From NCBI RefSeq assembly GCF_044704955.1, contig NC_091982.1, positions 166,904,001 to 166,968,000 of the forward strand: 64,000 nucleotides of DNA, in the 5' to 3' direction. Within the stretch, counting starts at the first letter, position 1, and the number at the start of each line of letters is the position of its first letter. The notes beneath the pieces are model-generated. The model had not been told where the DNA came from, did no database searches, and saw only the letters and a list, made by a program, of their open reading frames with translations. A program made the position numbers and the translations under genes. The stretch comes from Pristiophorus japonicus (Eukaryota). Shown in pieces: positions 1 to 64,000 of this stretch.

Positions 1-184
1 ATGCGTGGGCCCCACCAGTGTGCTTATTGCGGGGCGTGGCGCAATGTACTTTTTGCTCTCCAAGCCCCGGGATAGTTCTGGGGTGAGGCTCTGGCCACTG
101 CGCTGGGGCGATAACCCTTTAGCGCCACTTAGCACCACCTGGAGGCAAAAACGGGCCTTTCTGAGAGGGGCAAGTTCAGACCCC
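1..184. mobile_element. Right end of a PIF/Harbinger-type MITE, cut by the window start
   Basis: CpG-rich body ending in ggggcaagttcagacccc, similar to the right TIRs at 3519 and 40031. Confidence 0.5.
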
Positions 185-695
185 AAGAATTCAAACATTT
201 TTTTTTCCTTTCCCCGTTCTGGGATCTTCAAGTATCTTGCACAAACTCAAACCAAGAATGGGCAAGAAACCATTCTAGCACCATTGCACAAACATTGCCA
301 AAATAATTTGCCTTCTGATTTCCTTCCCGCCCCTCCCTGTAGGGAATTGCTTAGCATCTGCTCAAAATTACCTCAAGTGGTACATTGAAGCTCAGAGTCA
401 CAATCCTGATTGCCATCATTACATGCCGAAGCATGGTGGAGTCTTCAACAAGTTGCACCACTAAGCTGTCCTCCAACTGAAGTTTCAATAGCAAGAAAAA
501 GGTTTTGCAGAGCTGTCAAAATAGATCCAACTCCATTTTAGCAAGATGGCTTTTGTAATGTTATTTTTCAGTAGACTACACCATGCAGCCAGCCAATGCC
601 TCAAACTCTTTATCTATTTGTATAAAAGTTTTGAGTGTCCATCACACTCAATGTTTTGAAACTATGAAAAAAGGGAGAAATGATCATTTCAATAT

Positions 696-2095
696 AGAAT
701 CTTAAAGCACAGAAGGAGGCCATTCGGCCCATTGTGCCTGTGTCGACTTTTTAAAAGAGCGATCCAGTTAGACCCACTCACCCACTAAGGTTCCCAACTC
801 TCCCACTTTGGGAAGGAGTTTACCTGAATGAATGATTGTCACAAACTAGAGAGGGAGAGAGAGAAAAATATAAACTGGGGAGAGAGAGAGAGAGAGAAAC
901 ATACACTGGGAGAGGGAGAGAGGGAGAGAAACACATACTGGGAGAGAGAGAGAAACACAAACTGTGGGGTGGGGGGAGAGAGAAACACAACCTGGGGGAG
1001 GGAGAGACAGTTCCTGTCGGCCTGTGATGTGCACTGTTGTATAAGGTGTTTTTCTTTCCGAGATTCAGGCAACTTTGGTGATGTTCCCTGAAGACTGAGC
1101 CTCAGCTCCCTGAAGCTGGGTTTCACTGCTGGGATGTGAGAGTCAGGGGATTGGATTAGGTTTGGTATTGGCTTTATTATTACTTTTATAACATGCTGTA
1201 TATTGTAAAAAGTCACAAATATACATGAAAACTTTAGTTAGAAGTTAATTTTATCGATGGTGTTTTTGTTGAATCAGTGATATTTACTAGGTGTTTCTCA
1301 TTCCGCCAATATTGCGGAAACATCACTGAAGTCGTTTTTATTTAAACATTATCCTTAAATTTTTCTATTCTTTTGTGCTCTTTCTTTGATCTATAAATTA
1401 GGTTATTCATCTCGCTATAAAGCATAAAGTCAAATATTAAATACAGAGCTGGTGATAGAGATACTTAACTACGTCTGTGGTGGGGAAGATATTGGAAACC
1501 TTTATCAGGTACAAAATAATCTTTCATTTGGAAAAAGCCTAAGTTAACCAAAGAGAGCCAGCATGAATTTGTTAAAGGTAAATCATGTCTGACTAACTTG
1601 ATTGAATTCTTTGAGGTAACAGAGAAGGTTGATCAAGGTAATGCAGTAGATGTTGTATATATGGACTTTCGGAAGGCATTCAACAAAGTGTCACCTAGGT
1701 GGCTTATTAAGAAGAAATTAAGAGGAAAGTGGTGTACAGATACAAAAGTGACAGGAAGGGTGGTGGTGGATGGATTTTTTCAGACAGGGAGGTGTTCCCC
1801 AGGGTTCGGTTTTGGGTCCAGTACTCTTTGCAGTTTTTATAAACAACCTTGACTCGGGCGCAGGGAACAGCATTATAAAGTTTGCAGGTGGTACAAAACT
1901 TGGCAAAGTAGCAGATCATGATGACGATAGTTATACGTTTCTTTTCCCATAGCTGTGCACATTTTTCATTTTCAAGTACATATCCAATTGCTTTTGCAAG
2001 TTACCACTGAAACTGCTTCCACCACTCTTTCAACTTGGTATGTAAAAAAAAATTCTCATCTGCCCACGGTTCTTTTGCCAATAACCTTAAATCTG
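696..2095. mobile_element. Composite of decayed CR1 LINE pieces: minus-strand 3' tail split into 696-783 and ~1938-2095, plus-strand RT fragment ~1490-1915
   Basis: ORFs LIEFFEVTEKVDQGNAVDVVYMDFRKAF and [17 protein letters not shown]...KFA. The two tail halves join to match the uninterrupted tail at 49861-50025. Confidence 0.7.
845..1010. repeat. GA-rich minisatellite, about 5 units of (ga)n-aaca(c)atactgggg
   Basis: Imperfect tandem units visible directly. Confidence 0.75.
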
Positions 2096-2638
2096 TGTTC
2101 TTTTAGTTTTTTTTTTGTGGTCTAGAACTGTAAATTTACTAGCAGCTGGCAATCTCCAACTTTCTCAGCTCCAAAAATAGTTAAATTGTCATTGACCTCA
2201 AGACGTACATAGACCTCTTCCCCGCAGGAGCAACGGTCTGAAAGGGTTAGGCCAGGATAGCAGCTTAAACATGTGCTGCTGAGCTAGGCTACTCATGAGC
2301 AACACCATTGGAGATCAGCTAGTCTTCCATAGATTTACAGAAGGAACTATTGAGCCTCTCAGTGTGAGGGAATAAAACTAATATACATGTGATCACTGAG
2401 GCACACTGATTTAATCACCGTGTATCTTCACTGATCTCCCCCACAGTCAGGATTTTTACCTTCTCCAAGCTACAAGCTCACATTAGGTCACATCGACACT
2501 CATGGTATGAACAAATATATCTTCTGTACACACACATAAAACAAACAGAGACAGATGCATTTCTCTGCAATGTATTGACTTTGAATGAGAAGTAACAGAG
2601 GCAACATTCACTTACTAAATTCTACTCTAATTACACTT

Positions 2639-4938
2639 TGGTGAAACGGCTGAGCACACTGGATACAGCAAAGGCTATGGGTCCCGACAACATCCCGGCT
2701 GTCGTGCTGAAGACTTGTGCTCCAGAACTAGCCGCGCCTCCGGCCAAGCTGTTCCAGTACAGCTACAACAGTGGCATCTATCCGACAATGTGGAAAACTA
2801 CACAGAAACGTCAGGGCAAAAATTGCCCCCCTGACTAGAAGTAGGCGCACTTACCGATATTTAAGATTTTCCGCCGATATGCGCCTCTTGGTCGTCTATT
2901 TCCGGTGAGGTCGGTGCTGAGGGGCGGAAGGGCCCTTCGGTCTGGTCGGCCACCCCAACGAGTCGTTAGCACCGCACTGCTGATGTCAGCGCATCGCTGA
3001 TGACATCCCGCCCCTTCAGTTAAAGAACAGGGCCGCTGCGACCTCTGCATGGGGTTTAGTTAGGCCCACTTGGCCAACAGGGAGGATTTTAGCCAGGCCA
3101 GCGGCTTGGCACCCAAGAGAGGGTGCCAGGCTGCCTGTTAGCGGCACGGCTGAACCCATGGCCACCAATTGAGGTCGGCCAGACAATTAAAATAAAATGA
3201 AGGTACCGGCAGTGCGCCCTCCCCTTTAAGGCCGATGCACTGCCCAGGCACACAAAGCTTCCTGCCGGGGAAAGCTGTCAGTGGCACTGACCGGCGACGC
3301 CGCTCCCATGGGGCAATTTCCCACTGGGGTCGGTAAGGGGGTCGCCGGCGATCGTGTGGGTTTGGCATGTGCCCGACAGGGCGGCAACAAAGGCGTTGCG
3401 GAAACCCATTCCCGCCGTTCCCGGCCCGGGTCGGCACATCCACCTGCTCCCGGTCGGTGAGGCCTATCCACTCCATAGAGCGGTAATAGAGCTTAAGGAG
3501 GGGGGGCAATTTCGGCCCCATCCTGTCCACAAAAAGCAGGAAAAATCCAATCCGGCTAATTACCGCCCCATCAGTCTACTCTCAATCATCAGCAAAGTGA
3601 TGGAAGGTATTGTCGACAGTGCTATCAAGCGGCACTTACTCACGAGTAAACTTGCTCACCGATGCTCAGTTTGGGTTCTGTCTGGACCACTCGGCTCCAG
3701 ATTTCATTACAAATTTGATCTAAACATGGACAAAAGAGCTGAATTCCAGAGGTGAGGTAAGAGTGACTTCCCTTGACATTAAGGCTGCATTTAACAGAGT
3801 GTGGCATCAAGGAGCCCTAGTAAAATTGAAGTCACTGGGAATCAGGGAGAAAACTCTCCACTGACTGAAGTCATACCTAACACAAAGGAAGATGGTTGTG
3901 GTTGTCAGAGGTCAATCATCACAGCCCCAGGACATCGCTGCAGGAGTTCTTCAGGACAGTGTCCTCGGCCCAACCATCTTCAGCTGCTTCATTAATGACC
4001 TTCTCTCCATCATAAGGTCAGAAGTAGGGATGTTCACTGATGATTGCACAGTGTTCAGTGCCATTCACAACTCCTCAGATAATGAAGCAGTCCATGCCCA
4101 TATGCAGCAAGACCTGGACAACATTCAAGCTTGGGCTGATAAGTGGTGAGTAACATTCGGCCACACAAATGCCAGGCAATGATTATTTCGAAGAGTCTAA
4201 CCACCGCCCCTTGACATTCAACAGCATAACTACTGCCGAATCCTCCACCATCAACATCCTGAGGGTCACAATTGACCAGAAACTTAACTGGACCAACCAC
4301 ATAAATAATGTGGCTACAAGACCAGGTCAGAGGCTGGGTATTCTGTGGTGACTGTCTCACCTCCTGACTCCCCAAAGCCTTTCCACCATCTACAAGACAC
4401 AAGTCAGGAGTGTGATGGAATACTCTCCACTTGTCTGGATGAGTGCAGCTCCAACAACACTCAAGAAGCTCAATGCCATCCAAAACAAAGCAGCTCATTT
4501 GACTGGCACCCCAACCACCAGCTTAAACATTCACTCCCTCCATCACTGGCGCACCGTGACTGCAGTGGGTACCATCTACAAAATGCACTGCAGCAACTTG
4601 CCAAAGCTTCTTCGGCAGCACCTCCCAAACCCGCGACCTCTACCACCTAGAAGGACAACGGCAGCAGGCGCATGGGAACACCACCACCTCCAACTTCCCC
4701 TCTAAGTCAGACACCATCCTGACTTGGAAATATATCAGCCATTCCTTCATCGTCAGTGGGTCAAAATCCTGAAAGTCCCTCCCTAACAGCACTGTGGGAG
4801 TACCTTCACCACACGGACTGCAGCGGTTCAAGAAGGCTCAAGAAGACACCACCACCTTCTCAAGGGCAATTAGGGATGGGCAATAAATGTTGGCTTTGCC
4901 AGCGACACCCACTTCTCAGGAACGAAGTAAAAAAAAAA
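2639..4938 (+). mobile_element. 5'-truncated CR1/Jockey-group LINE (RT pseudogene), interrupted by a MITE
   Basis: GPDNIP..VLKTCAPEL, NYRPISLLSIISKVME, Q.SVLGP.IF..FIND, FTDDC, QQDLDNIQAWADKW across frameshifts; A-rich tail at ~4929-4938. Confidence 0.9.
2813..3519. mobile_element. PIF/Harbinger-type non-autonomous MITE
   Basis: Imperfect TIRs agggcaaaaattgcccc / ggggcaatttcggcccc. It splits the LINE frame between MWK and PVHKKQ. Confidence 0.8.
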
Positions 4939-6739
4939 GGATTCCTGGTCAAATATCATATTTCATTACAAGCCTAGCACAGTCTTACCACTAAATAAAC
5001 AGCTAAGAATTTCAGTACAAAATGACCAGCCTCACTCTGTACCACCATTATAATCCGTCAGAGAGCCAAGACTACTTAATGTAAAATAAATCAATTTGGG
5101 GATTTTAGTCTTCAGGATATAACTGTCCAAAGAAAATGGGTTCTTATTGAAATAAAAATGTACATTGCTGACAGAGTTGAATTATATCTTCAAAGGAATT
5201 GTGCAGGTTTCCCTTCAGTTAAGCTTTCATCATTATGACAGTCCAAAGCTCAGTGTCTAATTGTGCTGTCATTTTCTAGATGGGCTAAGAGTCTGCTGTC
5301 AGAACCCAGACTGAGGAAACCTTGCAGTTCCGTGAGCTGTAATTTCTTATTAACTATCATGGGTATATTGTTAGTTTTGAGATTTTAAAAATATCTAAAT
5401 GCTAAGTTCTAGATTTTTTTAAATTATATGAAGCTGCATAGTTGTTAAAAGAGAAAGCACTAAAAAAAATGGAAGTTCTCCAACCCTCTTAAAACATTGC
5501 AGCCTTTCAAACAAATCCCATTTGGCTCTATATATTTTTTGTCCTTTATCTCACTTCAATCCATTCCTTCCTCTCTCTTCCCATCCTCCCCCAGGCCCTA
5601 AATCACAGCATGGCTGGCTTTCTGGCCTTATACAATTTCACAGACGTTGTTGATGCTGCTCATTTGCACTGTTTCTGGGATAGTTCTGTCATTTACTGCC
5701 ATTTCACTCTATCAGTTATGTTTAATTTTATTATCCCCGCCTCGCCTCCCTACTCCCATTCTGCAGCTACGGAGAGGTAACTACTGACAGGCGTCTACCA
5801 ATCACTAACTGGCAGGAAGTGTGCAAATAGCAGCTAAAGAATTGTTATCCTGCCACCCCCCTCCGCCCCTCACTTCACTGAGAGCTGTGTGGGCCTCACT
5901 ATCTTGCCCCTCCCCTTCCCCAGCCCTCCTCCCCACGAAACATCAGGGACATTACGTACGAGGAATATTCAGCGTCAAGTCAGGGCAAAGGTTTGCTTTG
6001 TTACACTGACAGATGTCCCACCTTCCGTGACAACCAAAGCCCTTTTAATGGAGGTGAATTGCAGCAGATTTCAGGATGCAGCAGGTTTCCTCGCTCAGTC
6101 AGTGAAGAAACAGAAAGGTTGTTACAATCTGAGTGGAACTTGATTAAATGCAGTATAAGTGCACGATTATTCTGGCTACGGTCATTACACGTCAGTTAGG
6201 AATCAGAACTGTTGGGACTCTATGCTATGGAATTGAAATCCTAACCAGACATTGTTTAAAGGGACATTTTTGAATGCAGCTACTGACTCTGCCCTCTCTG
6301 CACTACACTGGGAGGCAATTTTTCTGAAACTCCAACATTCCCTTGCATTAAGACATTTTGATGAATTCCCCTGCTTGCCGCAGGTTTTCAAATCTTTAGA
6401 TCATGGCCTTTTATTCTGTGCTCTACATTTCCCGGTGAGAGAAAAAATTGGTGCAGAAATCAGGCTATTAATTTAAAGCTTTATCACTGTAAATGGAGGC
6501 TTTTATTTCAGGCGTACATGTTAAAATAATTTGCTGTGTTGAAGGTCACATGATGGATCTCGAACGCATTGTACTAATGGACAGTAGGCCCAGGATTAAA
6601 GTTGCCATTCTTCTGGTTTTGGACCAGAGAGTTCTCCTTTTTCTCTTGAATTCTCTCCTCACTTCTACTTCGCTTAATAGCACTGACTCCTTGCTGAGGT
6701 ACACTTCTTCATGGACCAGTTACTCTCCTTTTCCTCATC

Positions 6740-7310
6740 CAAGTGACCATTATTCATGTGTGATCCTTGTGAGTATCAGCAGTCTATTCGACTCTGAGGG
6801 GGAGGCATCACAGTCAAGCCGGATCCTGTCCTCCTTTAATCGCCACATGTGTGTACTTCTAGCAGGGGTCACTGGATATCAAGGAAAGGAATCTTGGCTG
6901 ATAGAAATATAGAAACATAGAAAATAGGTGCAGGAGTAGGCCATTCGGCCCTTCGAGCCTGCACCACCATTCAATAAGATCATGGCTGATCATTGCCTCA
7001 GTACCCCTTTCCTGCTTTCTCTCCATACCCCTTGAACCCTTTAGCCGTAAGGGCCATATCTAACTCCCTCTTGAATATAGCCAACGAACTGGCATCAACA
7101 ACTCTCTGCGGTAGGGAATTCCACAGGTTAACAACTCTCTGAGTGAAGAAGTTTCTCCTCATCTCAGTCCTAAATGGCCTACCCCTTTAATCCAGGAATG
7201 ACGAGGCCTATTGTAGTGTCCCTATTGCCATTCTGGCTGACTTCAGATAACTAAACACAGATTGTGAATCCAATCTGGAATTTTCCTGGTCAATATGATT
7301 GAGCTACTCC
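6740..7310 (-). mobile_element. Unclassified SINE-like repeat; related pieces at ~18913-19185, 21200-21570 and ~53880-54010
   Basis: Recurrent motifs (ctagcaggggtcactgg, gaggcc(a/t)attgtag, cctggtc) shared between copies; interrupted by a CR1 tail. Confidence 0.45.
6901..7188 (-). mobile_element. CR1 LINE 3' tail fragment
   Basis: (agaaacat)n terminal repeat plus aaataggtgcaggagtaggccattcggccc, matching 35357 and 42041. Confidence 0.9.
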
Positions 7311-7547
7311 CTGTGTAAACTTGGTGAGGGATAAGGTCATCATTTTTGATGGAACTATCTGAAAATGTAAACCAGGTTACCAAAAATACATATTTTCAAA
7401 TAGAAGTCCATTTCCTATGTTTTATGATGTGAATACATTAGTTTCTGACATTAATAAGCTCTTCAATGAATTTTCATCAGATGTCATGCTGTGATTCTTC
7501 CCCCACCCCCAGTTTTTGACTTGGCTAAAGGTGAGAACCTACCCATT

Positions 7548-7740
7548 ATATCTTCATTGTCGCTGGGTCAAAATCCTGGCACTTCCTGCCCAACAGCATT
7601 GTGGGAGTACCTGCACCACATGGAATGCAGTGGTTCAAGAAAGCAGCTCACCACCATCTTCTCAAGGGCAACTAGGGTTGGACAATAAATGATGGCCTTG
7701 CCAGCGACACCAATATCCCAACAATGAATATTAAAAAATA
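7548..7740 (+). mobile_element. 3' tail of the LINE family at 2639-4938
   Basis: Aligns with 4745-4935 (gggtcaaaatcctg...caataaatg). Confidence 0.8.
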
Positions 7741-7890
7741 GCCTTAACCAAGCTGTCTCAAGGAAATGTTAGGTGGGAACTAAACCATTCTTCCCAAAGT
7801 GAAGAGCAGAGCAACAGAGGTCAGCCCAGGCTACCCCGTAACCACTCCTTAGGTGCAATTCAGAGGTATTGGTGAATGGTAAATGGTACT

Positions 7891-8066
7891 TGTGATATAT
7901 TCACAGAGCACAAGCACACACAGCTTCCAACATGGCAGGCAGCTCTCTCGGAAGCCTCCGGAAATCTGCCTGGTTCTGTTTAATCATTAACTGTGCAATT
8001 GCAGTACACAATATGTCCACATCCATAGCGTGGAGCTAAAAACATTACAAGCTTACAGACATTACA
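7891..8066 (-). mobile_element. Solo LTR of the Gypsy family at 19186-21199
   Basis: TG...CA termini; closely matches LTR 21030-21199; flanks GTACT (7886-7890) and GTACA (8067-8071). Confidence 0.9.
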
Positions 8067-11000
8067 GTACAAAACAGCTCTTTTTAAATTAAATTACAAG
8101 TGCAACTGTATTTAGTTACAAATAGAGTAACTGTTATTGGTTTGGCCTAACTTTACATGAACACAGGATGTCTTTAATACAAAGTACACAGTCAGCAGAT
8201 CTCCTTCGTCACCTCTCTTATTCATGTATCCACTGGAAAGTCAGACTCTTACATTCAGCTAAGCTTGGAAACATCAACTGATCAATTGTGCTTTCAAAAT
8301 GGAAGTGATTTTTTTTCCCTTAGTCCTCATTTACTCTCCCACTCATCAATTATTTTTCTCCCCATTCAGCAGTTCTTCTGAGCCGAATACCATTCCCTAA
8401 GAGGGAACAGGCACTCTGACCCCTGCCTACACCATTAGGAGGAACAGGAGGGCACTTATCCTCCAATGTTGCTTCCCTCCATTGTGCAAACTTCTTGATC
8501 GGTGCCTAGCACCTTCCCTATACCGCCTGTGTTCTAACACCCTAAGGGCCAGTGCCTTGGACAGCCATGTACTGAAACTCATTATTGTAGCAGTTAGCTC
8601 CTAACATTTAAAAATAAATGTATCAACCATTGGGCTAAGCGGCATTAACAGACATCAATTATACACAAAAGAACAGGAATATGTCAGGTGGACAGGCTGC
8701 TAAATGTAGGTCAACATCTGATTAGAGGCTTCTTTATTATCATTAGTGACTTTCTTGGCAGTGGGAGGGAGGGGGTTCTGGTCTTGTTGTCATGTTCAGT
8801 TTTAGCTGGATGAGCAGATTTTCTGGGATTACTCGTCACTTGTCATATCTTAGGAGTACCGTAACACCATTTTGTCTTCGCCTTGACAGGAACAAGAGAG
8901 TGTTCAAGTGTCTGCAGCTGAAAGGGTCACAGGGCAGTGGCACTGTGGGCTGCTAGGCACCTTAACAGGAGTCATTTCCATGCCTCCGCTGTAATTGATT
9001 GTGACAAGAGAGAGGCATGAAAATGCCGCAATGCAGGCCTTGGGGGGGCGGCGGTGGGCGAGGGGGGGGGGTGGGGGGAAGGGTGGGTTACTTTCAAGCG
9101 GGAAGATTGCAGCACTGTGAGGAGTAGGGAGGAGGGGCACTTGACAAACGAGACTGATGTTATCCATCAGTGACACTTTGGCACTCTACAATTTTTTAAA
9201 TATATGATTCTTCTGATTTAAATCCAGTTTAACACGCAGGTGGCCAAGTAAATAGGCAACCAACTAGAACTGCTAGGGTCAAGTGGTTGTGTACGAAGGC
9301 AGAAAACAGAAAGCACATTTAGCTGTTAGCTGTACAATCACCACAAAATGTTAATTCCATTGGAGAATGAAGCTTTCTCTTTAGCTTTGACAAGCAAACT
9401 GCAGGTCAGCTCAGAGGGTTAGATACTGATTTGTGTAAATTCACAGAGAAATAAAATCAGATATTTGCATGCAGAACATGCACTGCCTTTGTCGATGCTT
9501 TAACAGACAGATAGGTGACTATTATTACAATCTATAAAAATGATAAAGGAACATATAGGTGCTTCTGAAAAAAAATTGCCACGTGTGTTGTCTTTGGTTC
9601 CTTAAATCAGGGCCATTGATCATACCTTCGATGTTATCCGTCAAAGTGTCAAAAGTTTTAAAGTGAGTCACGTCTTGGTTCACTTTTCTGACGTTGGTAG
9701 CCTGACGGGGGTAAAATCCAACATAGCGGAAGGTGCAAAACTGGAGTAGCGGACTGGCCGCTCATTCATCGTTGTCAAGGTTCCATTGCATTAAACTTCT
9801 CCCTTCCCAAGATGCAAAGGGGTATTGTTACCAACAGCAAGGAATCAAGAGGAACGAAATATTCATTTTCACATTTACCCCCAAATATAATTAGTATATA
9901 AAACACCTAATTAAAGATAGATTAATTATTTGATACAATCTTATTATGCAAGGTTAGGCTTCTTTAGATAGGGACACAAAGGGTGACCGACACATGCAAT
10001 AGATATCTGGGTCAGGTAGAGGAGGCAACAACTCTCGCATTACTTAAACAGTCAGATTATATAATGGGGGAGGGGAATGCAGAGTCTTTTGAAACTAAGA
10101 TGTGCCGAATGGCCTTCCTCAACTATAGTTATCTTGTGTTCTTGGGATTATCTTTGAAAACTCAACTCACGGGGCTAGGCACTACAATCTGTTTTACTGC
10201 TAAGCCCATATATTCAGGCACTCCCTTTCTCTCTGTCTCTCTCTGCAGAGAGTGTGTCTTTGGCCTGGATTTTCCTGTTTCCCAACCGCACGGCAGCAGG
10301 TTGGGAGCCCATCACCTCCTCCCCCATCCTGCCTGAATAAAAGATGAATGTGGGCGGGTTGGAGGCAGATTGGGGTTGAGTTTTAGATTTTTAAAACTTT
10401 CACTTTCCACACCCCACCTCCAACCTGCATGTTTTATTCCTATGAAAATTCCCCCCTCAGTCTGTGTGTGTCTCTCTCTGGGTGTCCCGCTAACCTTTCT
10501 TTGATCCTTTGCCCATTGTGCAATGCAACAAATGTGCAGGATCTAATGTTTTGCCTTTGTTGCAAAAGTATTGATTAGAAGAGTCCAAAATTTATTTTAA
10601 ATGCCATCCCTACTCCTTGTCAGTCTGTCAAGCTTGGCTAATTCTGTTATTTACGGTGCAATTTGTTCAAATCTATGAAAAGAAATCAATGCACCCAACT
10701 GACATCAGAAAGCAAACTTTTTCCCAGTGCACTTGAATGCTGATAAATGAACGATTAATTTTCCACAACTCTTACACTAGAATCAGCGTGCTGCTTCAAT
10801 CAGGGTTTCTGTGCAATAAGAGCAAATGACATGGTGCACTGGGACCTGCTGCTTGGATGAAGAATGAATTGATCCAAGTACCAGTAATCTGAGAGTAAGG
10901 AATTATCTGCTGCAGAAGGAAACATATTTATTTTTACACAGTGATGGCACCAAGTACTTCCATGTTGTGGGGTGTCAGATGCATTGCAGAGTTCGCTAGC

Positions 11001-12032
11001 ACGTTGCCATGACAATAGGTCTGATAACACACCTGAGACAAGAATAGCCCCACCCCCACTGCACCTGCGCCCCAGTAACATTTTCAAATTCCTCATTATA
11101 CATTCTGTGCTGAGCAGGATTGCCTCAGAGTATAATAAATGCCAGATCTGAAGGGACGAACATCTCTTGTAAAAGCTATTCAGGGTCCCAAGTGAAACTA
11201 GTTTGTGTAGTCACAGCTGAGTTTCCACGAGGCATCTGTAGACTCACAATTCTAATCCAGCATAACGCACCTAACAATGGGTATCTGAGCCTGTCACTGA
11301 CCAATATACCAACAGTGCGTACCAATACAACAACCAAATTAATTTGCAACTGTGGGGATCATCGCATTTTTTTACTGATAAAACCATATATTGATCAATA
11401 ACGGTTTTCATAAGACAATCCTCTTTGAGATTTTGTTCAAGAAATTTGCAAATTTGTGGTCATTTGGTTCATTAATGACTAACTGATATTTTTAAGGGAT
11501 GGGAACTCTTGTTCGGCGACTTGGTCGCATCAGCACGACTGATGTCAGATTGTTTGGATGGAATGGCTGACTGATCGTTGCCAATTGTTTTTGTCATCAG
11601 CAACTTGGCAAAATTGTAATTTGATCATATTTGTTTCCATAAAGAGCTATTCAGAACAATCATGTTTTTACAGGAATATTCTCCCTTCCCAAAACCAAAC
11701 TCTTCAATTGTGAAAAGTGATTTCTTATTGTACTCATTCAAAGAAGGGCTATGAATGACGAGGAATAAATAACGTGTCCTCGTTTACCACTTGGCATGGG
11801 CTAAGCATAAATCTGATCCAACAAAATGGCCCAATCACAACCTTCCATCTGCTGTACTAGTGACATTTCTATTTTGTAAGTCAGCCATTTTTGGAACCTA
11901 ATTCAAGTGTAAATTTAGAACCAATGTGTGCCAAGTAATGGACAATTTAGTGTTGTGGATTAATGCCCATTGAGAACTGGGTTGAGATCATCAAACTCAT
12001 TTCACAGAGGAGCCCCAAATAATCACAATAAT

Positions 12033-12726
12033 GGCCCTGAAATAACGGGCCCCATGAGGGCGTATGCACAGCGCACACCCTCATAAGCCTTGTAAAAGGC
12101 CTCGCAAGTTCCGGGTTTCTGAAAGTGCAAAAGTCCGGAACTTGCAATCTTGTCCTCCTGTAACCCAAAAGCACAGAGTTAGGCTATTTGCTATCTGCCC
12201 AGCAAATGCCCAGAAACCCTTACACCTGGTAAAAACAGGCATATGGCATGCGTAGAGATGAATATAAATGCTAAATTAATTTTTTTTTTCAAAAACATAC
12301 AAATACTTAAAATTAGTTTATGTACATTTTGGCCCAGATTAAAATATACAAAAATATCTATCAAAAAATTATTTTTTTAGTTTAAATGCTTCATTAAAGG
12401 GACTTTAAATTAATTTTGAAAATGGGAACATTGATTTTTAATAGCATTGTGTAAATTCTTGAATTATTTGGGGATTCCATTGTTTGTCATTAGGGGCTTC
12501 CATTTGGAAATGACAGCTTTTATGATTGAAGACCCTGGTCCATGTGATCCCAGAGACACTTTTAAACTGCCTGCGTCCCTGGGATCTGTGGGCCTTTACA
12601 CAAGCGATCACCTGCAGGCCCAGAACCCGAACTCTCCGAAGCCCAGGAGCCAGCAGATAGGCTTGTATTTTCTTCCGGGTCAGAGGCGTACTCCGGAGGT
12701 ACGCCTTTGACCGAAAATTCTGCCCC
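12033..12726. mobile_element. PIF/Harbinger-like MITE
   Basis: Degenerate TIRs ggccctgaaataacgg / ccgaaaattctgcccc; AT dinucleotide on both flanks. Confidence 0.6.
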
Positions 12727-13454
12727 ATTATATATCTTTTCACCTCAGCCTTTTTTCATTAAAATACAAAATAAAAGGAAGGATTGGTAATATAGTTGGT
12801 TGGTGTTATTTTTATAATTATGCTCTTCACAATCATTGCGATTTAACTATTAAAAATTTAGAGGAAGGATTTTCGGTGTGGAACATTTAGAAATGGGTTA
12901 ATTATTTAAGTACATACAGCATGTAAAGAAAACCTTTCCTCCTAAAATAGCTTCTCTCAACAGTGAAACAAACACACACAACAAAGCAAATGGTCTTTCT
13001 TGCAAGACAATCTTGCCTAAACCCACAATTATTAATTTTGTCAGCCACTGCATAATATGTTGCAGACTAACATTTGACACCTCTCCTAATCTCCCAGCAA
13101 TTATAAGCAGTGATCTTTCACACCAGAGAGAAATGAATGGATGGATGGATGAATTGAGACAACTGGCTCATTCATTAATTGCAACACTGTAATTTGCAAT
13201 AATAATCATAAGCCCATGAATTGAGGCTGAATGTAAGGGTCTAAAGCTTTCCACTTTCAATGATTCTAGCACACAATGTATTTTTTTTTTAAAGATACTG
13301 CTGTGCCAAACAGATTACAAAACGTTTCCAAAACAAGAGCATTTCCCTATAGTAAAATACTTGACAATTCCTGAGTTGTGCACAGTACATAGAAAATCAA
13401 TTTAAGTCGTAACTAGCCTTTGTGAGACATTATGATCTTAAACAAAGTGATATT

Positions 13455-14503
13455 GGGCCCAAGTGTGCCCAGGAGTTGCTCCGTTTTTTTTGGAGCAACT
13501 AGATTTTTTTGGAGTACCTTAAAAATCGCAATTCTGGCCATTTAATTTACTCCAGAGTAAGTGAGTTAGTTAGTTTTTTTAATAGTTTTTTTTTCAAAGG
13601 GGGGGGCGTTACCAGCCACTTAAGCCTGTTTTGGCCATTTAAGCAAGCTTAGACAGCTAAAAGTTACTCCAAACTAACATAGGCCAGCGTATGTGGCCAC
13701 TTGTGGCCGCACAGAAAAACCTTGCGGTGAGCAAAGAAATCGGCGTAGGTAAGTACATTTAAAGCACCAAGCACTGAACAAAGCACAAAAATAAGCATTC
13801 AATAACAAATAAAAAATACAAGGAAGCTGAGAGGACCTGCACCTAGCACCAAGACTTAGAGAGCACTAAACAACTAGGTTAAAAATGGATTGGTAAATTA
13901 GCAAATACATTATAGCAAGTCCTGTAAATAAGAGTTTCAGCCAAACTATTTAACAGAATTCCTTTTGAAAGCAGATGAAGAGTAAACTTGAATGTAAATC
14001 AAACAAGAATTTAGGACCACATAATCAATCAATAAATAAACAAATAAAAAATAGAAGTCCTACCTTCAGCAAAGCTTTACTGCAGAAAAACACTAGTGGT
14101 AAGACGTACACCGGGAGGCTAGGCTCAACGCGGCATCGGTAAAGGGCGGGGGGGGGGGTGAGGGAGGCTGAACGCAGCAGGGAAAGCTGATAAGGGAGCC
14201 CATGTGTCCAGGGCTAGGGGCGGCGTACTTCGGGCCCCTCCCATACAGCCTGCAGAGATTGTGGGGGCAATGAGCTACTGCACATGAGCGCACACTCTAG
14301 CGCACATGTGCAGAGGTCCTGGCATTGTTTTCAGTGCTGGGACCTGGCTCCGCCCCCCACTGCTTGTGGCACACCACGTCAAGGCCTGTGACATTCCAAG
14401 GAGCGGGGAGAATACCTAGGTAAGTTTTCAGCGCCGTTATTAGTATAGAACGTCGGCGCATCTCATGTTTTAACCGGGGGGGGGGGGGGGCAAACTTGGG
14501 CCC
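13455..14503. mobile_element. PIF/Harbinger-like MITE, same family as 48421-49859
   Basis: TIRs gggcccaagtgtgccc / gggcaaacttgggccc; internal blocks (gagttgctcc..ggagcaact; ccagggctaggggcgg..cttcgggcccctccc) shared with the 48421 copy. Confidence 0.85.
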
Positions 14504-14689
14504 ATAGTGACATGGTCATGTATTTCAGGAAATAGATCATTGATGCCTCAAGTCTGCCCATCCAATTATCCCTTTATTTCTCCCTGGCAGATATCTCAAT
14601 ATCGTTTATAAAATGTAATAGATATGAATCTCTTCAGATGCTGATAACTTCTCTATTTCCTTTTTGAACCCCCCGCCCCCCCCCTAAAC

Positions 14690-14980
14690 CAGAGGGGTTG
14701 ACAACCAGGGGGCATAGATTTAAAATAATTAGGAGGTTTAGATGGGCAATTTTTTTTCACCCAGAGGGTGGTAGGGGTCTGGAACTCTGAAAGGGTGGTA
14801 AAGGCAGAAACCCTCACCACATTTAAAAGGTACTTGGGTGTGCACGTGAAGTGCCGTAACCTACAAGGCTACGGTCCAAGAGCTGGAAAGTGGGATTAGG
14901 CTGGATAGTTCTTTGTCGGCCGGCACAGTCACGATGGGCTGAAATGGCCTCCTACGGTGCTGTGAATTTATATGATTCTA
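14690..14980 (+). mobile_element. CR1 LINE 3' fragment; another fragment at ~15445-15710
   Basis: RGH..K / FFTQRVV-type terminal coding remnant and tatgattctatg tail. Confidence 0.7.
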
Positions 14981-16871
14981 TGAAAGCACTTCTTATTGTA
15001 AGTGCAGCCATCTTCAGGCAGCACCGTGGAGCGTTGCAACTGTGGGCCCACCAGGTCTGCCATCGGGTTAAGGCCACCTGTTCTGCTCCAGTTAAGGTGG
15101 CGAGCCAATCCTGTGTGTCTGCAGTCTGGGCTCTCTTGTGTTACGATGTACGGCTCTCGACGCAGACTGGCATCCACCACCACATGTAACAGGAGACAGC
15201 AACACATGGAGGCCGTTCTCCTCAGGCACGAACAAAGAAAACCTGCTAAGTATGAAACTACCACCAAAAGTGATGTTTGCAAGCTGATCATTTAGTGTGA
15301 TTGAACAGTTGCTGTCCTAGATGGTTGCTTTTACTGTATTATATATTATTTATACACTGTGGGATCTATAAGCACGTGCTTTATTGTTCTTTGGTGCTAA
15401 TTCTGTATCTATCTTGCAGTGCTGCTGGACATGGCGGAGTCCGAAACTGGGGGCCATATATACAAGATAATCATTGATATTACCAATCGAGAATTCAGGA
15501 GAAACCTCTTCACCTAGAAAGTAGCTAGAATGTGGAACTTGCTACCACATACTATTTAAGGGGAAGCTAGATAAGTATGTGAGGGAGACAGAAATAGAAA
15601 GATATGCTGATAGGGTGAGTAGGGGGGCCAAGGAGGCTGGTATGCACCATAAACACTGGCATTAACCACTTGGACTGAATGTCTTGTTTCTGTGCTGTAA
15701 ATTCGATGTAACATCTCCCAATCCTCCTGCTGATTGCTGCTAATTTCCTGTCCATTCTTACGATCTTAATCAAGGATTCCTCCTCTCCAGCCTGTATTAT
15801 TCATTCTTTCCTTCCCCAACCCCCAAAAAATTAATTTTCTCCCCTATATTTTCTGAAGACGATGGGCTAGAACCTCAACTTTTGTGCTTATCACCCAAAA
15901 ATGGGCATTATTCCCGGCGTGGGCGTTAAAAAAGGGTTTTCTGATTGCCAGCTTCTCGCCCATTCTCAAAACATCTCGTTTCCATTTTTGAAAATGGGTG
16001 TTACCGCAAGCGATATCAATTGGCGGTAGCGTTAAATTTTTTTGACCTTCTGCCGTAAAGTGTGGCTGTCCTTAGCAATGACATGGCAACGCTTGATTCC
16101 CGCAATTCAGGAGGTCAAGGGTCATCATGACATGCGCAGAGGAGGAGACAGAGAGAGAGAGGGAGCTCAGAGTCACTGAAAGCATGTGTGGCTGTGGTGT
16201 TTGCTTGTCTGGCTGTTGTGGGAGGCAGAAAGGAGATTCACCAGTAGCAAAAAGCCTACTAAGCACCAAGAACATAGCTGGCACCGAGTTTTTGTCCAAC
16301 AAATAAGATATAACATGGAAGGGATGGAGGAGGCCCTGGAGCTGATAGCCAGGAACACTGGTGGGAGAGGGCTTCCAGTGGTCCTGGAGCACCGCACTGC
16401 ACCCTAAGGTGACGCACCCCCATTGCCAACCACACATGAGAGCCAGCAGCCACATCTTGCTTCTGGCTCGGAGCACGTTCCCACCTTGGGAACTGCCCCC
16501 CCCACTGCCCCCCAATGAAGCATCGCCTGAGGACCTTCTTGGCCAGGCGGCTTGGAGTCAGGAGGGGAAGGGGAAGGGTTGGTTTGTACAGAACTACTGA
16601 TGATTTCAGACTAATGTTTGGTTTAAATATTTTTTATTTAACAAAACCTTGTAGCACATTGGCTCAGATAGCTGCACCATTACATGCTAGTGATTCCAAA
16701 GGGTATAATCACACTTAACTTCAATCAACTTAAACTTTAACTATCACCAAGGTGATACCCAACATTGATGTATGATCTGCACACCCAGCAGTGTGTCAGC
16801 CTTATAAATAACGCCAATGTTCTTTCAGGCAAAGCAATCATTGATGAGCTCCTGACGTAAGGCTCTTGCAG

Positions 16872-18185
16872 CTATATGCCTCCATGGACCCTTTCATGCA
16901 GTCTACAGGGGGGCGGGAGCATGGCTTCAGCGTCAGCCTGAATGTCTGGGCCGATGTCAGCGTCCACCTCCTCGTCCTCCTCTTCCTCGCTCTGGTGAGT
17001 TGGACTGTCAGACTCATCAGGCAATTCTTGTCCCCTCCCGATAGCCAAGTTGTGTAGCATGGAGCACACCACCACGAATTGAGCTACCTGCTCAGGGTGG
17101 TATTGGAGCTTGCCTCCTGAGTGGGGTGGTTCTCCTATGCTTTTTGGAAATAGGAGGTGGGTGGGGGGCACACATCTACCTCCATGGCACGAACCTGGTA
17201 TTGCAGTACTTCCAGGAACGGTGCAGTGGCTCTAGGCCTTTTGGCTAAGAGCATTGGCGCAGAGTGATCCTTGAATGGGCCCAAGGTGACCTCTGGCGTT
17301 TGTGATCTGACAAGTTGATCTGACAAAGAATTGGAAAAGATTGGCAACGAATAAATAAAATAAAAAAATAAAAAAAATCTAAAGCGCTGCTTCAGCACTC
17401 CAATGGTTTTCTCCACGATATTGCGAGTTGCTCTGTGGCTCTCATTTATCGCCTCTCGGACTCAGTGTGGGTGTCACGCGGGGGGTCATCAGCCAGGTGG
17501 CGAAGCCATATCCTTTGTCACCAAGCATCCAGCATTGACCTTGTGGCTCATTGTTAAACAAGTCAGATACAGTGCTCTCATGCAGGATGTGAGCATCATG
17601 GATGCTGCCCAGATATTGAGCATTCACTGCCAGTATAATTTGTTGGTGGTCGACAATCAGTTGGACTTTCAGGGTATGGAATCCCTTGCAGTTCCTGAAA
17701 ACCTCAGCATCCTGAAAAGGTGCCCGCATCGCGATGTGCGTACAGTCTATTGCTCCCTGCATCTTAGGAAAGTTTGCATTTCTAGATAATCCTAGAGCCC
17801 TCTCACTCTGTGCCTCCCTGGTCATAGGGAAGCTGATCAAGTCCCTCTTGCGTGCGTACAGGGCTTCAGTAACCTTTCTAATGCAGCGATGTGTGGCATG
17901 CTGAGAAAGTCCGTAAATGTCGCCAGCTGTGGCCTGAAAAGAACCCGAGGCATCGAACGACAATGCCGCGGTGACTTTGACATCGACGGACAGTGCAGTA
18001 CTGGTGGTGCTTGCAGGCTTCAGATTTGCCCTTATCAGTTGGCATACCTCATTGATAACCTCTTTGTGGAAGTGCAGTCTCCGAAGGCAGGTGGTGTCGG
18101 GCAAGTCGAGGGTAAGAATGCTTCTCCTTGTGGGGGTGTAATGACTGGTCCTCCTCAACTGTCTGTCACTTCGTACATTGGGCAC
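16872..18185 (-). pseudogene. Harbinger/HARBI1-like DDE transposase pseudogene
   Basis: GAIDCTHI, NCKGFHTLKVQLIVD, GSIHDAHIL, WMLGDKGY, EKTIGVLKQRFR, LQY.P..V...VVCSMLHNLA and an acidic tail. Frameshifted and split by the 17125-17377 insert. Confidence 0.92.
17125..17377 (+). mobile_element. Polyadenylated retroposed insert containing permuted U2 snRNA-derived modules
   Basis: TTTTTGGA at 17141; ACCTGGTATTGCAGTACTTCCAGGAACGGTGCA at 17193-17225 (U2 3' stem-loop IV); GGCCTTTTGGCTAAGA at 17235-17250 (U2 5' stem-loop I); A-rich tail 17350-17377; it interrupts the transposase frame. Confidence 0.85.
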
Positions 18186-19185
18186 ATAATACTATGGAGC
18201 GTTCCTTCGGCAATGTCGAGTCTGCTGCGTGTATTTGGTCACCAAGAGAGGGTGAGAAAGGACAGGCCCCATTGCAGTAGGTCTCTGTTTTCCACCGATT
18301 GCTCACAAACAAGCAATGTCCCAACGAAGATTCCTCTTCAATTCCAATCGGTCATAGCATGGTCAAGATGTTTTTACAGATGTTCACATCAACTCCAACG
18401 ACCTGCAGAGCACATCCAAACTCCGCCAAGGTTGAAGCACAGCAGCCTTTTAAAGGACGCGACATGTGACCTACAACATGGCGCCCATAACGCTGTGATT
18501 AGTTTCACTTTTTGTGGGCAGTTTTTGGGCGAGCGATATTGTGGGTGATATGTGCGCGAGGTGGTGAAATTAACAATGGGCGATCTCCAAGGCCGCTAGT
18601 TTGAATAAATATGCTCTTTACGACAAAAAACAGTGGAGGGCATTAATACTGAATCTCGCCGTTAATTCCGTGTGGAAAGTAATGCTGGGCGATATTATGG
18701 GTGTTGAATTCGCCCATTTTGTTGATTCCGCCCAAAAAAGTGGGCGGGCAGTAATATTTTTTCTCGGCGTTAAGCACATGGGGAAAGTAACACTCAGCGA
18801 TAAGTTTCCGAAAAATGCCCGAATGGGCGATATCTGGGCATTATGTCATTTCAGTGGTAAAATGGGCATTAAGTGGGCGTTAAGCATGCAAAAAAAGTGG
18901 AGGTTCTAGCCCCTGGAAATCTCGCTGGGGGCACAGTTCTGTGGGTACCAGTCTCCCTTGCCTACCTCTCCTTCATGTGGGAGCCTAGCTACTGAGTGTC
19001 AACAAGTTATTTGACTGAAGGGGCACAACAGCCAATCTGATCACCTAGTCAGGGCACACGTACTTTTAGCAGGGGGCACTGGGCCAGGTATTCCGAGGCC
19101 AATTGTAGCAACCCTTATTGCTGCTCAACTGATGTCAGCTGACAAAGCATAGAACATGTAGCCTGGGATCTTCCTGGTCTGTACT

Positions 19186-21199
19186 TGTGATATATTCAAT
19201 ACCTTGCAAAATCTGGTTCTTCACCCCTTGGAATATGGCAGGGGCGGAAGACACTCCAAACGGTAGCCTATTAAATTGATAAAGGCCTAGATGAGTATTT
19301 ATAGTCAAACATGACTTGGACTCCTCATCTAGTTCAAGCTGTAAATAGGCATTCGTAAGATCCAATTTTGAGAAGATCTGACCACCTGTCAGTGTTGTGA
19401 ACAAATCTTCTATATTCCGCAATGTATTGGGGACATTACCCTCGAGAACCTGGTTTACGGTTACTTTATAATCACCACACAATCTTACCTTACCATCGGA
19501 CTTAGGTACAACAACAATGGGTGTAGCCCAATTATATCGATCTATCTTACAAATAATGTTCTCAGTCTCTAGTCTTTTGAGTTCTCGCTCAACTTTCTCC
19601 TTGAGTGCATATGATATGGAAGGTGGCTTGTAGTAAACCAATCTAGCATCCTTCTGTACCCTGACACTCGCCTTGAAGTCTTGGATCGGACTGCCCGTTT
19701 CGCAGAACACCTTCGGATACTTCTTGATAACCTCACCCGTTGATGAAAATCTCGCTTCCACACAGAAAATCTTACTCCAATCCAGCTTCAATGAGCTCAA
19801 CCAATTTCTTTCTAGTAAGGCAGGCTTGTCTCCTTTCACTACTATTCGAGGCAAGTTCTGAAATTGATCTTTATATTTCACCGGTACGGTGATACGACCT
19901 ACCACAGGAATTTTCTCTCCCGAGTAGCCTCGCAGCTCTATCTTGGATTTCTCCAGTTGAAAATCACGCAATTTGTCGTGATATAGTGACTCCGGTACTA
20001 CACTCACGGATGTACTTGTGTCAATTTCCATTGGTATCTTGAATCCCACAACATCTATGTGGATTTTGATGCTTTTCGAATCGCTGTCCGTTAACCTCGT
20101 GCTCCTGATGACGTGTAACTCTAACATCTCCTCGTCCTGTTGCTGTTCTTCTATGCTATGTAGTCTCTTGGGATTTCTACTCATAGCTTTGAATGCTGGA
20201 CTCATAGCTTTAGAAGCTGGTTTACCCTTCAGTCGGCTTGCCTTCACGTATGGACAACTTTTAGCAATGTGTTGCCCCAGGCACCTATAGCACGACTTCG
20301 ATGCTCTGGTAGAATTTCCATTTTCTGAGACTTTTGGCCATGCCCATCAACCTCGCTGTTTGACAAGCAATCTCAAAAGTCAACTCTTCCGTCGTCAATA
20401 ACTTTCTTCTGATCGCATCATTTTTCACCCAACAAACAAAACGATCCCGTAATGCTCGGTTTTGAAAGTTTCCAAAATTACAGTGCATCGATAGCTTTTT
20501 TAATGCTACAATGTAACCACTGATACTTTCATCAGTCTTTTGATTCCGAATCCCGAAACGATAGCTTTCAGCAATTTCTAACGGTTTGGGGTTATAGTGC
20601 TGCTCCAGCTTCGTTAAAATCTCTTTAAGCGTTGTGTCCTTTGGCTCGTCAGGCACAAGCAGATTTACAAGGGTGTCATATAATGCCGGACCCACCTCCA
20701 ATAAGAAAATCGCTTTCTTACGTTCCAACACAGCCCGGTTCTGCATTGTCTGGAACTTCGATTATGTTATTTGCAATGAAATACATTTCTAGCCGATCCA
20801 CATACGCTTTAAAACATTCCCGGTCATGTCTATATTCTCCCAAATGTCCCAATACACCTGCCATTTTAATCTCTAGCTGTTCACACCGTGTGCTGTATTT
20901 TACCTCAGATTTTTGTAGCTTTTTCCAAAGACAGAAACTTCCAAAGTCTCTCTGTCGGCTGGCTGAATCCTTCACCAACAAAATTTTAAGTTTTAAATCA
21001 TCCGAAAAATCCCATCTTCCTTTGCCAAATGTGATATATTCACAGAGCACAGCACACACAGCTTCCTAACATGGCAGGCAGCTCTCTCGGAAATCTCCGG
21101 AAATCTGCCGAGTTCTGTTTATTATTAATTACTTGCAGTACACAATATGTCCACATCCACAGTGTGGAGCTACAAACATTACAAGCTACAGACATTACA
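19186..21199 (-). mobile_element. Gypsy/Ty3 LTR retrotransposon with a large internal deletion
   Basis: 5' LTR 21030-21199 followed by PBS-like ttggcaaagg; gag 20285-~20865; protease IDTS(T)S and RT N-terminal motifs in ORF 19135-20247; only 13 bp of the 3' LTR left (19186-19198); perfect 5-bp TSD GTACT at 19181-19185 and 21200-21204. Confidence 0.93.
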
Positions 21200-22087
21200 G
21201 TACTGTTCAGCTACTCACATCTACAACGAGCTGAACCACTTGTACGTGCCTGTCTTTCTGTGGGTTTGTCTCATTCCTGCCCTTTGCTCCATTTCATCTC
21301 TCTACCAATTTTCTCCCCTCGTCTCCTAACGATGCCGACTCATGCTGAGCAATGGCTGCCCTTTAGAATCTTGTCGGAGCAGGCTATTTGATCATGGCTA
21401 GCATCACAGCTAAGCCTAATCTTAACTCTTGTTTGATCCACGCACATGCACTGGGTATTGGTGGTGTTCCCAGATATTTTTCACCCTCCCTAGTCCAGGA
21501 ATGCGTTGAACAGAAATTGAATGTGGCACATTCCTGGTCCAGATGGCTCAGTTCCACTCCATCCAGTGTAGTACCAAATGGGCCTTAAAGGGATCTCAAA
21601 TGTCTCTCCCCAGTTAATCTCCCCTTGTGCTACTTCTTCTCCAAGATCCTGTATTCAGATTTCAAGGGGTTTTCCTAATGCGAGTAGTGTCATTGAGTGC
21701 CCAGTGATACTGGCCTACATTGAACCACAATGGTAACAGCCTGTCAATCATCCTCCCTCCATACAACATTGGATGCTAAAGAATGTCTTTTAAATGATAA
21801 CAAGCAACTGATATCATCTGAAATACAAAGATACCAAGATGTGTGGCAGAAACAAAAAGGGTCAGGACAGCACAGCATTAGAGAAAACAACCTACTCACG
21901 ATTAGGTTGACAAATAAAGGAATTGCATTTTATATAGCATATTTCACAATCTCAGGTCATCTTAAAAGCATTTCACAGTCAATGAAGTTCTTTTAAAGTG
22001 CAGTCACTGTTGTAGGGAAATACGGCAGTCAAAGGTGATGGAGACAGTGTATTAACCCCCTGTACTATCCCAGCCCTCAGAAAAGTG

Positions 22088-23026
22088 TACATAGCACCTT
22101 TCACAAACTCTGGACGCCCCAAAGCGCTTCACACCTAATGCAGCACTTTTGAAGTGTAGTCACGGTTTTAATGTAGGAAACGCAGCATCAATTTGGGCAC
22201 ATTAAGATTCTACAGACAGCAGCATGAAAATTACCAGATAATCTGTTTTAGCGATGTTGGTTGAAGGAAAAATGTTGGCTGGGACACTGGGGCGAACTCC
22301 CCTGTTCTTCAAAAAGTGCCATGGGATCTTTTATGGCCCACCTGAGAGGGCAGACAGGACCACGGTTTAACACCTCAAGTCTCCGCAAGATCCTACAAAT
22401 CCCCTGGGAGGACAGACGCACCAACGTTAGCGTCCTCGACCAGGCCAACATCCCCAGGATTGAAGCACTGACCACACTTGATCAGCTCTGCTGGGCAGGC
22501 CACATAGTTTGCATGCCAGACACGAGACTCCTAAAGCAAGCGCTCTACTCGGAACTCCTTCACGACAAACGAGCCAAAGGTGAGCAGCGGAAACGCTACA
22601 AGGACACACTCAAAGCCTCCCTGATAAAGTGCAACATCCCCACTGATACCTGGGAGTCCCTGGCCAAAGACCGCCCTAAGTGGAGGGCGCTGAGCTCCTC
22701 GAGTCTCGTCACTGAGAGCATGCAGAAATCAAGCGCAGGCAGCGGAAAGAGCGTACGGCAAACCAGTCCCACCCACCTCTTCCTTCAACGACTATCTGTC
22801 CCACCTGTGACAGAGACTGTGGTTCTCTTATTGGACTGTTCAGCCACCTCAGAACTCATGTGCAGAGTGGAAGCAAGTCTTCCTCGATTCCAAGGGACTG
22901 CCTATGGTAATGATTAACATCTCAACCGAAAGACGGCACCTCCCAACAGTGGAGCACTCCCTCAGCACTGCACTGGAGTTATGTGCTCAAGTCTCTAGAG
23001 TGGGGCTTGAACCCACGACCTTCTCT
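22088..23026 (-). mobile_element. tRNA-derived Deu-domain SINE (SacSINE1-like), interrupted by an RTE; short related piece at ~21915-22030
   Basis: Deu-like core (minus strand aaaagatcccatggcact..gaagaacaggggagtt), B-box gtgggttcaagccc, L2-like tail. Confidence 0.75.
22379..22913 (+). mobile_element. 5'-truncated RTE-clade LINE
   Basis: LRKILQIPWEDRRTN...WAGHIV.MPD.RL.KQALYSEL; 12-bp TSD ttaaca(c/t)ctcaa at 22367-22378 and 22914-22925. Confidence 0.9.
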
Positions 23027-23029
23027 CTA

Positions 23030-23610
23030 GTAAATTCAGCCATTAAACAAGCACTGTAAAGTACAAGTGAATTGTTTTAATTTCAAGTTGTAGACGTACA
23101 CACAGAAGGTAGCGGGGTATCGCTGCTTAAACGGAGCACTACAGTTGCGTTCAAACGCTGTGGCTTGTAACTGGAAATTAGCTTTATTTTTAGTAAACAG
23201 ACTCCTGCTGTTTAACAACTTCTCACCTTATCACCTTCAAACAGAGCTGTCAATCAAACACAAAGCTTGCTTTAATGGCCCTAAAAAGCTCCTGCGCACT
23301 TGTTATTGAACAGGCCCTTTATATTAAAGCTATTGCCATGCATGAGATTCTGAACAAAAAAGCAGATCACAGATACTTTCATTGCAAAGCCTTTGATCTT
23401 TTGTTTACAGCCCAGTGTTTAAAAGCACCATATTTTTAGGCATAAAAGCCTGCATCTCCTATGGGAGTGGGAGAGTTTAAATGCCTGATAACTTTAAAAA
23501 CAAAAATATGACAGGCAGTTATAATGGACATGTAATTAACCGTTTGATTTAATGTGGCTGTCAGCAGTTCTCCACACTAAATCATTATAATCATTATAAG
23601 TTACATGGCC
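23030..23610. promoter_or_regulatory. Candidate intronic developmental enhancer / conserved non-coding element
   Basis: Repeat-free, with PBX-MEIS decamer (ctgtcaatca 23247), TTTAATGGCC 23271, TCF/LEF CCTTTGATC 23390, FOX TGTTTAC 23402, TGACAG 23509 and PBX-HOX-like TGATTTAATG 23545. Confidence 0.45.
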
Positions 23611-24294
23611 CGGAATAAGACAATAGTGCGAGTCACTGAGGAGGAACTGTCATTGTGAATTACTATTCTGCAAGACAGGCATTTCTGATGTAAAGTAAGC
23701 TGGTATCAAACTTGGCAGTGGACCGCAAGTCCCCTGTGATCTTTGCAAGAATGCTATTTTTGCAGCATTTAAACAGTAGAGATCTAGAAGCTTCTGTAGG
23801 AAGGTCGTGCAGTTCCATCCTTCGGGATAGCTTTGCCGCAAAGATTTGCTCGTGAAGACCATCACATTGCATAGGAAACTGCGACTAGTAAATGCTACCA
23901 TAATCGCTCATCTTACCCATCTCCCTTGGGTGAAGACAAGACCCTTTAACCCTTTACTGAACAGCAGCAGAAGATGTCAAAGTGCAGTCGAGTTTGGGTA
24001 CTATAACTGAGCCAGAGATGACCTCAAGCATCTCTGCTTGCCACTGAAAACCAAGCAGCTCTTGTATTGAGTAGAATTCACAAGAAGTGAAGCGGCTCTA
24101 CTTCACCACCACAACACAATTAAAATTTCAACAAACTAAGGAGGTCTAAGTGCTGGTGCTTCAGACATTTTGTATCGTAAAGCAGTAGGATTGCAAACTC
24201 TGAGGTTGGACATGTTCCGAGAAATTTCATTACATGACCTGCCATCTCCATCACGTCACCCCTGCCTAAACTCCTGCCATTGGCTGCCTGACAC

Positions 24295-27200
24295 TGTAAT
24301 GTATAATCACATGGTTTGTCACATGGTATGAACATGCTCAGTTCGCTCTGGCCTAATAAAACAAGCACATGGACTAGCAACTCATCGTGTCTCTGTCCTT
24401 CAGTTGTTCTACCCACATATATTACATTTTAGCAACAAGATTGGGAAAGAAACAGGATCACCTTTTGTAAAGTCCTTACACAATACCACAAATCCACACA
24501 AGGCACATTCTATGGACAAGGTCACTCTGTGACCTGCACATTTATTCACAGGACCATAAGAAGTGATGACCCTGCGTGGGACCTCCCTTTATATACCTGG
24601 ATGACCAGGTGAGGAGTGTCTCCCACAAGTTCACCCCCTATGGGCAAGGTGTGCATTTCTCAAGTATATACAGTATTGCAGTGTTGTTACATAGAGGTTA
24701 CATACATGACATCACCTCCCTGCCCGCCCCCTCCCCACTGCACTCCAAAGTCTTATTGGGATCAGAGGTTAAGTCTTTTGGGTGGTCTGCGCTCCCTCGT
24801 GCAGCGCCGCAGTTGGGGCTCTGGCTGTTGAGCCTTGGCCTGCGTGTCTGCCCCCTGTGGTGATTCCGGCCTGTCCGGGCTGCCCACAGGGACTGTGCAT
24901 GCTGCTGAATGTTCTTGTTGCTCGTTCACTGGCGGTGGTGTGAATACCATCTCATGATCTTCCTCAAGTTCCTCAGAGTATGCTGAACCTTTTTTTTACT
25001 TGGTCCAGATGCTTGCGGCATATCTGCCCATTGTTAAGTTGAACCACTATGACCCTATTCCCCTCTTTGTCTATTACAGTACCTTCAAGCCATTTGGGCC
25101 CCAAAGCGTGATTGAGAACAAATATGGGGTCACCAATTTCTATACATCTCCCCCTTGAATTACGGTCATGGAATTCATTTTGGGACTGGTGTTTGCCTTC
25201 ACCAATGTCGGACAAGACAGGATGAATGAGGGACAGCGGGGTTTAAATGTACGTTTCATAAGGAGCTCCGCGGGCGGGACCCCCATGAGCGAGTGCGGTC
25301 GGGACCTATAGGCCAGCAGGAGGCACGATAGGCAGCATTGAAGGGAGGGACCTTGAATCCTGAGCATGCTTTGTTTTATGATTTGGACTGCACGTTCCGC
25401 CTGGCCATTGGAGGCCGGCTTGAACGGTGCTGTCTTGACATGGTTGGTGCCATTACCCGACATGAACTCCCGGAATTCGTAGCGAGTGAAACATGGGCTA
25501 TTATCGCTAACAAGAATGTCCGGCAAACCGTAGGTCGCAAAGATCTCATGTAGACTCTACGCACGTAGTGGTGGATGTCGTGCATGAATTCAAAATGATG
25601 CACTCGATCCATTTCGAGTACGCATCAACTACAATAAGAAACATTTTCCCCATGAACGGGCTCGCGTAGTCTACGTGAATTCGTGACCATGGCCTGGTGG
25701 GCCAGGGCCACGGGCTGAGTGGGGCCTCCCTGGGGGCATTTCCCAGCTGAGCACATGTCGTGCACCTGAGAACACAGTGTTCCAGTTCTGAATCAATTCC
25801 CGACCACCAAACCTGTGACCGGGCAATGGCCTTCATCAACACGATGCCTGGGTGCTCGCTGTGGAGTTCCCTGATGAAAGCTTCCCTGCCCCTCTTAGGC
25901 ATGACTACCCGGCTGCCCCATAGTAGGCAGTCGGCTTGGATGTAGAGCTCATCCATCCGCCTGTGAAACGGTCTGACTTCCTCAGGGAATGTTCCGTGTG
26001 CGGGCGCCCAATCCCCAGTCAGGACACATTTCTTAATCAAAGATAGGAGGGGATCTCTGTTGGTCCAGATTTTGATCTGGCGGGCTGTGAAGGGTGAACC
26101 TGCGCTGTCAAAGGCTTCAACGGCCATGACCATCTCAGCGCTTTGCTCCGCTGTACCCTCAGTGGTGGCCAGTGGAAGCCTGCTGAGCGCGTCAGCGCAA
26201 TTTTCAGTGCCGGGCCGGTGCCGGATGGAGTAATCATACGCAGCCAGCGTGAGAGCCCAGCGCTGTGAGCTGACGCATTGGCATTGACAGCCTTGCTGTC
26301 TGACAACAGGGATGTTAACGGCTTGTGGTTAGTTTCTAATTCGAACCTCCTGCCAAAAAGGTACTGGTGCATCTTTTTCACCCCATAGACACATGCGAGT
26401 GCTTCCTTCTCAACCATCCCATATCCACGTTCTGCTTGAGAGAGCGACCAGGAGGCATGAGCTACAGGTTGGAGTTGCCTCTCAGCAGTGCACTGCTGCA
26501 ACATGCACCCAACCCCATTGGACGATGCATCACATTTTAGAACCAATTTCTTACAGGGGTCGTACAGGGTCAACAACTTATTTGAACAGAGTAGGTTACA
26601 CGCCCGATTGAAAGCCTGTTCTTGACAGTCCCCCCAAAACCAATCGCAACCCTTACACAGGAGCACGTGTAGCGGCTCCAACAATGTGCTTAAGTTCGGC
26701 AGAAAGTTCCCTAAATAGTTCAAGAGTCCCAGGAATGAACGCAACTCCAATGTGTTGCCAGGCCTGGGCGCTCGTCAAATCGCCTCTGTTTTGGATTCGG
26801 TAGGCCGAATCCCATCTGCAGCAACCCTCCTGCCCAGAAACTCGACTTCCGGAGCCAAAAACACACACTTAGGCTTCTTGAGTCGCAGGCCTACCCGGTC
26901 CAGTCGGCGTAGCACCTCTTCCAGGTTGTGGAGTTGTTCCTCGGTGTCCCGACCCATGATGAGGATGTCGTCCTGGAATACAATCATTTCAGGAATGGAT
27001 TTGAGCAGGCTTTCCATGTTTCTTTGAAAGATCGCGGCCGCTGATCAAATGCCAACCGGCACCTGTTGTGTGCATGGTGATTGTGGTCAGTAGTTTGGAT
27101 TCGTCGGCCAGTTCTTGGGTCATGTAGGCTGAAGTGAGGTCCAACTTGGTGAACAGCTTGCCGCCTGCCAGCATGGCCAAAAGATCGTCCGCTCTCGGGA

Positions 27201-29594
27201 GCGGGTATTGGTCTTGTAGTGACACCTGGTTCATAGTGGCCTTGTAGTCGCCACAGATCCTGACCGAGCCATCCGCTTTTAGGACAGGATCAATGGGACT
27301 CGCCCAGTCGCTGAATTCAACAGGCGAGATGATGCCCTCTCTCAGCAGACGGTCGAATTCGCTTTCAATTTTCTCCCGCATCACATACGGCACAGTTCTG
27401 GCTTTGTGGTGCACTGGTCTGGCGTCCGGGGTGATGCGAATCACTACTTTGGTACCTTTGAACATCCCGACGCCAGGTTAGAATAGTGACTCAAATTGCT
27501 GTAGGACCTGTGAGCATGAACTTCGCTCCACAGATGACACTGCGTGCACATCCCCCCATTTCCAGTTCATCTCAGCTAGCCAGCTCCTCCCCAACAGTGC
27601 GGGACCATTGTCCGGGACAATCCAGAGCGGCAGCCTGTTCACTGATCCACTGTGTGTGACAGCCAACATTACACTGCCTAGCACTGGAATGATTTCTTTG
27701 GTGTACGTCCGTAATTGAGTCTCAATGCGTCCTAGTTTGGGTCTGCTGGCTTTGAGTGGCCATAGCTTTTCGAATTGTTGAATACTCATGAGTGACTGGC
27801 TGGCCCCCGTGTCCAGCTCCATGCATACCGGAATGCCATTTAATAGGACCTTCATCATCATAGGTGGCGTTTTGGTATATGAGCTGTGAATGTTTGCCAC
27901 ATGAACCCGCTGAACTTCAGCATCCATTGATTTGCCCCACACGTCATCCTGCCTCGCAGACCCCTCTTCTGGTCCATCCGCCTCATAAAGTAGCCTGGTC
28001 GCAGGCTTCCTGTACATTCTGGCTAAATGGCCAGTGAGGTTACAATTTCTGCAGGCGAACTGTTGAAACCTGCAAGTCCTGGCAGCATGTCTGCTCCCAC
28101 ACCTCCAGCATGAACTGAGATTCCCAGTGTTGTGAACAAAAGAGCTGTGACCAGGCATTCCTCGCTGATTATTCCTTTGACTGCTCTTGAGCAGCCTGTT
28201 AGTGGGTGTCAATGGCCCCATCCCAGAACGCATTGTCCACTGGGATGGCGTAAATGTCCGTTCAGCCTGCCATTTTCTGTGTTGAAAACCTGTTCTGGGG
28301 TGTATTGCTGCCTGGGGTGCGTCGAACTGCCCTTGCCTGCTGCTGAGCTCTGAGTCACGTTTATGATATAGACTCCCTGATCCATCGCCACATTGGAGTC
28401 AGAGTTGCGCGCGTATATTATCTTTGTTTCCTCCTCCCCCGCCATAAAAGTCTGAGCCAACAACGCCGCCGCTTCCAAGGTCAAGTCCTTGGTCTCGATT
28501 AACTTTCTGAAAATCCCGGCATGACCGATGCCCTCAATAAAGAAATCCCTTCGCATCTCCCCCCTGCAGGCGTCTGTGAACTTACAGAGGCTGGCCAAGC
28601 GCCGGAGGTCCGCAACGAAGTCCGGTATGCTCTGTCCTTCCCGACGTCGGTGAGTATAAAATCTGTGTCGGGCCATGCGTATGCTGCTCGCTGGTTTGAG
28701 GTGCTCACTGATTAGCTTGCTGAGCTCTTCAAAGGTTTTGTCCGTCGACTTCTTGGGTGCTCGCAGATCTTTCATGAGCGCGTAAATCTCAGATCCACAG
28801 CTGGTCAGTAGATGAACCCTTCGCTTGTCGGCCGCTGCATCTCCCAGCCAGTCCTTAGTGACAAAGCTCTGCTGGAGCCTTTCAATGAAATCGTCCCAGT
28901 CCTCACCAACACAGTACCGTTCCTCTGTGCTGCCGGTGGCCATTATCGTGGGTCGTTGATTCCCGTTTCTCGTCGTCACTGTAAAGTCCTTACACAATAC
29001 CACAAATCCACACGAGGCACATTCCAGGGACAAAGCCACTCTGTGACCTGCACTTTTATTCACAGGACCAAGAAGTGATGACCCTGCGTGGGACCTTCCT
29101 TTATATACCTGGATGACCAGGTGAGGAGTGTCTCCCACAAGTTCACCCCTTATGGTCAAGGTGTGCAATTCTCAAGTATATAATGTATTGCAGTGTTGTT
29201 ACATGAAGGTTACATACATGACACCTTTGAGTTCAGAACCAAAACAAAACAGCTCGGAAATTGGTTCAACACCAAAACCTTCTGTAAGGAGATCACCTGT
29301 TATTAAACCTATTATTAAACTGGATTTGTAGTTCATTTAAAAGAAAAAAAGCCAGGAGTTTTTGTTATGTGGAACATGTAATGTTGGGAAAGGTGGGACC
29401 ATAGTTGTGTTGTATTTGAGAGGGGAATACATATATTTTATTTGAGGGGGAAAGCAGTGTAATGTATTATCACATGATTTGTCACATGGTTTGGTATGAG
29501 CATGCTCAGTTTGCTCTGGTCTAATAAAGCAGGCACATTGACTAGCAACTCATCGTATCTTTGGCCTTCATTTGTTCTACCCACGTATATAACA
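24295..29594 (+). mobile_element. Miniature non-autonomous LTR element (TRIM-like)
   Basis: Direct repeats 24295-24426 and 29458-29594 with TG..CA ends and AATAAA; purine tract gagggggaaagcag before the 3' repeat; about 270 bp non-coding interior once the nested Gypsy is removed. Confidence 0.82.
24466..29223 (-). mobile_element. Full-length but frameshifted Gypsy/Ty3 LTR retrotransposon (gag-PR-RT-RH-IN)
   Basis: LTRs 24466-24711 and 28980-29223 (about 14 substitutions and one 2-bp indel by eye); TSD CCTTT at 24461-24465 and 29224-29228; PBS-like gtgacgacgag; PPT next to 24712; Zn-knuckle CWRCG/CRNC..GH, LDTGA, FQDD, CDAS, and integrase HHCC and DDE motifs. Confidence 0.96.
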
Positions 29595-29932
29595 CTGCCT
29601 GTTCCCACAGCGCACTGCCATTCCTACACGAACTGGAAAGCGAACAGACTCTTCATGACCCGATTGGATGATTCCTGACTGTCAGCCAAACAGCCTTTTC
29701 CCCCATCTTCGATATTTTTATAACTAACAAATAAAAGTGTTCAACGAAAATAAAAAAGCACTATTTTTAATGGCCCTATGATTTTTCTCCTGGGTTGTTT
29801 ACACTGTGTCCTGGAGATTAACATGTCATTCCTGGAGGCTCCAGGACAATCCTGGCAGATTGGCAAAAACAGCAACAACCTGCATTTAAACCTACTCCTT
29901 AAAACCTAGCTTTTGGTCATCTGCCCAATTTC

Positions 29933-30337
29933 TCCCACCTTTCCCAACATTACATGTTCCACATAACAAAAACTCCTGGCTTTTTTTCTTTTAAATGAAC
30001 TACAAATCCAGTTTAATAATAGGTTTAATAACAGGTGATCTCCTTGCAGAAGGTTTTGGTGTTGAACCAATTTCCGAGCTGTTTTGTTTTGGTTCTGAAC
30101 TCAAAGGTGTCATGTATGTAACCTTCATGTAACAACACTGCAATACATTATATACTTGAGAAATGCACACCTTGACCATAAGGGGTGAACTTGTGGGAGA
30201 CACTCCTCACCTGGTCATCCAGGTATATAAAGGAAGGTCCCACGCAGGGTCATCACTTCTTGGTCCTGTGAATAAAAGTGCAGGTCACAGAGTGGCCTTG
30301 TCCCTGGAATGTGCCTCGTGTGGATTTGTGGTATTGT
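29933..30337 (-). repeat. 405-bp inverted duplicate of 28994-29398
   Basis: Reverse complement matches with about 3 mismatches; it includes the LTR end, the TSD and 170 bp of flank. Confidence 0.95.
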
Positions 30338-30339
30338 AC

Positions 30340-32495
30340 AAGTTGTTATTGTTATTTATAGTTCCCTTAACATAGTAAAACGTCCCAAGGTGCTTCGCAA
30401 GAGTATTATCAAACAAACTTTGACACTAGGCCACGTAAGAAGATATTAGGACAAATGACCAAAAGCTTGGTCAAAGTGGTAGGTTTTAAGCAGCGTTTTA
30501 AAGGAGGACAGGTAGTGAGGAGGAAAGGTTAAGAGAGGGAATTCCAGGGCTTAGGAGCGAGGCAGCTGAAGGAATGGCCACCAATGGTAGAGTGATTAAA
30601 ACATGGGATTTGCAAAAGGCCAGATTTGGAGGAGCGCAGAAATCTTGCAGGCTTGTCGAGCTAGAATAGATTACAGAGATAGGGAGGGGGAGGCCATGGA
30701 GGGATTTGAAACCAAGGATGAGAATTTTAAAATTGAGTTGTTGCCGGACTGAGAGCCAATATCGGTCAGCGAGCACAGAGGTGATGGGTGAACGGGACTT
30801 GGTGCAAGTTAGGATATGGGCAACAGAGCTTTGAGTGAGCTAAAGTTTATGTAAGTTGGAAGATGGGAGGCCGGTCAGGAGAGTTTTTGCATAGTCAAAT
30901 TCTAGAGGTAACGTAAGTTTCAGCAGCAGCTGAGCTGGGCAGGGACAGAGTTGGGCAATGTTACAAAGGTAATAAGGGAGTGTGTTGTGACAGCTCTGCC
31001 AGATAATTTGTCAGCTCACACTGCTGGCATGGAAGCTCAGACAGTTGCCATCTTGGCTTTGGGGACCAGTGTTGAAAAGGGCTTCCAGGACTTGAAATCA
31101 TTCCTGCATTGTTTTCCAGTAGAGACTTAGGACTGCTGAGGTGCTGCCCCAGGAAAATGATCTTGGTTCCGTGAGAGGTAACTGCTGTCCTCTCTCAGGA
31201 TGTAGGCAGTCTTGGTGATGAAGCAGATCTTTGGTCAGAAGCTCATCTTGGTATCAAATACGACACCAACATTGCGAATGGTCTGGTTCAGCCTCAGACA
31301 GTTGCCAAGGAGGAGGATGGAGGCATTGGCTAAGGAATGGATTTGTGGCGGGGACCAAAGACAAAGGCTTCGGTCTTCCCAATATTTTGTTGGTGGAAAT
31401 TTCTGCTCATCCAGTACTGAATGTCGGAAAAGCAGAGACTGTGGAGGGGCAAGAGAAGTGGTGGAGAGGTAGAGCTGGGTGTCATCAGCATACATGTGGA
31501 AACTGACATTGTGTTTTTGGATGATATCATCAAGGGGCAGCATGTAGATGAGAAACAGGAGCGTGGCCAAGCATAGATCCTTGGGGGGACACCAGAGGTA
31601 ACTGTGAGGGAGTGGGAAGAGATGCCATTGCAGGTGATTCTCTGGTTACGACTAGATAGTTAAGAATGGAACCAGATGAGGACAGTCCCATCTAGCTGGA
31701 AGGTGGTGGAGAGGCATTGGAGGAGGAAGGTGCAGTCAACCGTGTCAAAGGCTACAGACAGGTCGAGAAGGATGCGGAAAGAAATTTTACCACGTTCTCA
31801 GTCACAAAGATGTCATTGTGACTTTGATGAGAGCCGTTTTGGTATTGAGGCAAGGGCGGAAACCGGATTGGAGGGATTCAAACATGGAGTTGCGGGAAAG
31901 ATGAGCGTGGATTTGGAAGGCAAGAAGACGTTCAATGACTTTGGAGAGGAAAGGGAAGTTGGAGATGGGGCGGTGTTTGCAAGGACTGAGGGGACAATGC
32001 TGAGTGTTTTGAGAAGGGTGGTGACAGCAGATTTTAAGGGGAGGGGGTCAGTACCTGAGGGGAGGGAGCTGTTAACAATATCCGCTAACATGGGGGCCAG
32101 GAAAGGAAGTTGAGTGTTTGCTGGGAATAGGGCGGAGGGAGCAGGAAGTGGGTCTCAAGGACAAGATGAACTCGGAGAAAGCATGATGGGAGATAGGAGA
32201 AAAACTAGAGAAAGATACGAGGTCAGGGTTACAGCAGGGGAAGTTTGGCCTGGTGAGCTAGGGGAAGGGAGGGAAGTGGCAGAAGCAGCTGAACCGATGG
32301 TTTTGATGTTTGTAACAAAGAAGTCCATGAGCTCCTCACACTTGTTCTTGGAGGTGCAGGTCGAGGAGGCAGGGTAAGAGGGGTTTAAGAAGACAGTTTG
32401 TAATTGAGAAGAGAAGTCAGGGGTTATCTTTGCATTCCAGGATGATCCTGGAATAGTGAGCAGTTTTGGCAGGAGAGCAGGACCAGATAGTGCTT
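30340..32495 (-). mobile_element. L2-clade LINE remnant
   Basis: LLFLIYMLPL.DII.KH.VSFHMYADDTQLYLS, LADIVNSSL..G..P..LKSA, L2-type 3' tail; unrelated insert at ~30970-31210. Confidence 0.88.
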
Positions 32496-32924
32496 TTTGA
32501 GGCAACCTTATAAACCAATAAGGCAGAAAGTTTCCAATCTCAACCAGAGAGAATGCAAGCTGGGTTAAGGGCTTCCTTATAAGGAAAGGAAACATATTAT
32601 TTGGTGTATTATCCTTAGCAGCTTGTTGCACCATTTTATGGCCAGTCACTGATTAACAATGAGTTTCCAGTTGTCTGGAATGATGCATTCTATTGGAACA
32701 ACTTAAATAGAGGGGAGAAAACAACTATAAACATGGGCTGGGGAGGAAACTGTAAATGAAACAAGGAGGAGAACTTTCAGCATTGGAGGGGGTGTAAAAC
32801 AGGCGATATCAAATCGGCTGCCCATATGCACCCCGCCTGATTTTTCTTTCCATTCAGAACACGAATGGTGTTGAATTGCTGTTTTGTCACCAGCACAACC
32901 AAGGAAAGAAAGACAAAGAAAGAA

Positions 32925-33335
32925 TGAACTTGCACCTTTGATATTCCTATGACATCCCAAAGCATTTCCCAGCCAACAAATTACTTTTGATATATAGGCA
33001 TTCTTGTTATGTATTCAAATGCAGCAGCCAATTTATGCACAGCAAGTTCCCACAAACAGCAGCGATAAATGACCAGGTTTTACTAGTATTAGTTGAGGAA
33101 TAAATATTGACCAAGACACCAGGAGAACTCTCCTGTTCTTCTTTGTAGTAGTACCATGGGATGTTTTACATCAATCGGAATCCTAAAATGGAGCCTCGGC
33201 TTAATCTTTCATCCGCCTCCAACAATGCAGCATGCCCTCAGTACTGCACTGCAGTGCCAGCCTACATTATGCGCTCAAGCATTGGAGCAGGGCTTAAACC
33301 CACGATTTTGTGGTTCAGAGTGCTGTGCTACCACT
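32925..33335 (-). mobile_element. Deu-domain tRNA SINE copy
   Basis: Aligns with 22088-23026 and 38716-39088. Confidence 0.75.
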
Positions 33336-33745
33336 GTAAAGGTGAAAGACAGATCCAAAGCAAAAACCAATCCCGCAAATTTATCATGGTCTGAAAGATA
33401 AACTGGGATCAGAAAGATCAGAAACAGAAGGATTGCCACTACAATCGGAACATTATGATGTTCACTGCCAGCTCAAATATTGGGGAGAATTTTAATCCAC
33501 AAAAATGGGTGGGTTTGGGTTGTGTGAGATGGGAAAATTTAACACATCTCAAATTCGACCCCAACCCCACCCAATTCTGGTTTAAATGGAGACAGGATGA
33601 AGGGCAGGCAAGCAACCTACTCCCAGGAGGTGGGTTGGTCATTTAAGTATTATAATGAGGCTGCATGCCACAGATTTAACCTACCTTCCAGGTTTAACCC
33701 TGGCCGGCCAGTTTTCCCGGGCAACTAAAGAAACTGGGAGGCGAG

Positions 33746-34331
33746 GATGTAACAAATTTTAAGCAAGAGCTGAGGTGGTTAAGGAAAGAACAAAAGGGAA
33801 GGTCTGTGATAGGGTGGAAGGCAGAAGAGATTAAATGACAAAAGGAATGATGGTACAAGGCAAAAGGAGATGGTAATGAGACAAATAAAGAAACAAAAGA
33901 TGGGTCGAGAAGAAGTATAAATCGGAATAGCAGAATTATCAACAGCTACTTTCTGAAAAAGTGGGAGCAAAGGTTATGATTTGTTGAACTTGTTGAACTC
34001 AATGTTGAGTCCAGAAGGCTATAAAGTATCTAATAGAAAGATGAGGCTTATGTCAAGCTTCATTGGAACATCGTAGGAGGCCGTGGACAGAGTAGGATTG
34101 GAAAGGAGAATTAAAGTGACAGTTAACTGGAAGTTTGGGATCACGCTTGTGGACTGATTGGAGTGTTCAGCAAAGGGATCACCCAATCTGCGTTTGGTCT
34201 CCCCAAAGTAGAGGAGACCGCATCGTGAGCAGCGAATACTAAATTGCAAGAAGTACAACTTAACCGCTGTTTCACCTGGAAGGAGTTTTTGGGGCCAATG
34301 GGAAGGGAGGAGGTAAAAGGGCAGATGTTGC
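33746..34331 (-). mobile_element. Penelope-like element fragment (GIY-YIG endonuclease C-terminus and 3' region)
   Basis: IRCSRCGLLYFGETKRRLGDPFAEH; downstream region similar to 37897-38215. Confidence 0.85.
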
Positions 34332-35356
34332 ATAGTACTCCAGATGTGGTCCAACCAGGGCTTTGTATAGCTGTTGCTGCTTATATCAAAATGATCAGGT
34401 TGCATAGTATTAATAAATTGAGAACGGGTTTTAGGGAGGGAGGTGAAGCAAAGTTGGGCGAATGTGTAAAGGAAGAGGCAGGCAGAGAGAGCATCATCAA
34501 AACCTAGGACATTAGCTGCCAGTCTGATGCAGTGGGAGGCGAATGGGCTACAAGCCAGCAGACAAATTGAGAACCGAGACGATGAGGGCAATGCCACAGC
34601 CTGATCTGATGAACCAGCCATTCTCTTCTACTTTGGAAAGTTCAGGGGTTCTGTCAAGGGGCTGTCATTACCTTAGATACTTAATGTATTAATATTTAAT
34701 ATTCAGTCAACCTAATAGAAATGTATTAAAGCGCCCTTGGGGAATTTTTCACCAGGACAAGATCCTGGAATAAACAAGAATGGTTTCCCACAAACTCAGC
34801 TCAAAGTCCACTATGGTGGCCAGCAAAAGCTGCACTATTATGCAATAATTTTGAACTTGATTTAATTTTTTGTTTCAACTTTGAATTAAAAACATGGACA
34901 GTTGCCAAGCAAGCATATGATATTATCACTGCATATAACTCAAATTCTAAAGTTAACAGCAAGTCACTATGACAAAGAACAAGGCCCATTTAATGAAGGA
35001 GAAATATTTAGAATGGTCTTCTGATTTTAGACTTCAGCCTGATAATTACCACTGAAAATCAGGGTTAATCCTGTAAACAGTGATGTCAGCACACTGCAGT
35101 GCAACACACATAACCCCTTTTATGTTTGGTGCAGAAGTACCTCCTTTTCTGCACTAATGGGCAGCATGGATGTACAACACAGCTTCAGTTGACTGCAAAA
35201 CATAATACCACTTGCTTTTACACAATCAATGCCTTTAACGTAGAAAAACGTCCCAAGGTGCTTCCCAGAAGGGTAATCAGACAAAAATGAATGCTGAGCC
35301 AAAGATAGAGTATTTTGGAAGTGTAGCCAAAACCTTGGTGAAAGAGGTGAGTTTTA

Positions 35357-37896
35357 CATAGAAATATAGAAACATAGAAAATAGGTGCAGGAGCAGGCCA
35401 TTCGGCCCTTTGAGCCTGCACCACCATTCACCTCAGTGCCCCTTTCCTGCTTTCTCTCCATACCCCTTGATCCCTATAGCCATAGGGGCCATATCTAACT
35501 CCCTCTTGAATATATCCAATGAACTGGCATCAACAACTCTGCGGTACAGAATACCACAGGTTAACAACTCTCTGAGTGAAGAAGTTTCTCCTCATCTCCG
35601 TCCTAAATGGCTTACCCCTTACCCTTAGACTGTGACCCCTGGTTCTGGACTTCCCCAACATCGGGAACATTCTTCCTGCATCTAACCTGTCCAATCCCAT
35701 CAGAATTTTATATGTTTCTAGAGATCCCCTCTCATTCTTCTAAACTCCAGAGAATACAGGCCCAATCGATCCAGTCTCTCCTCATATGTCAGTCCTGCCA
35801 TCCCTGGAATCAGTCTGGTGAACCTTCGCTGCACTCCCTCAATAGCAAGAACGTCCTTCCTCAGATTAGGAGTCCAAAACTGAATACAATATTCCAGGTG
35901 AGGCCTCACCAAGTCCCTGTACAACTGCAGTAAGACCTCCCTGCTCCTATACACAAATCCCCTAGCTATGAAGGCCAACATGCCATTTGTCTTCTTCACC
36001 GCCTGCTGGACCTGCATGCCAACTTTCAATGACTGGTGTACCATGACACCCAGGTCTCGTTGCAGCTCCCCTTTTCCTAATCTACCTCCATTCAGATAAT
36101 ATTCTGCCTTCGTGTTTTTGCCCCCAAAGTGGATAACCTCACATTTATCCACATTATACTGCATCTGCCATGCATTTGCCCACTCGCCTAACCTGTCCAA
36201 GTCACCCTGCAGCCTTTTAGTGTCCTCCTCACAGCTCACACCACCACCCAGTTTAGTGTCATCTGCAAACTTGGAGATATTTCACTCAATTCCTTCATCC
36301 AAATCGTTCATGTATATTGTAAAGAGCTGGGGTCCCAGCACTGAGCCCTGCGGCATTCCACTAGTCACTGCCTGCCATTCTGAAAAGGACCCGTTTATCC
36401 CGACTCTCTGTTTCCTGACTGCCAACCAGTTCTCTATCCACATCAGTACATTACCACCAATACCATGTGCTTTGATTTTGCACACCAATCTCTTGTGTGA
36501 GATCTTGTCAAAAGCCTTTTGAAAGTCCAAATACACCACATCCATTGGTTCTCCCTTGTCCACTCTACTAGTTACATCCTCAAAAAATTCCAGAAGATTT
36601 GTCAAGCATGATTTCCCTTTGATAAATCCATGCTGACTTGGACTGATCCTGTCACTGCTTTCCAAATGCATCTTTAATAATTGATTCCAACATTTTCCCC
36701 ACTACTGATATCAGGCTAACCGGTCTATAGTTAACCGTTTTCTCTCTCCCTCCTTTTTTAAACAGTGGTGTAACATTAGCTACCCTCCTGTCCATAGGAA
36801 CTGATCCAGAGTCGATAAGACTGTAGGAAAATGATCACCAATGCATCCACTATTTTTATGGCCACTTCCTTAAGTAGTCTGGAATGCTGACTATCAGGCC
36901 CGGGGATTTATCGGCTTTCAATCCCATCAATTTCCCTAACACAATTTCCCGCTTTATAACGATATCCTTCAGTTTCTCCTTCTCACTAGATCCTGGGTCC
37001 CCTAGTAATTCCGGAAGGTTATTTGTGTCTTCCTTCATGAAAACAGAACCAAAGTATTTGTTTAATTGGTTCGCCATTTCTTTGTTCCCCATTATAAATT
37101 CACCTGAATCTGCCTGCAAGGGACCTACGTTTGTTTTCACTAATCTTTTTCTCTTCACATATCTATAGAAGCTTTTGCAGTCAGTTTTTATGTTCCCAGC
37201 AAGCTTCCTCTCATACTCCATTTTCCTCCTCCTAATTAAACCCTTTGTCCTCCTCTGCTGTATTACCGGTCTATAATTACCCATTTTCTCTCTCCCAGTC
37301 CTCAGGTTTGCTGCTTTTTCTGGCCAATTTATATGCCTCTTCTTTGGATTTAACACTATTCTTAATTTCCCTTGTTAGCCACGGTTGAGCCACCATCCCC
37401 GTTTTATTTTTACTCCAGACAGGGATGTACAATTGTTGACGTTCATCTATGTGATCTTTAAATGTTTGCCATTGCCTTATCCACCGTCAACGCTTTAAGT
37501 ATCACTCGATAGTCTATTATAGCCAATTCACGTCTCATACCATCGAAGTTTCCTTTCCCCAAGTTCAGGACCCTAGTCTCTGAATTAACTGTGTCACTCT
37601 CCATCTTAATAAAGAATTCTACCATATTATGGTCACTCTTCCCCAAGGGGCCTCGCACAACAAGATTGTTAATTAGTCCTTTGTCATTACACATCACCCA
37701 GTCTAGGATGGCCAGCTCTCTAGTTGGTTCCTCGACATATTGGTCTAGAAACCCATCCCTAATACAATCCAGGAAATCCTCCTCCACTGCATTGCTACCA
37801 GTTTGGTTAGCCTAGTCAATATGTAGATTAAACTCGCCCATGATAATTGCTGTACCTTTATTGCACACATCCCTAATTTCTTGTTTGATGCTGTCC
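35357..37896 (-). mobile_element. 5'-truncated CR1 LINE (ORF2/RT pseudogene)
   Basis: [53 protein letters not shown], (agaaacat)n tail; inserted next to an L2 tail at ~35225-35356. Confidence 0.95.
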
Positions 37897-38215
37897 TCAT
37901 TCCGCCATTCACACTCCATCTCGACTCTTTTGTTTCCTAATTTGTGCCATTACTCATCTCATTTTTCCCCATCATCCCTTTTGTCTCTTAAATCACTTCT
38001 GCTTTCCACCCTATCACAGACCTTCCCTTTTGTTCTTTCCTCCCCTCCACCTTTCACTGCCCCAGCACTTCCTTAACAATCTGTTACATCTCAAACTTTC
38101 CCAGTTTTGACGAAGGGTCACTGACCCGAAACATGAACTCTGTTTATCTGACCTGCTGCGATTTCCAGCATTTTTTGCTTTTATTTGATTTCCGCATCCG
38201 CAGTATTTTGCTTTT
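37897..38215 (+). mobile_element. Penelope-like terminal repeat fragment with a degenerate minimal hammerhead motif
   Basis: agtt-tTGACGA-a-gggtc-act-gaccc-GAAAc..aact at 38103-38139; similar to the reverse complement of 33746-33900. Confidence 0.7.
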
Positions 38216-38715
38216 GATAAAAGGTCTCCTTAGTTTGAGAAGAAAGCCGCCTCCAAGGCTTGTCAAGCAATTCATGTCTGCAGTGAGTTGCCCCAACATG
38301 GCACATTATGAATTTTGCTAAATCATAAATCACTGCAAAATTACAGTCATCAATAACATGGCTTGATCCATTAGAGCTGCACAATCTGCAGGAAACCACT
38401 GTCACGTCATTAATCTAACCTTCAATGACCTTAAATATCTGAAAGAAATGTCCTCAAAGCATATGCGTTTGAAAGAAGTAATGAACTTGCAGTTATAGAG
38501 TCCAGTGTTAAAAGAATATCTCCGCCATACCTAAAAAATTAATGACACAACCAGCTTATTCACAAATACAATAGTCTAGCATTTTCAAACTGTGGGTACC
38601 TGTATGGTGAAAGAATCTAGCTTCGAACATTAAGCTTTACCAAAAGGCTACATTTTTTTTCGGCCCATTCTGGATAGTCCATCACTGTGGCCAGCAAAAG
38701 CGGACCATAGCAATG

Positions 38716-39088
38716 TAACAACAACAGTTTACATTTATATACTGCTGTTCATGTGATTCGCAGAAGACAAAAATGCAGCAGCCAATTTGCACGCAGCAAG
38801 CACCCACAAACAGTAGTGTGATAATGACCAGATAATCTGTTTTTTCGTTATGTTGATTGAGGGATAAATATTGGCCAGGACATCGGGGAGAATTCTCCTG
38901 CTTTTCTTCGAAATAGTGGCGTGGGATCTTTTATGTCCACCTGAGAGACCGGACAGGGCCTTGGTTTAACGTCTAATCCGAAAGACAGCACCTCCAACAG
39001 TGCAGGACTCCGTCAGCACTGCACTGGAGTGTCAGGCTAGTTTTTGTGTGTCAAGTCCTCGGAGTGTGGTTTGAACCCACAATCTTCC
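38716..39088 (-). mobile_element. Deu-domain tRNA SINE copy
   Basis: Deu-like core, B-box gtgggttcaaacc, (caa)n tail. Confidence 0.8.
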
Positions 39089-39240
39089 AAGAGCATGGTT
39101 GGAAAGATAAGTTTTGAGTTGCCTTAATAAGCAAAGAAAGAAGTAGCAAAGCAGAAGGACCAATGAAAAATCAATGGAGCCTTTAAGGAATTAAGGCAGC
39201 TGAAAGTTCTGTCACCGGCAGTGAAGTTAAGGGAGACCAG

Positions 39241-40031
39241 GGGGCCAAAATTCACTTGCGCAAGAAAGCTGGTGCACCTATGAATTTTTACCTGCTTTTA
39301 CCGCAGGGATTCATGACGCGGCCATATGAGTGATTTTCAGGTAATTTAAATGTTTTCAAAGTCCCAATGGAAGTCGTCATAATGGGGGCGGGGGATCGAC
39401 AGGAAGGCAGGCTGAGGGGCTGAATGTGGGTCAGGACCGGGACTCCGCTGTTGTCAATCAGTGGTGGGGTAGTGGTAACGTCACAGCGTGTGTGCGTCAC
39501 CACGCTCTTTCCCCTCCGTTAAAGAGAGAATCAGTCATGTTAAATCTTCGGCCACGAGGCCACCAAGGAGGGTTTCGACCAGGCCAGCGGTTTGGTACCC
39601 AAGAGTGGGTGCCAGAACCCGTGGGCACTATCCTCCCGGCCGATCAGGAAGTCGGCCGGCAAAAATAAATACATGGCAGTTGCAGCAGTGGGCCCTCCCC
39701 ATGAAGGGCCGTCGCGTTGCCGGGCCGCACACATTCCGGATAAGGTACACTGACAGAAAAAGCTGTCGGGGGCACCGCGCAGCTGAGCATCGATTTTTTT
39801 TACTTGAATTTCGGTTGGTACATTTCTCAGGTGAGAGAAAGTACGCATTCTGTTGATGTGCTTGTGGTGGTCATCAGCATCAGGCGGTATCGGGTCCAGG
39901 CCGAAAAATCCCTGACCTGAATTTGGGTCGGATCGGTCAGTTGACCACAAAGTAGCAGCCATGGGATTCCGATGAGTGGCTGCTACAAACGGGCAGTAAC
40001 GGGTCTTTCTGAGACCCTGAATTTCAGCCCC
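39241..40031. mobile_element. PIF/Harbinger-type MITE
   Basis: TIRs ggggccaaaattca / tgaatttcagcccc; perfect 3-bp TSD CAG. Confidence 0.88.
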
Positions 40032-40544
40032 CAGAGTCAGAGGACTGAGGGGTTTAGATAGAAATGGGCAGGAGGCGATTGCATAAAAACGGAAGGCCAT
40101 TGAGGATGAGGATTTGGTGTACAATGTATTAGGGAACAGGAAGCCAATGGATGGCAGCTAAAGGTAACTGGCGAGTGGGACTTGGTGCACGACTAGTTGC
40201 TGAATTTTGCTCTTGTGCACAAGACAAGTACTAGCATCGGGCAGTCCCAACATTGCTGTTCTGTATTTTGATTTTTCTCAGATATGCAGTATAGCAAAAA
40301 TACATTTGCCTCGGATCTAAGGTGAAACAACTCCTCCACTCGCTGGTACTTCAGCACTACACTGCTGAACCAATGATTCATCCTTCCCATCCACCTCTCC
40401 TTGCCAATTAGGATTCCAACTTTGGAAATGGGTTTTGCCCATCAACACGCACTCTCACACCACTTACCAGATTTTGGGTTGGTAAGTATATGCATAAAAT
40501 TAATGTGCACAATACAGGTTAGCAAAGTCTCGTGATTATCTACT

Positions 40545-41000
40545 CATCATCATCATTGGCAGTCCTTCGGAATTGAGGAAGACTTGCTTCCGCTCTTAAA
40601 ATGAGTCCTTAGGTGGCTGAACAGTCCAATACGAGAACCACAGCCCCTGTCACAGATAGGACGGATAGTTGTTGAGGGTAAAGGAGGGTGGGACTAGTTT
40701 GCCGCACGCTCTTTCCGCTGCCTGCGCTTGATTTCTGCATGCTCTCGACGATGAGACTCGATGTGCTCGGCGCCCTTCCTCCACTTAGGGTGGTCTTTGA
40801 CCAAGGACTCCCAGGTGTCGGTGGGGATGTTGTACTTTTTCAGGGAGCCTTTGAAGGTGTCCTTGTAATGTTTCCTCTGCCCACCTTTGGCTCGTTTGTC
40901 TTGAAGGAGTTCCAAGTAGAGCGCTTGCTTTGGGAGTCTCCTGTCTGACATGCGGACAATGTGGCCTGCCCAGCGGAGCTGATCAAGTGTGGTCAGTGCT
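40545..41000 (-). mobile_element. 5'-truncated RTE-clade LINE
   Basis: QLRWAGHIVRMSDRRLPKQALY; (cat)n tail; TSD tctact at 40539-40544 and 41001-41006. Confidence 0.9.
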
Positions 41001-42040
41001 TCTACTAAACATCTCCTGTAACACTGCATTCGTAACGACAAGTTTAGCGTCTATGGAAAGCGGTTTTGGCTTCATACCTATTCTAAACTTGTGGCGTGTA
41101 AATCAGGCATCAAAGTGCAAAGTGACTGTAAGTGAAGAGGAGCAAGACTCTTTCCTCAAGCACTCTCATTCCTCTTCTGTCCCAGTGTCAGGTCTGGCTT
41201 CAGTCTGAATTTACACTATAACTGCATTGTCAGTGTTCAGTGAAATCTCTCGACAGTATTGCTACAATTATGATGTGAATGGAACTTTACTCTGTCCATC
41301 AAACTATACTTGGTTCTGAGTTCTCAAATATCAAGGTTCTTCCTCCTCTTTCTTATTTCTCTCACTCAGACCTTTTTAACCTATTCATGAATCTTTGGAT
41401 GGTCTCCCTGAAATAAAACTGTACCTATCACTATGCATCATCTAAACGCATTAAGAAAGGAAGAAAGACTTGCATTTGGCTGGCAGCTTTCACGACCTCA
41501 GCCAATGAGATACTTTTGCAATGCAGTCACTGTTGTAGGAAACGCAGCAGGCAATTTGGGCTCAGCAAGTTCTCACAAACATCAATTTGATAATGACTTG
41601 TTTTGCTAGTGATGATGGTTGTGTTCATACTCTATTTACTTGTTATAGCTTGCTAGCTGGGCATTAGGACCCTGCGGGAGCTATTCACAAGTGCGGTATT
41701 CATTCTGGTTCATGCCGGTTTGGGAACTCCATTTTGGGTTGTTAAAAGCTCAGTTAAGTTAAGTTACTTTACTCCTGGCTCAGTTTATCAGTTACTTACA
41801 CGTACACAACATAATTTGGTGACGAGGATGAATCAAATTAACCTCCTAACCCCCCCACCCCCCCCGCCTTTCCCCTTCACACCTGAGGACCCACCAATTC
41901 AGTGGCCAAGATGGATAAAAAGCTTTTCTACGTACATCATGGTAAGTGAGTTAGATGGTGACAACATAACACCAGTTCGCCGCCATGCGATACTTATCCA
42001 CTGCCTCGGCACCGAAGGCTAACGCATCTTTGGCCAAATT

Positions 42041-43571
42041 GAAAACATAGAAACATAGAAACATTGAAACATTGTAAATAGGTGCAGGAGCAGGCCATTC
42101 GGCCCTTCGAGCCTGCACCACCATTCAATAAGATCATGGTTGATCATTCACCTCAGTACCCCTTTCCTGCTTTCTCTCCATACCCCTTGATCCCTTTAGC
42201 CGTAAGGGCCATATCTAACTCCCTCTTGAATATATCCAATGAACTGGCATCAACAACTCTCTGTGGTACAGAATACCCCAGGTTAACAATTCTCTGTGTG
42301 AAGAAGTTTCTCCTCATCTCCATCCTAAATGGCTTACCCCTTACCCTTAGACTGTGACCCCTGGTTCTGGACTTCCCCAACATCAGGAACATTCTTCCTG
42401 CATCTAACCTGTCCAGTCCCGTCAGAATTTTATATGTTTCTAGAGATCCCCTCTCATTCTTCTAAACTCCAGAGAATACAGGCCCAGTCGATCCAGTCTC
42501 TCCTCATATGTCAGTCCTGCCATCCCTGGAATCAGTCTGGTGAACCTTCGCTGCACTCCTTCAATAGCAAGAACGTCCTTCCTCAGATTAGGAGACCAAA
42601 ACTGAATACAATATTCCAGGTGAGGCCTCACCAAGTCCCTGTACAACTGCAGTAAGACCTCCCTGCTCCTATACACAAATCCCCTAGCTATGAAGGCAAA
42701 CATGCCATTTGTCTTCTTCACCACCTGCTGGACCTGCATGCCAACTTTCAATGACTGATGAACTATGACACCCAAGTCTCGTTGCACCTCCCCTTTTCCT
42801 AATCTGCCGCCATTCAGATAATATTCTGCCTTTGTGTTTTTGCCACCAAAGTGGATAACCTCACATTTATCCACATTATACTGCATCTGCCATGCATTTG
42901 CCCACTCACCTAACCTGTCCAAATCACCCTGCAGCCTCTTAGCATCCTCCTCACAGCTCACACTGCCACCCAGTTTAGTGTCATCTGCAAACTTGGAGAT
43001 ATTACACTCAATTCCTTCATCCAAATCATTAATGTATACTGTAAAGAGCTGGGGTCCCAGCACTGAGCCCTGCGGCACTCCACTAGTCACTGCCTCCCAT
43101 TCCGAAAAGGACCCGTTTATCCCAACTCTCTGCTTCCTGTCTGCCAACCAATTCTCTATCCACGTCAGTATATTACCCCCAATACCATGTACTTTAATTT
43201 TGCACACCAATCTCTTATGTGGGACCTTGTCAAAGGCCTTTTGAAAGTCCAAATACACCACATCCACTGATTCTCCCTTGTCCACTCTACTAGTTACATC
43301 CTCAAAAATTTCCAGAAGATTTGTCAAGTATGATTTCCCTTTCATAAATCCATGCTGGCTTGGATCGATCCTGTCACTGCTTTCCAAATGCGCTGCTATT
43401 TCATCTTTAATAATTGAATCCAACATTTTCCCCACTACTGATGTCAGGTACCAACATTTTCCCCACTACTGATGTCAGGTACCAATATTTTCCCCACTAC
43501 TGATGTCAGGTACCAACATTTTCCCCACTACTGATGTCAGGTACCAACATTTTCCCCACTACTGATGTCAG
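42041..43571 (-). mobile_element. 5'-truncated CR1 LINE with an open 331-aa RT segment, inserted in Gypsy gag
   Basis: ORF 42440-43435 with [19 protein letters not shown] and FADDTK; (gaaacat)n tail. Confidence 0.96.
43420..43571. repeat. 31-bp tandem repeat, ~4.9 copies, at the CR1 5' junction
   Basis: Unit ccaacattttccccactactgatgtcaggta starting at 43420, 43451, 43482, 43513 and 43544. Confidence 0.97.
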
Positions 43572-46500
43572 ACACAGAGGCCTACAACAAAACGGTAAGT
43601 GCCTATTTTGGACCAAAGAAAAGTATCGTCAAAGGGGGCAAGGGAATGGTGAACCAATCAAACAGTATATAATTTCATTAACTGAACTGGCTGCTATGTG
43701 TAACTTTGGACCACCCACAGAGGAAATGATCATGGATCAAATGATTGAGAAAACAACGATCCCCCGCATTCGGGAACACTTGCTAATGGAGGATGACAAA
43801 TGACCTTTGGATAAAGCAACTAATTTGGCCATCCAAATCGATTCAGCATTTTCCGATTCAAAAGCGATTAGATCCCCTGCTCCCCCTGTGCAGCAAAATG
43901 CAGCTACAGCCCATGTGCAAGGCGTTTATCCAAAGCAGAAATTACAGCAGAGACATAGGGCTAGTAATAAGCCATCCACTACGGATCGCGGGCCCAAATT
44001 CCACTGCTTTAACTGTGGGGACAAATCACACTCAGCAAAGAGTCCTAACTGCCCTGCACGTGGGAAGAAATGCTCTGCATCTGGTAAAATAAGCCATTTT
44101 GCTAGTGTCTGTCGCTCATCGCAGCATATTCGACATATGGACAACCCCGATAGTGATGAACCCAGTATGGTTTACACTATTAGTGACATTTCGCACATCA
44201 GTTCGGGCAAATTCAAGGACTGTGAGGTAAACACTGATGGCATTCCCATTTACCTCCTCATTGACCTTGGAGCCAAAGTCTCCATATTGAGCGAGGCTGT
44301 GTACAAAACCCACTTCATGCACTGACAACTGCAGCCCGCAACTTCCACTCTACATGCGTACTCCAACTCCAAAATTGTGGTACTTGGGGCCGTATCTGTC
44401 CCGATATACTACAAGGACATAACATTGGAGAACTTTTCATTTTATGTCGTGAACGGACGAAGCTTTGTGGTTGTTGACCTTTTGACAAGCTTGGGTTCAA
44501 AGTTTAAGACCCAACTGGCACACCTATGTACACAGTGGATTTTAATAAGCAGTATCCCTCAATCTTCACAGGGTTTGATGTGACAACAACATTCTTCCAT
44601 CGTCCCCGCGTTGACCCTTCCATCAAACGGTTACGCAGCGACTTCGCCGTCTCCCACTCACAGTTCGCGACCAATATCCGCAAAATTAACGCGACTCGAA
44701 TCTCAGGAAATCATTGAGAGCATCGACTCCTCACCCTGGATCTTGAACTAAGTCATTGCTTGGCGTCAAAATGGGGAGATCCGCCTATGCATCAACCTGA
44801 AAGAGATCAACAAGGCCATCATCCCCAACAAGTACCCTCTTCCTACCATTGACGAACTATCTTCAGAATTCCACAGCTCAACAGTTTTTACGAAACTCGA
44901 CATACGCCACAGTTATCTGCAAATACCCCTAGCGGAGGACAGCAAACGGCTTACGGCATTCACGACGCATGATGGTCTGTATCAGTATCAATGCATGCAC
45001 TACGGATTATCTTCTGCACTAAGTGCATTTCAGAAGATTGTCACTACTATGCTAGCAGGTATGGAGGGAGCCCTCAATCTGCTTGACAATATCGTCGTCC
45101 ATGGACGGACAATGGAAGAACATGATCAATGACTTCATGCAGTTATGTCTAGATTTGCTACATATAACATTACACTTAATGCCGCTAAGTATACATTCGC
45201 TGCTGGAGAAATAAACTTTCTGTGCTACAGAATCACAGCACGACGCTTGACAACATTGATGTGATCCAATGAATGCAGGAGGCTACCAACGTCAAAGAAC
45301 TTTCATCATTCTTTAGCACTTGCAACTTCTATCTGAAGTTCGTCTCGCACTACGCATACATTGCTGAACCACTTCGCAAGCTGCTGCGTAAGGATGTCTC
45401 TTGGGAATGGACAGAATCCCAGGCTCAGGCATTCACCACGCTTAGAGAAAATCACATCCCCTCCGATCCTCGCGCACCTTGATCCAAATGCCACGATGTA
45501 CGTCACCACGGATGCATCAGGCACCGCCATGAGTACTGTGCTCTCGCAATGGATTGACGACATGGAACGCTCAGTCACCTTTGCCTCTCATCAGTATAAC
45601 TTTGATGTACAGTACATCACTGGCAGTTGCAACCTCGTAGCTGACATGCTCAGCTGCTCAACACCGGTTTCGGACTCTGGTGCTGACTTGTTCACAGATG
45701 ACGACACATATGTCACGTCGATCATCACTCATTTCATCAGAAACCTTGTCTCCTGCGACGAACTCAAAACCGAATCACAGAGTGATGCTACGCTCCAGCA
45801 CTGAGTGGCCTAAGCAAATTCCGGAAGAGCTGAAAACCTTCCACAGACTTCACGATGAATTTTCCGTTTAGAATGATAGCTGCCTAGCTCGTGGTGACAG
45901 AGCAATAATTTCCAAGTCACTACAACGGCGCGTTCTCTCATTGGCACACAGTGGACACCCTGACATTGTTCACATGAAGCAGAGATTTCACGATTCAGTA
46001 TGGTGGCCTAGGATTGACTCTCGCATCAAGGAGTTTGTCTCACACTGCGAAGCATGCAGTCTGAGCAAAAAGGCCACAAACATCCAACCAGCGCCAATGA
46101 AGCCCATTCCATGGCTTGCAACAATTTCAGTTGGATATCTTGGGTCCAATTGAAGCAGCTCCCTTTCACCAGCATTTCCTTGTTGTCGTACATGACCTGC
46201 ATTCCAAATGGTCAAAAGTCGCTACAATTCAGTGATCTCATTAACGATCGTCACTATTCTGCAGCATATGTTCATGAGGTGGGGCCTCCCAGAGGTCATA
46301 ATCACTGACAATGGACCACTGTTTGTGTCCAACCAGTTCGCGGAGTTCCTCACTCGTCATGATATCGAGCATCGCCTTACTGCTCGGTCCAATCCTCAAA
46401 ATAATGGAGGTGTTGAGTGATTTATCCGCGTCATCAAAGAGGGTTTGAAAGCCAACCTCACAGCAGGCCAAACATTCGACGAAGCGGTCCGAACCATTCA

Positions 46501-47615
46501 CCGCACATATCGTTTGACAAAGCACTCACTAATGGGAAGCCACCCGCTGACTCATGATTGGGTGTAATCTTCACTGACTACTGGACATTCTCAAATCCCC
46601 AGCCAAACCTAGCGCAAGGAGACCAGCAGGATGGAACAGAGGCACTATTCTGCTTCTAAACCAAAACCTAGATCAAACACCGCAAGCTCCACGCTGGTGT
46701 CAGCATATCAGAACACGACCTGGCTATCTCAAGGATTTTGTCTGTACATAGATCATGGTTTTAAGAAGGAGGGATATATGTCGTGTTCATACTCTATTTA
46801 TTTGTTGCAGATCACTAGATGGGCATTAGGACCCTGCGGGAGCTATTCACAAGTGCTGTATTCAGTCTGGCTTATGCTGGTTTCGGGATTCCATTTTGGG
46901 TTTTATCAAAGCACAGTTAAGTTACTTTTCTCCTGGCTCAGTTTGTCAGTTATTTACGTGTACATAACAATGATGGTTGAGGGATAATTATTGGCCAGGA
47001 TACCGGGGAGAATTCCCCTGCTTTTCTTTGAATAGTGCATAGGGATCTTTTACATCCATCTGAGAGAGCAGACAGGGTTTATTTCGATTTAATGTCTCAT
47101 CCGAAAGATGGAACCTACGTCAGTGCAGTGAATTAACCTACTAATCCATTGCTTGTTTCATTTGTGCTTATTTTTCTTGGGTTTACAGTTATTTTGTAAA
47201 CTTAACATTATCATTTCTAAGTGTTTCATTTTTCCTCAACTAAGTTATCTTAAAGCAGAGTTTCTCAGCTGATTTTGTTTAGTTAATTCCATTGAAGATT
47301 GCCTTTTTAAACCAGATAGATTTGTACCTGCTTCGTATCGGTGATGATATAAGCATAATTAAATTGTAGTCACCAGTTGCTAGTGCTGCTATTCTGAAAA
47401 CTAGTAAAAGTAAGAGCAGGGTGCAGGTTCTCCCTGGTGGGATTGTTAATTAATTAAAAGCAATCTTGCACCACATGTACTGGTTCTAATTCTGCTGCCT
47501 CACTTCTGTTTGGATGGTCCTGGTTTACACTGGGCTGGTGACTGATTATTACTGTTTCTACATACTCTTCTCATCTCCTCCTATATGTCATCATTCTTAT
47601 GCTGTTATAGACCAT

Positions 47616-48210
47616 GGAGCGGATTTTTGGGTCTTCTGCGCTCCGTTTTTCACCCTGGAGTGGCAGCAATGGTGGCAGAGAGGTGTTTTTGTTGGGCGGT
47701 CAGCCTCCAGCACCCCACAGGGATCCTCGGATCCAATTTTGCGGCGGTGCAGAGCAGCACCGCCCGAAAGAGCTACACCAGTGTGCAACACCCCTGGTTG
47801 CGACACCTGGTTGCGAGTTTTGACTTCAGCCCGACCCGTGTGCCCCAAAGCGTGCCCCATTGTGAACGCCTGTGAAATCCAGTGGTGCAACAATACCAGC
47901 TGCAGAGAGGTAAGTAATGGGCTCCTAAGGTAAATGTGATTGTTTTTTCTTTTATTTTTTTTTGTGATTTATGTTGTGGTGGCGTGGGCAATGTTTTGAG
48001 AATGTTTTTGTGGGTTTTTTTTGGGGGGGAAGGGGTTTTCTCCCCAGGCGTCTCTCGGAGTGTTCCCGGCCCAGCTCTTTAGCTTGGGAGTTTCCCATGT
48101 TAGTGAACAAGACAGGTGTACAACGACTCAGACTCAGGGCTCAGCTGCCCAAACTTTACCGCCCCGCCACCATTACTGCCCCGAAATCATCAAAGCCGAA
48201 AATCCAGCCC
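47616..48210. mobile_element. PIF/Harbinger-like MITE
   Basis: TIRs ggagcggatttttgg / ccgaaaatccagccc; AT on both flanks; similar to 50955-51592. Confidence 0.75.
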
Positions 48211-48420
48211 ATGACATTATTTTTAATTTTGTCTCTTTGTTATCTTATCGGATTGTATTATTTCCTTTTCTGTCATACCCTTGCATATCTGTACACTTTC
48301 CTTAAGTTCCAAATTTTCCTGAGCATGGCAATCTATTCTCTCCCCCTCTCCAGTAATTTGTACCTTTCCAGAACATCAGTGCTCACTTCCATGTTCTGAA
48401 CCATGTTTCTGTGACTCTAT

Positions 48421-49859
48421 GGGGTCAAGTTTCGGCCTGAGTTGCTCCTATTTTTTTGGAGCAACTAGTTTAGAATGGAGTATCTTAGAAATTGCAATTC
48501 TCGGCATTTAGTTTGCTCCAGTTCTAGTGAGTTAGAACAGTTTCATTTTAGAACAGATTTTTTTTAAAGGGGGCATGTCCTGCCACTTACGCCTGTTTTG
48601 CAAGTTTAGGCAGCAAAAACTTACTCCAAACTAACTTAGAATGGAGTAAGTGTAGATTTTTGTACGCTTAGAAAAACCTTGCCTACACTTAGAAAATCAG
48701 GCGTAAGGAAGGGAGATGGCAGGGGGGGGGGGGGGAGGGGGGGTTTACAAACATGAAACACATCATTTTTACAAATAAAGAGCCATCGTCAATAATGAAT
48801 TCTAAATAAATCAATAAATCAACCAATAAATCAATCAAAAAAAAATTAAAAAATTAAAAATTAAAAAATCATTAAATAAAAAATTAAGTTTCTACTCACC
48901 AACTGCAACACACGGGAGCCCTCCAACAGCGGGCTGGGACAAGGCCCACCTCCCCGCCCCCAGTGTATCTCTCCCTCTGTCTGTCAGTGTCTCTGTGTTT
49001 CTGACAGCGAGGGGTGGGGGGAGTGGGAGAGGAAGGGGGAGAGGAGGGGGAGAGAAGGGGGAGGGGGGAGGGAGAGGGGGAGGGAGAGGGGGAGGGAGAG
49101 GAGGGGGAGGGAGGAGAGGGAGGGGGGAAGAGGAGAGGGAGGGAGGGAGGAGAAGGAGGGAGGGGGGAGAGGAGAGAGAGGGGGAGGAGAGAGAGGGAGG
49201 AAGGGGGGAGACTGAACGGGCCCGACTGACTGACAAGAGGAAGCCGGGCCGAAGACTTCGGCCCCCGGCAAGATGCCAGGCAGGCGGACACCGCTGAAGA
49301 CGTGGGGGGGGGGAAGCGAACCAGACCGGACCTGAAGGGGGGGGTGGGGGGAGCTGGAGCGGAGTGGGAGCTGTACCCGGGGGTGGGCGGACAGGAGAGA
49401 GCTGGACTGGGAGCAGGAGCTGAACGGGGGAGGGGCGGGAGAGAGCTGGACCGGGAGCGGGAGCTGAACGGGGGGGGAGGGGGAGGCGGGGGAGCGGGGG
49501 AAGCCGGAGCAGGAGCTGAAGAGGAGGGAGGTCCATTCCGATCTTTGACGCCCCAGTGAGCCCATTCGGCCAGGGCTAGGGGCGGTGTGCTTCGGGCCCC
49601 TCCCACACAGCCTCGGGTGCCTGCAGCTACTGCACATGCGTGCACACTCTAGCGCGCATGTGCAGAGGTCCCAGCACTGTTTTCAGCACCGGGACCTGGC
49701 TCCGCCCCCCCACAGCTTGAGCTGCACTGCGCTGAGGGCCTGGAACGTTCCAGCAGCGGGGAGAATACCGAAGTAAGTTTTAAGCGCAGTTTTGAGCGCG
49801 GAAATCAGGCGTGGCTCGCAGGACTGCGCCGTTCTATGCGCGGCCCGAAATTTGACCCC
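48421..49859. mobile_element. PIF/Harbinger-like MITE with an internal G/A-rich expansion
   Basis: TIRs ggggtcaagtttcgg / ccgaaatttgacccc; AT on both flanks; homologous to 13455-14503. Confidence 0.9.
49025..49211. repeat. Pure polypurine (G/A) tract
   Basis: About 185 nt made only of G and A. Confidence 0.9.
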
Positions 49860-50230
49860 ATAGATTCAAGAATCTTACAGCACAGAAGGAGGCTGTTTGG
49901 CTCACCATGTCTGTACCAGCTCTCTGTAAGAGCTACCAATTAGTCCCACTCCCCTGCTCTTTTCCATAGCCCTGCAATTTCTTTTTCCTTTTTAAGTATC
50001 CAATTCTCTGTGGAAAGTTACTATTATCCCGATAATGATGTGAGTGCCTGCTGGTAAATATGGCTATAATTCAAATATTTTACTCCAAATGTGTCTTTCG
50101 TTGAGGTATTGGCAGTTAGTTGAAGGGTATACTTTTAAGTCCTGATCCATAAATAGTCTAATTTGTTGCAATTTCAGTTGTACTTACTGCACTTGGTATC
50201 CATAGAATATGCCTCATCATATGTCTCATC

Positions 50231-50412
50231 GTCGTTCGATATATTCAAAAGGGAGTTAGATGTGGCCCTTATGACTAAAGGGATCAAGGGGTATGGGGAG
50301 AAAGCAGGAATGGGGTACTGAAGTGCATGATCAGCCATGATCTTATTGAATGGTGGTGCAGGCTCGAAGGGCCGAATGGCCTACTCCTGCACCTATTTTC
50401 TATGTTTCTATG
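50231..50412 (+). mobile_element. CR1 3' tail fragment
   Basis: Reverse complement of the tails at 6901 and 42041; ends in ttctatgtttctatg. Confidence 0.88.
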
Positions 50413-50954
50413 TCAGAGGAAGATTAAACAAGCTATCGTGTCTTTTCACTCTCGTCATATAACGGACAAGATCTCGCTCCCTGTTATCTGCCTCATTAAA
50501 GTCCACCTCACAGTGATGGGCGAGGAATCTGTGCAGCAAGTTTATTGAAATGAACACCGATCTGCTGTGACTTCTGCCATTGTTAAGATGTCATCCTGAG
50601 ATATCGTTGGCACATGGGAGAACGCTGCTTGCGCTGCCACATGTCCTGCAGGATCTCCACAGAATATTCAAACCCCTGATGACTTTGCTGTCCAGAACTG
50701 TCACGACCAAAAAAAAAACAACCTATGCAGGTGTCAGAAGAAATAATTTGACATGTTTATCCAGTTTCATTTTTTTTGCATTGATTCTCAAAACGTTGTG
50801 GGTGTTGAGTAATGAGACTCACAAAGACTTTTTATTTTTATGCATAATATAAAAAGATGAAGTCATAAATTGCAGGTAGTAATGTACCTGTAAAAATGCT
50901 TTGTTCTAATTGTAAAATTGAGTTGATTTGGGTCCAAAATATATAAGTTTCAAA

Positions 50955-51592
50955 GAGCTGGATTTTCGGTCTTCTGCCGCCCCTGTTAGCGCCCCGGAAG
51001 GGCAGCAGTGGCAGCAGGAATGGTTTCCGGGCGGGCGGCCAACTTGCAGTGTCCCGCCGGGAAATTAGTTGCCGGGTTTTGCGGGGGCACTGAGCAGCAC
51101 CGCCTGGGAACGCCACCGGTTTCAACTGCGCTTCGATTTTGAATTGACGCTAAGGCTCTAGCGCCCCGTAGCGCACCCTAGTGGGAACGTCTGGAAAACC
51201 AGACGGTCAGAGCTGTCCGGTTGGCGGTGAGTTAAGTTAGTAATGAATGAAGTAAGTGTGACTGTTTTGTTTATTTTTATGTGTGCCATTTATCCTAATG
51301 TGGGGCGGGCGAGGTATTGGGAATGTTTTTTGTGTGTTTTGTGCTGATTTTTTTTTTCTTCAAGCAAGCCTTTCTTAGGGCACTCCGAGGCTGGCTCTTT
51401 AGCTCGGGATTTTCAGTTGGTCAGCTGGCCTTGCACCTAAAAGAGGTGTGCAACCCCTCGCTTAGCGCTCCGCTCCACACTCAGGGCCCAGCTGATGAAT
51501 TTTGTGCCTGAGGACGCAAACCATTTCCCGGTGCAAACTTTGCCGCCCGTCTCCATTACCGCCCGAAATGACCAGAACCACAAATACAGCCT
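50955..51592. mobile_element. PIF/Harbinger-like MITE, family of 47616-48210
   Basis: Ends gagctggattttcgg / caaatacagcc; shared interior (gctctttagct.ggga.ttt, aaacttt.ccgccc). Confidence 0.7.
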
Positions 51593-52475
51593 ATAGAAAC
51601 CTAACCATTTCTCAGGATCATCCTGTCTGCTTGACAAGGTTATTTTTTTCCCTCTGTTCTGTTAATAAATATTCCCCCCTCCACAACCCCCTGCAACCTC
51701 TATGTGTCAGACTGGGACCGATGATTACATGTGAAGAAATAATTTGTGATTAAGAATGTTGGGCATGAAATATCAGAGGTGCAAAAGTTCACAATGTTCT
51801 CCCTCTGACACAAATTGTAGGCTACACAGTTTGCCATTTTCGCTAAAATGCAAAGTGGTTAAAGGGAGCTTGGATACGTTGCATTTTTGTTTTGTGTCGA
51901 TAAGTCTCAGAATCTGCCTCTGAATACAGAGAATGCTTCAGTTACATCCTATCTTGTTAAGTGAAGGCAGTGGGATGCGAAAACAACGATTCCCCACTCG
52001 AAGATTTGTTCTAAGGCATGACAATAAATCTGCAGGAGCAGGTTGAAATCACATGCATGCGGCAGGGGCTGGGGATTAGACATCACACGCTGCCTGCACT
52101 TCTAGAAGAGACATCATCTATGTGGGACAGAGTCCATCATCCTCTACTAATCCCAGATTCTGCATTTTCCCAATAGCTCTTATACAGCTGGGTTTTAAAA
52201 ACACAAACTCAAGCACTGTCACAAATCCCTCCAGTTACTGCACGTGGTATATTTTTTTAATGACTCCCTTTTTGGAAAGGTTTCTGGTCAGACGAGGTTC
52301 CATTTCTTCAATTACATTTTTGCTGCAAATCATTTGATCTTTAAGCCAGCATAAAGAGGGAGTCAAAAACAAACATCGAAGTGCTGGATCGGTTATGACC
52401 AGTTTTTCACTGCCTTTTAACCGTTAAGTTAGCATAAATGCTCAAAGAGAACATCACCTTTTAAGGGCCTTCCTT

Positions 52476-53145
52476 AACGTAAGAAATATGAGCAAGAGTA
52501 GGCCACCTGGCCCCTCAAGCCTGCTCCGCCCTTCAATAAGATCATGGCTGATCTGATCTTAGCCTCAACTCTACTTCCTGCCCACTCCCCATAACCCTTG
52601 ACTCCCTTATCATTCAAAAATCTGTTTATCTCCGCCTTAAATATATTCAATGGCCCAGCCTCCACAGCTCTCTGTGGTAGAGAATTCCAAAGATTCACGA
52701 TCCTCATCTCCATTTTAAATGGGTGACCCTTTATTCTGACACGATGCCCCCTAGTTCTAGATTCCCCCACGAGGGGAAACAGCCTGCCTGCATCTAGGCT
52801 ATCAAGCCCCCTCAGAATCTTATACATTTCAATAAGATCACCTCTCATTCTTCTAAACTCCAATGAGTATAGACCCAACCTGCTCAACCTTTCTTAATAA
52901 GACAACCCCGTCATCTCAGCAATCAACTTTGTGAACTTTCTCTGAACTGCCTCCAATGTAAGTATATCCTTCCTTAAATAAGGAGACCAAAACTATATGC
53001 AGTACTCCAGGTGTGGCCTCACCGATACCCTGAACAGTTGTAGCAGGACTTCCCTACTTTTATACTCCAACCCCCTTGCAATAAAGACCAACATTCCATT
53101 TGCCTTCCTAATTACTTGCTGTACCTGCATACTAACATTTTGTGT
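52476..53145 (-). mobile_element. CR1 3' fragment; second fragment at ~53471-53803
   Basis: RLGLYSLEFRRMRGDLIE.YKI..G. Confidence 0.88.
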
Positions 53146-54412
53146 TAAACGTGATCAGGACTGGCAGACAAGTTACCCTCAGGCCCACCCCCTTCTTGCT
53201 CACTATTCTTTTTGTTAGGAATCTCAAGGTGAATCTTTTTAAAACTGGAAGTTACTTTACATTGTTCAAAATGGTAATTTTTGCAGCAACATCAAAAAAA
53301 AAGAATTGCAATTAATCATCCTATTGAAGGAAGAACGTTTCAAGGCATTATTAGCAACTCAGAAGGTGCCAACGTGTCAGTTTCTATATTTGTTTTGCCA
53401 TACAGCAATTTGCATTTATATAATTCCTCTATCGTAGGAAAATCTCCCAAGTCACAATAGCTTTGAGTATATAAGAACATAAGAGTAGGCCATACGGCCC
53501 CTCGAGCCTGCTCCACTATTCAATAAGATCATGGCTGATGTTCAACCTTAACCTTACTTTTCGTCCCTATCCCCATATCCCTTGATTTCCTTGGAGTCCA
53601 AAAATCTATCTACCTCAGTTTTGAAGCTACTCAACAACTGAGCATCCACAACCCTCTGGGGGAGAGAATTCCAAAGATTCATAATCCTCTGAATGAAGAA
53701 ATCTCTCCTCATCACAGTCTTAAAAGGCCAACCCCTTATCCTGAGTCAACGTCCCCTAGTTCTGGACTCTCCAGCCAGGGGATGCAGTCTCTCAGCAACT
53801 ACCATGTTAGTCATTCTGTTGCGTGAGGAAGGATACATAAACGCAAGTTGTTATTGGAAGAGACGTCCACACATGTCCACTTTCCAGTCCAAGTCACTGG
53901 ATTATTTTCCCAGGCGATCTGCTACCAAATCCCACACCTCGCAATGCCATTCCTAACTCAACACAGAACAGAAATCAAATCGGGCACTCCCTGGTCTGTA
54001 TGACGCAGTTACATGCCCGCCTTTGCCATCTGGAAGGCTGAACCCCAATGCTGCTAGAGTCAGCACTTCCAGCATTCAGATTATTAACACTTTGCCAGCA
54101 GGTGCCTCCTGACCTGGCCAGTTATACAGATCATAAACCTCAGTAGTAGAAGGAAGATTTTGCTGGGAATGCCATATTTAGGACCTGTTTTTAAAAAGCA
54201 ACAGTAGAATATTGCACTGTGCAGCAACACTAATCAGTTCAAGGAACTCTTAGGTACAAAGGTGCATAGCAAGTGACCATTGCTGCTGGAGGACCCACCT
54301 TGAGACCTTAAAAGAAACAACAATTCCATCTGTTCAGGGTGGATTGGCCCCACTGTTTTATTCCTTCATGCCAAGACTCCCTGCCCAACATAATAGAAGC
54401 AAAGGTACTTAC

Positions 54413-55073
54413 GTTGGCAGGTATCTCTCTTCTCCTCATATCCTGGTTTGCAGACACATCGTCCAATAGGCACCAACCATCCCCCATCGGCACTACAGTG
54501 CATTTTAGGCACATCATATTCCTCAGAATTATTCACACAGGAGCCACGGACCTCGACCAGGGAGGAGTCTCCTTCAGTCACTCTGTCTGGAAACTCTGCC
54601 AGGTTACGAACTGTTAATGGGCACTTCTTGTAGTAGACCCTCACTGATACCAAAGCGATACAGGCGCCCACATCCTGAAAGGCCAGGTAAAAGCCTTTCT
54701 TTGTCAGGGATCCAATGTCCCGTACCTCGGTGTTTAATTTCATCACCCTGTCACCTACATCCACCTGGGTGAAGCTCTCATCAGCAGCAATCGTGTCGAT
54801 CTTTATGTATTGACTTTCTTTAATGTACCACAAGTTGTTGTTGTTGGACTCATAATAGTAGATGTTAAAGGTCTCCTTGCATGTTCCTGGCACACCCGGC
54901 AGGCTGTTGCAGTCTCTGAGAGTAAATTTAATCTCAATATAGATCCGATGGGCGCCATCACGGGGAATCCAACTAGTCCGCAGCCAGTTGTTCTGATAGG
55001 CTTCCATGACATTACAGACCTGGTATGTTCGCATCGGAGTGTTCCTCTCATCCATAACGCTGATTTCTTCCCA
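54413..55073 (-). CDS. epha4l: Internal coding exon (large 'exon 3') of an EphA4-like ephrin type-A receptor tyrosine kinase; ligand-binding domain plus sushi/Cys-rich region
   Basis: Translates [33 protein letters not shown]...[20 protein letters not shown]...[11 protein letters not shown]...[26 protein letters not shown]...[16 protein letters not shown]...CQ, typical EphA motifs. Minus-strand acceptor tctatttcttgattacag|TGG, donor CAAC|gtaagt. 661 bp, phase 0 to 1. The EphA call is firm; the paralog (epha4l/ek1 versus EPHA4) rests on remembered diagnostic residues. Confidence 0.93.
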
Positions 55074-55799
55074 CTGTAATCAAGAAATAGAGCAACAGTA
55101 AGAGCCGATAGTAGCTACAAACGCCAAATAATTATGTAGGGCTTCCGCTATCTTTCACAACACGGTGAGGAATGAGTGATTCTGACAACAGCAGACATGT
55201 TTTTGTACATTATAGGAAGTCTGTGTGCTGGATGCAGGCTCGATCCCATATCGGCTCATAAGGTATTTCTATATTATATCTTTACTCATGAAATTTAATG
55301 CAGGTTAAGTATGGCAAGTTAATGTGATTTCTGGCAAGATTTTTTTTGCTCTTTGTGGGGCGGAGTGGGGAATTTTAGGAGATTAAGTGCACAATGCTGT
55401 CTGAAGTTACTACATGTTACATTGGAATAGAAATGATCTCCTGGTTCTGATATTTGGATGCCCCCATGGCGTTTGAATAGAGGCTAACCAAATTATGGAT
55501 GTTTTGAAGGGCAATGGTGACTATTTATAGGCAGATCTCAAGGAATGTGACTGTACAGCTGTAATGGTTGGCCTAGATTTTCTGCTGGAGTTATGCTGGA
55601 CATAGAATACATCTCCTCTAGTATGAGCACACATATTCCAATTGCATGCAAATGAAGAGAATACATCATTCAACATGTTTCCTATCATTTGCGCCCTAGC
55701 AATGCAAATACATCCCAGTGCAACTATAAGGCCTTCTAGACCAGGAATAACATGTGGAACATCATATTTTATGTTTCATAAAGTTGGAAAAATGATCTT

Positions 55800-57182
55800 T
55801 GGAACAGTACATTGTGTAGCCCAGCAGCTGAGTGCAAGAGACAAGGCTGAAGTGTTTTCAGGCATCTGCAGCCAAAAGTATCAAGTGGACAATCCTAATC
55901 GACTTCCTCTCAAAGTCTCCACCATCTAACCAAGATAATTACCATTCCATCTTTCCAATCATAAGTAAAATGATAGGAGTCTTCAATAGCGCTATCCAAT
56001 GGCACCTACTCACCAATACCCTGCTCAGCGCTCAGTTGGGGTTCCACCAGAAACACTTGGCCCCGGATCTCTTCACCAACTTTAGATCCGGACATGGACA
56101 GTAGGGTTGCTAGAGGAGAGTTAAGATTAGCTGCCTTGAACATAGAGGCAGTGTTTGGCCAAGCAAGGAGCCCTAGCAAAACTGAGGTCAATGAGGGTCA
56201 AATGGAAAATTCTTCAGAGGTTGGAGTTATATCTGTCACAAAGGAAGATGATCATGGTTGTTGGATGCCAATCACTGCAGTCCCAGGCTATTATTGCAGG
56301 AGTTCCTCAAAGCCCAACCACCTTCAGCTGCTTCATCAATGACCTTCCCTCCATCAGAAGGTCAGGAGTGGATGGCTGTTCACTGATGATTCCACAGTGT
56401 TCAGCTCCATTCACAGCTCTTCTACTAAGGGTGCAGACCATGCCAGCCTACAGCAGGACTTCATAAAATCTAGGCTTGGGTTCATAAGTAACAGGTAATA
56501 TTCGTGCCATGCAAGTGCCAGGTAATTATCAACATTTGGGGGTCACCATTGACCAGAACCTTAACTGAATCAGTTATATCAATACTGTGGCTATAAGAAC
56601 AGGGCAGAAGCTGGGTGCTCTGCAATGAGTGGTTCAACTCCTGACCTCTCATAGCCTCTTCACCAACTAAAAGATTCAAGGCAGGAGTCTGATGGAGTAC
56701 TGGTCACTCACCTGGATGGGTGCAGTCTCAACAACATTCAAGAAACTTGACACCATCCAGGACAAAGCAATATTCTTGAATAGCGCCCCTACCTCTGACC
56801 TCAGTATCCACCCCGCACCATCAACACACTGTAGCACCAGTATGTAAATCTACAGAACGCACTGCAGCAACTCACCAAACTTGCTTCAACACACTTCTCA
56901 GCTCCCAAAACTTCTATCACAACAAAGGGCAAGAGTAGCACTATTACGGGAACACCATCATCTCCAAGTTGCAATCATCCTGATTTGAACATATATCAAA
57001 ATTCCCTCATAGTTGCTGTGTCAAAATCCTGGAACACCCTACCTAACACCATCATGGGGATACCATCACCATGAGGAAGGCAGTGTTCAAGAAGAAAGCC
57101 CACCGTCACCTGCTCAGGTAAATGAGGGATCAGGTAAATGCAGTCTTTCCAGCATTGCCCACCTTCCACGAACATTTTTTTA
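55800..57182 (+). mobile_element. Decayed copy of the CR1/Jockey-group LINE family at 2639-4938
   Basis: QGALAKLRSM..., AGVPQ..TFSCFINDLPSI and a matching 3' tail. Confidence 0.82.
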
Positions 57183-57933
57183 AAGTTGTAAATAAGAATA
57201 ATTAGGTAACCGAAAGCTTAAGTTAAAAACAATACGTATCATGTACCCAATACTTAATATTCTGCATTCAGCTGGGCAAAACAGATATTTTGTATTTTAA
57301 GATCCCCTTTTAGATACCTCATTAAACTCATTCCTAACTACTAGCAAACAAGAATTTCCAAGGACTCAAACTCACAAAGTCACTGGGAGGTCGAAGTTCA
57401 ACTACTTCCTAATCGAGTCAGTTTTTAACATGGCGCTTGCTTTGTCGCTTCAAACTGTTTCACGGAAAGCTCATGTTTTTCCCTAACCTGTCATATTTTT
57501 CCAAAGTTCATGATGAGTGTTTCAAGTTTAGGGGTCTTCCCTGAGATTGTCCCTCAGGTACAGTGATGCGAGTCACTCCCATAAATGGTCTCAATGTCTT
57601 ACATTTAATGTGTGTGCCTGCACTGGCCAATATTCAACTATACACTGCATAACCCAGGGGTTTAACAATAGATCTGAACTGGATAGCCATAGCTTTCGTA
57701 TGTTGGCTCCTTCAATCGCTGTGAAGGTGGAGCAAGGACACACTTGGTAAGAAGTGGTAAGGTACTGATCACTAAGCTGGTTTACTTCACCAGGAGTGTA
57801 CATAAAGAGCAACAGTCATCATCCGACAGTTCTATCCGTATAAGTTGAATTCATGTAATATTACAAAATAATGAACATGCCATGCCTTCCTACATTGGTG
57901 GATCACCTGACTTCAAACAAAGTAACTCCTAAC

Positions 57934-58099
57934 CAATGTTCCCTCTATTTTTCTTCGTGCCGCGCGCGGTCCCTTTAACTGGCTGCGTGCCCAATTCAAA
58001 TTTGCGCACATGTGCGGTTTCTTCCATGTAAAAGCCGGTAAGCGGCCTACATGAGACTACCAAGCCACTGCGCGGCCGCACAGCTTAGCGGGAACGTTG
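57934..58099. mobile_element. hAT-superfamily MITE (166 bp)
   Basis: TIRs caatgttccctcta / tagcgggaacgttg; perfect 8-bp TSD CTCCTAAC at 57926-57933 and 58100-58107. Confidence 0.93.
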
Positions 58100-58887
58100 C
58101 TCCTAACTATTTTCCTCCATTCCAACCTTCTTGCAGTCTTTACCCAACCAGACTCACTGTCTCTGTCTCTATTATATTGAATCCCTCTCTGTCCACATTC
58201 AGAAAGTAGGAGAGACTTCCCAACACAGTGAGGTGTTTATTGATTGCTGGAACAAGCTAACAAATTGCTTCTTATTTACAGTCTATGGGGAAACGACATC
58301 AACGCTAGATCATTAGCATTTTAACACTTTATTTTCTCAGTGAATTTTTTTAACTGATGTGATTATACGAAAAGATCCTGAATTGTGACAATGAATATTC
58401 CATACCAGTAGGTTTACTTTCATTAGTATTACCAGACTGGCCAATGTAGACCATATCAAGATATTTTTTTTTAAATACATCAGTAGTCTTTGAATTCCCA
58501 TGAAAAGTTCAGTAAATTCTCGACAGCTAACATTTTCAGCACTGAATCCTCGAACTTAGTGTTCTCTTTATTTGAAATTGACCAACAAATCATTTTATAG
58601 CATAAGGATTATGTAACCTCCTCTGGATTCGAACAGAAGTTTTGTTTGTTTGGCTCACTGCATGTTCTAGCATGTTTATCGGCGTTAACACGATATTTCT
58701 TCCCAATTGCAGTGCACCTTCTGTTCTCCAATAGTAAATGTAACTGAGAGGCCGTCAGCAAGGAAATAGGACAATGGTGTGAAAATAATAATGCTGCTGA
58801 AAGTATGGTCAATACTTGAGCATAAATGCGATAGTTGGTGGGAGGACCGGTTCCTTGTATCTAGATTGCCCCATTGAAATCTCATGG

Positions 58888-59120
58888 GTATGGTAGTGTA
58901 GTGGTTATGTTGCATGATTAGTAATCCAAAAACCAACACTACTAATCCAGTTGGAATGTGAGTTCAAATCTCACTGTAGCAGTTTGAATAAAAAAGCTGG
59001 TATTAGTAAAATTAACTGTGAAGCTGACAATTGGTTGCAAAAACCCAAATGGTTCACTAATTGTCCTTCCAGGAAGGAAAGCTGCTGTCCTTACCTGGTC
59101 TGACCTATATGTAACTTCAG
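58888..59120 (+). mobile_element. tRNA-derived SINE fragment
   Basis: A-box-like tagtgtagtgg and B-box-like gagttcaaatct followed by a SINE-like body. Confidence 0.55.
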
Positions 59121-59198
59121 TACCACGAGAAAAATTGAAAAGTGTTGCAGTACAGAGAGACCTAGGCGTCCTTGTGCATGAAACACAAAAAGTTAGTA

Positions 59199-61484
59199 CA
59201 GATTGCACGTCCGAAATCCGGAAACCTCGGGAAAAAGGCCGTTCCGGATTCCACGTATTTCCGAATTTTCGAACGTCTTTGCCTGGGCCGAGGTAGGTGG
59301 GGTCGGGCAGCCGTGGTAAGGGGGTGAGGTCGGCCTGCCGAGGTGGGGGGGAGCTAGGGCCGGGATGAGGTTGGGCCACCAAGGGTCGGGACGAGGTAGG
59401 GCCGGAGCGTGGTCGGGCCACTGAGGACTGGGGCGAGGTTAGGCCGCCGAGGGCCGGAGCAAGGGAGGGCCGGGACGAGGTCAGGCCTCTGAGGGCCGGG
59501 ACGAGGTCGGGCCTCTGAGGACCGGGGCGAGGTCAGGCCGCCGAGGGCCAGGGTGAGGTAGGGCCACCAAGGGCCGGGACGAGGTCGGGCTGCCGAGGGC
59601 CGGAGCGAGGTCGGGCTGCCGAGGACCGGGGCGAGGTCAGGCCTCTGAGGGCCGGGGCGAAGTCGGGCCAGAGCGTGGTCGGGCCACCGAGGACTGGGGC
59701 GAGGTTAGGCTGCCGAGGGCCAGGGTGAGGTCGGGCTGCCGAGGGCTGGAGCAAGGGAGGGCCTGGACGAGGTCAGGCCTCTGAGGGCCGGGGCGAGGTC
59801 GGGCCGGGGCGAGGTCAGGCCTCTGCGGGCCGGGACGAGGTCGGGCCGGGGCAAGGTAGGGCCGGAGCGAGGTCGGGCCGGGGCGAGGTAGGGCCGGAGC
59901 GTGGTCGGGCCGCCGAGAGCCGGGGCGAGGTCAAGCCTCTGAGGGCCGGGGCGAAGTCGGGCCGCCGTGGGCCGGGGCAAGGTCGGGCCGCCGAGGGCCG
60001 GGGCGAGGTCGGGCCGCCGAGGGCCGGGGCGAGGTCGGGCCGCCGAGGGCCGGGGCGAGGTCGGGCCGCCGAGGGCCGGAGCGGGGTCGGGCCGCCGAGG
60101 GCCGGGGCGAGGTCGGGCCGCCGAGGGCCGGGTCGAGGTCGGGCCGGAGCGAGGTCGGGCTGCCGAGGGCTGGAGCGAGGTCGGGCCGGAGCGAGGTCGG
60201 GCCGCCGAGGGCTGGAGCGAGGTCAGGTCGCCGAGGCGAGGTCGGGCCGGAGCGAGGTCGAGCTGCCGAGGGCCGGGGTGAGGTTGGGCCAGAGCGAGGT
60301 CGGGCTGCCGAGGGCCGGGGTGAGGTTGGGCCGGAGCGAAGTCGGGTCGCCGAGGGCCGGGGTGAGGTTGGGCCGGAGCGAGGTCGGGTCGCCGAGGGCC
60401 GGGGTGAGGTCGGGCCGGAGCGAGGTCGGGTCGCCGAGGGCCGGGGTGAGGTCGGGCCGAGCGGTCGGCCGAGGGCCGGGGTGAGGTCGGGCCGGAGCGA
60501 GGTCGGGCCGGAAGGGCTGGGAGCGAGGTCGGGCCGGAGCGAGGTCGAGCTGCCGAGGGCCGGGGTGAGGTTGGGCCAGAGCGAGGTCGGGCTGCCGAGG
60601 GCCGGAGCGAGGTCGGGTCGCCGAGGCGAGGTCGGGCCGGAGCGAGGTCGGGCCGCCGAGGGCCGGAGCGAGGTCGGGTCGCCGAGGCGAGGTCGGGCCG
60701 GAGCGAGGTCGGGCCGCCGAGGGCCGGAGCGAGGTCGGGCCGCCGAGGGCTGGAGCGAGGTCGGGTCGCCGAGGTGAGGTCGGGCCGGAGCGAGGTCGAG
60801 CTGCCGAGGGCCGGGGTGAGGTTGGGCCAGAGCGAGGTCGGGCTGCCGAGGGCCGGAGCGAGGTCGGGTCGCCGAGGCGAGGTCGGGCCGGAGCGAGGTC
60901 GGGCCGCCGAGGGCCGGAGCGAGGTCGGGTCGCCGAGGCGAGGTCGGGCCGGAGCGAGGTCGAGCTGCCGAGGGCCGGGGTGAGGTTGGGCCAGAGCGAG
61001 GTCGGGCTGCCGAGGGCCGGGGTGAGGTCGGGCCGGAGCGAGGTCGGGCTGCCGAGGGCCGGGGTGAGGTTGGGCCGGAGCGAGGTCGGGTCGCCGAGGG
61101 CCGGGGTGAGGTCGGGCCGGAGCGAGGTCGGGCTGCCGAGGGCCGGGGTGAGGTTGGGCCGGAGCGAGGTCGGGTCGCCGAGGGCCGGAGCGAGGTCAGG
61201 CCGCCGAGGGCCGGGTCGAGGTCGGGCCGGAGCGAGGTCAGGCCGCCGAGGGCCGGGTCGAGGTCGGGCCGGAGCGAGGTCAGGCCGCCGAGGGCCGGGT
61301 CGAGGTCGGGCCGGAGCGAGGTCAGGCCGCTGAAAGCGAGGGCGAAGTCGGATCGTCGAGGCGGGGGGAGTCCAGATTTCAGAACTTATTTCGGTTTCCG
61401 GACAACCCTGCCATGGATCAGCCCGGTGTCCGGATTCCAGAACATTCCAAATTTTGGAACTCCGGATTTCGGACGCTCAAACTT
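59199..61484. mobile_element. Tc1/mariner-type (pogo/Tigger-like) MITE
   Basis: 23-bp TIRs cagattgcacgtccgaaatccgg / ccggatttcggacgctcaaactt; TA TSD at 59197-59198 and 61485-61486. Confidence 0.88.
59284..61345. repeat. GC/CpG-rich compound minisatellite inside the MITE
   Basis: Built from a 16-mer gggccgg(a/g)g(c/t)gaggtc and a 10-mer gggccgccga, giving 26-bp and 42-bp periods. Confidence 0.95.
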
Positions 61485-62157
61485 TATGCAGGTACAGCAA
61501 GTAATCAGGAAGTCAAATAGAATGTTGGCCTTTATTGCAAGGGGGATGGAGTATAAAAGCAGAGAAGTCCTGCTACACTGTACAGTGTATTGGTGAGGCC
61601 ACACCTGGAGCACTGCGTGCAGTTTTGGTCTCCGTATTTAAGGAGGGATATACTTGCATTGGACGCAATTTAGAGAAGGTTCACTAGGTTGATTCCTGAG
61701 ATGAAGGGGATGACTTATGAAGAAAGGTTGAGATGATTGGGCCTGTACTCACTGGAGTTCAGAAGAATGAGAGGTGATCTTATTGAGACATATAAGATAA
61801 TGAAGGGGCTCAACAAGGTAGATGCAGAGAGGATATTTCCACTCATAAGGAAATCTAGAACTCGGGGTCGCCCATTTAAAACTGAGATGAGGAGGAATTT
61901 CTTCTCTCAGAGGCTTGTAAATCTGTGGAATTCTCTGCCGCAGAGAGCTGTGGAAGCTGGGTCATTGAATATATTTAAGGCAGAGATAGACATATTTTTG
62001 AACGATAAGTGAGTCAAAGGTTATGGGGACCAGGCAGGGAAATGGAGCTGAGCCCATGATCACATCAGCCATGATCTTATTGTATGGCAGAGCAGGCTTG
62101 AGGGGCCAAATGACCTACTCCTGCTCCTATTTCTTATGTTTTTATGTTCTTATAATG

Positions 62158-62655
62158 AAACTGTCCAAGAAGCCCATATGCAGGAAGACCTGGACAACAT
62201 TCAGGCTTGGGCTGATAAGTGGCAATTAACATTCGCGCCACACAAGTGCCAGGTATTGTCTATCTCCAAAAAGCGAGAGTCTAACCACCTCCCCTTGATA
62301 TTCAGCAGCATTACCATCGCTGAATCCCCCACCATCCTGGGGGTCACCATTGGCCAGAAACTTAACTGAACCACGTAAGTACTGTGGCAACAAGAGCATG
62401 ACAGAGGCTAGGTATTCTGTGATTAGTGTCTCACCTCCTGACTCCCCAAAGCCTTTCCACCATCTACAAGACACAAGTCAGGAGTGTGATGGAATACTCT
62501 CCACTTGCCTGGATGAGTGCAACTCCAACAACAATCAAGAAACTCGACACCATCCAGGACAAAGCAGCCCGCCTGATTGACACCCCATCCACCACCTTAA
62601 ACATTCACTCCCTCCTACACCGGCGTACTGTGGCTGTAGTGTGTACCATCTACAA
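62158..62655 (+). mobile_element. Fragment of the CR1/Jockey-group LINE family at 2639-4938
   Basis: MQEDLDNIQAWADKWQLTFAPHKCQ; QVRSVMEYSPLAW. Confidence 0.88.
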
Positions 62656-63547
62656 TTTTGTGGATAGAAATTATTTTCTTTGCAAATTTTTAATTGATTC
62701 TTTCCTTTGCTGAGACTCTCAATTGTATTTTGTTTTATGCTCAATCCAGCTGGCTAACAGGTTCCTCTGGAGGGTTAGAAGCGTTAAATTAATCTATTGA
62801 GACCCTTAAACTGAACGGCTGAAAGTTTCAAAGAAACAGTAGAGTTTACAATGTTTCTTTCCAGAAAAAATGTTTAAAATGGCATTGAGACTGTACAGTA
62901 ACCAGCCATTTTATCCAGCCCCAGTAGTGTGACCTTGAAGCAGAATAACATTAAGTACCAATTCAGTGTGGACTGTTCACTCTCACGGCTCAAAACTGGC
63001 AGCAATTTATTAGCTAGTGAAATGTGGGCCGGGTTGACCGAAACTTCCTGTCAAATTGCTTTCGGCTATTTTGGGAAAACAGACGATTAACATGTTTTAC
63101 TCGAGAGAGAGAGAGAGATCTTGACTAGCGAGAATTGTGCTTGGTCAGTAAAGGCTGAGGTTTATGACCGATGCTTAATATATATTTATTCCAAGAGCGA
63201 TTCACATTTTCAAGGTTCTTTATTTTTAATAAAGCAAATAATGGCTGTCAAGAAACTTGAAGTTGAGATCTGGACAATGAACAGTTCAGAGTGTCCACTA
63301 TACGAGCAAACAGAGAGAACGGACAACAGCTAACCAGCAGCTTCAAAACAGCTGATATATCAACAAAAAGCTGGCAACACAAGCATGGCCCTGATTATAA
63401 CCTGTGACACGTGAAAACAAAGTTGCTCAAACGGCAGGTGTACCCAACACCTTTACTTGGGGAGAATAACACATACATGGAAACTTGAAGAGCTGAAGAA
63501 ATACAAATCGTGAAGGGACAACATTGCTGGTGCATTTCTTGACAGAG

Positions 63548-63870
63548 TGGGCAGAGGAAACGATTCAAGGACACCCTCAAAGCCTCCTCGAAAAAGTGCA
63601 ACATCCCCACTGACACCTGGGAATCCCTGGCCCAAGACCGCTCAAAGTGGAGGAGAGGCATCCAGGAAGGTGCCAAAGACCGCGCGTCTTTTCGCCGGGA
63701 GCCGCGGAAGCAAAGCGCAAACAGCGGAAGGAGCGCATGACAACCCAAGCACCCCACCCACCCGTCCCCTCAACCACCGTGTGCCCCACCTGTGACAGAG
63801 ACTGTAGGTCCAGCATTGGAACTCATATAAGTATGGAAGCAAGTTATCCTCGACTCCGAGGGCCTGCCTA
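63548..63870 (+). mobile_element. RTE-clade LINE 3' fragment
   Basis: Aligns with 22575-22905 (aaggacaccctcaaagcctcc...cccacctgtgacagagactg). Confidence 0.85.
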
Positions 63871-64000
63871 AGAAGAGAACCATTTCTTGCCGGGGGGTAT
63901 GTCTGTGGGCATGCTCCTCTGAAAAATGTTTAATGTTATTATTAAAATAATGCATTTTAGTTCATTTTAAACAATTTTGGGCCTCACAAATGATTGATTT

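Follow-up and report, generated by a model that had tools for sequence, protein, structure and literature searches.

What is an A-tailed piece of U2 small nuclear RNA (snRNA) sequence, its parts seemingly out of order, doing inside a transposase gene, and how could such an element be transcribed and moved? The question is raised by positions 17125-17377 of a 64,000-nt stretch of the Pristiophorus japonicus genome (hereafter, the window; contig NC_091982.1, positions 166,904,001 to 166,968,000). An earlier note on this DNA described six motifs at the locus, all of which are found where it placed them, and read them as a retroposon with permuted U2 modules. We assign the element, with near certainty, to a family of SINEs derived from both U2 and U1, of which the window holds a truncated copy with the following parts and flanks.

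16902..17124, minus strand: host Harbinger-type transposase, C-terminal part (translation; no separate Pfam match)
17125..17377, plus strand: SINE copy of subfamily A1, 5'-truncated, spanning element position 92 through the poly(A) tail
17125..17135, plus strand: end of the second U1-derived fragment, U1 37-47, the 3' strand of U1 stem-loop I (11/11 against this genome's U1)
17138..17148, plus strand: degenerate Sm-site region with C where U2 has A, aligned with this genome's U2 97-119 (Rfam alignment)
17153..17183, plus strand: hairpin at the position of U2 stem-loop III, interior remodelled (Rfam alignment, fold)
17187..17226, plus strand: U2 stem-loop IV; U2 153-186 = 17193-17226, 32/34 (Rfam alignment)
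17231..17256, plus strand: second U2 5' segment, that is, stem-loop I (U2 7-29) and an eroded remnant of U2 30-38
17257..17298, plus strand: tail hairpin (fold), non-snRNA, an expanded version of the short tail hairpin of a sister family
17299..17349, plus strand: remainder of the family-specific tail (alignment)
17350..17377, plus strand: A-rich tail (sequence)
17378..18191, minus strand: host Harbinger-type transposase, N-terminal part (DDE_Tnp_4, E 3e-19 for 17442-18191)

A U2/U1-derived SINE family

With this genome's own U2 gene as the reference, both U2 matches in the window exceed chance, the 3' end at 32/34 (E 4e-12) and the 5' segment, U2 7-29 at 17231-17253, at 21/23 (E 4e-6). The spacer between them is 4 nt rather than 9 nt, the 11-bp hairpin consists, as read from the sequence, of 9 Watson-Crick and 2 G-U pairs, and the Sm-site-like motif is in place but degenerate. 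The hairpin that follows the second 5' segment is non-U2 as described, its similarity to U1, U2 and the LINE discussed below not rising above that of shuffled sequences; the U1-derived 17125-17135 had been overlooked. The Sm site, stem IIa, loop IV and branch-point pairing are the U2/U1 elements with known roles. A functional U2 variant gene should have a promoter, a 3' box, stem IIa, an Sm site and the branch-point pairing sequence; the window copy does not qualify as one, since it lacks the 5' half of U2 and combines an A-tail with a degenerate Sm site inside a transposase. The Rfam search of the window yields no match at the gathering level, only a weak one to U2 101-185 at 17141-17224 (22.6 bits, E 0.052), and the plus strand of the element is predicted to fold more stably than shuffles (z -2.93). 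At two positions, loop IV (17187-17226) differs from both types of U2 gene in the genome and agrees with the Rfam consensus, such that its donor may have been another or an older U2 variant.

A 27-mer specific to the family (second U2 segment plus tail) has 4,877 exact matches in the genome, a lower bound on copy number, compared to none for the control. Among 2,228 first-look candidates in the 5.9-Gb genome, 45 matches were scored, at 87-100%; a run search with family words listed no RNA run, and 5 of 24 rows contained at least half of the words, all from one organism, with small fractions in others. The full element is non-coding and comprises about 320-345 nt plus the A-tail, in the order U2 1-35, U1 3-57, U1 28-47, degenerate Sm site, stem-loops III and IV, second U2 5' segment, tail hairpin and A-tail. 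The head matches U2 1-35 at 33/35, the first U1 piece scores 76 (maximum of 500 shuffles, 52), and the second matches U1 28-47 of this genome at 19/20. The window copy is 96.8% identical to positions 92-339 of a full-length copy (L004) and lacks the first 91 nt of the element. In full copies, which begin with U2 nt 1, Rfam detects a collinear U2 1-192 at up to 68 bits, with the U1 match inside. Thus, the permutation is only apparent: 5' truncation removed the first head, and the 5' segment is duplicated.

Module order is constant, and head junctions are fixed within each subfamily; the hairpin at the stem-loop III position carries an internal duplication in subfamilies other than that of the window. 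In a positional sample, 20 of 31 copies begin within U2 nt 1-12 and 10 are truncated beyond nt 35. Target-site duplications (median, 15 nt) flank 41 of 70 copies, the target motif is a loose (A/C)A|T, and most copies lie away from U2-like sites. Taken together, the shared junctions and the target-site duplications show that the family transposes as a unit and is not a sum of chimeras. The earlier suggestion of a multicopy U2-derived retroposon is therefore borne out, in the form of a SINEU-type family with at least 4,877 copies and a fixed module order, which excludes a single-copy sequence. Of the two forms proposed, a SINE or a LINE 3' untranslated region, the stand-alone SINE is the one observed: none of 30 positionally sampled copies continues 5' into LINE sequence, and we saw by eye no long 5' extension shared by full copies. 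Runs of 4-6 T occur in every full copy. The six subfamilies diverge by 0.8-2.4% from the column majority (120 extracted copies, 5 of which were set aside as mis-extracted tandem junctions); the family is young.

The insertion in the window, compared with other copies at the same site, deleted 7 nt of the target and left no target-site duplication. Genome-wide, this Harbinger position is filled at 23 sites and of the empty type at 2,829. All 23 A-tail junctions belong to the SINE (19, by manual reading) or to the sister family (4), with 4 of the 23 filled sites being near-duplicates on one contig; the position is a hot spot common to the two families. At C8:143-148 Mb (L111-L116, L250-L253), near-duplicate loci carry identical SINE insertions, which suggests that this region is segmentally duplicated. 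Within the window, an open frame at 54366-55079 (minus strand) resembles what we take to be an Eph-receptor ligand-binding exon, so that the SINE may lie in or beside an Eph-receptor-like gene. Inspection by eye also revealed broken LTR-retrotransposon-like gag/pol frames and a CR1-like reverse transcriptase (RT) fragment (19135-20346; 25546-29171 and 42440-43465, both on the minus strand), and G+C-rich tandem repeats with long repetitive open frames occupy 59700-61600.

The sister family (L209-L238; 516 exact matches) bears on how the double U2 head arose; its members combine a near-complete U2 with another U2 5' segment and end in a short tail. In its form 2a, the match to the U2 gene lacks about nt 61-69 and reaches nt 196, so that it includes 5 nt of the 3' flank; it gives way to a restart at the U2 5' end that continues to nt 38 without loss of the branch-point pairing sequence, and a related tail follows. 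The sister family keeps the branch-point sequence and has lost part of stem IIa; its first head retains that sequence, as does the first head of subfamily B. In the alignment, the second segment erodes progressively through 2a, 2b, older A1 copies and the window copy. This series indicates that the branch-point pairing sequence, reported missing by the earlier note and indeed missing from the window copy, was lost by later erosion of the second segment and its absence is not an original trait. Given the 2a structure and the erosion series, the ancestor was likely a U2 body joined, via a short microhomology, to a neighboring U2 5' end interrupted at nt 38/39, the Keno site (see below), by a short insertion. 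The join could have occurred by collapse of the spacer in a head-to-tail array or by template switch, and the data fit both; the U1 pieces would have been acquired after the U2-U2 junction. A stand-alone ancestor (U2 1-38 plus tail) was not found among the loci examined. In the sister family the Keno site is preserved, and its copies are often hit by both the main SINE and the LINE.

SINE copies in U2 genes and a Keno-like LINE

The boundary between U2 nt 38 and 39 is the published insertion site of Keno and Utopia (PMC4640811, PMC6136364). Keno, a U2-specific element of the Tx1 clade with an APE endonuclease, was described by Kojima and Fujiwara (2004), as cited in PMC4640811, PMC6136364 and PMC4494074. 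A search for the end of a U2 promoter joined to a SINE head, which covered two promoter types and was blind to subfamily B, returned 25 matches, 18 of them in U2 arrays. In these 18 copies, the upstream sequence of U2 leads straight into the SINE head, which stands in for the U2 5' end, and the tail ends at nt 38/39. Among 128 promoter units, a census limited to the array stretches analyzed, 96 are followed by an intact U2 gene, 17 by a SINE of subfamily D, 12 by a LINE head and 3 by other sequence; 32 of these units thus contain something other than an intact U2 gene. None of the 18 array matches belongs to subfamily A, C or E. Promoter-like letters precede +1, outside the duplication, in 4 of the 7 dispersed matches; these were not counted because the pattern selects for them.

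The two U2 array types (L031 and L059) have unrelated upstream sequences. The tandem type, with units of about 760 bp, contains 17 of the 18 copies; one further D copy lies in the second type, behind its different upstream sequence and likewise in register with +1. The 200 nt upstream of SINE-bearing units show no mismatch to the intact unit in all 11 units checked, and the copy in the second type shows none over 300 nt. A U1-like proximal element is present at the expected place in the second type (rank 2 of 283) and not in the main type (rank 114 of 283), and no octamer was found within 300 nt upstream in either. With no recognizable proximal element in the main type and no octamer in either, the assumption that these promoters are active relies on the intact U2 genes. 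In the C9 array (L059-L060, L131-L133), the repeat units are larger: behind an intact U2 gene come a LINE 3' end, fragments of the sister family and a U2 that lacks its head.

Only 3 distinct sequences were found among 11 array copies examined, which points to few independent insertion events; the array copies may represent about one to three insertions that were spread by array homogenization or duplicated in the assembly. They lie at the tip of the D clade and are matched at 100% by two D copies dispersed outside the arrays, an identity compatible with movement in either direction. Poly(A) joined to U2 nt 39 occurs at 99 places in the genome. The first 30 of these junctions involve the SINE in 22 cases, the sister family in 5 and the LINE in 3, and the 22 SINE junctions lie inside sister-family copies (18), in true U2 genes (2) or in tandem (2). 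One A2 copy occupies the Keno site of a U2 gene but lacks the promoter.

The LINE found at the same site has two open reading frames, of 581 and 1,147 aa, encoding ZCCHC3-like RNA-binding domains, a zinc knuckle, an APE endonuclease, an RT and a zf-RVT domain. It inserts before U2 nt 39 and starts with a U2-like head of its own; four copies are 99.2-99.9% identical, and more than half of the matches (29 of 47) fall outside the array stretches. The closest solved structures are those of L1 ORF2p (E 7e-84). Its protein relatives in amphibians and fish are 37-49% identical, one of them named 'transposon TX1 uncharacterized 149 kDa protein', and a fragment in a shark protein record is 81% identical; no Keno label appears among the relatives found. 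By insertion site and domain content, we classify this LINE as Keno-like.

In one stretch (G000:C19:69610000-69734999, L134), 17 promoter units are occupied by 11 LINE heads, 5 SINEs and 1 intact U2, with LINE-in-LINE insertions at the LINE's own U2-like head; the LINE in this stretch is a candidate active Keno. A second, more divergent LINE 3' end at U2 38/39 (L140, L141) suggests more than one Keno-like subfamily. Two other readings were discarded. Locus L150, considered as a template-switch chimera of LINE head and SINE, proved in full sequence to be a nested insertion in a LINE head with a 17-nt duplication; and the idea that the LINE head is mutated against self-insertion is unsupported because the altered head site still receives insertions (L150 and two LINE-in-LINE junctions).

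The SINE directly follows 11 of 19 dispersed young LINE copies compared to 0 of 30 older related LINE ends, and heads of B, D, E and A/C type are found among the abutting SINEs. No similarity exists between the tail of the SINE and the ends of the LINE. The sharing of both the U2 38/39 site and dispersed sites suggests that the SINE is likely mobilized by a Tx1-clade LINE, in agreement with the Keno/Tx1-type connection drawn in the earlier note.

Proposed source genes and transcription, and rival explanations

In our preferred reading, which we hold with reasonable confidence, this is a young SINE whose source copies likely reside in U2 genes, are transcribed from the U2 promoter and are copied by the Keno-like LINE. 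The LINE endonuclease would nick U2 at 38/39, and SINE RNA would be reverse-transcribed from its A-tail. Since the SINE head is the 5' end of U2 itself, the cDNA could join by homology, replacing the first ~38 nt of the U2 gene in register with the U2 start. RNA polymerase II (Pol II) would then produce SINE RNA from nt +1 of the captured promoter, so that dispersed full copies would begin at or just inside U2 +1. Because the specificity of the LINE is loose, the daughters would mostly land elsewhere, often 5'-truncated like the window copy. Array turnover would have erased the source genes of older subfamilies, for example, that of the window. The fuller version of this scenario, to which we give an even chance, is a promoter-capturing SINE with U2 genes as master loci, concerted spread within the arrays, and a capped, snRNP-like Pol II RNA in which the splicing sequences are disarmed.

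The strongest rival, unlikely on balance, assumes read-through transcription of the SINE from various flanking promoters, with its U2 head renewed by template switching onto U2 snRNA and the array copies as recent dead-end insertions. PMC4494074 proposes just such recurrent template-switch 5' additions and flank-driven transcription for SINEU, and the same direction is indicated by the failure to find promoter-linked copies of subfamilies A, C and E and by the main array type with no recognizable proximal element. Under this explanation, however, the head junctions should vary, whereas they are fixed per subfamily; furthermore, full copies share no long 5' extension as judged by eye, two U2 array types were entered in register with +1, and the youngest clade has the array copies at its tip.

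Less probable than this is the function proposed in the earlier note, a permuted U2 mimic retained because it gains stability or nuclear import by recruiting Sm or U2B''/U2A' proteins. Stem-loops IV and I are, admittedly, fully paired in all 17 aligned copies, full copies are predicted to fold more stably than shuffles (z -3.1 and -5.3), and in every subfamily folded, mutation or predicted pairing affects the branch-point region (predicted unpaired probability of 0.01-0.34 vs 0.80 in U2). Full copies are not permuted, however, and the test of stem covariation found a two-sided change in 1 of 82 pairs, a result reached by 300 of 500 shuffles. Subfamilies A, C and E have lost the A of the Sm site; in D, pairing of this site is predicted. 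In a family that has diverged by so little, invariant stems are expected at 1-2% divergence, and the intact stems are therefore no sign of selection. The U1 piece that pairs with the splice site is likewise mutated and predicted to be paired wherever it is present in the subfamilies folded; the disarming of branch-point and splice-site pairing may reflect selection against poisoning of the spliceosome, or drift.

Marginally less probable still is mobilization by another L1/Tx1-type LINE of loose specificity, with the Keno-like LINE merely sharing A-rich hot spots with the SINE. There are 1,826 matches to a related LINE 3' end, and 30 sampled ends are dispersed, most of them 71-94% identical to the array LINE and several with similar duplications; the SINE and the Keno-like LINE share no tail. 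This alternative fails to account for insertions exactly at U2 38/39 and for the abutment of the SINE to young Keno-like copies but not to their older relatives. A one-off chimeric U2 pseudogene, for which the window copy alone, below the Rfam cut-off, could be mistaken, is rejected and has a negligible probability given the thousands of copies with fixed module order.

Relation to known elements and implications

SINEU-1/2/3 are poly(A) retroposons of crocodilians, with U1/U2-derived heads, and were found nowhere else (Kojima 2015, PMC4494074). Their partner is named Tx1-Mar, a Mariner-targeting element; the available passages of PMC4494074 report no copy inside U2 genes and leave the transcription of SINEU as a question because the U1/U2 promoters lie outside the copied sequence. 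The family described here resembles SINEU in being short (<500 bp), non-coding and polyadenylated, with an snRNA head and repeated 5' additions, a partial duplication within the U1 piece, tandem insertions around a duplicated target, target duplications or deletions, the use of a DNA transposon as a target, and a Tx1 partner that itself has an snRNA-derived head (PMC4494074). It differs in its copies in U2 genes at the Keno site and in its 0.8-2.4% divergence, SINEU having been compared by description. Because the pieces match this genome's own U1/U2 variants, an origin independent of the crocodilian SINEU appears likely. In their available passages, PMC4758252, PMC5786205, PMC5753468 and PMC5381603 mention SINEU solely by citing PMC4494074, and those of PMC13034634 contain SINEUP only and no SINEU.

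The partner LINE resembles Keno in its APE endonuclease, two open reading frames and insertion before U2 nt 39; what sets it apart from Keno as described in the available passages is a U2-like 5' head and insertion at places other than U2 as well. The SINE itself is non-coding. Utopia shares the 38/39 site but has a restriction-like endonuclease in place of the APE type found here (PMC4640811). Similarly to the R2 and R2/R1 SIDEs (PMC3414825), the SINE is non-autonomous, has copies in the target gene of the LINE and would depend on the transcript of that gene. SIDEs, however, are internally deleted LINEs with a ribozyme in rDNA (PMC3414825), whereas the SINE is built of snRNA pieces, is similar to the LINE in the U2 head only, and would use the host start directly. 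With processed U2 pseudogenes and snRNA-L1 chimeras (PMC4494074), it shares a retrotransposed snRNA, an A-tail and a target duplication; those are one-off products according to the passages of that source, unlike the junctions common to thousands of copies here. In the literature searched, which lies outside subscription journals, Repbase and Dfam, we found no SINEU outside crocodilians, no SINE in U2 genes and no non-autonomous partner of Keno.

Thus, the SINEU architecture is known, and what appears to be new is that copies reside within U2 genes, at the insertion site of Keno and next to intact Keno-like LINEs. A single genome appears to preserve the history of the SINE, from a near-complete U2 dimer through erosion to U1 capture. 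Copies in register with the U2 start, beside an intact, young LINE that shares their target and has a similar kind of head, offer a candidate answer, at the level of DNA, to the question of SINEU transcription, and because promoter, SINE and enzyme are all present, this question becomes directly testable. If correct, the proposed scheme would explain how snRNA-headed SINEs are transcribed, would provide the first non-autonomous partner for Keno and would extend SINEU past crocodilians by an independent origin.
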